DNA of 64,000 bases, taken from assembly GCF_006345805.1 (NCBI RefSeq), contig NW_021832859.1:48708-112707 (forward strand), given 5' to 3'. This DNA is from Octopus sinensis. Its lineage: Eukaryota. This document shows, piece after piece, positions 1-64,000 of this stretch (its first letter is position 1; the number at the start of each line of letters is the position of its first letter). A program made the position numbers and the translations under genes. The notes beneath the pieces are model-generated. The model saw nothing but the letters and a program-made list of their open reading frames with translations. It did not search any database and had not been told where the DNA came from.

Positions 1-365
1 GGCGCAATGGCCCAGTCGTTAGGGCAGCGGGCTCGCGGTTTCGATTCCCAGACCGGGCGTTGTGAGTGTTTATTGAGCGAAAACACCTAAAGCTCCACGA
101 GGCTCCGGCAGGGGATGGTGGTGATCCCTGCTGTAATCTTTCACCACAACTTTCTCTCACTCTTACTTCCTGTTTCTGTTGTACCTGTATTTCAAAGGGC
201 CAGCCTTGTCACTCTCTGTGTCACGCTGAATATCCCCGAGAACTACGTTAAGGGTGCACGTGTCTGTGGAGTGCTCAGCCACTTACACGTTAATTTCACG
301 AGCAGGCTGTTCCGTTGATTCGGATCAACCGGAACCCTCGTCGTCGTAACCGACGGAGTGCTTCC
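1..365 (+). mobile_element. tRNA-derived SINE, family A, tail type 1
   Basis: A-box-like TGGCCCAGTCG and B-box-like GTTTCGATTCC. Co-linear with copies at 39083, 50359 and 60229. Ends GTCGTAACCGACGGAGTGC. Confidence 0.9.
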
Positions 366-734
366 CCATATAAAATATCTAAAGGTATATTTTTCACTCT
401 GAAGATTGTTATGCTCAGGGCATAAGAACTTAATAGTTAATTAATTCACTGAGTGTTAATTGAAACAAATGTGAGGGGTGGCGATTGATTTGTTGTTAAT
501 AAACAATTATTAACTTCTTAATTTCCATTTTCTTTTTCGCCTTTTATATGATTATAAACTATAGGTTTTTATAAATGCACCATTATTTTAAGGAAATTAA
601 CTCTCCCAAAATATTGAGTATTCAACCAGTATTCCCTTGCATGACACCATCCCTTATTGTGACTAACATAACCTCTACCCGTTTATGTGTTTGTGTCTAT
701 GTGTGTGTGCGTGCATGTGTGTGTTTATATGAAA

Positions 735-1015
735 GCGAGTGTCATAGTGTTTAGGGTATTCGTTTCGCGATCGAAAGAGCGCGAGTTCCATTCCCGGTGG
801 GGCGTTGTGACTTTAAGCAAGATACTTTATTTCGATTTGCTCCATTTCACTTATCTGGCAAAACTTAATAGTGCCTGTATCTCAATAGGGCCAGCGTTGT
901 CACACTCACTGTTACGGCGAATCTCCCAGAGAATTACGTTAATGGTACCCGTGTCGGTGGAGTGCTCAGCCACTTGCAAGTTTAATCTATGAGCTAGCTG
1001 TTTTATTGATCAGAT
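735..1015 (+). mobile_element. Old chimeric SINE: tRNA head + CORE-like segment + family-A-like 3' body
   Basis: Decayed head, then TGTGACTTTAAGCAAGATACTT (CORE-like). 881-1015 aligns with family A 180-320 (CCTGTATCTCAATAGGGCCAGC...GGAGTGCTCAGCCACTT). Confidence 0.6.
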
Positions 1016-1111
1016 AAAGTGGAACACTTTATATGCATGCATATAAAACAGATATATTTCAAGCATTCATGAGGGACAGTCGAGCCAGTATTGTGTATAG
1101 ACGGTATAAGG

Positions 1112-1295
1112 CCATATTCGTCTGCCGTTACGTTGTGAGTTCAAATTCCGCCGAGGTCGACTTTACCTTTCATCCTTTCGGGGTCGATAAATTAAGTACC
1201 AATTACGCACTGGGGTCGATGTAATCGACTTAATACCTATGTCTGTCGTTGTTTGTCCCCTCTATGTTTAGCCCCTTGTGGGTAATAAAGAAATA
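1112..1295 (+). mobile_element. SINE family B, 5'-truncated copy nested at the head of another B copy
   Basis: Core GCCGAGGTCGACTTTACCTTTCATCCTTTCGGGGTCGATAAATTAAGTACC. Flanking duplication GGTATAAGG at 1103-1111 and 1296-1304. Confidence 0.9.
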
Positions 1296-1302
1296 GGTAT
1301 AA

Positions 1303-1534
1303 GGCGGTGAGCTGGCAGAAACGTCAGCGCGCCGGGCGAAACGCTCAGCCGTATTTCGTCTGCCGTTACGTTCTGAGCTCAAGTTCCGCCGAGGTCGACT
1401 TTGCCTTTCATCCTTTCGGGGTCGATTAAATAAGTACTAGTTACGCACTGGGGTCGATGTAATCGACTTAATACCTATGTCTGTCCTTGTTTGTCCCATC
1501 TATGTTTAGCCCCTTGCGGGCAATAAAAGAAATA
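1303..1534 (+). mobile_element. SINE family B, full length
   Basis: Head GGCGGTGAGCTGGCAGAAACG and B-box-like GAGCTCAAGTTCC. Outer TSD AGTATTGTGTAT at 1087-1098 and 1535-1546. Confidence 0.9.
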
Positions 1535-2059
1535 AGTATTGTGTATGGAACGAAGGGATCGTATAGCATAGTGCAGCCTGTCTTATTCTTTGAGATTACC
1601 GGATTATCTAACGCTCTATAGGTTTATTCTCATGCAAGGTAAGGGACGTCTAAATTCTTGTTAACAGTGTTAAAGATTTAAAGTTGGAAAGAAACATCTC
1701 AGTACGATTATCTCCTCTGATTCAGATTGAGGTTTATTTCCTGTCAGCAACTGTATTGTTTTATCATTTCTTCGCCTCTTTCTTTCCTCCTTCCGGTTGC
1801 AGATTTACTTCGCCTTTTCACTCTTATTGAGTGGTGATAAATCATGTTACATATGAAGCATGAAATGGCATTTATAATTAAATATTCTATAATATCTGTA
1901 TGTTGTCTGTGTTTTCTTTTGTATTGATTTCTCCCTGATCTTGGGCACGGTTTAACCGTTCTTCATAAGAATATATAAAAGAAGCACAAATGAAAGGCGA
2001 AAATAAAGTTACCGGTGTGACAAAAATATCGCCCTCACGGAGAAACAGTACGTGAATAT

Positions 2060-2283
2060 ATGCATGTGTTTATATGTGTGTATGAATGTATGTATGTATG
2101 TATGCAGGCAGGTGTATATATGTTCAGACACGCATGCATTTATCTATCTATCTATATCTATCTATCTAATAGGTATGTGTATGTATCTATGTATATATGT
2201 GTATGCATATATATCTGTGTATATATATATCTGTGTATGTATATATCTATGTATGTATATATCTTTGTGTATATATGTATGTA

Positions 2284-2316
<33 letters not shown>

Positions 2317-2350
2317 ATATATATATGTATATATATGTATGTATATATGT

Positions 2351-2384
<34 letters not shown>

Positions 2385-2679
2385 GTGTATATATGCATAT
2401 ATATATGTATGTATATATATATATATGTATGTATATGTATATATATGTATATGTATATGTGTGTATGTATATGTATATATATGTATATATATATATATAT
2501 ATATGTATGTATATGTATATATGTATATATGTATGTATCTGTATATGTATATATGTATGTATATGTATATGTATATATGTATGTATCTGTATATGTATAT
2601 ATGTATGTATCTGTATATGTATATATGTATGTATATGTATATGTATGTATGTATATATGTATATGTATATATATGTATG

Positions 2680-2731
<52 letters not shown>

Positions 2732-2732
2732 G

Positions 2733-2775
<43 letters not shown>
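2060..2775. repeat. Compound (TA)n/(TATG)n microsatellite with a 24-bp higher-order unit
   Basis: Direct reading; GTATGTATCTGTATATGTATATAT recurs at about 2531-2626. Confidence 0.95.
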
Positions 2776-2779
<4 letters not shown>

Positions 2780-3649
2780 GTGTTTCTGTATTTAGAGTAT
2801 TACAAGAAAGTAATATGTATTCAAAGTTTCTTAGTTTCACAGTTGTCAGCTATGCATATATTCGGCAGTTTGTCAGAACAGAAATTGCAAATAAATGTCG
2901 CGAAATATGTGTCAGAAGAACCAGTTTGGTATGCGTCATAGAAATATATTTATACAAAAAGAGATAACTGGAGTATTCGTAGTGATAAAAATTATATTTT
3001 TCCGCGTCTTCTCACCCCACGTTTACAGCTTTAGCCCTTCTTTGGGTTAGGAGAAAGAGAAAACGAAAGAAATGAGTGTAACAAAGGGAGTTTTCTATGT
3101 GGGCGGCCATTAAAATGTATAAAGCGAGAGCGACTCACACAGAAACAGATTAAAATATTCACAAGAAATGCATACACACATATACATATTTACATAAACA
3201 CACACACACACACATACATACATACATTGACAGATACGCTCACCTCTCCATTGTGAATTCCTAACGTGGTAATACCAAACTTTTTAGATATCTGCTTATA
3301 TATTAACGTTCATTATCACACCTGTACTTTCAAAATTTTTCTAAGAGAACCTGATGTCTTATAACTGTGCGTTACTACTGCGCTATTGAAATCACAAAGG
3401 TCTGTTTCTCTTATATCACATTAGAAAATATGGAACAAAAAAAACAAGCAGGTGTTATAAAATACTATAATACATTCATTATGAAGCATTTATTTTCCAC
3501 AATCGATTCATTAAGTTATTTTATCATAAAGCTGCTCTGTTACGATAATGCGTCTAAAGTTATTTGAATATTCAACTACGCATGACACGATAATTCCCTG
3601 TCACCTATAATTATCATCTTGTATTCTGATATATCTATATCTATTATGC

Positions 3650-3790
3650 ATGTATGTATATATTCGCACACACTCACTAACTCACTCACACACACACACA
3701 CACACACACACACAGATATGGACACACGTGTACACGATAAAGGTGAATAAGTATACACACACATGTATATACACTCACAAACGGTTATTT

Positions 3791-3822
<32 letters not shown>

Positions 3823-3891
3823 GTTTATATATACATATATATGTATATATATATGTGTATATATATTATATATATGTATATATATATATAT

Positions 3892-3922
<31 letters not shown>

Positions 3923-4010
3923 GTGTATATATATATATATATGTGTATATATATATGTATATATATATATATATATATAATATGTGTGTGTGTGTGTGTA
4001 TATATATGAT
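3650..4010. repeat. (CA)n/(TA)n microsatellite
   Basis: Direct reading. Confidence 0.95.
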
Positions 4011-4519
4011 GATGGCTTAACTGCCCCCAAATTTTGTCAATAACATTCCTGTTTAAGAATAATGATGATTACATACATACATGCACACACAGACGCACAA
4101 TTTGTGAGTGAGACCACTAAAAAGCTAAATTCCAAAGACAAATAGGCTGAACAGTCTTGTGTTATTTCAGGTGAATAAGAGAATATATGAATAATTAAAG
4201 GTAATGAAATAAATGACGAAAAGACCTAGGGTCAGTAGCAAGAAAAGGACATAAAGAGTGAAGAAAATAAGGCTTAAAAGAAAAACCAGAAACAAAGAGC
4301 TGGGTATCAGTCGTTTGAATTTCACACCTTAATGATGTTGAGGGATGGCAGCCCATTTTGGAAACCCTGATTATGGTATGAAATATACAGGTTAAGTGAC
4401 TAATCACGAGCAAATTAGTACACACTTTCATATAGTCGTGAGTGTTAGCGCGTACCATCATATACATTTCTATAGGGTACCTCAAAAGTTAATATCTACT
4501 ACAAAGATCTGCGATTAAA

Positions 4520-5280
4520 AAAAAACGTACCATGCTGTCAGACCCAATTAACTGATGACGACCGAGAAGTGACTAGTGTCCCTTAGACCTAACAATGCTT
4601 TAATTTTGGTCACCGTCTCCTTCACTGTGTTTTTTCACGAGGACTATGTCGTCAGCAAATTCAGTATCAGATATCTTTTTAGCCTTGACCTTCCTGCTCT
4701 AAGCCCGCGCTACAGAAAAGCCAGAGTACTGGTGTGTCTCCAACGCAAAGTGCATGCAATAGTCCATCACAATACTAAAAAAGTAGGGAGCCGATATATC
4801 TCCCTGAATCAATCCTGCCAGTATCTTAAAGAATTTCGTCATCCTATCAGGTGTAATGACTTGGGCACTGCTGTTGGCGTAGAGCAGTGATATCAGGTCC
4901 ACTATCAATTTGGGGATTTCTATAAGCCTATAAGATCTTCATCGGGCAGTGAAGGTCCAGAGAATCAAAGTCCTTCCTAAAGTCAACGAAAACCATGATA
5001 GCATGAAGACTCTTTGCTCCAGCTCCATCTAATATCCTCCTCAGCATTAGAATATGCCTGTGGTTGATCTTCCCTCTCTGAAGCCGTTCAGGTTGTCCCT
5101 AAGCTTCTTCTCCATCATGGTTTGTGGGCTGTTAAGAATTACCTTGTTGAGGGTCTTAGCCACTAGTGTCATCAGTGATATCCCCCTGTAGTTGTTGGTG
5201 TTAGAGAGACCTCCATTCTTTGGTTCTGGAACGATGTTGCTAATACTCCACTGGCACTGGGAAGATGTTACTGATTCTCC
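4520..5280 (-). pseudogene. Decayed LINE reverse transcriptase fragment (RTE/RTE-X-like)
   Basis: Translations NYRGISLMTLVAKTLNKVILN...NGFREGRST, LIQGDISAPYFFSIVMDY and KKISDTEFADDIVL match RT motifs. Contains stops and frameshifts. Confidence 0.85.
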
Positions 5281-5340
5281 ACAAATATGTGTGCGCGCGA
5301 GTGTGTACGTATATATACACGACATATAATCTACATATGT

Positions 5341-6613
5341 CAGGCTGATTAAAAAGAAGCAATGTTCTGAAACATGAAATTCATCACAATATATTTCAAC
5401 AATGCAGAAATTATATTCATCAAAGTAAGTACCATTACAATCAACATAGTTTTGCCAACGAGTATCAAGTTTGTTTATTTCGGTAACATAAAAATCTGGA
5501 GCTCTGGGGCTGATGAACTCTTTGAACTCACTTTCAGCATCGGTTTGATTTTTGAACTCCTTCTTTCACAGGTGCTTGGAGAAGTAATAGTCGGTAAGAG
5601 AAAGGTCTGGGGTATAAGTTGGATGGGGAAAAACTTCGTAGCCAAGTTCCTTCAACGTGTGCAGCCTCATCAGTGAAACGTGTGATTGAGCATTGTCATG
5701 GAGAATGATTGGTCTTCTTCTGTTGACCAGTCTGGGTTGGAAGAGTAGCAGTTTTTCTTTCATTTTGGCAATTTCATGGCAATATGTTTCTGCAGTAATG
5801 GTTTTCCTGGTTTTAAGAAGTTATAGTGGATGAGTCCAGGAGTACACTACCAGTCATCATAACTTTCTTTTTGAAGAGCTCGGGTTTAGGGAAGTTTTTT
5901 CAGTGCTTCATTATGGAACAAACCACTGCGAAGAAGGTTTTTTTTTTTATTATTGTACAGAATCCACTTTTCATCGCAAGTTACTGTACGTTCGATAAAT
6001 GGATCGGGCTGGTTACGAAGAAGTGACGAGCAAATTCCATATCTGCGCATTTTCTGATTTTCATTCAAATTGGTGGTACACTTTTTTCGAACTTCTTTGA
6101 TTTTCTGATCGCTTGTAAATGGTTGTAGGCAGCTTTCTGTCTAACTTGAAGTTCTTTTGCCAGTTCTCGACTGGTTTTACGAGGATATTTTTCAATGACG
6201 GTCTTTAATTGACCGTCATCAATGACATTTGGGCGTCGAATACGGTCACGATCTTCAAGGCTTAGGTCTCTACTGCGAAATCGTTTAAACCATTTTCGAG
6301 CTGACCACTCATTTCCATACTAAACGCTTGGTTGACACTGTGAATAATTTCAGCGACTTCACGTATTTTTTTGAAGTTGAATAGCAAAATTGCTCGAATA
6401 TCGCGCTTTCACAGTTCCATTCAGATGATTGTAACAACGGCGAAAAAAATATCAGTGTTAATTTATTGATGCATTTGAGCAAGTCTGTGTCTGTATTATC
6501 AGACAATTGCGGAACAAAAAAAAGAAAAACGTGTAAAAACTTTTCAAAATTTTGCAAAAACCCGGTACAGATTCTTTATGGTTCACAACGTTGCTTACAT
6601 TTTACTCAGCCTG
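5341..6613 (-). mobile_element. Full-length decayed mariner transposon (~1.27 kb)
   Basis: Imperfect TIRs CAGGCTGATTAAAAAGAAGCAATG (5341-5364) and CGTTGCTTACATTTTACTCAGCCTG (6589-6613). Motifs TCDEKWILYNN, LHDNAQSH and HPTYTPDLSLTDY (DD34D type). Confidence 0.9.
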
Positions 6614-6914
6614 GTAGCTTGATTTCTTATCATACACAACACTTCGAAAGAGAGGCAGATCTAAATATGTAAACAATGTTGATATCACTGTGTGAACTGA
6701 TCACTGTTGGATTTGTTTACACTAATTATTGTTCTATTTGAACATTCTTCTGAATGCATTCACCGTCACTTTTACCCTCCACAGTGTGATTGACACCTTT
6801 CAGCACTTTTCATATTACACATTCCAAAATCCAATTCTTTTCTGAAGTTGTCAATTTTATTCATCTCCTGGCAAACATACAGACGCATAAAAAAACAAGC
6901 GTATGTATACGTAC

Positions 6915-7063
6915 GCACTCTCTCTCTCTCTCTCTCTCTCTACCTCTCTCTCTCTCTCACGCACACACATACAGGGACGCACATCTATTCTATATCGTTC
7001 TCTCTTTTTCTCTCAATATATATATATGCATACACACAATACATACATACATATATACATACA

Positions 7064-7128
<65 letters not shown>

Positions 7129-7130
7129 TG
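6915..7130. repeat. (CT)n, (TA)n and (GA)n microsatellites
   Basis: Direct reading. Confidence 0.95.
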
Positions 7131-9300
7131 TCTGTGTATTCTAAATAATCATAAAGACAGAAATACAAAATGTTGAGAGAAGAGGAAAAAAGAGACACGA
7201 AGCTTCCAAATACAAAACCAAATGTATACCTTGATCAAAGTATTAGTGTGCATTTAAGAGAATAATATTACCGTGCCGTTCTTGGACATACGTTTGTTAA
7301 GTCGGTAGTATAAATGAATGATGACGTAAGAAACGGCAACTGGAATAATACAACTACATTTCAAACAATCTCACCAATAAATATGAATACAGAAGCACGT
7401 TATTTTCCTTTCATTCGAATCTGTTCGTTCCTGGCTTACGTAAACATAATTGACCAAAAGGAAGATGAAAAAAAAATAAAAGACTATAGCGACAATCAAA
7501 AATGCAATCGGGTCCGTACACACCATTAACGGTATAGCTGAACAAGCAGAAACAATGAAGAACTATAACGGTAGCAAATATAAAACAATAACAACGACAA
7601 CAGTTCCACAAAAATGCAATAACAACCACCACGGTAAATACATCAAAGGAAACGGAAGAAAACGTATATAAAATGCAACAACAATACCATTTGTTACACC
7701 TCAATCACCAGTCAGAACAGGGAAAAAAGAAACCACTCGGCAACTTTGCTGTTGGAAATAGAAACAAGGACTTGATGACGTCTATAGAACGAAGAACAAA
7801 AATACAACAATGGGGAATCATTGACTGAAGTAGGAGGCAAAATAATCTGCCGAAACCATAAACGCAGACCTACCGAAAACTGCAGTGAGAATTCCCAGGA
7901 ATTTTGTGTGACAGAACGGATAATAAACTTTGGAAAAGATCTTTCAAAGCAGTTCCCACAGTTGAGGAGACTAAATAAACAAGGCTTACTCCACATTTCA
8001 ATTTCTGTACCTTCTCACTTATTTCCTACGATCGATATACCTGTACTTATATTAGATTGTATAAATATACCTAGTCTGCACAAGAATTTCAGGTCACTGG
8101 GCGTAGCAATGATAGCATTCAGTGAGATCAGGCTTCTTGAGATACGAGTACTATCGCAAATATTTAACATTTTTTTGTTTGGTTACTGATACACTGTTGG
8201 AAATATCCTGTCCAGTATTAGGCGACTGCAATGATAATTTTTGACGTGTGCTGGGATCGTTTCAAATCTCAAATAAGCGATAAGAAAGTAAAGCCTCTTG
8301 TTGCAAATCCACCCGAAACTATTTTGACAATTACCAACAGGATTTTTGAACGTACAAATCTGAAGACTAAAAAACGCTACAGTTTATCGACTTCATGGTA
8401 ATCTATATGAATTTTTTTTTTATATACGAGCGAATATGGAATGTTGTATGATGTCGATTATTTGGTATTTTTCGACAGCAAATTTTGAAACTACGTGTCT
8501 GGAAACGGAATGCCTAGGCTCAAAGACAGGTTTCCAGTTACTGGAATATTTATGGGTCATCATTGTTGCTGAAAGACTACGAAGACCAGATTAGACAGTC
8601 ATTTAGGCAGAAGTAGATGCACCATCATGTACCAACAGTATGCTTTTCTGCTGTAAGGGAGAAGGAATGGTTAGCAGATTAGAAGACGCAATTAGAATGA
8701 AATGTTTCAGGTTTAGGTACAAAGCTAGAAAATTTAAGGGATATGGTTGATAGAGGTACTTGAATAGTATTGCATTTTAGCGAGCCTAGAGCTGTGGAAG
8801 CTGAAGTTGACCACGAAGTAATTTCAGTTCAAATATAAAGAACTGGCATAGATACTACAAGGCATTTTCCCGTCCCTCCAGTATTAAATATTTGTAATTT
8901 ACGTGCAGGAACAGCGCGGCGTCAAGGGTGGTGTGATCGTCCATAATGTCGGCCCGAGTATATAACTGGCACCTCACTTTTATTGACACAGGAGGTATAA
9001 AAGTCAAAACTTTGCACCCTCCTGATTTGAAACTTGAAGGTAAAGAGGGAAAACAACAGGACATTCCGTTCAACACGTAGTAGACTCAGCAGTATTAGCA
9101 GCAGCAACAGCAGCGGTTCAAGAATTTGGACCCGGAGATCTCCATTTCCAGCGACTTTGAGGGTCACCTCCCAGTGGTGTCGGGCGTCAACGAAGAGCCC
9201 TCGACTACAACAAGACGACCAAAGTTTTTTTTTTCCAAAGTCTGGGGTATCCGGCCCCTAAGCCCTAGACCATAACCTAATCACCCTTACTCGTCTTGTT

Positions 9301-9715
9301 GCTTAACAACAACAACATCAACAGTAGTAGTAGATGTAGTAGTAGATGTAGTAGTAGTAGTAGTAGTAGTAGTAGTTGTAGCAGCAGTATCATTATTAGT
9401 AGTTGTGGCTGCAACAGAAGCAATATCAAGCTTAACAACAACAACAGCAACAGTAGTAGTAAATGTAGTAGTAGTAGTAGTAGTAGTAGTAGGTGTAGCA
9501 GCAGTATCATTATTAGTAGTTGTAGCAGCAACAGAAGCAATATCATCATCGTTAGCGCTAGCGGCAGCAGGAGTGGTAGTCCCATTAATAGCAGTACTTG
9601 TACCGCTAGCAGCAGGAGTAAATGTGGTGGTAGTAGTAGTAGTATAGTAGTAGTAGTAGTGGTGGTAATGATGGCTGGGAACTAGTAGTAATAGTAGTGG
9701 TGGTGTTGCTGGTAT
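9301..9715. repeat. Compound (AAC)/(TAG)/(CAG) trinucleotide repeat with an internal ~125-bp tandem duplication
   Basis: Units start GCTTAACAACAACAAC at 9301 and 9430; both contain GTAGCAGCAGTATCATTATTAGTAGTTG and end ACAGAAGCAATATCA. Confidence 0.9.
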
Positions 9716-10563
9716 TTCGGCATTCTTACTTTGTGTTCCTTTGAAGCATCTGCCTCCTTTCATTTCATATTATCAAGTTGTTTTCGGAAGACATGTTATA
9801 ATGGCAATTATTTGCTGCAATGGATTCGCATCAGTGACTGGAATCACTTGAAATGGTAAGCATTGTGTAGAATAAATACAATGTAACTTTAGGAAGAAAC
9901 AGTAAAATGAATAAACTCAATGTCTCCTATCTCTCTTTTTCTCTCTTTCCATACACACACATGTATGTGTGTATATAAAATGTTTTATATATATATATAT
10001 AATTAAATATGTACATATATAAACACCTCTCTGTCTCTCTCAGTATATACATCTTTTTATATATTGTGCATGCATTTATATACGTGTGTGTATCATATAT
10101 AAACGTTTGTGTGTCTACAACCACACACACACACACACACGCACACATCGATTATTTACTACCGCTTCTGACTTGATTTTTTTTAATTGTGTTTGTATGT
10201 GTGAATACGGTGTTTGTCATGCAAGCCACTATTGTTGAATGGCTGTGTGCAGCCGGATGTTAAAGCTGAAACTTTAAAAGGATGACATTGCAAGAATAAA
10301 GACGGTAATATTGAATGATATAAAATTGAATATAAACAGCACTTTTACAGGTATTCGTTTATTAAATTATATCTTGCTTCCAGACTTGTTAAAAATTTGG
10401 TTGAAATATCTTGTTGCTGTTTAAGAACGTCAGTGAATATACAGTTTACTGCTCTATGATAATTCGGTAAAAATTAAATGAAAAATAATACATTACACGT
10501 TTAGAAAATTCAGCTTTAACTGGTTCGCACCGCTATCAGTTTACTATGTTATAATAATAATAA

Positions 10564-10926
10564 TCTATATATATATAAACGGCAAAATGTCTGCGTGTGT
10601 GTCCTTTATACAAATCCACAATTTTTTAGTTGGAGGGCTCGCACTTTCTATAGTCATTTAAAACCGTCCAAGGGCGGTCGTGCATATCTTTACATTTCCC
10701 AAGTCACCCCGCAAAGCCATTAAAAATCAATAGAAGTGACTTTTTTGTGAATTTTCTATCCAAAACCCAATCAAAATGCCTGAAACTTGATACGCCAATT
10801 GCATGCCAGCTAGCTGTATGTGATTGGTCGGAGATTTGGACAGTACTCGCGTGTATGTGCGCACGCACGCAGCTGTATATGCATGTACTAGCACTATGAC
10901 CCGGCAACGCCAGGTCATAGTGCTAG
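10564..10926 (+). mobile_element. Non-autonomous Helitron
   Basis: A|TCTATATATATATAAAC 5' end. Subterminal hairpin GCACTATGACC...GGTCATAGTGC. CTAG|T 3' end; no TSD. Confidence 0.8.
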
Positions 10927-11130
10927 TCTATAATATAAAATCCGTTCTGTCTGTGTGTGTGTCTTCTAGGATCTCGGGCATCCTCCATCCGATTGCGCTC
11001 AAATTTGATATGTAGATACCGACTGTGTCAGGGCGTGTATAAGTCTTGAAAAAATTACAAAAATCGATTCCAGGCGAGAATGCGATCGATAAAGTGAATA
11101 AAATCGCTTTTCTTTGGAATAGAAAAAAGT
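10927..11130 (+). mobile_element. 5' part of a second Helitron abutting the first
   Basis: TCTATAATATAAAATCCGTTCTGTCTGTGTG starts immediately after the CTAG; no 3' end identified. Confidence 0.55.
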
Positions 11131-11613
11131 CTATCTTTATTTCTTCTTTTGCTGGTGTTTCAAATTTAGGTTTAATCAGTGTTTCTCAAAGGGGAGGCCT
11201 ATGGGACGGTTGGACATGTTGCTTTGAGAAAATTTAGTTTAAATATTTGACGACGCAGCACCGCCCATTGGGCGGGGGTCATTTTGCTCGTAATATATAA
11301 TAACGTTGTGACAAATCATTTAAGGAAATTGTCGAAAATTTCACCAAGGAAATTTTCCTTCATAGGATCACTATTGTTACACAGCTAACTTAAGAGTTGT
11401 GGTTGTATAGATGGCCATATATTCTGTACTATCGTGGAACATATTTGAATCAGATGCCGTAACAACACTTTTAGACCAAACTGTATACATTCGTAAAACA
11501 TTTTACTGATTCCATTATTTCCCAGGGTTAATCCAGAAATATAATGGTGTTCGGTCTGATATTATTAATTGCACATTATATTATCTATATTCAACATAAA
11601 TATTATTATTATT

Positions 11614-11993
11614 GAGTGAGAGAGCAGTTCATACCATCAAAGTGACACTGGGGTAAAATATACGAGGCCCAATATGCCCATCATGACTACCCGTCTGATA
11701 AGGGTACACCAGGCACATGCATCACAACCATATGTGCGCGACATGGTGATCTTATATCAAGATAAACAGCACATGACCTTGCAGGTGGGGCCCAGTTAGA
11801 ATTTTCTTCAGGTTGAGTAGCCCATCCCGCTCAAAAGGTCCCTGAATAAGGGTTATTTAAGGATGTTGAAAGAACCACCCATGTTTCCATAGGTGAATTA
11901 TTTAAACCCCAAAGAATCCCTCTCAACACATGGCTATGATGCTCCCCCACTACTTCTGCTCGTGATCAGAGATGCACATATCGTCAGCCACTA
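11614..11993 (-). mobile_element. Element E, truncated copy between (TTA)n tracts
   Basis: Near-identical to 54642-55020 and 55831-56200. Strand inferred from which end is retained. Confidence 0.85.
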
Positions 11994-12025
11994 TTATTAT
12001 TATTATTATTGTTATTATTATTATT

Positions 12026-12222
12026 TGTTTGACCTGCTTTGTATTTATACAAGTTGACTCCAAATCTCATCCAGAGACCTCAAGAGACAACAAGTTAAAA
12101 GTTCATGGTGTTATGCCTAGGGGTTCATATATTTGGCTTTGCACATAGTATTGTTCTTGAGAATGTTTAAGAAAACAAGAAAATTATGAGTTTGTTTTAA
12201 AATTTGAGATTACATAGTATTG
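12026..12222 (-). mobile_element. Probable 3' end/UTR of an (AAT)n-tailed retroelement
   Basis: Abuts (TTA)n. The minus strand begins ...ACAATACTATGTAA, resembling the ILSx* end of the RLE ORF at 56.6 kb. Single copy in this window. Confidence 0.4.
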
Positions 12223-12225
12223 TAC

Positions 12226-12345
12226 GTCGACTTTTCCTTTCGTCCTTTCGGCTTCAATAAAATAAATACCAGTTAAACACTGGGTCGATGTTATTGACTT
12301 GCCTCGTTCCTCGAAATTTCGGGCCTTGTGCCCGAATTTGAAATC
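12226..12345 (+). mobile_element. Old family-B SINE 3' half with alternative tail
   Basis: GTCGACTTTTCCTTTCGTCCTTTCGG...GGCCTTGTGCCCGAATTTGAAA followed by ATT repeats. Confidence 0.75.
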
Positions 12346-12368
12346 TACATTATTATTATACACGCAGC

Positions 12369-12608
12369 AAGTATAGATGGGCTGGACACGTCGCCCGGCT
12401 CACCGATAATCGGTGGACGCACGCAATTGTCGAGTGGTACCCGCGCGAGCGGAAAAGACCACTCGGAAGACCTCCACGAACGGTGGATTTACGATTTCAA
12501 GAGGATGATTGGGATCACGTGGATGAGAAAGGCGCGATCCAGAGAGGAGTTGACAGCGGTGTCAAATGAACGCCTGACGGACTGGTCGGTCAAGGTGATC
12601 AAGGTGAT
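12369..12608 (+). pseudogene. 3' end of an RTE-clade LINE
   Basis: KYRWAGHVARLTDNRWTHAIVEWYPRERKRPLGRPP matches the RTE C-terminus. Tandem tail (TCAAGGTGA)x2. Confidence 0.85.
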
Positions 12609-12689
12609 TATTAGTATAATTAAATATATACCATATTATCTTTATACCACATGAATATAATGAATATCACAGTTTCACACTATATTATA

Positions 12690-13066
12690 TCTTTATATGT
12701 AAAAGAGAAGTTGTGTGTCTGTCTCCTACGATTTAGATTCCTAACTACTCCCACATTTTGCGGTGCAGTTTAACCAAAACCGGGTATCTTATAGTTGTGA
12801 TTCATATCGAGCCCTTCTGAGTATTATCGCGCGTCTACGATGAGTCTACGATTTAAAAAAAAAATACCATAATTTTTTTCGCTATTATATAAGGGTAGTA
12901 ACTCTCTAAAAATGTCTACGATGAGTCAACGATTTAAAAAAAAAATTACCATCATTTTTTTCCATTTTTAATGCATTTTTTTGCTATTATTTGGCTATAA
13001 CTCTCTAAAAATGCTTATATAGTTATTTCCCTTACAAACCCCAGCAACGCCGGGCGATACTGCTAG
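12690..13066 (+). mobile_element. Non-autonomous Helitron, second family
   Basis: A|TCTTTATATGTAAAAG...CCCAGCAACGCCGGG hairpin...CTAG|T. Homologue at 37315-37709. Confidence 0.85.
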
Positions 13067-14349
13067 TCTAAATAAATATTACTATTGTTAACTGCTCATT
13101 TTCTTAATTATATTCCAGTTTAATTGGCTATTTTATAGTTTTTGTTGTTTAAGCAAAATTAGAAGCTGAACAATAAGATATACGATAAAAATAATTTTCT
13201 TTCCTTCTCGTTAGGAGCTATTTATTTCATGCTATATTTTTTCCAATGGTTTTCTTCGATTATCTAAATAATAGCAGTTTGTTATTTAATCGGGATTTAA
13301 CTGCTATTTCTTATAACTGAAGAGACCCTGTGTAAACGTAGCGTAATTCCATAGAATTGCGATTCAGCTGACTTGTGATCGTTCCCCATCCACTCATTAT
13401 CGTCCCTTGAATTCATTGATTACAATTTCCTGTATGCTTTATATATTTTGAAAATAATGCGATTTGATGGCGATTTCGGTGCTATTTCTGGCAGATCATG
13501 CGACTGTTTTAGGAAACCTGTCAATTCACAGAGTGAACGTAATTTATCTTCCGTCTTGTTTGTCAAATCTACGGTCTGAAAAATGATATTTCTTCGTTCA
13601 CTGCACTCTTGACTGATTAGTAGAAAACGTAAATGAATTAAATCGATTTAATCAATATAAAACGATTGTCACCTCGTACTACTATTTGTCTTGTACTTTA
13701 TATTTTGGAATTCCGAAGAGAGGAAAAGAAAGAAAAAAGTAAATGAATATTTATAGTTGATGCTTACGAAATTTATAAAGATTTAAATCCAGTGGCAGAG
13801 CGGTGAGCATAACCAGATGATTTTGTAAGTAATGTGGAGATCCAAAGACACAGTCTTCGTTGACATCAATGCATACATTTTTTCAATGCAAAAATCTAAT
13901 GACTTTAGAATCGATGATTATAATGATTGTTCCACTTTTATAAAATTAGAAATGTTTTTCCATAGAGAACGACGCTATTTATGGAATTATGTAAATTTGC
14001 TACGATGTTTGAGAATGAAAATTATAGAAATCATATATGTGGAGTTGATCAAAGTATCAATAATGATAATGACAATGTTGATTGCTTTATCTTTGGTTGT
14101 TGTTGCTGTTTTTTGCTTTCCATTTTGTTTAGACTGAGGTTAGTCCTAATTGAGCAGATGTATGCTCTAAGTCGCTTGTACCATAAATATCCTGTGTATT
14201 TTTATTAGATACTGAATCAAATATATATTCTGTTTAAGAAAGAATTGCATGGTTTCAGGTAAATAATATGTGAATCCAGTACCAAGTGTTTACTCTATTT
14301 GCACTTTTCAATTCACTTCTTAAAGTTCGTCTACATCAAATATAAATAC

Positions 14350-14457
14350 TGGTTTCAAATTTTGGCACAAGACCAGTAATTTCGGGGAGGGGTAAAGTCG
14401 ATTACATCGACCCCCCAGTGCTCAAATGGTACTTATTTTATCGACCCTGGAAGGAGG
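14350..14457 (-). mobile_element. Old family-B SINE 3' fragment
   Basis: TGGTTTCAAATTTTGGCACAAG...GGTACTTATTTTATCGACCC. Confidence 0.75.
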
Positions 14458-15430
14458 AAACACAAAATAGTGGTAATGTATAGTTATTTCTTTATGAGAG
14501 AAATCTCAAAATTATGTGTTTCGAATTATATTTCCACACGAAACTCTCATTCGAAATTCCTCAGATATTTTCACAAGGGTATATTTGTAAACGCAATATA
14601 TATTTCGCTATCACCGATTGGAAAACACATGTGAACGTATCTAATAAAGCAAAAAAAAAAAAAAAACGTTGATAGAAGCAGTTGAATAAAGCACAAAGCT
14701 ATTGTTGGAATGAAGTTGCCGTTAATAACCTGAAAAATAGTTAATAGCCATGTGAATAGTTGCGAAATTAAAATTCTAATAGAATCGTTCGAGAATCTTG
14801 CACAAAAGGGTGAAAATGATCTCTCTTATTACATTATGATGCTTAACGAACTAAAACTGGATTCAAAATTCGCTCATTCACCTCAGCATTCTATACAGCT
14901 TTTCACTGATTTGCATTATAATTGTTCAGCACGAATTTGCTGATTTAGATTATTCTACTTTTTTAATATTAACTAATTAGCAACTGCTTTTGATGCGGTT
15001 TTTAACGCAATTGTTTCTATGGCCTTTTATTATGCCGAGGCTTCCAGAAGAAAATGTTTCTTTTTTGTTTTAGTTGTGACATCTAATATTTCTTTTCATA
15101 ATTGAGTCAGATAGGAACGGTGTTACTCCAGACCGTTTGTGTGGAATTTGAGACCGGTGAGAGAAAAGGAAGAAGTTATTCTCATGCCCAAAATCTGGTA
15201 TGAATTTTTGCATTAGAGTGGCCTCTGCTAACGGCATCAAAACATAAACTACAGTTCAGCCTGTGCTCATCCCTGGTCGATTGGTTCTATGATGATAAGC
15301 TGATGCTGTGTCCAAAACAATCGGTTCAAACTGAAACATATATAGTCACGAGCATTTATACTAAATTCCACACATTTTTCCATAAAAGATACACCAATTC
15401 CACAGTTTCGTTTTTTTCGTACATATATGT

Positions 15431-15820
15431 GTATGGCTGTGTGGTAAGTACCTTGTTTACCAACCACATGGTTCCGGGTTCAGTCCCACTGCGTGGCACC
15501 TTGGGCAAGTGTCTTCTACTATAACCTCGGGCCGACCAAAGCCTTGTGAGTGGATTTGGTAGACGGAAACTGAAAGAAGCCCGTCGTATATATGTATGTG
15601 TGTGTGTGTTTGTGTGTCTGTATTTGTCCCCCTAGCATTGCTTGACAACCGATGCTGGTGTGTTGATGTCCCCGTTACTTAGCGGTTCGGCAAAAGAGAC
15701 CGATAGAATAAGTACTGAGCTTACAAAAGAATAAGTCCCGGGGTCGAGTTGCTCGATTAAAGGCGGTGCTCCAGCATGGCCGCAGTCAAATGACTGAAAC
15801 AAGTAAAAGGGTAAAAGGGT
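15431..15820 (+). mobile_element. SINE family C (tRNA head, CORE-like segment, internal microsatellite, 3' body)
   Basis: GGTTCCGGGTTCAGTCCCACTGCGTGGCACCTTGGGCAAGTG; tail (GTAAAAGR)n. About 12 homologous copies in the window. Confidence 0.92.
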
Positions 15821-15876
15821 ATATGTCTATAAATTTATCTGTTCATATATTAATTTCAATATCATCTGTTCATTCA

Positions 15877-16092
15877 GGCGGTGAAACTTGCCACGGTCGT
15901 TAGCACGCCGGGGAAAATACTTAATAGTATTTCATCCTTCTTTAGATACTGAGTTCAAATTTCGCCGAGGTTGACTTTGTCTGCCATCCTTTCGGTGTCG
16001 ATAAAATAAGTTTCGATCGAGCGCCGGAGGTCGATGTAATCGGCATAATTCCACTCACGATTTTGCTGGTGTTGTGCTTTAATTAGAAACCA
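15877..16092 (+). mobile_element. Old family-B SINE, full length
   Basis: Decayed head GGCGGTGAAACTTGCC, core GCCGAGGTTGACTTTG, old-type tail ending GAAACCA. Confidence 0.8.
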
Positions 16093-16187
16093 ATATCCTC
16101 TCTTTATTGCATTTTCCCCTTTAGTTGTTCACTTAATTTCTTAAAATCGTTCTGCATATGCTATAACTGGTGTTTATGTTTTAATTA

Positions 16188-16427
16188 AATCCTTGGCGTA
16201 TAGGTTCCCCACCTGGACGGGACGCCGGTCCGTCGCAGGTGAACTGCATGATGCAGGAGGAAAGAGTGAGAAAAAGTTGTGGCGAAAGAGTCAGCAGAAG
16301 TTCGCCATAACCATTTGCTGGAACCGCGTGTTTCGCTCATAAACACACATCTCCCGGTTTGAGATTCGAACCCGCGATCCCTCGTTCGCGAGTCTGCTGC
16401 TCTAACCACTAGGCTATGTGCCTCCAC
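16188..16427 (-). mobile_element. SINE family A relative, tail type 3
   Basis: Head GTGGAGGCACATAGCCTAGTGGTTAGAGCAGCAGACTCGCG...GGTTCGAATC. Shares CACAACTTT..CTCACTCTT with family A, then diverges. Confidence 0.75.
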
Positions 16428-18252
16428 ATCCTATCAAGGTACAGGGTGCAATATATGTCATTTATTTTTGAGACAGTGGAGAGCATTGTGTTCACTAATC
16501 GGACAATATTAACCGACAAAATATTCCTTTTGCCCTGATTTTTGGTGGTTTTTAGTCAAGGAATATTGTCATTCATTGTGGCGTTCACCAGGAAAACTCT
16601 ATTTTCTAGGATTAACATACAATTTCTTTTCGCACCACACTATAGAAGCCAAAAAAAAAACAAGTATTATACTGAAACGAATTCCAAGGTTGATATGATT
16701 GTCTATAAATGCGTATCACCCACGCTCAGAATGACTGCAGTCTGTTGGCTGAAGTCGTAGAAGACTAAATAAGCACACAAAATAAAATGAAAATTAATTC
16801 TAACTTAATCAAAAACAGGAAACCATTTGAAAGCACCAACTGTCATCAGACATTAAGATTTTGAAGTATTTTGTCTTTTGAAGTGTGTCACATTCTTCAG
16901 TTGGACATATATTAGTTTAGAAAACACTGCATAGAATTTTTCCAATTAATCAAGATAAATTTAAATCGGAAGTAAAAATAATTTCTATGTGCTAAGATAT
17001 TCTGTTACACTAAATATATTAAATTAATCATTGCTATTACTGCTTCAATTCAACCAATTGATTCTACAATTTTTACCGAACCAAATGAATTTATGTGGAC
17101 ACAAGTTAAAATATTCTCGATTTTCCTAAAAATAAACACAAAGATTAAAATAATCTCGAAACAAATAAAATAACGCTAAAATAACATTACAAAATATCTC
17201 GACATATTAAATGCATTTTACTATTTCGATTCTACCATCAAAACATAATTCTTGCGCCTTAGTTTAAAGATTAAAATGTTCCAATTTAAAGTTTCACTGG
17301 TAACTCTACTTCATCAAACATAAAAAAAATATTTATTTCTTGACTTGATGTATAGAATCGCATGTTAAGGTTATTTTAAAAGAAATTATAGCCAGGAAAT
17401 ATTTGTCATGACGTTTCGTTATAAATCAGTTCTCGGTATAATTTCTATATAGAAATTTGCAGAGATAACGTTAAATTAACAATTGATTTAACAGCACCGC
17501 TAATACCGTCGAACAGGGCATTGCCTTACAAAGAGTTTAATATACTTTGTGCTATATTATGGTCGACTATCTAAATACGATGTCCCTACAAGTCATTAAT
17601 ATGTAAATACACTATCTTGAGGATGCAAAACAAATCTCTTAATGCACGTGCTTCAAGGAAAATTATTTGCTGACATGTACTGGGACACAGTCAAGCTTCA
17701 CGCTGAATGTGGATATTAAAAAAATTGTCAACGCTTAATATGAGCATTCGTTTGACCCCTTAAGAAGTGATGGCATACCCTACTTTATTCGTGTTGATAT
17801 GTGGAATAGGGCTAACGATGCTAGTTTTTAGACAAATTGGTTTTCGGAGTTTATACTTTGATAATTTATAATTTGAGAGTTTTCCTACCTCATACGGCAC
17901 CAAATTGCATCCGGTAGCGAGGCTCTGGTTCGGAAATTCCAGAATTTTCAGGGGTGTGGAGATATCTCTAAGCTGCGTTTGTTCCCTGGTCTATTCTGAC
18001 ACAGTGTAACAGCACCAGTCAGGGTTCCAAATATGAGTGAATTAATTTCTACATAGATGTCGGTGAATATGGAGATAAATAACCCCGGACCAAATGACGG
18101 GTGGCCCATTGACAGTGCATAGCACTTGGCAACCACTTGAAGAGAGGTTACGAGGATATCATGGGATGCAGCATGCTGGATGTGAACAAATTCTGCAGAT
18201 TAACATAGTGAATAAATAGCGAAAATCACCAGTTGCTGACCGGATAGACAAT

Positions 18253-18486
18253 ATGTTTCTTTACTGCCCACAAGGGGCTAAACATAGAGGGGTCAAACAA
18301 GGACATACAAACGGATTAAGTCGATTACATTGACCCCAGTGCGTAACTGGTACTTAATTTATCGACCCCGCAAGGATGAAAGGCAAAGTCGACTTCGGCG
18401 GAATTTGAACCCAGAACGTAACGGCAGACGAAATACGGCTGCGCATTTCGCTCGGCGTGCTAACATTTCTGCCATCTCGCCGCCTT
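18253..18486 (-). mobile_element. SINE family B
   Basis: Full length; TSD GATAGACAAT at 18243-18252 and 18495-18504. Confidence 0.92.
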
Positions 18487-18995
18487 AAGCCATAGATAGA
18501 CAATCAACAATCTCTCAACGTCCAGGATCAATCAGTTGTGTTGGCGAACTACTGCCATCATCTGCAGCCGTATCGTGAGCAAATGAAGCAGCTAGCGATA
18601 AACCAATATGACTAATTCATCCCTGAAAAATGATCGACTGGATGATGTATGATTACGATGAATAAATTGTTGAGAATAATCTGTTAACACATTGGGTATT
18701 ATAACAATAAGTCCAGTACGCATTCGCAGAAAAAATATAATAAAACGCATGAGAATGGAGAGAGAGAGAGAAATGTTAATAAGAGAATTAAAATGATTAA
18801 ATGAGCGGCACAGTAACTATGAGCCGGCAAACTAAACGTTGAAAAGCGAGAAAGTAAACACTTACGAGAAAGCAAGTGAAAACTAGAAATAAGGGCGAAG
18901 AGACGGGGGAGGGGGGAACAAAGTATACGTGCAGACATTTAAAAAAAAAAAATTTTCTCCATTTATCGTAGTGTCTATCTATGTAAAGTCTATAT

Positions 18996-19221
18996 TGGTC
19001 TCAAATTTTGACACTACGCCAGCAAGGTCACGGCGGTTCGAATGGGATATAAGTCGCATGTATCGACCTCACAGCTCAGCTGGTAATTACTTCATCGGTC
19101 ATCGGCAGAGATAAAAAGCAAAGTCGAACTTGGTGGAAATTGGAGTCAGAATGCAAAGACGGCCGAAATTCCGATAAGCATTTTGCCCGGCGTGTTCACT
19201 ATTCTGCCAGCTCACCACCTT
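18996..19221 (-). mobile_element. Old family-B SINE
   Basis: Decayed head CTGCCAGCTCACCACC with old-type tail TGGTCTCAAATTTTGACAC. Confidence 0.75.
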
Positions 19222-19589
19222 AAACATAATGTGTATATTAGTGAAGACAATAACGCTATGTTCAATTGAAAATGTCTGTACTCCAATATAAAATGATGCT
19301 TATCTAAAAGGAAATCATTCCTAGACCAAACAAACATTTAACAGAGATTAATGAATTGCCCATTTTTTCATCTTCGATCTCATTGTTTGTTTACAGCTGA
19401 TGTCTCGGATACGAAATATCGTAACAAGATCAGTGCTGGTTATAATCTCTATAGAAAATCTATAGAGATGGCCATAACACGTGATTAAACAGAGAATTTT
19501 CACAACCAGTCTCATACTAAGGAGGACTTAATGTAGCAATTTCTTACGATACCATTTAAAGAAATTCCCTGACGGTTGGAATGAATACT

Positions 19590-19817
19590 GGCGAGCTGGC
19601 AGAAACGTTAGCACGCCGGGCGAAATGCGTAGCCGTATTTCGTCTGTCGTTACGCTGTGAGTTCAAATTCCGCCGAGGTCGACTTTGCCTTTCATCCTTT
19701 CTGGGTCGATAAATTAAGTACCAGTTACGCACTGGGATCGATGGAATCGACTTAATACCTATGTCTGTCCTTGTTTGTCCCATCTATGTTTAACCCCTTG
19801 TGGGTAATAAAGAAATA
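19590..19817 (+). mobile_element. SINE family B
   Basis: TSD GGTTGGAATGAATACTGG at 19574-19591 and 19818-19835. Confidence 0.93.
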
Positions 19818-19884
19818 GGTTGGAATGAATACTGGTTAGAAAATTTGGCACAAAACCAGAAAATTTTGGGGAAGGGGTTGAGTC

Positions 19885-21190
19885 CTATGTTTTCTTCTAA
19901 AGGTCATGTTTAGGTATTATTCTTATTATTTCTTGGGTTTATTAGTTTTCCCTTTGCTTGCTTCAAGTAGAAAATATATATCAGCTCCTAGTTGCATTAT
20001 TTGCCGGTTTATTCTTTCCAGCCATGCAGGCTGCTTGTGTACTTTGCACCCTTTTTATCTATCTCTAATTTTAATACCGCATTTCTGAGTTGCAACATAC
20101 GCAGCTGAGTAAAGGATTTGATCAATCACTCCGAGGGAATTTTCTCTGCTATTGTCAAGGACTTGTATCAATATTCCAAGTGCTTGATCACATTCTTTGG
20201 TTAGTTTTCTGTTTTTGTTACTATAATTTATGAAGTGGGGCTCTTTCGTGGAAAGGTTGATGTAATTGTATTAGATATTGTTCTAGTATTCCATCTAACA
20301 GATCATTGCTGACTCGATTATCTATACTGTTTTTAGTATCAACTAATGGTTCACCTTCATAGGTTTCTGTGTACCTAATTTGCTGGTTCAAGTTCGTGCT
20401 TTCAGAGCTTTTTGCCTGTGGGTATTAGTGAGTGTGTGTTATACTGGTCTGATTATTTTGTCAATCTCCTTGTCTGTTAGTCTTTTAGTTTTAGGATATC
20501 ACGTCTCACAGCTCCTAGTTTATTACTGTCTATGCACAGCCTGCTATGCGGGTTTTTGCATCTCCAGGCATTGTAGGTCCATTTTTGTGTGGTTAATGTT
20601 TCTGGGTTCAGTGTTGAATAATAATTAGCATGCTTAACTTCGATATATTCATCCTTAATCCATTTCTGTCTTGTGTTTCTATTTCTTTGAGATAGGTTTA
20701 GTGGTGGATCCTGAGCGTCAGTTTCGGGAATAACCCTGGTTTGATTTGATACAGGTTCTTAAGGAGCTTGGTCCTGATTTAAAGACTTTTCGAGCACAGT
20801 GTCAGAACTCAATGTCACTGGGGCTATTTCCATGGTTGGTATCCAGGGCCGTGCTATAAGCGCACTGGGTCAACCAGTTGTCTGGTCCCTTGGGTAAGGA
20901 TAAGATGTCCTAGGCACCATCATGTTCCTGTGGGGTAGGAGAATTATTTTGAGAAGTTTTAAATTAGTTCATGTCGTGATCTGCCGCCTGGAAGGTGTCA
21001 AAAAGGGGCAGATATTGAATTGACAGCCAGGGGAAGATAGAGACAGGGAAACGAAAGACAGAACCATCATGCAATCTCCAAATAGCATTACCTCCGAGCT
21101 ATTTCCAATAGGACGGGGATGCCATTGGCGGCGGCGGTGGTAGAGCTGGTAATGGGATTGTATATTTCTGTTAGAAGGATGTAAACTCTG
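19885..21190 (-). pseudogene. Decayed 5' portion of an RLE-type (R4/Dong-like) non-LTR retrotransposon
   Basis: From ATG 20833: RQKWIKDEYIEVKHANYYS...TYNAWRCKNP...SNKLGAVRRDILK/KRLTDKEIDKI, then IDQILYSAAYVATQKCGIKI...HKQPAWLERINRQI. These resemble R4/Dong N-terminal blocks (recognised from memory, no alignment run). An (ATT)-rich tract lies upstream at about 21225-21285. Confidence 0.65.
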
Positions 21191-21588
21191 TCGCATCTAT
21201 GTGTGTGTTTGTCTCCGGGCAAATCACTATTATCATTGTTATTATCAGTAGCATTATTATCATCATTATCGTTGTTGTTGTTACATTACTACTCCGCCAG
21301 CTCACCGCCCGGTTGAAGCGAATGTTAGTAAATGAAATAATAGGATATTTAATTGAAAATCTCTGCTTCAATAAATGAAATTTGATCTGGTTATTATTTT
21401 TTAAAATGTGAGCATTTAAAAGATATTCATCGAAGTACCAATCTAATAATGAGTTGAACTTAAAGTATCAACTCCATAGTTCTTAATTTCCCACGCTATC
21501 ATAACACTGGAATTGATACATTCATGCATATATCCATCCACACATACATGCATACATGCACGCATGTTTACATACACTTGAACACATA

Positions 21589-22250
<662 letters not shown>

Positions 22251-23822
22251 AGGTACCATATTTGAAGAAAATTCCATCATTCCACTTATTTCAAGAAGCA
22301 TAATATTGTTCACATATTCCTAGGGTCTGGAACGGGTCTTTGTTTTTACCATGCTCTCACACGTGTGATTATATAGTCATTCTTACATGAAAAGAATGTA
22401 GATTCTACACGAAAATTTATTTCGAAACATTTCAAATATATTCACATGGATACACTTTGAAGACATTTCGGATACAATATATAATATATTTCACTAGTAA
22501 CGGAAGAAAAAACATGTCAATATATTTAGTAGAGCAAAATGTTGGTAGTCGAAGGAAATATATATCTTGGAAATATCCTCAGATTCGCAAGCTAAGTAGT
22601 TCTTCGATGATGGGTTCCAAAAGTAGGTTCCAGAAGCTATTGCAAAATAATGTTCTTTCTGGTTTTGTTTTGGAATTCTGTTGTTATGTTTTCGATCTTG
22701 GCGATAGTAAAGTTATCAGCTTCTCTCTTAGACATTTAGAAGTTTTCCTTAAAAGGTTGAACGTATTATTTCGTCGGAGCAACAAGAGAAACAAAGATCT
22801 AGTGTCATTAAAAAGACGCTGCAACAAGGTGCGTTCGAAGCATTAATTTGCATAAGCAGATGGATTTCTCGCGTTTCAGCTATAAGAGCGAATTGAGAAA
22901 AAAAATGTTTTAATTTTTATTCCCGAATTTAATCAAAAGCTAACAATGCTGATGGTGCCTGGAGATCTCACAACATTGTAAACCGTCACGCAAGCAAGCA
23001 CATTTTTTGTTTTAGGACGTGCTGTTGAATGTGATGGTAGAAAATGTTGAACGCCAGTCAGAGGGTTTTAGGTGACAGCATATGGTTTAATGACATGAAC
23101 AGAATACAAAAATCTCTTTAGTTTCTTTATTAAAGATTAATTACTGAAAGCGATTAAATTATGAGTAATTGATCCAAGCAATAAAAGTAATTATAAAAAT
23201 ATTAATGATGTTTACATTGCAGTCAATGCAATAGCTCATTTAATTAGTAAATAGTTTGATGATGAAGTAAGTATCATAGAAGAAAAAAAAGATAATTGTA
23301 ATTCTTATTGGAAGATGTATTCAAATAAGAAAATGGTTTCCTTTCAGTAAAGCCGTTTATTTTTCTAAACTAAAGAAATAAGAAACAAAGGTGGCTTATG
23401 AGACCAAAGCCAGCAAACATTCTCAATGAACTTGATGATTAATGGAGAGGTTATCGCTTAAGAGCTGGCAATTTAGTTGTTTACATAACAAAAATTGCTC
23501 AATATTAATGCAAGTTAAAGGCACAAATGTTTGGTTTCAAAATCCAAAATGTTATTCGTTATTCAATTTTATGATTGGTTTAACATTCGTGCTACGTTCC
23601 TGATGATTCGGTGTCAGCATAGCATACGCCGATTCTTAGGAAGCAAATATTGTCAAGCAATCTGTTATTAGAAATGTTATGGAATGCACTATAAGCAGTT
23701 CGGATGCATGATTAATCAAAGATGTGTATGAATGTTCCCTAATTAAAGTATACTTACAAGGAATTTAAAAAAATAGAAAGAAAAGAGATGAAGAGTAATT
23801 GTGTTATACATGTACATATATA

Positions 23823-24187
23823 GGCGCAGGAGTGGCTGTGTGGCAAGTAGCTAACTTACCAACCAAAGCCTTCTGAGTGGATTTGGTAGACGGAAACACA
23901 AAGAAGCTCGTCGTATATATGTATGTATGTATGTATATATATTATATAATATATATATATATATTATATAGTATATAGTGTGTGTGTGTGGTGTGTGTTG
24001 GGTGTTGTATGTTTGTGTGTCTGTGTTTGTCCCCTGTGTTTGTCACTTAGCGGTTCGGCAAAAGAGACCGATAGAATAAGTACTGGGCTTACAAAGAATA
24101 AGTCCCGGTGTCGATTTGCTCGACTAAAGGCGGTGCTCCAGCATAGCCGCAATCAAATGACTGAAGCAAGTAAAAGAGTAAAGAGTA
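23823..24187 (+). mobile_element. SINE family C with a ~72-bp internal deletion
   Basis: Reads ...TTACCAACCA|AAGCC..., joining two ACCA motifs of the consensus. Confidence 0.9.
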
Positions 24188-24380
24188 TACAAGTAATTAT
24201 AATTCCACTATATTCCCTTTTAGCTCAATATTTCTCAATCTTTGTTTTCTTTTTATTAGCTTTCCGAACCTGATCTGAAGCAGGGCATCTCGTTCTAAAC
24301 TTATTGAAGGCTCTAATCAGCAGTTCATATGTAGTAGACAACTTGTGTGTGCCAAATTGCAGATTTTTTCCCTGAATATC

Positions 24381-24611
24381 TGTTTCTTTATTACCCACAA
24401 GGGGCTAAACACAGAGGGGACAAACAAGGACAGACAAACGGATTGAGTCGATTACATCGACCCCAGTGAGTAACTGGTACTTAATTTATCGACCCCGAAA
24501 GGATGAAAGGCAAAGTCCACGTCGGCGGGATTTGAACTCAGAACGTAACGGCAGACGAAATATGGCTATGCATTTCGCCCGGCGTGCTAACGTTTCTGCC
24601 AGCTCGCCGCC
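24381..24611 (-). mobile_element. SINE family B
   Basis: TSD TTTTTTCCCTGAATATC at 24364-24380 and 24616-24632. Confidence 0.93.
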
Positions 24612-24984
24612 TTTTTTTTTTCCCTGAATATCGTGGACAGCATCAACACATTTCTCCCATTTTCTTTTCTGTGTCAGAATGTTAATGCATAGGAATTTCA
24701 AGTAGAGACTATTTGTATGGCTTCACTTTTACGACTCGCCTTAGTTGATACCTCATGATAAACCTATTGTTTGAGAGCGGCTAAATTTGCTCTAACAGCA
24801 AACTTCGCCATCCATAATTAAATGCATCGTTGTTGGCAAAGAAATAAATTAAGATTTGAAGTAGATAAGCCTCGGCTCAAACACTATCAAACATGGAGCG
24901 CTGGATATCAGCTACGTTTTATTTATTATTTAATGTCCCTCTCGAGTTTATTCGACATTTCGAATGATCGATTCCTGTGTCATT

Positions 24985-25200
24985 TATCTCTTACTGGTTT
25001 GAGTCATGAGACTGCGGCCATGCTGGGGCACCACCTTGAAAACTTTTAGTCGAATGAATCGACTCCCAGTACTTATGTTAAATCCAGGTACTTATTCTCT
25101 CGGTCTCTTTTGCTGAAACGCTAAGTTAAGAGGTCATAAATACATCAAAATCGGTTGGGAGACCAACACAAATACAAAGACGCCCACACCATACGCACAC

Positions 25201-25240
<40 letters not shown>

Positions 25241-25426
25241 CACGCATATATATAAATATGTATACGATGGGTTTCTTCCATTTTCCGTCTACCAAATCTG
25301 CTCACAGCCTTTTGGTCTGCTCGAGGCTAGAGCAGAAGACACGTGCGAAAGTTGCATGCAATGGGACTCAACCTGGAATCATGTGATTGGGAATCAAACT
25401 TCTGACGACACAGCCACGCCTACGCC
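24985..25426 (-). mobile_element. Old, diverged family-C SINE
   Basis: Co-linear with family C but carries many substitutions. Confidence 0.8.
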
Positions 25427-25428
25427 TA

Positions 25429-25840
25429 TACTCTTTACTCTTTTACTTTTTCAGTCATTTGACTGCGGCCATGCTGGAGCACCGCCTTTTTTTTTTAATC
25501 GAGCAACTCTACTACCCCGGGACTTATTCTTTTGTAAGCCCAGTACTTATTCTATCGGGTCTCTTTTGCCGAACCGCTAAGTAACGGGGACATAAACACA
25601 CCAGCATTGGTGTCAAGCAATGCTAGGGGGACAAACACAGACACACAAAACACACATGCATATATAATACATATATACGACGGGCTTCTTTCAGTTTCCG
25701 CCTACCAAATCCACTCACAAGGCTTTGGTCGGCCCGAGGCTATAGTAGAAGACACTTGCCCAAGGTGTCACGCAGTAGGACTGAATCCCGAACCATGTGG
25801 TTGGTAAACAAGCTACTTACCACACAGCCGCTCCTGCGCC
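25429..25840 (-). mobile_element. SINE family C, young
   Basis: Full length; abuts the head of the older copy. Confidence 0.92.
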
Positions 25841-25996
25841 TATATATATATATTCTAATTAGTTTCAAAATCATTTACATTTTTATACGTAAAATTCATA
25901 ATATTATAATATACGGATAGACAATATTCCTCCGCCTGTAGTGTAAATATTTGTACGGCATGGATTTAATAGCTAATCGGTACGGTTGCTGTATTA

Positions 25997-26228
25997 TGGC
26001 GGCGAGCTGGCAGAAACGTTAGCATGCCGGACGAAATGCGTAGCCGTATTTCGTCTGCCGTTACGTTCTGAGTTCAAATTCCGCCGAGGTCGACTTTGCC
26101 TTTCATCCTTTCGGGGTCGATGAATTAAGTACCAGTTACGCACTGGGGTCGATGTAATCGACTTAATCCGTTTGTCTGTCCTTGTTTATCCTCTCTCTGT
26201 TTAGCCCCTTGTGGGTAGTAAAGAAATA
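25997..26228 (+). mobile_element. SINE family B
   Basis: TSD GGTACGGTTGCTGTATTA at 25979-25996 and 26229-26246. Confidence 0.93.
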
Positions 26229-26439
26229 GGTACGGTTGCTGTATTAAATGATTTCAAGAATCACGGTAAATGCTTCTGAGTGGCTGCTAATTTAGGTCAG
26301 AAAAGTTTATTTAATTTGCGTCGTTATAACTGCGACTTCCCTGGTGCATTGATCCCCGTCTCTCTCTCTCTCTCTCTTGCTTTCTCAGTATTGTTTTTAT
26401 TAATATTGTTTAAGATTACATCAACTTTTATGACTGTAA

Positions 26440-26756
26440 TAACGATATAATATCAGCTATATATTTCTTAACACAGTATTCCATCCCTGTCGACTACTGC
26501 CACGCTCAGGCAGTTTATTCACTATATATGTTAAAATTTTACATTTAAGTTATATACAGATAGTTAGCTACTACACTCATTTTTCCCTCTCCTTGTTTCT
26601 CTCTTTGTTTTTTCTGTCTATCTTTCTGCCGAAGAGCGTAGGCTCGGAACGTAAAAGACTTTTTCTTTTCCTGAGCCCTATACTAATACATTTGTTTGTT
26701 TGTACTCCACCTGCCTCCGTCTTTTGTTTATTTTCGTAAACTTTCCCTTTATATTC
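26440..26756 (+). mobile_element. Probable Penelope-like pseudo-LTR remnant with a degenerate minimal hammerhead
   Basis: TCTTT-CTGCCGA-A-GAGC-GTAG-GCTC-GGAA-CG-TA-AAAGA at 26621-26658. Outer boundaries are approximate. Confidence 0.5.
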
Positions 26757-27386
26757 AGATATGTTATCTTCCTGTTTGAAACCCCTGAAATGTAGTGTGA
26801 CAATAGTCCGTCCGTGTTTTTTCCCTCAGTGTAAGCACCAATGTAGTCGATTCGGTTGTTAGCATGCATTTTTCACCTGTGTTAGTAATGAAAGTTTAAT
26901 GGAAAAAGAACACATTTCGAGAAGCCAGGTAAACAATATCAATTTGCTTATACGTATCGGTAACTCAGCAAAGAAATGTTACTAGCCTTGCACCATGTCC
27001 ATTAACCAAACTCTTAAACTCGTTAGTCTTTTTCAATTACTAACGAGTAAAGCACTACGTTTAGATACACGTATCACTCCTTCGCAGAATTATGCTGATT
27101 AGTATTTAGTATATATGGCAGTTTTACAGTTATGTAGATCTGGAATAATATTTTTTTTTTGCTTCCTGAAACATTTTCAATGACTTTCGTTTCAATCCGT
27201 AAGGGAGACCGCGTTTGTCTGCTTCAGATTTTGTTGCGTGTGTTCATATGTGTGCGTAACAGTGTGCGCATGTGATTGCGTACGTACGTATGTATGTATT
27301 CTGCGTATTTATGTATCTGTGTGTGTGTATTTGCGTGCAATGAACCAGAAGTACGAACACACACACACACATAATATATATACATA

Positions 27387-27799
27387 GGCGCAGGAGTGGC
27401 TGTGTGGTAAGTAGCTTGCTAACCAACCACATGGTTCCGGGTTCAGTCCCACTGCGTGGCATCTTGGGCAAGTGTCTTCTGCTATAGCCCCGGGCCGACC
27501 AATGCCTAGTGAGTGGATTTGGTAGACGGAAACTGAAAGAAGCCTGTCGTATATATGTATGTATATATATGTATATGTATGTGTATGTGTTTGTGTGTGA
27601 GTGTTTGTACACCTTGCATTGCTTGACAACCGATGCTGGTGTGTTTAAGTCCCCGTCACTTAGCGGTTCGGCAAAAGAGACCGATAGAATAAGTACTGGG
27701 CTTACAAAGAATAAGTCCTGGGGTCGATTTGTTCGACTAAAGGCGGTGCTCCAGCATGGCCGCAGTCAAATTACTGAAACATGTAAAAGAGTAAAAGAG
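27387..27799 (+). mobile_element. SINE family C
   Basis: Full length; matches the family consensus. Confidence 0.93.
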
Positions 27800-27978
27800 A
27801 AATATAATAAGAGCATAGAAAAGTTCTTGCCTATATCCTAAAAAGAGACGCTAAATCATCAAACCACATTAAATATCATCACTATTATTATCTAATGTGG
27901 TTTCACGATTTAGCATCTCCTTTCAGCAGATAGGCGAGAATTTTTTCTATGCACTTAATTATAATTGTATTTATGATT

Positions 27979-28064
27979 TCACCTTAATAGGTCTATCTTT
28001 TTATATGGTTGCCACTGATAAACAGTTTTTACAATTTCGTCCTTTTGTATTATATATACACACA

Positions 28065-28103
<39 letters not shown>

Positions 28104-28375
28104 TATATATTATATATTTTATAATATATATATCATGAATATATATGTGCATATATATATACTTATACCATGAATATATATGTGCATATATATATATAAT
28201 ATATATATATATATACATGATATATGTGCATATATATGTGAGTATATATACATATATAAAATGCGCATACATAGGAATATGCATATATAATGTTTCATAC
28301 TTAAATACACACATACATACACACACATAGAATCATATATATATATATATTTATATATAAATTATATATATATAC

Positions 28376-28436
<61 letters not shown>
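27979..28436. repeat. (TA)n-rich microsatellite
   Basis: Direct reading. Confidence 0.95.
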
Positions 28437-28439
<3 letters not shown>

Positions 28440-28680
28440 GCTTTCGTAACGCGGAGTAGATGAAACAGGGACAAGTGAAGAAGGGAAATATTCTTTATAT
28501 CGTATGTCTCATTTCTATGTTCCTGTTTTTATTTTTCGTTTCTCATTGTGTTCAACGTGTTTTTTTTATGTTCTGTATCCATACATGGATGCATATATGC
28601 ATATATATGTAGGTATGTACATAATGTATTATATATATATGCATATATTTGTATAATATTTATATTTATATATATATATA

Positions 28681-28896
28681 TACTCTTTTACTTTTTTACT
28701 TGTTTCAGTCATTTGACTGCGGCCATGCTGGAGCACCGCCTTTTTTAGTCGAGCAACTCGACCCCGGGACTTATTCTTTTTGTAAGCCCAGTACTTATTC
28801 TATCGGTCTCTTTTGCCAAACTGCTAAGTGACGGGGACGTAAACACACCAGCATCGGTTGTCAAGCAAGGCTAGAGGGACAAACTCAGACACACAA

Positions 28897-28931
<35 letters not shown>

Positions 28932-29101
28932 CATATATACGACAGGTTTCTTTCCGTTTCCGTCTACCAAATGCACACACAAGGCATTGGTCGGCCCGGA
29001 GTTATAGCAGAAGACACTTGCCCAAGATGCCACGCAGTGGGACTGAACCCGGACCATGTGGTTGGTTAGCAAGCTACTTACCACACAGCCACTCCTGCAC
29101 C
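28681..29101 (-). mobile_element. SINE family C
   Basis: Full length; matches the family consensus. Confidence 0.93.
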
Positions 29102-29340
29102 TTGATAATATATATTGATAATATAATATATATATATATTATCAATAATTAAGGGTAAAATCAATTAGTTATTATTTTTCACCAATAGTGTTCAGTATGT
29201 AAATGGACCATTCAAGGCGTATTCAGGAGATTCTTCTTAAAGTAGTAGAAAGGCTAAAGAAAATTTTTTGGGCTGCTATTTCTAAAAATTTCAATATGTG
29301 GCAAGTAAATTATTTTACTGAGCCCTTATTATATAAAGTT

Positions 29341-29402
<62 letters not shown>

Positions 29403-29403
29403 C

Positions 29404-29450
<47 letters not shown>

Positions 29451-31569
29451 CGCCTCACACATTTGGCATGAAGGAACATAAATTGTTAAACGTTTGTTTA
29501 GCAAAAGAATGGCTATATGGGATGACTCACTCTACCAGCAATATTAACGAAATCTTACCCAAAATGCATTCAACAATCAAGAAAGAAAGGAGAGCCTTGT
29601 GGACCTGGCAGTCTTTTATATTGAATGTATAACAGCATCTTCAATTTGCATGTGATTCATCTGGGGTTTACACAAATATCACCTCAGAGAGCCTCAAAGT
29701 CCATTTACTCTAAGCATTGAACTTTAATTAGTTTATGCCAATGCATTAATGGAAACTAGTTTACGACTAATTAATTAACTAATTAATTCCTTACTTTGAA
29801 CTCTTCGCTTAAGAGTTGCAATGATGCTCACGCACACATACGTACGCACTGAGAAACACTCACACGCAAACATACAGAAACTCTGACATATCCGTTAAGT
29901 ATTAAGTTTCGGAAAAAGAGAATTCAATAACATGTAAAAGTTTAATCTTTCATTTTCGTTCGGGCAGACTCATTAGTGAACAGTTTGGTGATTAAGTCAG
30001 TGTCATCAACTAAAAATATTTTAATATAATTCTAATTGTAAGATGTATTCCAATATAACAATGGTTTCTTTCCAGGGAAGAGGGTTATTTTTTTACCGCT
30101 AAATCAAAAAAAAAATTGTCTGAAAGGTACATTATGAGCTCAGCACATCTTCCCCTCTGACTTCCAGGTTTCGCCCCTAGACATAAAGCATTTTATATAA
30201 AGATCTCGTTTACTAACAGGTGAAACGGAGAGTAGCAAGAAGCTGTGAGTGGCAAGATAAAGTATCATATATACCACTGAATTTCCCGTTGTTAGTCGAC
30301 GTATGAGGGTTCGACACTTTCCTGCCTAACAACCACTCAAATAATTTGTTTATAGTGATACAAAAGTATCTCCCTTTGTTATTCATACTAATACAAGCGA
30401 CAGATTCCCGATATATTTTACTTAATTTCCTAAATTTTTAAAATGTTTATGCCTCACATTTAACAATATTCTTTACATTTAACCTAGAAGTTCTAACTTT
30501 AACTAGTACAAAATATATGTAACAAATGTTTTAATGTAAATTCTCAGACACTATATGGAGTACTATATATTTCCGTGTAGATATATTTTGATATTTTATA
30601 ATAATAATTGAAATAAAAACACGTAGCAGAAATTGAGAAATAATATCTCAGAAATGAAATATAATACGTTCATAAACATCGGATCTATTTAGCAACGTAT
30701 TGTGTTCAGTTTTTCCATATAGAATATCAGAAGAATTTCGATGCCATATGTACTTTGATTGTTGGGTTCTGAATATATTCTGTATAAATAACCGTTACTA
30801 TAATGTTCCTCATATATTTCGGTTGATTTTGCAATGTGTGAAATTGTTGCTGGCTTTCTATAATTTTTCTCACTTTCTTTTCGTGACGCTGTTAACGATC
30901 GCAGTGGTTATTAGAAACGAAACCAATAGATACAGATAGCGTTTGACAATTATAGCCAATTGTACATTAATCAGTTATACTATAAAGCCTTTAAATACCT
31001 TCATTTGGCGTCCATTCATTAAGTTGTTCTTCACTTACAATGCTATGGAAAACTGAACTACTTTACAATCAAACATATATTGGACTATCATGAAAACTAT
31101 GTCATTCTGTCCACTTTCTTCTCCTGGAACAAAAGGAAGTTATTATTACAGCGAAGTGAAATATTGGGGAAGCAAATCATTTGAAACGCTTATCTATGAT
31201 AGCTTTCCTCTATCTTAATGGTTTCGCTCTAAGAAATCAGGTGGTTTTGATGTAATGGAAGAAATTAATGGCGTCTATCTAAAAGCATACTTAGATAATC
31301 ATCCACTTCGCGCGTTCAGATGATGTGACAATAAATAGGGAAAATCTATTATAAATAAATGTTGATACCGCAAGTATGCTGTGTGACAAATAGTCACGCA
31401 TTAAAACGTGTTTCGTTTCTTGAATGATTTCGTTTCTAGAAACAATTCGTTTTAAGTCTATGGCTTATCTAACGGAGAAGATTAACATGTTGATGCCAGA
31501 TAATAATTGAACTTCGTACAAAACGGGTATTTTCTTTTGTATTGTCAATCTAGCATTAAGTAGCTGTTA

Positions 31570-31885
31570 TATAAGTATGTATATATATATATATGTACTT
31601 AAAATATGCGTATGTATATTATATATATATATATATGGATATATGTCCAGATATTTATGTATATACGCATATATTACATATGTGTGCAAGTGTGTACATA
31701 TATTTAGATATGGATATATATGTATGTGCGTGTAATTATATAGATATATATATATACTCACATATATACGTAATATATATATATGCATACATATACATAC
31801 ACATATATATATGCATATATATATATACATATACATACACACACACATATAAATACATATATATACACATATATATATATTTTGT
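31570..31885. repeat. Degenerate (TA)n microsatellite
   Basis: Direct reading. Confidence 0.9.
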
Positions 31886-32314
31886 ATATCTACCTTCCTG
31901 TTTGCAAAGAACACTAATCTATTGCGTGTATTAACTCTACCCATAAGAATCATAGCTCTCTTTGAACTAAATAGGTTATTCCCGTATTAACCATCTAGCG
32001 TGTATCATAAACCATAAAATATCAGCCATAAACTCGCCAATAGAATCCTAAAAATACAAAACAAAACAAAAATAAATAAAAAAAAATTAGAAGAAAAGAA
32101 ATCATGATCCAACGAGTTAGTCAGTCGTGATAGAAAATAATAATCGACGTAAAGAAAACTCAAAGTTCTTGCGTATAAATCTTCTCTATTACTGGATAAA
32201 TGTTTCCCCATTGTTCCAAACATGGGAGCAAAATATATTATGAGTAGGTATACACTTATAATAAAACAGCCCAAAAAGGAGACTGAATATATGTGTGTAT
32301 ATATATATATATAT

Positions 32315-32716
32315 TACTCTTTACTCTTTTACTTGTTTCAGTCATTTGACTGCGGCCATGCTGGAGCACCGCCTTTAGTCGAGCAAATCGACCCCGGGAC
32401 TTATTCTTTGTAAGCCCAGTACTTATTCTATCGGTCTCTTTTGCCGAACCGCTAAGTGACAGGGACGTAAACACACCAGCATCGGTTGTCAAGCAATGCT
32501 AGGGGGACAAACACACATACATAAACACACACACACACATATATATACATATATACGACAGGCTTCTTTCATTTTCCGTCTACCAAATCCACTCACAAGG
32601 CATTGGTCGGCCCGGGGCTATAGCAGAAGACACTTGCCCAAGATGCCACGCAGTGGGACTGAACCCGGAACCATGTGGTTGGTTAGCAAGCTACTTACCA
32701 CACAGCCACTCCTGCG

Positions 32717-32718
<2 letters not shown>
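32315..32718 (-). mobile_element. SINE family C
   Basis: Full length; head abuts a ~250-bp (TA)n tract. Confidence 0.93.
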
Positions 32719-32773
<55 letters not shown>

Positions 32774-32819
32774 TACACGCATATATATATATAATACACG
32801 CATATATATACACACACAG

Positions 32820-32857
<38 letters not shown>

Positions 32858-32897
32858 CACGCATATATATGCATATATATACACACAACAGATATAT

Positions 32898-32970
<73 letters not shown>

Positions 32971-32976
<6 letters not shown>

Positions 32977-33782
32977 TTGGACAAAATAATGAAAACACCT
33001 TACAATTTCAAACAATATATTTTAATATGGTGTTTAATATTCTATGACGTATGAACTTGTATAAAGTTTGAATTGTTTCCAAAGGAATTTGTGTCCTTTC
33101 TTCAGCGAAAATAGTCTCCAGTTCTTGTAGTGATGATGGTGGAGGATACCGACTCCTTACGTGTCTTTCTAAAATGCACCATAGATGTTCAATAATATTG
33201 AAATCTGGGGACTGTGTTGGCAAGGTAAGATGTTCAACTGCACTAGAATGTTCCTTCTGCTATGTAGTAACAAATTTAGCTGTGTGAATTGATGCATAAT
33301 CATGCTGAAAGTTTGCGCCTCCCCCCGGAAACAGTTCTGCAACCATAGGATGAATTTGATCAGATAAAATGCTTAAACTGTCTTGACTATTAATTTTACT
33401 ATGAAGGGAAACCATTGGGCCGACGAATTTCCAAGATATAGCCCCCTAGATCATCACAGATCCTCATCTATGTTGAGCAGTTGGAAGAAGGCAGTCTCGG
33501 TCAAGTGCTTCTGTTGACTGTTTCCACGCGTATACTCGGCCAGTGGTCGGAAATAAGGTAAAGGATGACTCGTCCGAGAAAATATTCCACTGCTCTAGGG
33601 ACCAATTCGTAGGTTTTTAATTCAATCTAAACGCTTTGCAACGTTTTCTTTTGAAAGTGGTGATTTTCTGATTGTAGCTCTCCCGTGAAATCCAGCTTTG
33701 TGCAACTCCCGGCGAACAGTTTTTGTAGAAACTGGGTTCTCGAGGTTGTCATTAAGCTCTGCAGTAATTTTGGGAGTCAATT
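32971..33782 (-). mobile_element. Decayed Tc1-type (DD34E) transposon, 5'-truncated
   Basis: TIR-like TAGGGTTTGGACAAAATAATGAAAACACC. Motifs VSTKTVRRELHKAGF, FSDESSF, FQHD and QSPDFNIIEHLW. Confidence 0.88.
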
Positions 33783-33789
33783 TATACAA

Positions 33790-33843
33790 TTACAAAGCAA
33801 ACTCAAAATTTTAATGATAAAATTAATAATAATAATAGTAATC

Positions 33844-33876
<33 letters not shown>

Positions 33877-34280
33877 CTAATGGCAATAATAATATAACAA
33901 TAATAATAATGATAGTAATAATATTAATGATAGTGAAAATAATATTATTATTAATAATATCAATGATAATAATGATATTATTAACAATAATAATATTAAT
34001 AACAATAGCTATAATAACAATAATATTAACAATAATATTAATAACAGTAAACATTAATAACAATATGAATAATAATAATATTAATAACAACAATAATAAT
34101 ATTAATAGCAATAATATTAACAGTATTAATAATAATATTAACATTAATATTAATAACAATATTAATAATATTAATAATATAATAAGAATAATAATGTTAA
34201 TAACAATAATAATAATATTAATAACAATAATATTAATAACAATATTAACAACAATAATACTAAAGATAATTATATGGAAA
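33790..34280. repeat. Long degenerate (AAT)n
   Basis: Direct reading. Confidence 0.95.
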
Positions 34281-34410
34281 AATGTGAGCATGAAAATTCA
34301 TATTCTTAATAGTAAAGAATAAGAAACTTTTTACTTAAAGTATTGCAGCAAAGAATGCCAGTTCTTCTAATTTATCATTCTTTACAGTTCTCATCTTTTA
34401 AATTTATTGT

Positions 34411-35611
34411 ATTAGGTTGTCAAGAAACTTTTTTCTGGCTTTTAACCTTAAAATTCAGATGCGCATATCTCAGCTCAAACAAAACTGTATTAATTGAAAT
34501 AAACACTATCAGAATCAACACACTTTTCCCAAAGCCAAATAATTTTATTTATGCCAGTAGCGTAAAAATCTTGCTTTCTGTTGGCGATGAAGTCGTTGAA
34601 AGTGTGTTTGCCATCAACTTGGTTTTTGAAGCATTTCTCATGCAGGATTTTGTGGAGATGCTTGAAAAAGTAGTAGTCGGTAGGTGAGAGGTCTGGTGCG
34701 AAGGGCGGATGAGGCAGAGTTTCGTAGCCTAATTCTTTCAACTTCTGGAAGGTTAGTTATGCGACGTGCGGCCGAGTGTTGTCGTGGAGAAGAATTGCTC
34801 CTTTTCTATTGACCAATGCTGACCGTTGTTGTCGGAGTTTCTTATGCATTTCATCCATTTGTTGACAGTACTTCCAAGCTGTAATGGTCTAGCTTGGATC
34901 CAAAAAGCTGTGATGGATGAGACCGACAGCAGACTACCAAACAGTCACCTTGACCTTTTTTGGTGCAATTTTGGCTTCGTCAAGTGGTGTGGAGCTTCGG
35001 TGGCGTCCAACCACTTAGCTGAGCGTCACCGGTTGTCATAAAGAATTCACTTTTCTTTGCAAGTCACAATCCGGTTGAGAAACAGGTCATTCTTGTTGCC
35101 TAAAAATTGGGAAGACGACACTTCCAAATGGCGTTTTTTATGTGGGGTGGGGGTTGTCGTTCAATTTGTGTGACACCTATTTCTCAAGTATTTTTGTTTT
35201 TCCAATCTCTTTCAAGTGGTTGGAAATTGTCGTAAACATTACGTCTAATTCAGAAGCAAGCTCTCGAACAGTTGTGCGTGGATTGGTTTCGACTAAGGCT
35301 CTTAGTTGATCGTTGTCAACATCCGACCACTACGCTTATCTTCTTCAAGACACTCGTCATCGCTAAGAAATTCTCGAACCACCATTGTGCTGTACGTTCA
35401 TTAGTGGTTCCTGCACTAAACACATCGTTGATATCGCGAGCTGCTTCAGCAGCTTTTCGGCCTAGCCTGAACTGGAATAGAAAATTGCGCGAAATTGCTT
35501 TTTGTCCATGTTGTATTCAACGTTCCGGAAAAATGGCCTAATTATTCAAAAAGAAAAAGAGTAACACTATTAGATGGAGGGTAAAACGAGCTTTAAAAAG
35601 ATATATTCCTA
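34411..35611 (-). mobile_element. Decayed mariner (Hsmar1/cecropia-like N-terminus)
   Basis: MDKKQFRAIF..GRKAAEAARDINDVF..TNERTAQWWF near 35510 and HPPFAPDLSPTDYYFFKHL. TIR-like ATTAGGTTGTCAAGAAAC at 34411; the 5' TIR is not found. Confidence 0.88.
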
Positions 35612-35701
35612 GGCGGAATTTGAGCTCAGAACGTAGCGGCAGACGAAAAACCGCTTAGCATTTCGCCTGGCGTGCTAACGTTTCTGCCAGCTCGCCGCCT
35701 T
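35612..35701 (-). mobile_element. Family-B SINE, 5' half only
   Basis: Head through the B-box present; core and tail absent. Confidence 0.85.
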
Positions 35702-36124
35702 AGAAAGAATCCTTTAATTTTATAAATATACTTTATTCTTATTGTTTAAGGGTTACTCCCTTACTTACTGACACGAAATTCCCTAACATTTTACTCATAA
35801 CCCTTTTTAACAGAATTTTTGTTCAATGCGACTAGCGGTTTTGAATTCCTCATGTATTTTTCTATAATTTAAGACTAAGAGAGGCATACATTTAATTTAA
35901 AATTAATAAATTTACGTTAATTGAAGATGAATATCTGCCTCACTGCCCTTTCCCCCTTGAAATCGCAGATATTTTGACGTAACTTTTTTTTTTACTGAAC
36001 TAAATCTTAAACTATTTATGCCAAAGTGTAGCTGATGGGGTGTCTAGTAGGTTTGCAATTTAGTTGAGAACTTAATTAGTGGTGAAGTTTGAAAGCTGCT
36101 GCGATTGACGAAATGGTGGACTTA

Positions 36125-36455
36125 AAAATATATTCAACCACGCTAGTGGTTGAATGATAATGATAATATTAATAAAAACAATAATAATAATAACAATATT
36201 AATAGCAATAATAATAGAAATAATATTAATAACGACAACATTAACAATAATAATATTAACAATAATAATAATAATAACAACAACAATAATAATACCAATA
36301 ATAACAACAACAATAGTAATAATGCTAATACTAACAACAACTATAATATAATATTAATAATAATCTTAACAGCAATAATATTGAAAACAATATTAACAAT
36401 ATTGATAACAATAATAACAATGATAATAATAACAACAACAATAATAAGCGCATAT
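36125..36455. repeat. Degenerate (AAT/AAC)n
   Basis: Direct reading. Confidence 0.95.
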
Positions 36456-37314
36456 TAGTTAATCAAATCCTTCTCGGGTACATTTGATCCTCTTACATGG
36501 GTGTGGTTGTGAACTTGGTTGGTTGGAGTTGGGCCAGTTCTCGTTCAAGTGAACATCCAAGTTTGTATCCAGTGAGTTTCTTCGCCCTCTGTGTTGGGAA
36601 GACACTTGATAAGAAATGGAAACAAAATGTAGAGAAAATAAAAAAAACAGCTGTAAAAATGATAAGTAGAAGAATGAAAAGAACAGGAAGATGAAAAAGA
36701 GGATGAGGAAGAGGAGGTGGAAATGTACTTGGGAGTGTGACAGAAAATATATCTCTATTTCAGACTGGTGGATAAGACGTTTAGCTGAATGGAAATACCT
36801 GGATGCATAACGTTTTAGATTGATGAGTGTGCATATATATGCAAATATATATGTGTATATATATATATATAAGCAAATATACATACGTGCACATTATTGC
36901 ACACAACGTACGTTCTTCTTTTCTCCTACACATACACTCATACGATTCTTCCTGATATGCACACGAGCTTACGCGCACGGATTTTTAGCGGGGCACTATT
37001 ATCTCCCCTTCCATTCAACCTCTTCCGTGTGGTCATTTAAGCATGTGAAACCATTAATCCAGACATAATTTTTCCTCTCCCCGTTTTCTTCCATTGGTTC
37101 CGTTTCTTTCCTCAGTTCTTTCTATCGAAGAGTGCTGGCTCGAGATGTCGAAAATTTTCCATTTTTTCCTCGACATCAAAATAATACGCATCATTTGTTC
37201 TTCCCCTATCTGTTTCTTTCTATTGATTTTTCTACATTCAAAGTCTCTCTCTCTTTCTGTGTATATATATATATATATATATACACATATGTGTGTGCGT
37301 CTTTGTATATATAA

Positions 37315-37709
37315 CTAGCAGTATCGCCCGGCGTTGCCCGGGTTTGTAAGGGAAATAACTATATAAGCATTTTTAGAGATGTAAAGTATAATAGCCATCT
37401 CAATATGGCTAACCACAAAGGGGGGGATGATACTGTAGCTTTTTATGTTCTGAGATTTAATAATAAATTTTTAGAGAGTTACTTCCTTATATATGCCAAA
37501 AATGCATTAAAAATGGGAAAAATTGATGGTAATTTTTTTTTAAATCGCAGACTCATCGTAGACACGCGCTAATACCCAGAAGGGCTCGATATGAATCACG
37601 ACTATAAGATACCCGGTTTTGGTTAAACTGCACCGCAAAATGTGGGAGTAGTTAGGAATCTAAATCGTAGGAGACAGACAACACACAACCTCACTTTTAT
37701 ATATAAAGA
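37315..37709 (-). mobile_element. Non-autonomous Helitron, homologue of 12690-13066
   Basis: A|CTAGCAGTATCGCCCGGCGTTGCCCGGG...TATATAAAGA|T on the plus strand. Confidence 0.85.
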
Positions 37710-38277
37710 TATTTTGTTTTTCGTTTTGCGCTAAGTCGCTATCACGGTATCAGAATTTTAGACTGTCCTCAAACGATACAAAGTACGCCAAACCGTTCTT
37801 AGAGAACCTGCACTATTTGTATATGAACAGGGTAAATTATAATGGATGGAGGCGTATTAGATGCAATAAAGAAGTCAAACCAAATAGTGATATTAGGGAA
37901 TTGCTTAATGTTTACGTTTCAGGGTGGCGTTTCAATCACTTTATGTACAGTTGATTTGGAGAGGTTGATTCGGTTTTATGATCAGCTTAATTATTGGCTC
38001 CTGAATGAGTAGAAATGGATGATAATTCGAAAGTGGCGTGTAACTTTCACTTTACTTATAAATGGAATTCCATGCAATCTTTGAATCCAGCACACGGATG
38101 GATGTCTCTAAATTTTACGTCTATTTAAATTCCCTTGCAAAGCATGAGTCAATCCAACACCTAATACATTTACATTTACATTTGTAAATGATGCCAAACA
38201 GTATGATCGAACTCGGGCCATCGTGGAATATGAAAGAAATTATTCATTCTTTAAACATATTTCATGAACCAAATACC

Positions 38278-38655
38278 TATTTCTTTACTACCCACAAGGG
38301 GCTAAACACAGAGGGGACAAACAAGGACTGACAAACGGATAAAGTCAATTATATCGACTCCAGTGCGTAACTGGTACTTAATTCATCGACGCCGAAAGGA
38401 TGAAAGGCAAAGTCGACCTCGGCGGAATTTGAACTCGGAACGTAGCGACAGACGGGGGCTAAACACAGAGGGGACAAACAAACGGATTAAGTCGATTACA
38501 TTGACCCCAGTGCGTAACTGGAACTTAATTTATCGACCCCGAAAGGATGAAAGGCAAAGTCGACCTCGGCGGAATTTGAACTCGGAACGTAGCGACAGAC
38601 GAAATACGCTAAGCATTTTGCCCGGTGTCCTAACGTTTCTACCAGCTCGCCGCCT
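38278..38655 (-). mobile_element. SINE family B with an internal ~170-bp duplication
   Basis: Two cores inside one TSD (ATGAACCAAATACC at 38264-38277 and 38657-38670). Confidence 0.9.
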
Positions 38656-38779
38656 AATGAACCAAATACCAAATATATAACACACACAGGCAATATATTA
38701 GTCACTCTCCACTCTCTATCTCTCTCTCTCTGTATATATATATGTCTTTAATTTCGAGCATGCGCATTGTCTCTTTTTG

Positions 38780-39709
38780 CTTTTATCGACTATCCAGTAT
38801 AATGGTTTCAACTGAGCACCGTCTGTGAGAAAAACAGCAACATGACGCAATTCACTCTGCCAGAAATTTGGAAACGTTGTACAGCTTGTTATTCGCGCCG
38901 AAAGCTCCAATACGAACGCCTCAAAGTGTTTGGGTGTCAATCAGAAGATAGTGCAATCTAAGGAGATATACCGAGAATGACAAAATCATGGTTTCTGGAT
39001 TGATCACTAGTGATGACAACATTTTGCCTCCATTCATCTTCCACACGGCCTAAGACTCCACACAGAGGCCTACATGTTATTGGTGGAGGCGCAATGGCCC
39101 AGTTGTTAGGGCAGCGGACTCGCGGTCATAGGATCGCGGTTTCGATTCCCAGACCGAGCGTTGTGAGTGTTTATTGAGCGAAAACACCTAAAAGCTCCAC
39201 GAGGCTCCGGCAGAGGATGGTGGTGATCCCTGCTGTACTCTTTCACCACAACTTTCTCTCACTCTTACTTCCTGTTTCTGTTGTACCTGTATTTCAAGGG
39301 GCCGGCCTTGTCACTCTCTGTGTCATGCTGAATATCCCCGAGAACACGTTAATTTCACGAGCAGGCTGTTCGATTGATTTGGATCAACCGGAACCCTCGT
39401 CGTCGTAACCGACGGAGTGCTTCCACAGTGCTGTCCTGAGTCAAGAGCGTGGCTGCTGGAACACCTTGTATTCTGGCAACAAGGATTTGCACGATATCAC
39501 ACAAGCAGCAAACCCCAGTCATGGTTACCAGACAATTTCTACGACCACGTAACCCCTAACATCTGACCACATAACTCTCCAAACAGCAAACCCCTTGAAT
39601 ATCACGTGTGGGGCGCAGTTAAGCGAGAGATCAACAAAACTCCTTGTAACACCAAAATGAAATGAAGGCAAAGATCACGGCATTATTCACCAAATTAAAC
39701 AAGGAAGCC
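38780..39709 (+). mobile_element. Internally deleted maT (DD37D-like) transposon interrupted by SINE A
   Basis: MTQFTLPEIWKR at 38842, IMVSGLITSDDNILPPFIF, then after the SINE WQQGFARYHTS...YHVWGAVKREINKTPCNTK. Confidence 0.8.
39083..39426 (+). mobile_element. SINE family A, tail type 1, with a 43-bp deletion
   Basis: Co-linear with 1-365 and 60229-60610. Confidence 0.92.
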
Positions 39710-40559
39710 GAGGAAGCAGCAGCCAGAAGTCCCTCTGTACCAGTGATCTTACAAAGGGATGGAGTGCTCACTCCATTGGACAACCAAGGAAATGCAAGGA
39801 AAGAATACGATCACAAACATAAAGAACGAAGGTGGGAAAAAGGAAGAGATGAAACAGCTAAAACCGAAACCCCAAACCACCAACTAACAAACTGAAAACT
39901 CAAATATGGAGGCTCCAATGGAATCTAAAACCCCAGAGGAGAGAAGAAATTTGGAGTGAAGTCAAGGATATGCAAATTATATCCTTCTAGGCAAATGTTG
40001 GCATAGGGGGACGGTACAAACTGCCAGATAGTTCACCTGAGACCACATCAAGCTACAGCGAGCTTAAGGAGAAATACTGCCCTGACGAAAGGCACCAATC
40101 GTCTCCAAAGAAAAAGTATACCAATGCAGTGGACACTTCAGATTTTATACCCAAACAGCAACTGAGCAAGCGTCTTTTTGTGCATGGTGCAAAGATTGTA
40201 CAGCAGCTGACCTGGCTACATTTAGCGCAAACAACGAACCTTGTTTACCATTGCGCAAAAACCACCACAATCAAGCTATTCTAGAAACAACGGTAACACG
40301 CTTTAGCCATTTACTACTGTGCACTATGCTTAAATTATAAATTAAATGCATTAAACTGCTACCATATAATTTGTTTTGTTCATCTGTTTTAATATATTTA
40401 AATATACCTTATCCTTTTGAGGAAGAGCTACTTCTAGCCATCTTTGACAGACGGTTTCAACACTCTCTTCTTCGATGCACATCAAACAGAGGTTTTAGTG
40501 GAAAATCAAACTGAGTACTTATAACATATAGCTAATACTTTACGTCTTAGACAAAAACC

Positions 40560-40656
40560 ATTTATATATATATATATATAATATATATATATATTATATA
40601 TATATATATATATATATGTATATGTATGTATGTATGTGTGTGTGTGTGTCTGTCTG

Positions 40657-40689
<33 letters not shown>

Positions 40690-40968
40690 GTGCGTGCGTG
40701 CGTGTCTCTTTCTCTCTCTCTATATTATAGGTAGTCATAAATATTCCCAAATACTTCGACAATGTGTGTATCAAATATAACAAAAAACGAAAAGAAATGA
40801 TAATTGCCAATCGAAGACACATGTCAAGAATAAAATAAATTCTATTTATCATCTGCAAGTAAATTACTTCAAGAAATATACGTACACACGCATGCACACA
40901 CACATACAGATGCACACCACACACACAAACACGCACGTATACACACGCTCACACAAATGAACTGTCAC

Positions 40969-41012
<44 letters not shown>

Positions 41013-41064
41013 GTGTGTGTGTGGTGTGTATGTATCACATATACATATATATATATATATATAT

Positions 41065-41103
<39 letters not shown>

Positions 41104-41125
41104 TATATACATATATACGTATATG
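40560..41125. repeat. (TA)n/(TG)n/(CA)n microsatellite cluster
   Basis: Direct reading. Confidence 0.9.
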
Positions 41126-41634
41126 CATGCATGTAATATTTATTGGTACGTCTGGAGTGTCGTCGTTTGATTTACGCTATTTTGCCCTTCAGCTTTGAAT
41201 AAACGTTGTGAAATATATAATGTACGGATTATTTCCGGACAAAAACACACATTACATGCAGAAACACATACACAGACGTATACACATATATAAATGTGTA
41301 TCAATGTGTATGTGTAGCGATATTGCACAGGCAATATTGCACGTGAAACGGAGTGTAAGGTACAGGATACGAGTGGGATTTATTAAAACTATATGAAAAT
41401 TAAAAAATAAATGAAACTATTAAATCATGTTAAAACTTAGAGAATATGTTTAAATAGAAAAAAAAACCCAAAATAAATTAAGACAGGTGCATTCATTTCA
41501 TGTTGGTGATATTTATATGCGGTTAAGACGTGTCTTAAATAAACACGCACACTCATACAATGCTATACATGTACACAAGAAGACAGTCACATTCATATTC
41601 ATACAATGACCATATGTTACTGGATCAAATATAT

Positions 41635-41971
41635 ATGGTTCCGGGTTCAGTCCCACTGCGTGGCATCTTGGGCAATTGTCTTCTGCTATAGCTCCGGGCC
41701 GACCAATGCCTTGTGAGGGGATTTGGTAGACGGAAATATGTATATATATATTTGTGTGCGTGTGTGTATTTGTGTGTCTGTGTTTGACCTCCTAGCATTG
41801 CTTGACAACCGATGCTGATGTGTTTACGTCCCTGTCACCTAGCAGTTCGGCAAAAGAGACCGATAGAATAAGTACTGGGCTTACAAGAATAAGTCCCGGG
41901 GTCGATTTGCTCGACTAAAGAGGCGGTGCCCCAGCATGGCCGCAGTCAAATGACTGAAACAAGTAAAAGAG

Positions 41972-41973
<2 letters not shown>
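41635..41973 (+). mobile_element. SINE family C, 5'-truncated
   Basis: Starts ATGGTTCCGGGTTCAG and ends AAAAGAGTA followed by (TA)n. Confidence 0.9.
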
Positions 41974-42003
<30 letters not shown>

Positions 42004-42217
42004 TATATATATTATATATATACATATATACTACATACATACACACAAACATATGTTTATACATGTGTGGGTTCTCTGTGTCTATATATGTAATCGTGTA
42101 TGCCTCTCTATCTACAATCTCCGTTTGTGTTTGTGTGTGGGCATTTGTGAATACTTACACACACACTGACACACAAATGCGATCTTACGACCACGAGTCC
42201 GCACATATAAACATATA

Positions 42218-42441
42218 GAGCTGGCAGAAATGTTAGCACGGTGGGCGAAATGCTTAGCGTTATTTCGTCTGCCGTTACGTTTTGAGTTCAAATTCCGCCG
42301 AGGTCCACTTTGTCTTTCATCCTTTCGGGGTCGATAAATTAAGTACCAGTTACACACTGGGGTCGATGTAATTGACTTAATCCCTTTGTCCGTCCTTGTT
42401 TGTCCCCTCTGTGTTTAGCCCCTTGTGGGTAGTAAAGAAAT
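42218..42441 (+). mobile_element. SINE family B
   Basis: GAGCTGGCAGAAATGTTAGC...CCTTGTGGGTAGTAAAGAAA. Confidence 0.9.
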
Positions 42442-42879
42442 TTATAGATGTATATATATAATTCGACATATAAGAAGAACAAATATATTTGTTTATTTCA
42501 GTTTAATAATTATTGTCTTCTGGATCTAAACCTATTTCATTTTCCTCTTACTGTATTCCATTACCGTCATAAGAATGCATTCCATTTATTTATCTCAAGC
42601 TCTGTTGCACCACAATGTTGATATACCATCTTGATAATTCCCCTCACCTTTCTCTCTCTCTGTTCCCCAATCTTGCCGTGTGTTTCCCTTCTTATATATA
42701 GCTCGAGAGGTTGATAATTTCATCATATTATTTCTTACATATATTCTCTGATCTCATGCAATGCCATCGACATAATTCCACATATTTCAAACCCATCGTA
42801 CCCTCTAATTTACATGTGATTCGAACAACGAAACATATCCTAGTTTATTGTACGTCTTCATACTTTGATACTAAAACAC

Positions 42880-43460
42880 CCACACACCACAGACATTGCA
42901 CATAAGCATACACACACATCATACATCACACAGACACACACACACACCATATACATTATATATAAGCATACAGGCACACATACACCACACATTGCACACG
43001 AGCATACGCGCACACACACGCATTGCAAACAAGCATACACACAGACACCTCACACACAATCACGCACCACACACATTGCACACAAGCGTACAGTCACACA
43101 TACCACACACATTGCACACAAGCATACACATACATACTCCACACACACACACTGGAAACAAGCATACACAGACACATCAAAACACACACACACTCATCAC
43201 ACACATTGCATACAAGCATACACACAGACACAGCACACAATTCACAGACTCACACACGCACGCATACACACACACCACACACCACACAACCCCCACACAT
43301 CACATACTCATATTCACACACACTGTACCCATAAACTCACACACGCACGCATACACACACACATCACATAACCCACACACATCATATACTCATCACACGC
43401 TCACATTCACACACACACACCCACCCACACACACTACACGCACACCACACTGTCACAATA
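42880..43460. repeat. CA-rich cryptic minisatellite
   Basis: Motif CATTGCACACAAGCATACAC recurs with variants in a (CA)n background. Confidence 0.8.
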
Positions 43461-43980
43461 TAATTACACGCATAGCTTACACTCAAGCATTACAACTCTC
43501 CACTCTCCTTTTCCTCTCTGCTTCGCCTCACTCCATATCATATCACTTAATTCCATTCGCTTCTTACTTACAATGTTTCCATACTAGTTGTCCATTCGCT
43601 CATCGAATCGTCTTCCCTCTTCTTTTATATATTACTACACATAATTTCGCTTTCTATACTCTCCCCAACATCTTCTACAGTTTCTCCTTACTCTTCATCC
43701 AAATCAATTTTCATCTTTACCCTCCTTTTAGAATTCCCTTCATTCTATGCAGACTAACTAAATGTTTCACTATTGCTTCACTTTAATTGATCCACTGCAT
43801 CATGTCCTTGCTATATATTTTTGTTACCATTTCATCTCCTCTAAGTATATTTTCCGTTATGCCATGTCATCTCTAGCAATACAATCTTTCTGCTTTGCTC
43901 GTCTCTAAATCCATTTACCGCCATGTTTCATTTCGCATATTTTCGTAATTCTTAGTAGTCATCTCCTGACATATAGCCAA

Positions 43981-43981
43981 A

Positions 43982-44067
<86 letters not shown>

Positions 44068-44138
44068 CCTATCTATCTATCTATCTATCTATCCATCCAT
44101 CCATCCATCCATCCATCCATCCATCCATCCATCCATCC

Positions 44139-44169
<31 letters not shown>

Positions 44170-44210
44170 CATCCATCCATCCATCCATCCATCCATCCAT
44201 CCATCCATCC

Positions 44211-44248
<38 letters not shown>

Positions 44249-44279
44249 ATGCATCTATCTATCCATCTATCTATCTATA

Positions 44280-44358
<79 letters not shown>

Positions 44359-44451
44359 ATCTATCCATCCACCAACCATCCATCCATCCATCCATCCATC
44401 CATCCATCTACCTATCTATCTATCTATCTATCTATATATCTATCTATCTAA

Positions 44452-44548
<97 letters not shown>
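43981..44548. repeat. (TATC)n/(CATC)n tetranucleotide array
   Basis: Direct reading. Confidence 0.97.
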
Positions 44549-44549
<1 letters not shown>

Positions 44550-44619
44550 CTGTCTGTGTGTCCATCAGTCCAGCGTAGCATAGTGATAGTAAGATAACTT
44601 GCTTCCTGTAAGTTCCTCG

Positions 44620-45545
44620 ATCCTTCCTTATGAAAGTTCACAATGTGTTGGAAGCTATTGACGAGATCCAAAAGCGACAGCTAAACGCAAAATGAATCCA
44701 CAGGGCCCCGAACACCATCAGAACGCATAACGTTGTGCAAAACGTGCACGAAATAACGAAGAACTCAAAGTTTCAAAGAAATAACGAAGACCTCAAAGTT
44801 TCAGAATACACCATCGGAAGTGTTTTGCATGTGGAATATCCGCTATAAGTTGTATGTGATGCGGAAGGGTCATTTTTTGTCGGATGTGATCGGAAAGAAT
44901 CGTGAAAATCCGTACCGAGCGCTTGATAGACAAAGCAAAATGCCAAGAGACTGGGATGATTCGTTTCTACCGATGAGAAAATCATCGATAAGGACATAAA
45001 GGTAAACCGAACGAACGGCTGATGTTATGCAGAGAGCTGAATGAATTTCCAACTGACACGCATATTAAGTTTCTAGCAAATGTGATGGTTCTGAGACAAG
45101 TCAACTACGAAGCAGGAAGATGTCGTGTCTCCTCACTATTTTCAAAGGAATTGAGAATGAATGAAAAGTATACATGTACTTGAGAATGAATGAAAAGTGC
45201 ACATGTACTGCTAAAAGCCGTGATGTTCTGGATAGAAAGAGGAAAGATCATCTTCGTACGCAAAGGAAGATCCTACCTCTGTCAACAAGACTACGCACCG
45301 TGCCATAAAGTTAGGACAGCCCAAGTGTCGATGGGTGCCAATTACCATGATCCTGTCCTCCCAAACATATTGTCGCCTAGCTTATCAATCCTCAAACCAT
45401 TGGACTATTAGAATTGGGTTGTATTTGAAAGACAAGTCAATAAATATCCTCATAACACCATACAACTGAACGAGACCGCCATACCCAACACTATGTCCAA
45501 AATTAATAAAGATCGTCTTATGCGGGCAGGTCATTGCTTCGGACA
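44620..45545 (+). mobile_element. Decayed maT (DD37D-like) transposon
   Basis: IRYKLYVMRKGHFLS, STDEKIIDKDIKVNR and YLCQQDYAPCH...LKPLDY*NWVVFERQVNKYPHNT. Confidence 0.8.
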
Positions 45546-45721
45546 CCCTCTTGAAGCAGCTAACATATATATATGCATATATGTAAATATCTATATATAC
45601 ACATGTGTATATGTGTGTATATATTATATATATATATTTTAAAAATATATCTATCAAAGTATCTATCTGCCTCTTTATCTATTTGTAATATTGCTATATC
45701 TCACATTCACACTCTCCCTCG

Positions 45722-45794
<73 letters not shown>

Positions 45795-45796
<2 letters not shown>

Positions 45797-46210
45797 CGCA
45801 GGAGTGGCTGTTTGGTAAGTAGCTTGCTAACCAACCACATGGTTCCGGGTTCAGTCCCACTGCGTGGCATCTTGGGCAAGTGTCTTCTGCTATTGTCCCG
45901 GGCTGACCAATGCCTTGTGAGTGGATTTGGTAGACGGAAACTGAAAGAAGCCTGTCGTATATATGTATATATATATAAGTGTGTGTGCATATGTTTGTGT
46001 GTCTGTGTTTGTCCCCCTAGCATTGCTTGACAACAGATGCTGGTGTGTTTACGTCCCTGTCACTTAGCGGTTCGGCAAAAGAGACCGATAGAATAAGTAC
46101 TGGGCTTACAAAGAATAAGTCCCGGGGTCGATTTGCGATTAAAGGCGGTGCTCCAGCATGGCCACAGTCAAATGACTGAAACAAGTAAAAGAGTAAAGAG
46201 TAAAAGAGTA
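45795..46210 (+). mobile_element. SINE family C
   Basis: Full length; (TA)n on both sides. Confidence 0.93.
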
Positions 46211-46222
46211 TATATATATATA

Positions 46223-46478
46223 TCACCGTGATCGACCAGGCTATCAGATGTTGCTACACATCGCTGGTCATAATGTGCTTCGCATTGTTTTAATCTTTAA
46301 ATGACGCCACCCCAGTGGCTAAGCGAGCAGGCCAACAGGAAGAAGCGAGAGAAAGTTGTGGCGTCGTGGGGCTTCGGATGTTTTCACTCAATAAACACTC
46401 AATGGCCGGTCTGGGAATCGAAACCGCCATGCTACAAGCATGAGTCCACTACCCTAACCACTGGGCCATTGCGCTTCA
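46223..46478 (-). mobile_element. SINE family A, tail type 2
   Basis: Family-A head; 3' part matches 58597-58740. Confidence 0.85.
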
Positions 46479-46481
46479 TAT

Positions 46482-47036
<555 letters not shown>

Positions 47037-47634
47037 ACAAATACATACATATACATTACATGCATATATTCATATATTCATACATACATTCTTGCAGCAA
47101 TGATTACACCAACACTTCCAAATTTCCGATTATTACAGAAAATATGTTGCTTACAGACACTCCCTCAATCACACACTATCCGTCTCTATCACTCACTCTT
47201 ACTCTCTCTCAGTATGTTTCACAGTTCAGTTTCGATATCTTTTTATTCCCCCCCCCCCTCCTTGCTTCTGTCTTTTGTCACAGATTTAATACATAACTGT
47301 GGCTAGACAATTTATCGATGACGATCTGGCTTGTTTTTTATTAAATAATCTTTAAATAAATATAAAACAAAACAAACTGTTTTTGTTACCCAATCTTTTC
47401 TAACCTACTTCACTTTTCTATTCACTTCTACCTTGCAGTCATTTCCTTCAGTCCTTCCATACATATTATCTGCACCTCTACCTTCCTCGTATGTCTGCTG
47501 TTCTCTGTATAATATTTTATATAAACTATCAAATGATGTTTGATTCTTAACCTTGTCTATGGTACATCATAATTATCGTAATTGAAAACTGAAACATTTT
47601 TTGTGCATATACATTATTTTTATCGTCTGGTATA

Positions 47635-48225
<591 letters not shown>

Positions 48226-49059
48226 TGTTGAGTCAGTATGTGATGTAGAGACAGGCTATGTTTCTTAATTTGTCTGATTCTCAGCATATCTCGCTATTGT
48301 GAAGAAAATAACCTCCATTGTTTTGGTCTTCCATTATATTCATCCAATTTTCCATTTCTCTTCGTCTCTCCCCGTTTGTCGTTTGTTTTATGTTCCGCTC
48401 TTTCTTTGTTTTCTCTTAAATATGCTCGGTGTTTTTTTTTCTATAATATTCTGTGATGCATTAATGATATTTTTGTATGTTTTTGTTCTTTTATTACTAT
48501 ACGTTTTTCATTTATTTTTCAATAGGCAACCCATAATTTTTCTGACTAAAATCCAGAGAAAAAAAAATATTACACTTCCCATCGAAACAATGTAGAAAAT
48601 AATATGTTGTCTGTTATTACATAATATAAACATCACCACCACAACAACTATCATGGCCCAATGATGAAACATCAAAGTGGACGATTAACTACCTAGAAAT
48701 GACAACTCCTAGCACGTTACATCTTAAACAACGGCTTAACGAGTAAGAAAATGACATCTTGAATAATGTGGTATTAGAATTTAAAGTAGTCGAGAACTCA
48801 GCATTTAATGGCTGCTGGCTGCAACGATTGATCAGGTTAGCCTGGGGCTAAAAATCAATGATAGATCATGAATAAATGATGAAGTCTGTACGTGTTCCTT
48901 CAATTACCTTAATATGTCAAGGAAATTATTCTGGGAAACTACTCTGTTTTTAATTGTTTGTAATTGCTATATATATATATACCGGCGTATATGCATGTTC
49001 TGCTTCTACCAGATTTGATGAAGGAGATTGCCATGATTAATGATAAGTAATGTCTTTAA

Positions 49060-49279
49060 CCCTTTAGTGTTTAAACCGGCCATATCTGGCCCAGATATTC
49101 TACATGTTTTATATTCAAACGGGTGATATCTAGCCTCTCACACCTAACCTACATTGATATTCTAAAAACAAACAATCACATCATTGAAACCTCAAAGCTA
49201 TAAGGTAATGCATCATTAATTCAAAACAATTTGAGTGAAAAATTATTACATTTAACAGAGTAATCTGAACACTAAAGGG
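49060..49279. mobile_element. piggyBac-type MITE (220 bp)
   Basis: TTAA|CCCTTTAGTGTT...AACACTAAAGGG|TTAA, with perfect 12-bp TIRs. Confidence 0.9.
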
Positions 49280-49771
49280 TTAAACGTTTTTTTTTAAAAT
49301 TTACTATATTACTCTGCTATCCACCTTCGCTGGTTGACAGGCTGTAGTTCTAACCCTTTTATGTTTCTCAGATGCTGGTAATTGTGATTTGGAAATTTCA
49401 CTTTACAGCTCGCCTGTTGGTTATGGTAACCTGATGAATGGGAGCTGCGTAAAATGTTACGTAATCTCGCAGCTACTGTGCGTACTGCATACTGACTATA
49501 ATATGCTTACCTGACGTTAATGTAGCCTAACGATACAATTGTAGCAATTCGATATTATCATTCTTCTGTTTTTATTATATTTTTATACCACGCTTGGCAA
49601 TCCATTCGGAATACTTTTAGGATTGTGGATTATCTAACTATAGTGAAATTCCCTTTATCGATGTATTGTCGTCTATGATAATGGATTAATAAAATATTTT
49701 GAGTCATTCCATCAAGACAATTTGTATCGTGCCTCACTTTTGTATATCACGATCCTTAGCGGATCCCTATC

Positions 49772-49981
<210 letters not shown>

Positions 49982-50019
49982 AAATATGTATATACACACA
50001 TGCACGCATGTTCATTCTA

Positions 50020-50063
<44 letters not shown>

Positions 50064-50358
50064 ATGTCAGGGTATAAATGAGAATAATTTGACATTAAAC
50101 TGGAGAATTACTTATTGCATTTATATCCATGCTTCTTCATGAAGCTCTTAAAACTAAGATTTGTCAATGACTTCAAAACGTCGCTTTCTCTTGTTATATT
50201 CATGGCTTAACTTATATATGTACAAAGATAAACACAAACACAAACGCACATATATACACATATTTAAAAATCCATCTACCTGCGAACAGAAATGCATTAA
50301 ATCAGTCTATTGTCTGTTATAAATATGTATATACGTTATTTGCAATATGGTATATATA

Positions 50359-50740
50359 GGAGCACTCCGTCGGTTACGACGATGAGGGTCCCAGCTGATA
50401 CGATCAACGGAACAGCTTGCTCGTGGAATTAACGTGCAAGTGGCTGAGCATTCCACAGACACGTGTACCCTTAACATAGTTCTCAAGGAGATTCAGCGTG
50501 ACACAAAGTGTGACAAGGCTGGCCCTTTGAAATACAGGTACAACAGAAACAGGAAGAAAGAGTGAGAGAAAGTTGTGGTGAAAGAGTACAGCAGGGTTCA
50601 CCACCACCCCCTGCAGGAGCCATGTGAAGCTTTTGGTATTTTCGCTCAATAAACACTCACAATGCCCGGTCTGGGAATCGAAACCGTGATCCTACGACCG
50701 CGAGTCCGCTGTCCTAACCACTGGGTCATTGCGCCTCCAC
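50359..50740 (-). mobile_element. SINE family A, tail type 1
   Basis: TSD TTGCAATATGGTA at 50340-50352 and 50741-50753. Confidence 0.92.
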
Positions 50741-50794
50741 TTGCAATATGGTACACAAAATAAATATAGAAATATTTGGAGCCTCAGGTACAGA

Positions 50795-50840
<46 letters not shown>

Positions 50841-53800
50841 GCTCTCTCTCTCATGGCAAATTTGTTTGAAGTGGTTTTAGTTACTTATTGGTTTCTTATT
50901 GTTGGAGAAGCTTAGAGGTCATTAGATGTTGACTATCTGAATGAATATAGGCCGCTCTTACTTTCTGGATGTAAGTACGAGTGTATTCAGGACACTGCAT
51001 GTTCTCTGATATGGATTTGATGTGGCTGATGTTTACCCTGAAAATCAGTTGGGGAACCTAAGACTGGTAATCATACTGTGACAGGCAGTTTTGAGCATTT
51101 CGTGATACATGCATGTCGTATCGTAGAAGACAGAACGTTGATCAAGTGTTTAATTCAGTTTTTAGGATGTGCACTAACTTTATAGCATCATATGTTAATG
51201 ATAGAGAGTACATTTCCGTTGTCGGATTTTGCTCAATTTAGAGATATGATCTTAAATGTTGAGTGGTTGCCGCTTTTCTTTATGTTGGTCCCTATTAAGC
51301 ACCAGAGATTAAATAAACTCCCACTGTGACTACCCCTTCCTTAATTACTTTCTAGGATAATATTATTCATTATAATCTTAACAATTTTTTAACAAAGTAG
51401 TGTGTACTTTTTGGAAAATTTGCCTCTTATTGCGAGCAGATTGTAGGTGGACCTCAGCAAATCCCTTGGATTTTAATGTGGAATGGCTGTAACCAAATCA
51501 TTACAATTCTGTTATATTTTTAGGTATCAATGTTCGGCAGTAGTTTTTATATCCCCCAAAAATCATGAGAAGTGTACCACCGGTAACTGAGAAGTGTAAC
51601 TGGGGTTGTATTATCAAATGAGGCGTTCGTTGTTTAAATGGGTGAGTTGTGAGTTGAGCGACAATTCACTACAGTTTCTTGCAAGGTTTGCGACCGCCAA
51701 GAGGTCCCTCTTACTGTCTAAATGCGTAACTAAGTTCAGGGACGGCAGCTCATATACCTCTAAGAGGCACTGATTAGTTTCTATAAACTGGGTACTTAAT
51801 TTTAGACGTTAGGTGTGTATTAGCTTATTGATGATATTTAGAGAAAACTTTTCAATTAATTAAAATTTCCATTATAATCAAGATCTTCATATTCACATTA
51901 ATTTATGCGAAGGAAAATTGGTCAAGGCAAATAAATGATCACTCCAATGTTTTATTAATTAAATTAATTTTAATTTAATCATACGGTGAGAAGATAGAAA
52001 CAAGAAGTTGGTAACTAATAATTTGATATTAGTCAGGCAGAAAGAGAACAATAGGTTTGGTTCGGTATTATAAGTTTTCTTTACTAAAATACTAAAATAA
52101 AGCTTTTCTCAATTTTTGTGAGATGTAATAATAGAATCAGTATATAAATACATAAGCAATATTTGGTTGAAAAATTCACATGAGTGAGAGGTGTTTTCTA
52201 CACGAGAGAAACTATTTCAGTGTGTTCCAGTTTTACATTGTTATTGAGCAGTTTATATTAACGTTTGTTCTCTAGTTTACTAGTACATCCCAACGGCAAA
52301 TTAACTTAAATCAACTGAAATAATTTCCCACACTATATTAAATATGTTAGCCCTGATTCAACAGTATTTTATGTGGATGGCTCCTGTAGAAAATTTATTT
52401 TGGCTTCTGAGGAAGGCCGAGCCAATGTAGGACTAATTGAATTCTAAGTTTGCTATACGAATTCAAGCGGTGATAAACGGGTTCAGAGTATATAAAAAGC
52501 ATAATTTGTTGAGAAGTACTCGCTCAACGTTTAAAGCAGAAATGACAAACTTTAGCTGGTATTGTTCAGAAATATAACTAACTTCGTATCAGTATTGCGA
52601 GCCCCCTAGATTTTAGCTTGGCTCTCGAGGAAGAACAACGAAGCTGTAAATAAGGCCCTGAAATATAGGAGAAATTATGTAGTGTAACCTGAAGAAAAAT
52701 GTTTAAAAAAAAAGAGAAAGCTAATGGTTGGTATGAGGAACAACTGATCCTAAAACAGTTTGATTTTGGCTGATGTCATATAAGAACAACAAGTGGAATA
52801 TAAGTAATAGATTGATAGAGAAATTTATTTCGATATTCGAAATGAAATGACACAGTAAGTTATGAGAAACCGCTGAACAAATTCTCTTAAAGCGATTGTT
52901 ACTTTTTCACAGATGAAATAAATGACAAGAAAACAAATCTAAAATATGAATAAAAAATGAATCCTAATTCAAAATAATACTGTCTTGTAGAATGACAACC
53001 ACACAGCTGTTTTTGGAAATGAATCGTTGATATTTCATATAAAAACGACATCTCATGTCACATCCATATAAATCATTGAGTATTTCTTACGTACAACATT
53101 TAATATATTTCTCCCTACATGAATTTTTAAAGTTTATGAAATTGGTCCACATAAGTTATTCTCCATTAACTCCTTTTCTACAAAAATACCCTGAAACAAA
53201 TTTTTGTCCATCCTTTACTACTTGCAATTGCTTATGTCCCCTGCTTTGAGAAAACCATATTCTGTTTATGCTTTTTAATAAGAGCGAAACATGTCTATAT
53301 TTGTATATTTCTCTGTTATATATAATCAATTTTTCTACATCAAGAACAGAAATTAAATTTCTAGTGAAATAATTTCGAGAATTTCAAAAGAATAATTGTC
53401 TCTTACGATTGCCCCCAAACATACTTAGCTTTCTCCAACAAAAAATGTAAATTAGTTTGCAAAAAATTGCATACATCATTCAGTACATCAACCTCAACTT
53501 GAAACACACAAACATATGTGTGCCTCGTTACGTATGGGGGCTTTATACAGGAATAGAAGTGAAAGAAAAGAAAAAAACTGCGGAACGGTGGGCATTGTCA
53601 AACCTCATCTCTCTATTCTCTGTTTCATGCATCAGGGAGCTATGCAGTTTGCACTTGACAGTTTACAACTAACAGCTATAATCATATGTATCGTTGCTAT
53701 TATGTTAGACTGCCGTATGTCCAAATTGGGCCTAATGCGTTTTTTTTTTGTTTTTTTTCAAAATTTAATTTTCCTTGCTTTTGATAAAATTTTCGTATCT

Positions 53801-54377
53801 CCAGCTGCTTCAGATGGCAAGATATGAAAGTCAAGTACAACGGTTTACCATTTTTCAAAAGTGTAGTAAGTCCCACATAAGGCAGTTTTGTAAAAATCTG
53901 TCTAACTGAAAATAGCATACTTGCATGGTGTTACGATTTTATGCACCCAACGAAGTATTATTGTTAAACTGAAACGGTTGCTAATGTAAAAAGAAATGGA
54001 ACGGTGACACTATTTTTTCGTTTTCTAGAAAAGCTACGTTTTGGACTTACGACACTTTTCGATAAAAGTAACATACATTTGAATACGTGTGTATGAGTGA
54101 CAGTCTAGGAAACCTGGAGGATTTTAACAACCAATGTCTAGAGCAGATCGGTTCTGTCAAGTACTGAAGGGCATATGTTTCTGACCCCCGAAATATACGT
54201 GTAGCAATCACCCCTATATTCATGCACCTTTCGTACCTTCGGGGTGTATAACATAAGTATCTTTTGAATCCTGGTGTCAATTTAATCGGCTTCGTCCTTC
54301 CCGCAGAACGGCTGGCCTAATACCAAAATGTGAACTCCTTATTATTCTTACTAAAGAGGCGTTCTGACACAATCTTT

Positions 54378-54565
54378 AGTACGCTGGGTAAAATGCTTAA
54401 CAGTGTTTCATCCGTCTTTACTTTTCTGAGTTTAAATTCCGCCGAGCTCGACTTTGCCTTTTATCCTCTCGGAGTCGATAAAATAAGTACCAGTTGAACA
54501 CTGGGATCTATACAATCAACTCATCCCTCCCCCAAAATTGCTGCCCTTGTGGCAAAATTTGAAAC

Positions 54566-54567
<2 letters not shown>
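54378..54567 (+). mobile_element. Old family-B SINE ending in a (TTA)n tail
   Basis: GCCGAGCTCGACTTTGCC...CCCTTGTGGCAAAATTTGAAACCA followed by ATT repeats to 54641. Confidence 0.85.
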
Positions 54568-54617
<50 letters not shown>

Positions 54618-54641
54618 GTTATTATTATTATTATTATTATT

Positions 54642-55197
54642 GAGTGAGAGAGCAGTGCATGCCATCAAAGTGACACTGGGGTAAAATATACGAAGCCCAA
54701 TATACCCATCATGACTACCCGTCTGATAAAGGTACACCAGGCACATGCATCACAACCATATGTGCGCGACATGGTGATCTCATATCAAGATAAACAGCAC
54801 ATGACCTTGCAGGTGGGGCCCAGTTAGAATTTTCTTCAGATTGAGTAGCCCATCCCGCTCAAACGGTCCCTGAATAAGGGTTGTTTAAGGATGTTGAAAG
54901 AACCACCCATGTTTCCAGAGGTGAACTATTCAAACCCCATAGAATCCCTCTCAACACATGGCTATGATGCTCCCCCACTACTTCTGCTCGTGATCAGAGA
55001 TGCACATATTGTCAGCCACGAAGGGACATGCTCAACTGGTTAAGGTCAAACAACTGACAAGCAAATCTGTGGTATTGAGCAGAATATTTGCTGTAGCCCA
55101 TCTTTTATACCAAGACAAAACAATGTACATGATAACACTTCCAATCAGTTAAGATCAGAAGCCATGAGAGCCACTGCCTGGTACTGCATCAGGGCAT
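54642..55197 (-). mobile_element. Element E, apparently full length (~556 bp)
   Basis: Same two ends as 55831-56374; (TTA)n on both sides. Confidence 0.88.
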
Positions 55198-55232
55198 TTA
55201 TTATTATTATTATTATCATTATTATTATTACT

Positions 55233-55380
55233 TTTTTTTTTCTTCTTTCAAATTTTCTTCCATTTCTTGCCGAGTGTCTTGCAGACTCCTAGGGCAAAGA
55301 AACTCATAGTGTATATTGGTAGGCCATTAAACCAAACTCGTCCATTTAAAAAATTTTTTTTAAAGCTAAATTAAAATACA
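55233..55380 (-). mobile_element. Short 3'-end-like fragment between (TTA)n tracts
   Basis: Shares a ~55-bp motif with 36573-36628, which also lies next to (AAT)n. Confidence 0.55.
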
Positions 55381-55386
55381 TTATTA

Positions 55387-55436
<50 letters not shown>

Positions 55437-55439
<3 letters not shown>

Positions 55440-55750
55440 TAGTTATATTTTCATAGCGTGCTTTCACTTCACTACCGTGCGCAGCTTTGTGTGCCTTGAG
55501 TATGTGCTGTGGTTTGCTGTGATGCTCTTATGGTTACGAGATTGAAAGTGTTTTGTTGTGCCCATTCGTGCAATTTTCTGTATGTTATATATAATTGTAA
55601 GTCCTGCTGTTTTTGTTAAGTATTTGTCTGTATTTATCATACCTAATGCGCCTACTATGATAGGGATTGTTTCTCTTTTTAGATTCCACATTCGATTTAC
55701 CTCTATTTCCAGGTCTTTGTATATTGAATGTTTCTCCATTTCTTTTAGAG
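55437..55750 (-). pseudogene. 3' end of an RLE-type (R4/Dong-like) retrotransposon
   Basis: SLKEMEKHSIYKDLEIEVNRMWNLKRETIPIIVGALG...NIQKIARMGT, then a 3' UTR and (AAT)n. Confidence 0.85.
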
Positions 55751-55795
55751 AATTATTATTATTATTATTATTATTATTATTTATTATTATTATTA

Positions 55796-55827
<32 letters not shown>

Positions 55828-55830
55828 ATT

Positions 55831-56373
55831 GAGTGAGAGAGCAGTGCATGCCATCAAAGTGACACTGGGGTAAAATATACGAAGCCCAGTATACCCATCA
55901 TGACTACCCGACTGATAAGGGTACACCAGGCACATGCATCACAACCATATGGTGATCTCATTTCAAGATAAACAGCGCATGACCTTACAGGTGGGGCCCG
56001 GTTAGAATTTTCTTCTGTTCGAGTAGCCCATCCCACTCAAAAGGTCCCTGAATAAGGGTTGTTTAAGGATGTTGAACGAAACACCCATGTTTCCAAAGGT
56101 GAATTATCCAAGCCTCCAAGAATTTCTTTCAACACATGGCTATGATGCTCCCCCACTACTTCTGCTCGTGATCAGAGATGCACATATTGTCAGCCACTAA
56201 GGGACATGGTCAACTTGTTGAGGTCAAACAACTGACAAGCAAATCTGTGGTATTGAGCAGAATATTTGCTGTAGCCCATCTTTTATACCAAGACAAAACA
56301 ATGTACATGATAACACTTCCAATCAGTTAAGATCAAAAGCCATGAGAGTCACGGCCTGGTACTGCATCAGGGC

Positions 56374-56374
<1 letters not shown>
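55831..56374 (-). mobile_element. Element E, apparently full length
   Basis: Co-linear with 54642-55197; (TTA)n on both sides. Confidence 0.88.
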
Positions 56375-56462
<88 letters not shown>

Positions 56463-56468
56463 ATTATG

Positions 56469-56521
<53 letters not shown>

Positions 56522-56524
<3 letters not shown>

Positions 56525-56895
56525 CTAGTCTAATTTTTATCACGTGCTTTCAGTGCACTACCGAGCGCAGCTCAGTGAACCTTGGGTATGTGCTGTGGTT
56601 TGTTGTGATGTTTTCGTTTTCACTTTATTGAAAGTATTTTACGTAGAATGTGTGCGGTGCCTAGTAATGTTATGTTCTGTATATTACATATACTTATAAG
56701 ACCTGGTGTTTTGTTATGTATTTTTCTGAATGGTTTTTTTTTTTTTATCACACCTACTGCGCCCACTATAATAAGAATAGTTTATGTTTTTAGACTCCTC
56801 ATTCGAGTTACCTCTGCTTCCAGATCTTTGTATTTCGAAAAATTCTTCGTTTCTTTTAGAGAAACATTGCCAGCTGTCAGTATTGATACATCGAT
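56522..56895 (-). pseudogene. 3' end of an RLE-type (R4/Dong-like) retrotransposon, second copy
   Basis: IDVSILTAGNVSLKETKNFSKYKDLEAEVTRM...IIVGAVG...NIQNITLLGTAHILRKILSIK* (RLE-like D...K..KY motif). 3' UTR is similar to the copy at 55437. Confidence 0.87.
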
Positions 56896-57354
56896 TATTA
56901 TCAATATTAATATTACTAATATTATTGATAATAAGACCTCTATCTACCAAGGGCGTTGATCCAGTAGTAATGCACACACCTAATCATGAGAGGGGAAATT
57001 TATGGATAAGATAGACAGTCAAGAGACGAAAGTTGGATGATAATCTTATAAGATATAGAAAATTAATAGCATGTAGGTGGCTGTCTATTTGATTAAGAAA
57101 CTAATTCGAAGGAAGAAAGATCAGCCAAGAGAAAATTAATTATCCTATATTGGCTGTAAGGTTATTAAGAAAATGTCAGGTAATTTACACACATCATCGG
57201 TATTCGATTAAAGAGGCTATTCACAACTTTCTAAATAATTAGCTACTGTCATGAAAGTCTCCCTTTGGTAAATATAGAAAGTCACACTTAGCTATGATCT
57301 GTATAAATTCGTAAGCATAGCTTCATATCAACATGCACATATAGTAATGTAGTT

Positions 57355-57545
57355 ATATATATATGTATATGTATGTATATGTATGTATATGTATATGTAT
57401 GTATATGTATGTATATGTATGTATATGTATATATACGTATATATATATATGTATATATATATATGAGCGTGTGTATGATTATATATATATATCTATGAAT
57501 ACATATATCGACATATATATATACCGTATATATAAACACATATAG
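57355..57545. repeat. (ATATGT)n/(TA)n microsatellite
   Basis: Direct reading. Confidence 0.9.
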
Positions 57546-58146
57546 AAAAGTATACGCGCTGGCGCATGGGCTTCTATGCGCCACAATCACTCTCACATAT
57601 GCAGGCACGCGTGCACACATACAACACAGACACATATACATACACACATATACATACATACATACATGTACACACTAATACTTGCGTGTTAGATCTTCAG
57701 AACAAAACGTTAAAAATGTGGAAGATATTAGTGACATCTTCAAGATGTAGAATAGAAAGTATTATTCTACTGGTGATTTGTTCACGCATACATACGAGTG
57801 GACATAGAAACGCATGTACGCACAAACAAAACAGATTTTTGTAAAATTCATGTCTCACCTGATTGGTTCGTTCAACGAATTACCGAATCCGCCCACCGAA
57901 CACAATCCCGGCTATCACGTTGCTTACAACAGATTTGACTCGTTGTAATGTGTCAGCAACATAGCAAGTGTTCTGTTATTTACCACATGAAAGTTGTTTT
58001 AAAATACGTACAAACAGACACACAGACATACGCTCGTGCCTGCGCACCCCCACGCATACACGCACACACACATATATGCATAGGTACTCATTTTTGTGTA
58101 TATACATATATATATATGTATATATGTCTGTGTATATATAAATGTC

Positions 58147-58187
<41 letters not shown>

Positions 58188-58230
58188 ATGGAGGCGCAAT
58201 GGCCTAGTGCATATATATATATATATATAT

Positions 58231-58460
58231 ATGCATATAATAGGCATGACCACTAAGTGGACATCCAAGAAGGAGATCACCAACGATCTATCTACAAAGA
58301 AAAGAATGTTCTCCAGTGAAATTCAGCAAACACCAGAACATTATGCGGTTAAGACAGATGAACAGATAGAAAATACAGAATTAATTCTGTCGTTAGAACG
58401 TAGATGATCTTCTTCTAGGATATTGGATATCCACTTAGTGGTCATCCCTATTATACGCAT
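58231..58460. mobile_element. TIR MITE (~230 bp)
   Basis: ATGCATATAATAGGCATGACCACTAAGTGGACATCCAA (58231-58268) versus the reverse complement of 58423-58460: 35 of 38 positions match. Confidence 0.75.
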
Positions 58461-58565
58461 GTATTAAAATTTTTCTGAATTTTCAGATTTTTGTATATGC
58501 TAGGCTACTGGTTTTTAAATTGATATTAATTAAATTAATATTCAATTTATCACCCTCATTATCTA

Positions 58566-58596
<31 letters not shown>

Positions 58597-58603
<7 letters not shown>

Positions 58604-58905
58604 ATCACGTGACCGACCAGACCATCAGATGTTGTTACACATCGCTGGTCACAATGCGCTGCGCATTGGCTTAGCCTTCGAATGACGCCACCCCGCTGGC
58701 TAAGCGAGCAGGCCAACAGAAGAAAGAGTGGGAGAAAGAGTGGTGAAAGAGTACAGCAGGGATCACCACCACCCCCTGCCGGAGCCTCGTGGAGCTTATG
58801 GGTGTTTTCGCTCAATAAATACACCGAACGCCCGGTCTGGGAATCGAAACCGCGATCCTGCGACCGCGAGTCCGCTGCCCTAAGCACTAGGCCATTGCGC
58901 CTCCA
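58597..58905 (-). mobile_element. SINE family A, tail type 2
   Basis: Family-A head; tail ends GTGATCACGTGA in (TA)n. Confidence 0.9.
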
Positions 58906-59071
58906 TACACACACACACACACACGCACACACACATATATATATATATGTATATACACAAAAATTAATACCTATGCATATATGTGTGTGTGCGTGCATGC
59001 GTGGGGGTGCGCAGGCACGAGCGTATGTGTGTGTGTCTGTTTGTACGTGTATATATATATATATGTGTGTG

Positions 59072-59105
<34 letters not shown>

Positions 59106-59113
59106 CATACATA

Positions 59114-59520
59114 TACTCTTTTACTCTTTTACTTGTTTCAGTCATTTGACTGCGGCCATGCTGGAGCACCGCCTTTAGTCGAGCAAATCGACCCCGGGAC
59201 TTATTCTTTGTAAACCCAGTACTTATTCTATCGGTTTCTTTCGCCGAACCGCTAAGTGACGGGGACGTAAAAACACCAGCATCGGTTGTCAAGCAATGCT
59301 TGGGGGACAAACAGAGACACAGAAACACATATACACACAAATATATATATACATATATATATGATGCGTTTCTTTCAGTTTCCGCCTGCCAAATCCACTC
59401 ACAAGGCATTGGTCGGCCCGAAGCTATAGCAGAAGACACTTGCCCAAGATGCCACGCAGTGGGACTGAACCCGGAACCATGTGGTTGGATAGCAAGCTAC
59501 TTACCACACAGCCACTCCTG
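59114..59520 (-). mobile_element. SINE family C
   Basis: Near full length. Confidence 0.92.
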
Positions 59521-60228
59521 TATACGTATATGTTACGTATGTTTGTATGTATGTATATATGAATATGTGTGATTGCAATATACAAGCCAATTGACCACAC
59601 GCCTTCATCACACTGCTTGACCAATTACAATATAAGAAATTCAATAAAGAATATATGGTCGAAGTTATTAAAATGTTGCTCAATTGTTTATCGTTGAGGT
59701 CAAAGGATTTGAAACCCGAGTGAATTGAACTGAAACTGTTCGCCATTTGAGAAATCAGATCTTCAGGTTTCATCGCTTATAAAGTACGGAATAGCAGCTA
59801 TTTTTTCAACGTCGCACACAGTTGCAATCAAGGTTGAACTATCAACAAATAATGTTTCCATCATCGCGTTTTCAGGAAAATTCCATTTTGTGTTTTCAGG
59901 ACGTTTTTATCTGTAGAGTGATGAGTAATTTGTCGGTTCATTTAAAAAAGTCTGAGTCACTACTCCGAGAGACAATTGGGGGTGCACTCCATCACTGTAA
60001 ACTCTGTGTTTTGGCTGTCCGGGGAGCAGTGGTTGTGTCTGAATCTTTCGTCGGTTGTCGTAGGTTGTTGTTCGTTGCAGTAGCATTAACAATCCCATCA
60101 CTACCGCTAATACCAGTATCACAAGAAGTGGTGCCACACAACAACCACTGCCCACAGCACTTCCGCCATATCACCGCCACTCGTATCCTAATCCTCACCA
60201 CTATTGTCATCAACAGTATCACCAACAT

Positions 60229-60610
60229 GTGGAGGCGCAATGGCCCAGTGGTTAGGGCAGCGGACTCGCGGTCATAGGATCGCGGTTTCGATTCCCAGAC
60301 CGGTCGTTGTGAGTGTTTATTGAGCGAAAACACCTAAAGCTCCACGAGGCTCCGGCAGGGGGTGATAGTGATCCCTGCTGTACTCTTTCACCACAACTTT
60401 CTCTCACTCTTACTTCCTGTTTCTGTTGTACCTGTATTTCAAAGGGCCGGCCTTGTCACTCTCTGTGTCACGCTGAATATTCCCCGAGAACTACGTTAAG
60501 GGAACACGTGTCTGTGGAGTGCTCAGCCACTTACATGTTAATTTCACGAGCAGGCTGTTCCGTTAATTCGGATCAACCGGAACCCTCATCGTCGTAACCG
60601 ACGGAGTGCT
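60229..60610 (+). mobile_element. SINE family A, tail type 1
   Basis: Intact head GTGGAGGCGCAATGGCCCAGTGGTTAGGGCAGCGGACTCGCGG. Confidence 0.93.
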
Positions 60611-60799
60611 AATAAGTGCTTAAGGATCAACAACATACCGACACCGTGGATCCCCCCTCAGCGACAACATTACCGTCACCACAACATCATCACCATCATC
60701 CTCATCATCTCTGTCATCGCTACCACAATCGCATACTCCACCAGTATCATCTCCAACAGCAGCGCTACAGTTACCATCACCATACTATCTATATTATCT

Positions 60800-61021
60800 T
60801 TTTTTTTTTTACTACCCACAAGGGGCTAAACACAGAGAGGACAAACAAAGGGATAAAGTCGATTATATCGACCCCAGTGCGTAACTGGTACTTATTTAAT
60901 CGAGCCCGAAAGGATGAAAGGCAAAGTCGACCTCGGCGGAATTTGAACTCAGAACGTAACGGAAGACGAAATACGGCTACGCATTTCGCCCGGCGTGCTA
61001 ACGTTTCTGCCAGCTCGCCTG
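60800..61021 (-). mobile_element. SINE family B with an A-rich tail
   Basis: TSD TATCTATATTATCT at 60786-60799 and 61023-61036. Confidence 0.92.
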
Positions 61022-61378
61022 GTATCTATATTATCTAGTATCTAGTATCTATATTATCACCGCCATCACCAACATGAACACGAACACCAATTTCATCAAT
61101 AATACCAGCAGTACCTCTAACATTTTTCGCCATCACCATCACCACCACCACCACCACCACCACCAACACAACAACAACAACAACAACAACCACCACCACC
61201 ACTAGCAAAGACCCCCACCAAAACCCCCAATATCTTTAGTATTGTCTATTCTGTCGTAGGAATTCGGGACGGGCCATCTTTGTGTTCACAGCTTGGATTC
61301 TCCTTCCAGTTAGCTTTGCTGGAGCATCAGAATGAGTAAATGAAGGATTATGATAGATAAATAAATAAATAAAAAATA

Positions 61379-61409
<31 letters not shown>

Positions 61410-61909
61410 GAGAAAAGAAAGAACAAAGGGTGAAGACTCTGTATATCTTCATTGTCTGAGTAATTCACTCATAATGAAATAATTCAAAGTTAAAAATTAT
61501 ATACATCAAATACGAACACCTTTTAGTAAATTTCAATAAATACCTGTAATTATACAAAACCGACGTCTAATATACATCCGGTTTGATCAAAGTATTGTTA
61601 TATACAAGAAAATTACAACAGAAACATTTCCAAATAGTTGCGATCTATGAAATGAATTCCAGTCGACGATACTTAGAACATTTTAAATTGCAAACGAAGA
61701 CATGAAGATAAACCATTATCTTCAATTGATACTTAGCTCAAATTTCCTGCGAAATTCTACGTTAACATTATTACATCTGCATATCAGGTGTTCGCTGTGT
61801 CTCCTATTAATGTAGATCTACTTACCCTGTAATTCGATATTTTCTAACTCGAACTAGCTAGCCTTCCCCTCTACAGTTTTACGGACGGAAGCTTATAGCC
61901 ACGTTCCAT

Positions 61910-61911
61910 AG

Positions 61912-61979
<68 letters not shown>

Positions 61980-62307
61980 ATATTATATATATACATGCCT
62001 ATCAATCTATGTATATACACGTATATACATATCCATATATATATATACATATATATATATGGTATATATAGGCTATATATTATAGTTATATATATATATA
62101 TATATATATAATACAAGCACGAGTATATGCGTACACACAAATATAGTTTTATATGTATATGTAGAAACATATATAAATGCACATATACACATATATGTTT
62201 ATGTATATATATATATCTTCACATACATTTGCGCATGCACATACGTATGCATATAGATTCACAACACATATTTGTGGGTGTACATATATTATATATATAT
62301 ATATATG

Positions 62308-62351
<44 letters not shown>

Positions 62352-62360
62352 TATATATAT
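61910..62360. repeat. (TA)n-rich microsatellite
   Basis: Direct reading. Confidence 0.9.
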
Positions 62361-62790
62361 GTATATAGGCACACACGAACACGCGTACGCTCCCCATTTA
62401 TGAATTAGTCAAAGACAAATGCGGTAATAGTGAAATTTCAGTCGAAATATCCAGCCAGCTGTACTAAAGAGACAATTATCCGTTGGTGATGAGAAAGAAT
62501 GGGTGGCGACATATGGCACAAGCCATAAAATACTTTCGCCAAATGGTCGGTGAATAAATTATTATATATTCTAGTGGCTGGCTTAGAAACTAATGAACAA
62601 ATTCTTACGTTTCAGGTAAGACAACGACGCTGGTATCGCCCAGCCTGGAGAAATGCACCCAATACCAGACGCTCTATAATAGATACATGCATATTCTTTC
62701 AAGCATGCATGCATACGTACTGGCATTCATACATAATGGCATGCATACATAATGGCATTCATACATACATAAATACGTACCCACACACAC

Positions 62791-62869
<79 letters not shown>

Positions 62870-63160
62870 CAAATAATAAAATGGAGGAACAGATTCCTTT
62901 CAATCATCAACTTACAGATAATGCCAATTCATATAATTTATCAACTAATTAAATAGGAACATCCAAATCCAACAGAATAAAACAGAATAAAACAATATAC
63001 ATCAATAATTAAGATAATACCATAAAAATATTACATATAAAATGGATCTTACAGCTGTTTCAGCCTGTAGATAAATGTATCTCATAGTGCCTATATTAGT
63101 CAGATGTATGGAGGTAAAACGCAGTTAAAAATGAGTTACTTATATATATATATATATATA

Positions 63161-64000
63161 CAGGGTGTCCCCAAAAAATGTATACACACTTTAGCAGCTG
63201 ATAACTCAATTGATATTTTTTCATTCCAGATGAAACCTATAGCATTTAATGATGGCAGTCATATTAAGCTTTGAACAAAGAAAATTCATTCTAAAATTAT
63301 ACTGGAAGTGTGAAAATGCAGTTGAAGTGCAAAAACAGTTGGGGAGGGAGTTTCAAACAGATCCACCAATGCAACTCCCTATCACTTGAATTAGAGATAA
63401 GTTTGAAGCTGATGGAACTGTTCAGAATATCTACGATAAGCATTCCAGAAGACCCCGAACATCAAAACAACCCAACAAAGCAGGAGTACTGGAAATGAAT
63501 CACCAAAGTCCAAGAAAATCTGTGCGGCAAAGCGAGTCATGAGGTAGGTATTCCAAAATCATCTGTCCAATGCAATTTGAAGCATTGTCAATGGAAAAGT
63601 TACATTCAAGATTAGTCCATGCTATTAATGATGATGATCCAGACGAAAGAGTGCAGCATTGCGAGTGGTACTTGGAACGATGTGTAGAAGCTGCACACTT
63701 TCCAAAAAAGATTGTGTGGAGTGATGAAGCCACATTTAAATTAAATGGTTCAATTAACTGCCACAATTGCACCTACTGAGGTCCTGAGAATCTGCATATT
63801 ATGGTGAAACACCATGTTAATTTGATATTTGTGTGGTGTGATTTATCATCAAGAGGATTAATTGGACCATTCTTTTGTTATGCTACTGTGACTGGTTCTG
63901 TTTACTTGAACTTGTTGCAACAGTCTGTTATGCCAAGCATTAGAGAAGACTTTGAAGATGAGGAGTTTTATTTTCAGCAAGATGGGGCACCCCCACACTA
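63161..64000 (+). mobile_element. Decayed Tc1/mariner-superfamily transposon running off the window edge
   Basis: TA|CAGGGTGTCCCCAAAAAATGTATACACACTTT terminus. Motifs [20 protein letters not shown] and [11 protein letters not shown]; stops and frameshifts present. Confidence 0.88.

What the first reader, a model, noticed from the sequence alone, without database searches (positions are those of the whole stretch)
54378..56935. Self-propagating (TTA)n landing pad: five stacked retroelements seeded by a SINE tail
Seen: an old family-B SINE ends in (TTA)n. Then follow element E, a short 3' fragment, an RLE-LINE 3' end, element E again and a second RLE-LINE 3' end, each separated by (TTA)n. The two RLE ends read on the minus strand and end in (AAT)n; the same polarity is inferred for E and the short fragment. 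Established: Dong/R4-clade RLE retrotransposons can target TAA repeats. Inference: one SINE tail created the target and each insertion regenerates it. The result is a multi-family guild (autonomous RLE LINEs plus non-coding passengers) that piles up at microsatellites.
Basis: partly seen in the sequence, partly recalled or inferred. Interest (0 to 1): 0.78.

Follow-up and report, generated by a model that had tools for sequence, protein, structure and literature searches.

The report
Retroelement pile-up in a TAA microsatellite
A TAA/TTA microsatellite in an octopus-like genome has been hit at least five times by TAA-specific Dong/R4-type retrotransposons and by non-coding elements with the same tail, which illustrates a known targeting habit rather than a new mechanism.

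Summary
Between 54.35 and 56.93 kb, a SINE is followed by five retroelement pieces: E, a 149-bp fragment, a LINE 3' end, E again and a second LINE 3' end. All five read on the minus strand. Each is bounded by (TTA)n on the plus strand, which is (TAA)n in the element's own sense.

The two LINE ends encode the C-terminus of a restriction-like-endonuclease (RLE) LINE. Their full-length relatives are about 1100 aa, with a central RT, a CCHC motif and a C-terminal RLE. In 58 related loci from other animals, 35 carry a sense-strand (AAT)n tail and 1 an antisense one. Similar stacks occur elsewhere (L001, L011, L076).

The literature already states that Dong elements target (TAA)n in insects, molluscs and cnidarians, and that Dong-R4 LINEs are abundant in Octopus.

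A composite segmental duplication is rejected. E1/E2 are 92% identical but the two LINE ends only 73% (p = 9e-15), and E1 is closer to a copy 43 kb away than E2 is.

E is a roughly 555-bp non-coding element. It has a fixed 5' end and one 5'-truncated copy, and every boundary seen is a TAA repeat. It shares no 3' UTR with the LINE copies.

Seeding by the SINE tail is unproven, because the SINE also has TTA-like sequence on its 5' side.

Verdict: new members of a known kind, of modest interest.

The parts
54338..54353 (.). TTA-like tract (CTTATTATTCTTACTA) directly 5' of the SINE
   Evidence: It matches (TTA)n at 13 of 16 positions. Only 12 other places in about 61 kb score as high. It suggests a pre-existing TTA-like target or a target-site duplication.
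54354..54566 (+). SINE, 'B' subfamily (3' end ...CAAAATTTGAAACC), old copy
   Evidence: It is 75-84% identical to 15 other copies in the window.
54567..54641 (.). (ATTATC)3 then (ATT)n, the least pure of the five TRF-called arrays (88%)
   Evidence: TRF; sequence.
54642..55197 (-). E1, a non-coding element of about 555 bp, apparently full length
   Evidence: 92.4% identical to E2 and 96.3% to E3. It has the same 5' end as E2. It has no ORF longer than 60 aa within E and no Rfam or tRNA hit.
55198..55230 (.). (TTA)11
55231..55379 (-). 149-bp fragment whose minus strand ends ...GAAGAAAAAAAAAAAG before (TAA)n
   Evidence: Sequence. It is 76% identical over 75 bp to 36573-36647. It has no similarity to E or to the LINE 3' UTRs.
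55380..55436 (.). (ATT)19
55437..55751 (-). 5'-truncated Dong/R4-like LINE: the last ~70 codons of the ORF, with a decayed C-terminal end, plus the 3' UTR
   Evidence: Translation; tblastn from 58 homologues; alignment A1.
55752..55827 (.). (ATT)25
55828..56374 (-). E2, full-length copy with an 11-bp deletion
56375..56522 (.). (TTA)50, the longest array
56523..56893 (-). 5'-truncated Dong/R4-like LINE: the last ~92 codons from '..IIDVSI..', with one stop, plus a 3' UTR of about 100 nt
   Evidence: It is 73% identical to the other LINE end and has a different truncation point.
56894..56927 (.). Degenerate TAA-like remnant at the far edge of the stack
   Evidence: Sequence. It resembles the degenerate arrays at 33.9-34.2 kb.
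11611..11993 (-). E3, a 5'-truncated E copy (3' 378 nt) lying between (TAT)4 at 11601-11613 and (TTA)11 at 11992-12025
19929..21215 (-). 5' part of a decayed Dong-like LINE (5' UTR plus N-terminal ORF). A degenerate TAA-type array lies upstream at 21216-21300 and AATAATAAGAATAATA follows it at 19913-19933
   Evidence: tblastn to residues of about 58-231 of full-length homologues; sequence; translation.

Best explanation
The locus is a (TAA)n/(TTA)n microsatellite that has served repeatedly as the integration target of TAA-specific, RLE-encoding non-LTR retrotransposons of the Dong/R4 kind. Non-coding RNAs with the same kind of (UAA)n 3' end have used it too.

Inferred mechanism, by analogy with R2 and Dong:
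- The element's RLE nicks the repeat.
- The (UAA)n end of the RNA pairs with the nicked (TTA)n strand, and reverse transcription starts there (TPRT).
- This fixes the element's orientation relative to the repeat.
- It often gives 5'-truncated copies and leaves (TAA)n on both sides of the new copy.
- Each hit therefore turns one array into two, so the locus keeps or gains targets and accumulates a head-to-tail stack.

Shown here: the layout, the orientation rule, the RLE-LINE identity, the independence of the copies, and the same tail and stacking in relatives from other animals.

Inferred here: that the Dong enzyme moved E and the 149-bp fragment, that tails are copied from RNA rather than being only split target, and what first created the array.
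For: - Layout and strand.
- All 7 (TTA)>=4 arrays in the window touch these elements.
- The LINE ends match 58 proteins at E = 3e-20 to 9e-7. Those with N-terminal extensions show the motif 'KPDI..ID..P.D..K..EK.SKYKDLE'.
- A profile search finds 13,347 cluster representatives, including proteins of about 1100-1200 aa with the domain at the extreme C-terminus.
- Six of these have a central RVT_1 and a weak, below-cutoff zf-RVT match over the CCHC region, with no APE domain and no zinc finger near the N-terminus.
- The best solved relatives are R2 proteins, and the C-terminus aligns to the R2 RLE 'KPD..DV..EK..KYK.LE.E'.
- In 80 related loci, (AAT)>=4 lies within 300 nt 3' of the ORF end in 35 of 58, against 1 of 58 for the antisense repeat. 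Overall there are 91 sense and 7 antisense arrays.
- Stacks of 5'-truncated copies separated by (TAA)n occur in L001 (at least 5 in 4.3 kb), L011 and L076.
- E: 3 of 3 copies in the window have TAA repeats on both sides and the same orientation. One is 5'-truncated at the end expected for minus sense. A fourth copy, in an O. bimaculoides gene model, has the same 5' boundary followed by poly-Ile, which is (ATT)n.
[quoted passage not shown] Dong-R4 has 5 recently active families and 1129 insertions in O. vulgaris (PMC13282606).
Against: - Placement in the R4 clade rests on architecture, tail and target. No RT phylogeny against reference elements was run.
- E and the fragment share no 3' UTR similarity with the two LINE copies; alignment scores equal those of shuffles. 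A specific partner is therefore not identified.
- The fragment's only relative in the window (36573-36647) has no TAA repeat at its 3' end.
- No ribozyme or small-RNA signal was found at E's 5' end or at the 5' end of the Dong-like copy at 21.2 kb.
- The sample for E is 4 copies.
- Array growth by slippage or unequal exchange cannot be separated from tail addition.
Confidence: 0.8

Rival explanations
1. The block is a tandem or segmental duplication of one composite unit [E-(TTA)n-LINE end], later modified.
For: The order E, LINE end, E, LINE end recurs with a period of about 1.1-1.2 kb.
Against: - E1/E2 differ at 42 of 554 aligned positions but the two LINE ends at 90 of 331 (Fisher p = 9e-15).
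- E1 is closer to E3, 43 kb away (14/378), than E2 is to E3 (39/383; p = 5e-4).
- E2 alone has an 11-bp deletion.
- The LINE ends have different 5' truncation points.
Confidence: 0.03
2. The array pre-dated the SINE, or arose from the SINE's target-site duplication. The SINE is then another tenant of a TTA-like tract, not the founder.
For: - A TTA-like 16-mer sits directly 5' of the SINE, and such sequences are rare in the window (12 places in 61 kb).
- The opposite edge of the stack is an old degenerate array of the kind seen at 33.9-34.2 kb.
- Other B-type SINE ends in the window mostly lack ATT repeats.
Against: The array next to the SINE begins with (ATTATC)3. That looks like a reiterated SINE 3' terminus ('ACCAATATC' in another copy) and could mutate into (ATT)n. 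One other copy ends in (ATT)3.
Confidence: 0.45
3. Accumulation is passive. The elements carry (TAA)n tails but insert without sequence specificity, and clustering comes from unequal exchange between tails or from weak selection in a junk region.
For: Arrays of 33-148 bp could expand by slippage. Recombination between arrays is plausible.
Against: - No non-repeat DNA lies between neighbouring elements.
- TAA repeats lie at the 5' junctions too, including at truncated copies.
- The orientation rule holds in 91 of 98 arrays in other taxa.
- The same stacking occurs in unrelated genomes.
- Published biochemical and genomic work treats Dong as target-specific (PMC3812793, PMC7998251).
Confidence: 0.07
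4. E and the 149-bp fragment are not moved by the Dong-like families seen here. Their partner could be an unseen TAA-specific LINE that shares their 3' ends. For the A-rich-tailed fragment it could be a poly(A)-type LINE that happened to land in the repeat.
For: - There is no 3' UTR similarity to the two LINE ends.
- The fragment has an A-rich run before the TAA repeat, and its relative has no 3' TAA.
- Octopus has several Dong-R4 families (PMC13282606).
Against: For E, all boundaries seen are TAA repeats with the Dong orientation. The partner is therefore in any case TAA-specific.
Confidence: 0.3

Closest known systems
Dong (Bombyx mori) and Dong-like elements of the R4 clade (DongAg, DongBg; Dong-R4 of RepeatMasker/Repbase)
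   Same: - A single ORF with a central RT and a C-terminal CCHC plus RLE, and no APE domain (seen in full-length relatives).
- A (TAA)n tail on the sense strand.
- Insertion inside (TAA)n.
- Frequent 5' truncation.
- Presence in molluscs, and abundance in Octopus.
   Different: - The window holds only decayed pieces: two 3' ends and one 5' part.
- Clade placement by RT phylogeny was not done.
- No 5' HDV-like ribozyme was detected at the one 5' end present.
R2 and its non-autonomous SIDE derivatives (rDNA-specific RLE LINEs)
   Same: - RLE-type endonuclease; R2 proteins are the best solved-structure matches.
- Target-specific TPRT into a repeated sequence.
- Non-coding dependants that use the same site.
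   Different: - The target is a microsatellite, not 28S rDNA.
- E shows no sequence derived from the LINE copies or from the 5' part present here, whereas SIDEs are internally deleted R2s (this last point is from my own knowledge, not checked here).
Other microsatellite-specific LINEs (Kibi, Koshi, Waldo, Mino, Togen, some HERO families)
   Same: The target is a simple repeat, and the element's tail matches the target.
   Different: Kibi, Koshi, Waldo and Mino are APE-type and use other repeat units (PMC3812793). Togen, related to NeSL, uses (TG)n (PMC4640811).

Membership tests
R4/Dong clade of RLE non-LTR retrotransposons (the two LINE ends) | C-terminal restriction-like endonuclease (CCHC, then PD..D..K) | tested here: met
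   - LINE end 2 keeps '..IIDVS..K..KYKDLE..' and LINE end 1 keeps the part from 'K..YKDLE' onwards.
- Homologues extend to 'KPDI..ID..P.D', and CCHC is visible in L001.
- The region aligns to the R2 RLE.
- The PD motif itself lies upstream of both truncation points.
R4/Dong clade of RLE non-LTR retrotransposons (the two LINE ends) | Single ORF with a central RT, no APE endonuclease and no N-terminal zinc fingers | tested here: met
   - Shown for six full-length homologues of 1100-1204 aa: RVT_1 at about residues 450-760, a weak zf-RVT match (below Pfam's cut-off) near the C-terminus, and no other domain apart from one weak below-cutoff coiled-coil match in P0193.
- The window copies are too truncated to test.
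- A separate N-terminal piece at 19929-20770 matches the same proteins.
R4/Dong clade of RLE non-LTR retrotransposons (the two LINE ends) | (TAA)n tail and insertion into (TAA)n with fixed orientation (Dong lineage) | tested here: met
   - Window.
- Relatives: 35 of 58 with a sense (AAT)n tail against 1 of 58 antisense.
- Some relatives have other tails.
R4/Dong clade of RLE non-LTR retrotransposons (the two LINE ends) | RT phylogeny groups it with R4, Dong and Rex6 rather than R2, HERO, NeSL or CRE | not tested
   - No reference sequences of the named clades were available in the tools.
- Relatives occur in Lepidoptera, shrimp and coral-associated contigs. These taxa overlap the Dong set of PMC7998251, which is suggestive only.
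R4/Dong clade of RLE non-LTR retrotransposons (the two LINE ends) | 5' HDV-like self-cleaving ribozyme at the junction with the TAA repeat (shown for Bombyx Dong, PMC3774820) | tested here: inconclusive
   An Rfam scan of the only 5' end in the window (20700-21350) found nothing meaningful. That copy is decayed, and covariance models handle this pseudoknotted fold poorly.
SINE (for element E) | Head derived from tRNA, 5S, 7SL or snRNA, with an internal pol III promoter | tested here: not met
   No Rfam match at E <= 1 and no ARAGORN hit in 54300-57000.
SINE (for element E) | 3' end shared with the partner LINE | tested here: not met
   Local alignment of E's last 150 nt to both LINE 3' ends scores 14-15 against a shuffle mean of 14. 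Other octopus Dong families could not be compared.
LINE-dependent non-autonomous retroelement in the broad sense (for element E) | Non-coding, a constant 3' end with the LINE-type tail, 5'-truncated copies, multiple dispersed copies | tested here: met
   - No ORF above 60 aa lies within E, and longer listed ORFs only run on into the flanking repeat.
- Three copies lie in the window and homologous stretches occur in three gene models, two of them named O. bimaculoides.
- E3 is truncated at the end far from the tail.
- (TAA)n lies at every boundary.

The most novel reading that the evidence does not exclude
Dong-type enzymes in octopus may recognise little more than a (UAA)n 3' end. If so, unrelated non-coding RNAs such as E, the 149-bp family, and perhaps 3'-truncated LINE RNAs like the piece at 19.9-21.2 kb, can all ride on them. 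(TAA)n arrays would then behave as self-renewing landing pads that grow into mixed-family TE islands and contribute to genome expansion in octopods.
Probability: 0.3. Interest if true: 0.5.

Novelty: new member of a known kind. Interest (0 to 1): 0.3.

Why it matters
It gives a clean worked example of how a microsatellite-specific LINE reshapes its own target. Every insertion splits one array into two and adds a tail, so a simple repeat becomes a stack of dead elements.

It also points to a non-coding element in octopus, E, that I found no published description of in the few literature searches run here. E uses the same target without sharing the LINE's 3' UTR, which bears on how strictly RLE-type reverse transcriptases choose their RNA.

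For annotators there are two practical consequences. Many (TAA)n 'simple repeats' in cephalopod genomes are probably Dong tails. Predicted octopus proteins containing E are probably spurious or exonised.

Tried and rejected
- Pfam on the two short LINE peptides gave only noise.
- A PDB profile search with the C-terminal alignment alone gave no meaningful hit. The full-length homologue was needed.
- Exact-protein look-ups for the window's own ORF and for the O. bimaculoides proteins P0030 and P0059 found no contigs. No octopus genomic context beyond the window could therefore be fetched, and E could not be mapped genome-wide.
- Searching E's ORF translations found only three gene models.
- Rfam and ARAGORN on the stack found nothing.
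- RNA folds of E's 5' and 3' ends and of the LINE 3' UTRs are unremarkable, with z-scores from +0.2 to -1.9.
- E against the Dong-like 5' fragment shows no similarity.
- The 1993 Dong paper (PMC309301) is not held.
- Composite duplication was considered and rejected on unequal divergence.
- I looked for a tRNA-like promoter in the middle of E by eye (A/B-box-like strings). I rejected it because no tool supports it and its position would not explain E's 5' end.
Full report
**What is there**

A SINE in + sense, about 54354-54566, is followed by five blocks of non-repeat sequence. Perfect or near-perfect trinucleotide arrays separate the blocks. The arrays read TTA/ATT on the + strand and have 25, 11, 19, 25 and 50 units at 88-96% purity. 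A sixth, degenerate remnant at 56894-56927 closes the block. The five blocks are E1 (54642-55197), a 149-bp fragment (55231-55379), LINE end 1 (55437-55751), E2 (55828-56374) and LINE end 2 (56523 to about 56893). The window has 36% G+C and no Ns.

**Is it more than chance**

Only seven perfect arrays of at least four TTA-type units occur on the + strand of the 64-kb window. Five are the arrays of this stack. The other two flank a third copy of E at 11611-11993. No 'free' (TTA)n array exists in the window.

**The LINE ends**

On the minus strand, both pieces translate into the end of an ORF, followed by about 100 nt and then (AAT)n.
- LINE end 2 reads '..IIDVSILTAGNVSLKETKNFSKYKDLEAEV..IVGAVG..LLGTAHILRKILSIK*'.
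- LINE end 1 reads '..SLKEMEKHSIYKDLEIEVNRMW..IPIIVGALG..'.

A protein search with LINE end 2 returned 58 short proteins (E = 3e-20 to 9e-7), one of them from Octopus bimaculoides. Longer hits extend upstream to 'HTDREI.ANKPDIV.K....C.LID..VPSD.N.S.K..EK.SKYKDLEIE', a PD..D..K nuclease signature.

A profile of these sequences finds 13,347 cluster representatives in the 1.84-billion-protein library. They include proteins of 1000-1200 aa in which the domain is at the very C-terminus. Six such proteins have a central RVT_1 domain and a weak, below-cutoff zf-RVT match over the CCHC region before the C-terminal domain. They have no APE endonuclease and no zinc finger near the N-terminus.

The best solved-structure relatives are R2 proteins (E = 5e-28). 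The C-terminal region aligns to the R2 RLE segment 'KPDLIF..VVDVTV..EK..KYKHLETE'. Full-length relatives occur in shrimp, many Lepidoptera and a psyllid.

**Tail and target in relatives**

One scan of metagenome contigs gave 80 loci, largely host DNA in host-associated samples, judging by the sample series. With loci oriented by the ORF:
- (AAT)>=4 lies within 300 nt after the ORF end in 35 of 58 evaluable loci, at a median of 97 nt.
- The antisense repeat does so in 1 of 58.
- Over all loci there are 91 sense-strand and 7 antisense arrays.

A 16-kb contig from another organism (L001) shows the same picture as the window. At least five differently truncated LINE 3' ends and several shorter 3' fragments, all in one orientation, are separated by (ATA/AAT)n within 4.3 kb. 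L011 and L076 show smaller stacks. Stacking in (TAA)n is thus a general habit of this clade.

**Literature**

- TAA microsatellites are the listed target of Dong in Bombyx, Anopheles and the snail Biomphalaria (PMC3812793).
- Most RLE clades are target-specific (PMC4640811).
- Dong-R4 LINEs are abundant in cephalopods (PMC8967140), and 1129 insertions of 5 families count as recently active in O. vulgaris (PMC13282606).

Architecture, tail, target and host all fit Dong/R4. I did not run the RT phylogeny that formally defines the clade.

**Element E**

E1 and E2 are 92.4% identical and end at the same base at both ends. The third copy is 96.3% identical to E1 and carries only the 378 nt next to the 'GAGTGAGAG' end. 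It sits between (TAT)4 and (TTA)11. If E moves by target-primed reverse transcription, the retained end is the 3' end, so E is in minus sense, like the LINE ends.

E has the following properties:
- No ORF above 60 aa lies within E itself; the longer listed ORFs only run on into the flanking repeat.
- No match to the LINE proteins.
- No Rfam or tRNA hit.
- No similarity to the LINE 3' UTRs, with scores equal to shuffles, whereas the two LINE UTRs match each other strongly.
- No similarity to a Dong-like 5' fragment elsewhere in the window.

Its only database relatives are stretches inside three predicted proteins, two of them named as O. bimaculoides. In one of these, E's 5' boundary is again followed by poly-Ile, that is (ATT)n, and then by different sequence. 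That is an independent fourth copy.

E is therefore a discrete, non-coding, multi-copy element with a Dong-type tail and target. It fails two defining tests of a SINE: no small-RNA head, and no 3' end shared with the LINEs seen.

The window is probably from an octopod. This is an inference from E's relatives and from the SINE family.

**The 149-bp fragment**

On the minus strand it ends in 'GAAGAAAAAAAAAAAG' and then (TAA)n, which supports minus polarity. Its one relative in the window (36573-36647, 76% over 75 bp) lies just 3' of a long degenerate AAT-type array, in the same relative orientation. That relative ends in an A-rich run without TAA. Its family and mode of transposition remain open.

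**Duplication rival**

If the block were a duplicated [E-array-LINE] unit, both parts would be equally diverged. They are not: 42 of 554 positions differ for E and 90 of 331 for the LINE ends (p = 9e-15). E1 is closer to the distant E3 than E2 is (p = 5e-4). The LINE ends have different truncation points, and E2 has a private 11-bp deletion. The copies are independent insertions.

**The seed**

The array next to the SINE starts with (ATTATC)3. That looks like a reiterated SINE terminus, since another B-type copy ends 'AACCAATATC', so a tail-derived proto-microsatellite is possible.

Three observations argue the other way:
- Only one of four other B-type ends in the window has even (ATT)3.
- The SINE has 'CTTATTATTCTTACTA' directly at its 5' end, a score reached at only 12 other places in 61 kb.
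- The far edge of the stack is an old degenerate array like those at 33.9-34.2 kb.

A pre-existing TTA-like tract, or the SINE's target-site duplication, explains the data at least as well. This sub-claim cannot be settled without orthologous sites.

**Mechanism**

The best-supported reading is repeated TPRT by a TAA-specific RLE LINE. The repeat is nicked, the (UAA)n RNA end pairs with the (TTA)n strand, and cDNA synthesis follows. This explains several features:
- the single orientation;
- the 5' truncations;
- TAA repeats on both sides of every copy;
- the fact that each hit leaves two arrays where there was one.

The five TRF-called arrays total about 390 bp, and the inner ones are purer than the outermost ones. 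This fits the addition of fresh tails, but slippage could do the same.

That E and the fragment are moved in trans by a Dong enzyme is an inference from shared tail, target and orientation.

**Verdict**

What may be new is modest. E is a non-coding, TAA-tailed octopus element without LINE-derived sequence. The data also show that such arrays collect several unrelated families and occur in many animal genomes. I rate it a new member of a known kind, with interest 0.3.

Noticed in passing
window 19913-21300 (minus strand): A decayed 5' part of a Dong-like LINE (5' UTR plus about 300 N-terminal codons). On its sense strand a degenerate TAA-type array lies directly upstream, and only AATAATAAGAATAATA follows it. 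A LINE piece that keeps the 5' end and lacks the 3' end is unusual; it suggests deletion or exchange between arrays, or reverse transcription of a shortened RNA.
   Followed up: partly
window 33824-34250 and 36180-36440: Two long degenerate AAT/AAC/ATT arrays on the + strand bracket about 1.9 kb. That interval holds a mariner-like transposase C-terminus (34490-34741, minus strand) and a SINE piece (35609-35700). It looks like an old TAA-type array split by later insertions.
   Followed up: partly
L063, L075, L051, L052, L010, L022, L024 (3' of the ORF end): Some relatives of the LINE do not end in pure (TAA)n. L063 and L075 have (ACT)4(AGT)4 on a 3' UTR otherwise like a TAA-tailed relative (L076). 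L051 and L052 have GAT/AAT mixtures. L010, L022 and L024 have poly(A). This hints at shifts of tail and perhaps of target within the clade.
   Followed up: no
L001 1830-2580: One of the stacked LINE copies in this foreign contig is interrupted by about 750 bp of unrelated sequence. Two RVT_1-encoding genes of another orientation lie nearby (9898-12096, and from 16150 onwards).
   Followed up: no
proteins P0059, P0060, P0061 (P0059 and P0060 are UniRef O. bimaculoides entries; P0061 is an unnamed metaclust entry): Predicted 'uncharacterized proteins' contain translated antisense E sequence and poly-Ile or poly-Asn runs from the flanking repeat. They are probably mis-annotated or exonised repeats.
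   Followed up: partly
window, 15 SINE copies (e.g. 1133-1468, 38348-38631): The main SINE family often occurs as head-to-tail or partial tandem pairs, at 1133-1230 followed by 1330-1468 and at 38631-38490 followed by 38440-38348. It ends in ...CCTTGTGGGTAATAAAGAAATAGG, which differs from the B-type end.
   Followed up: no
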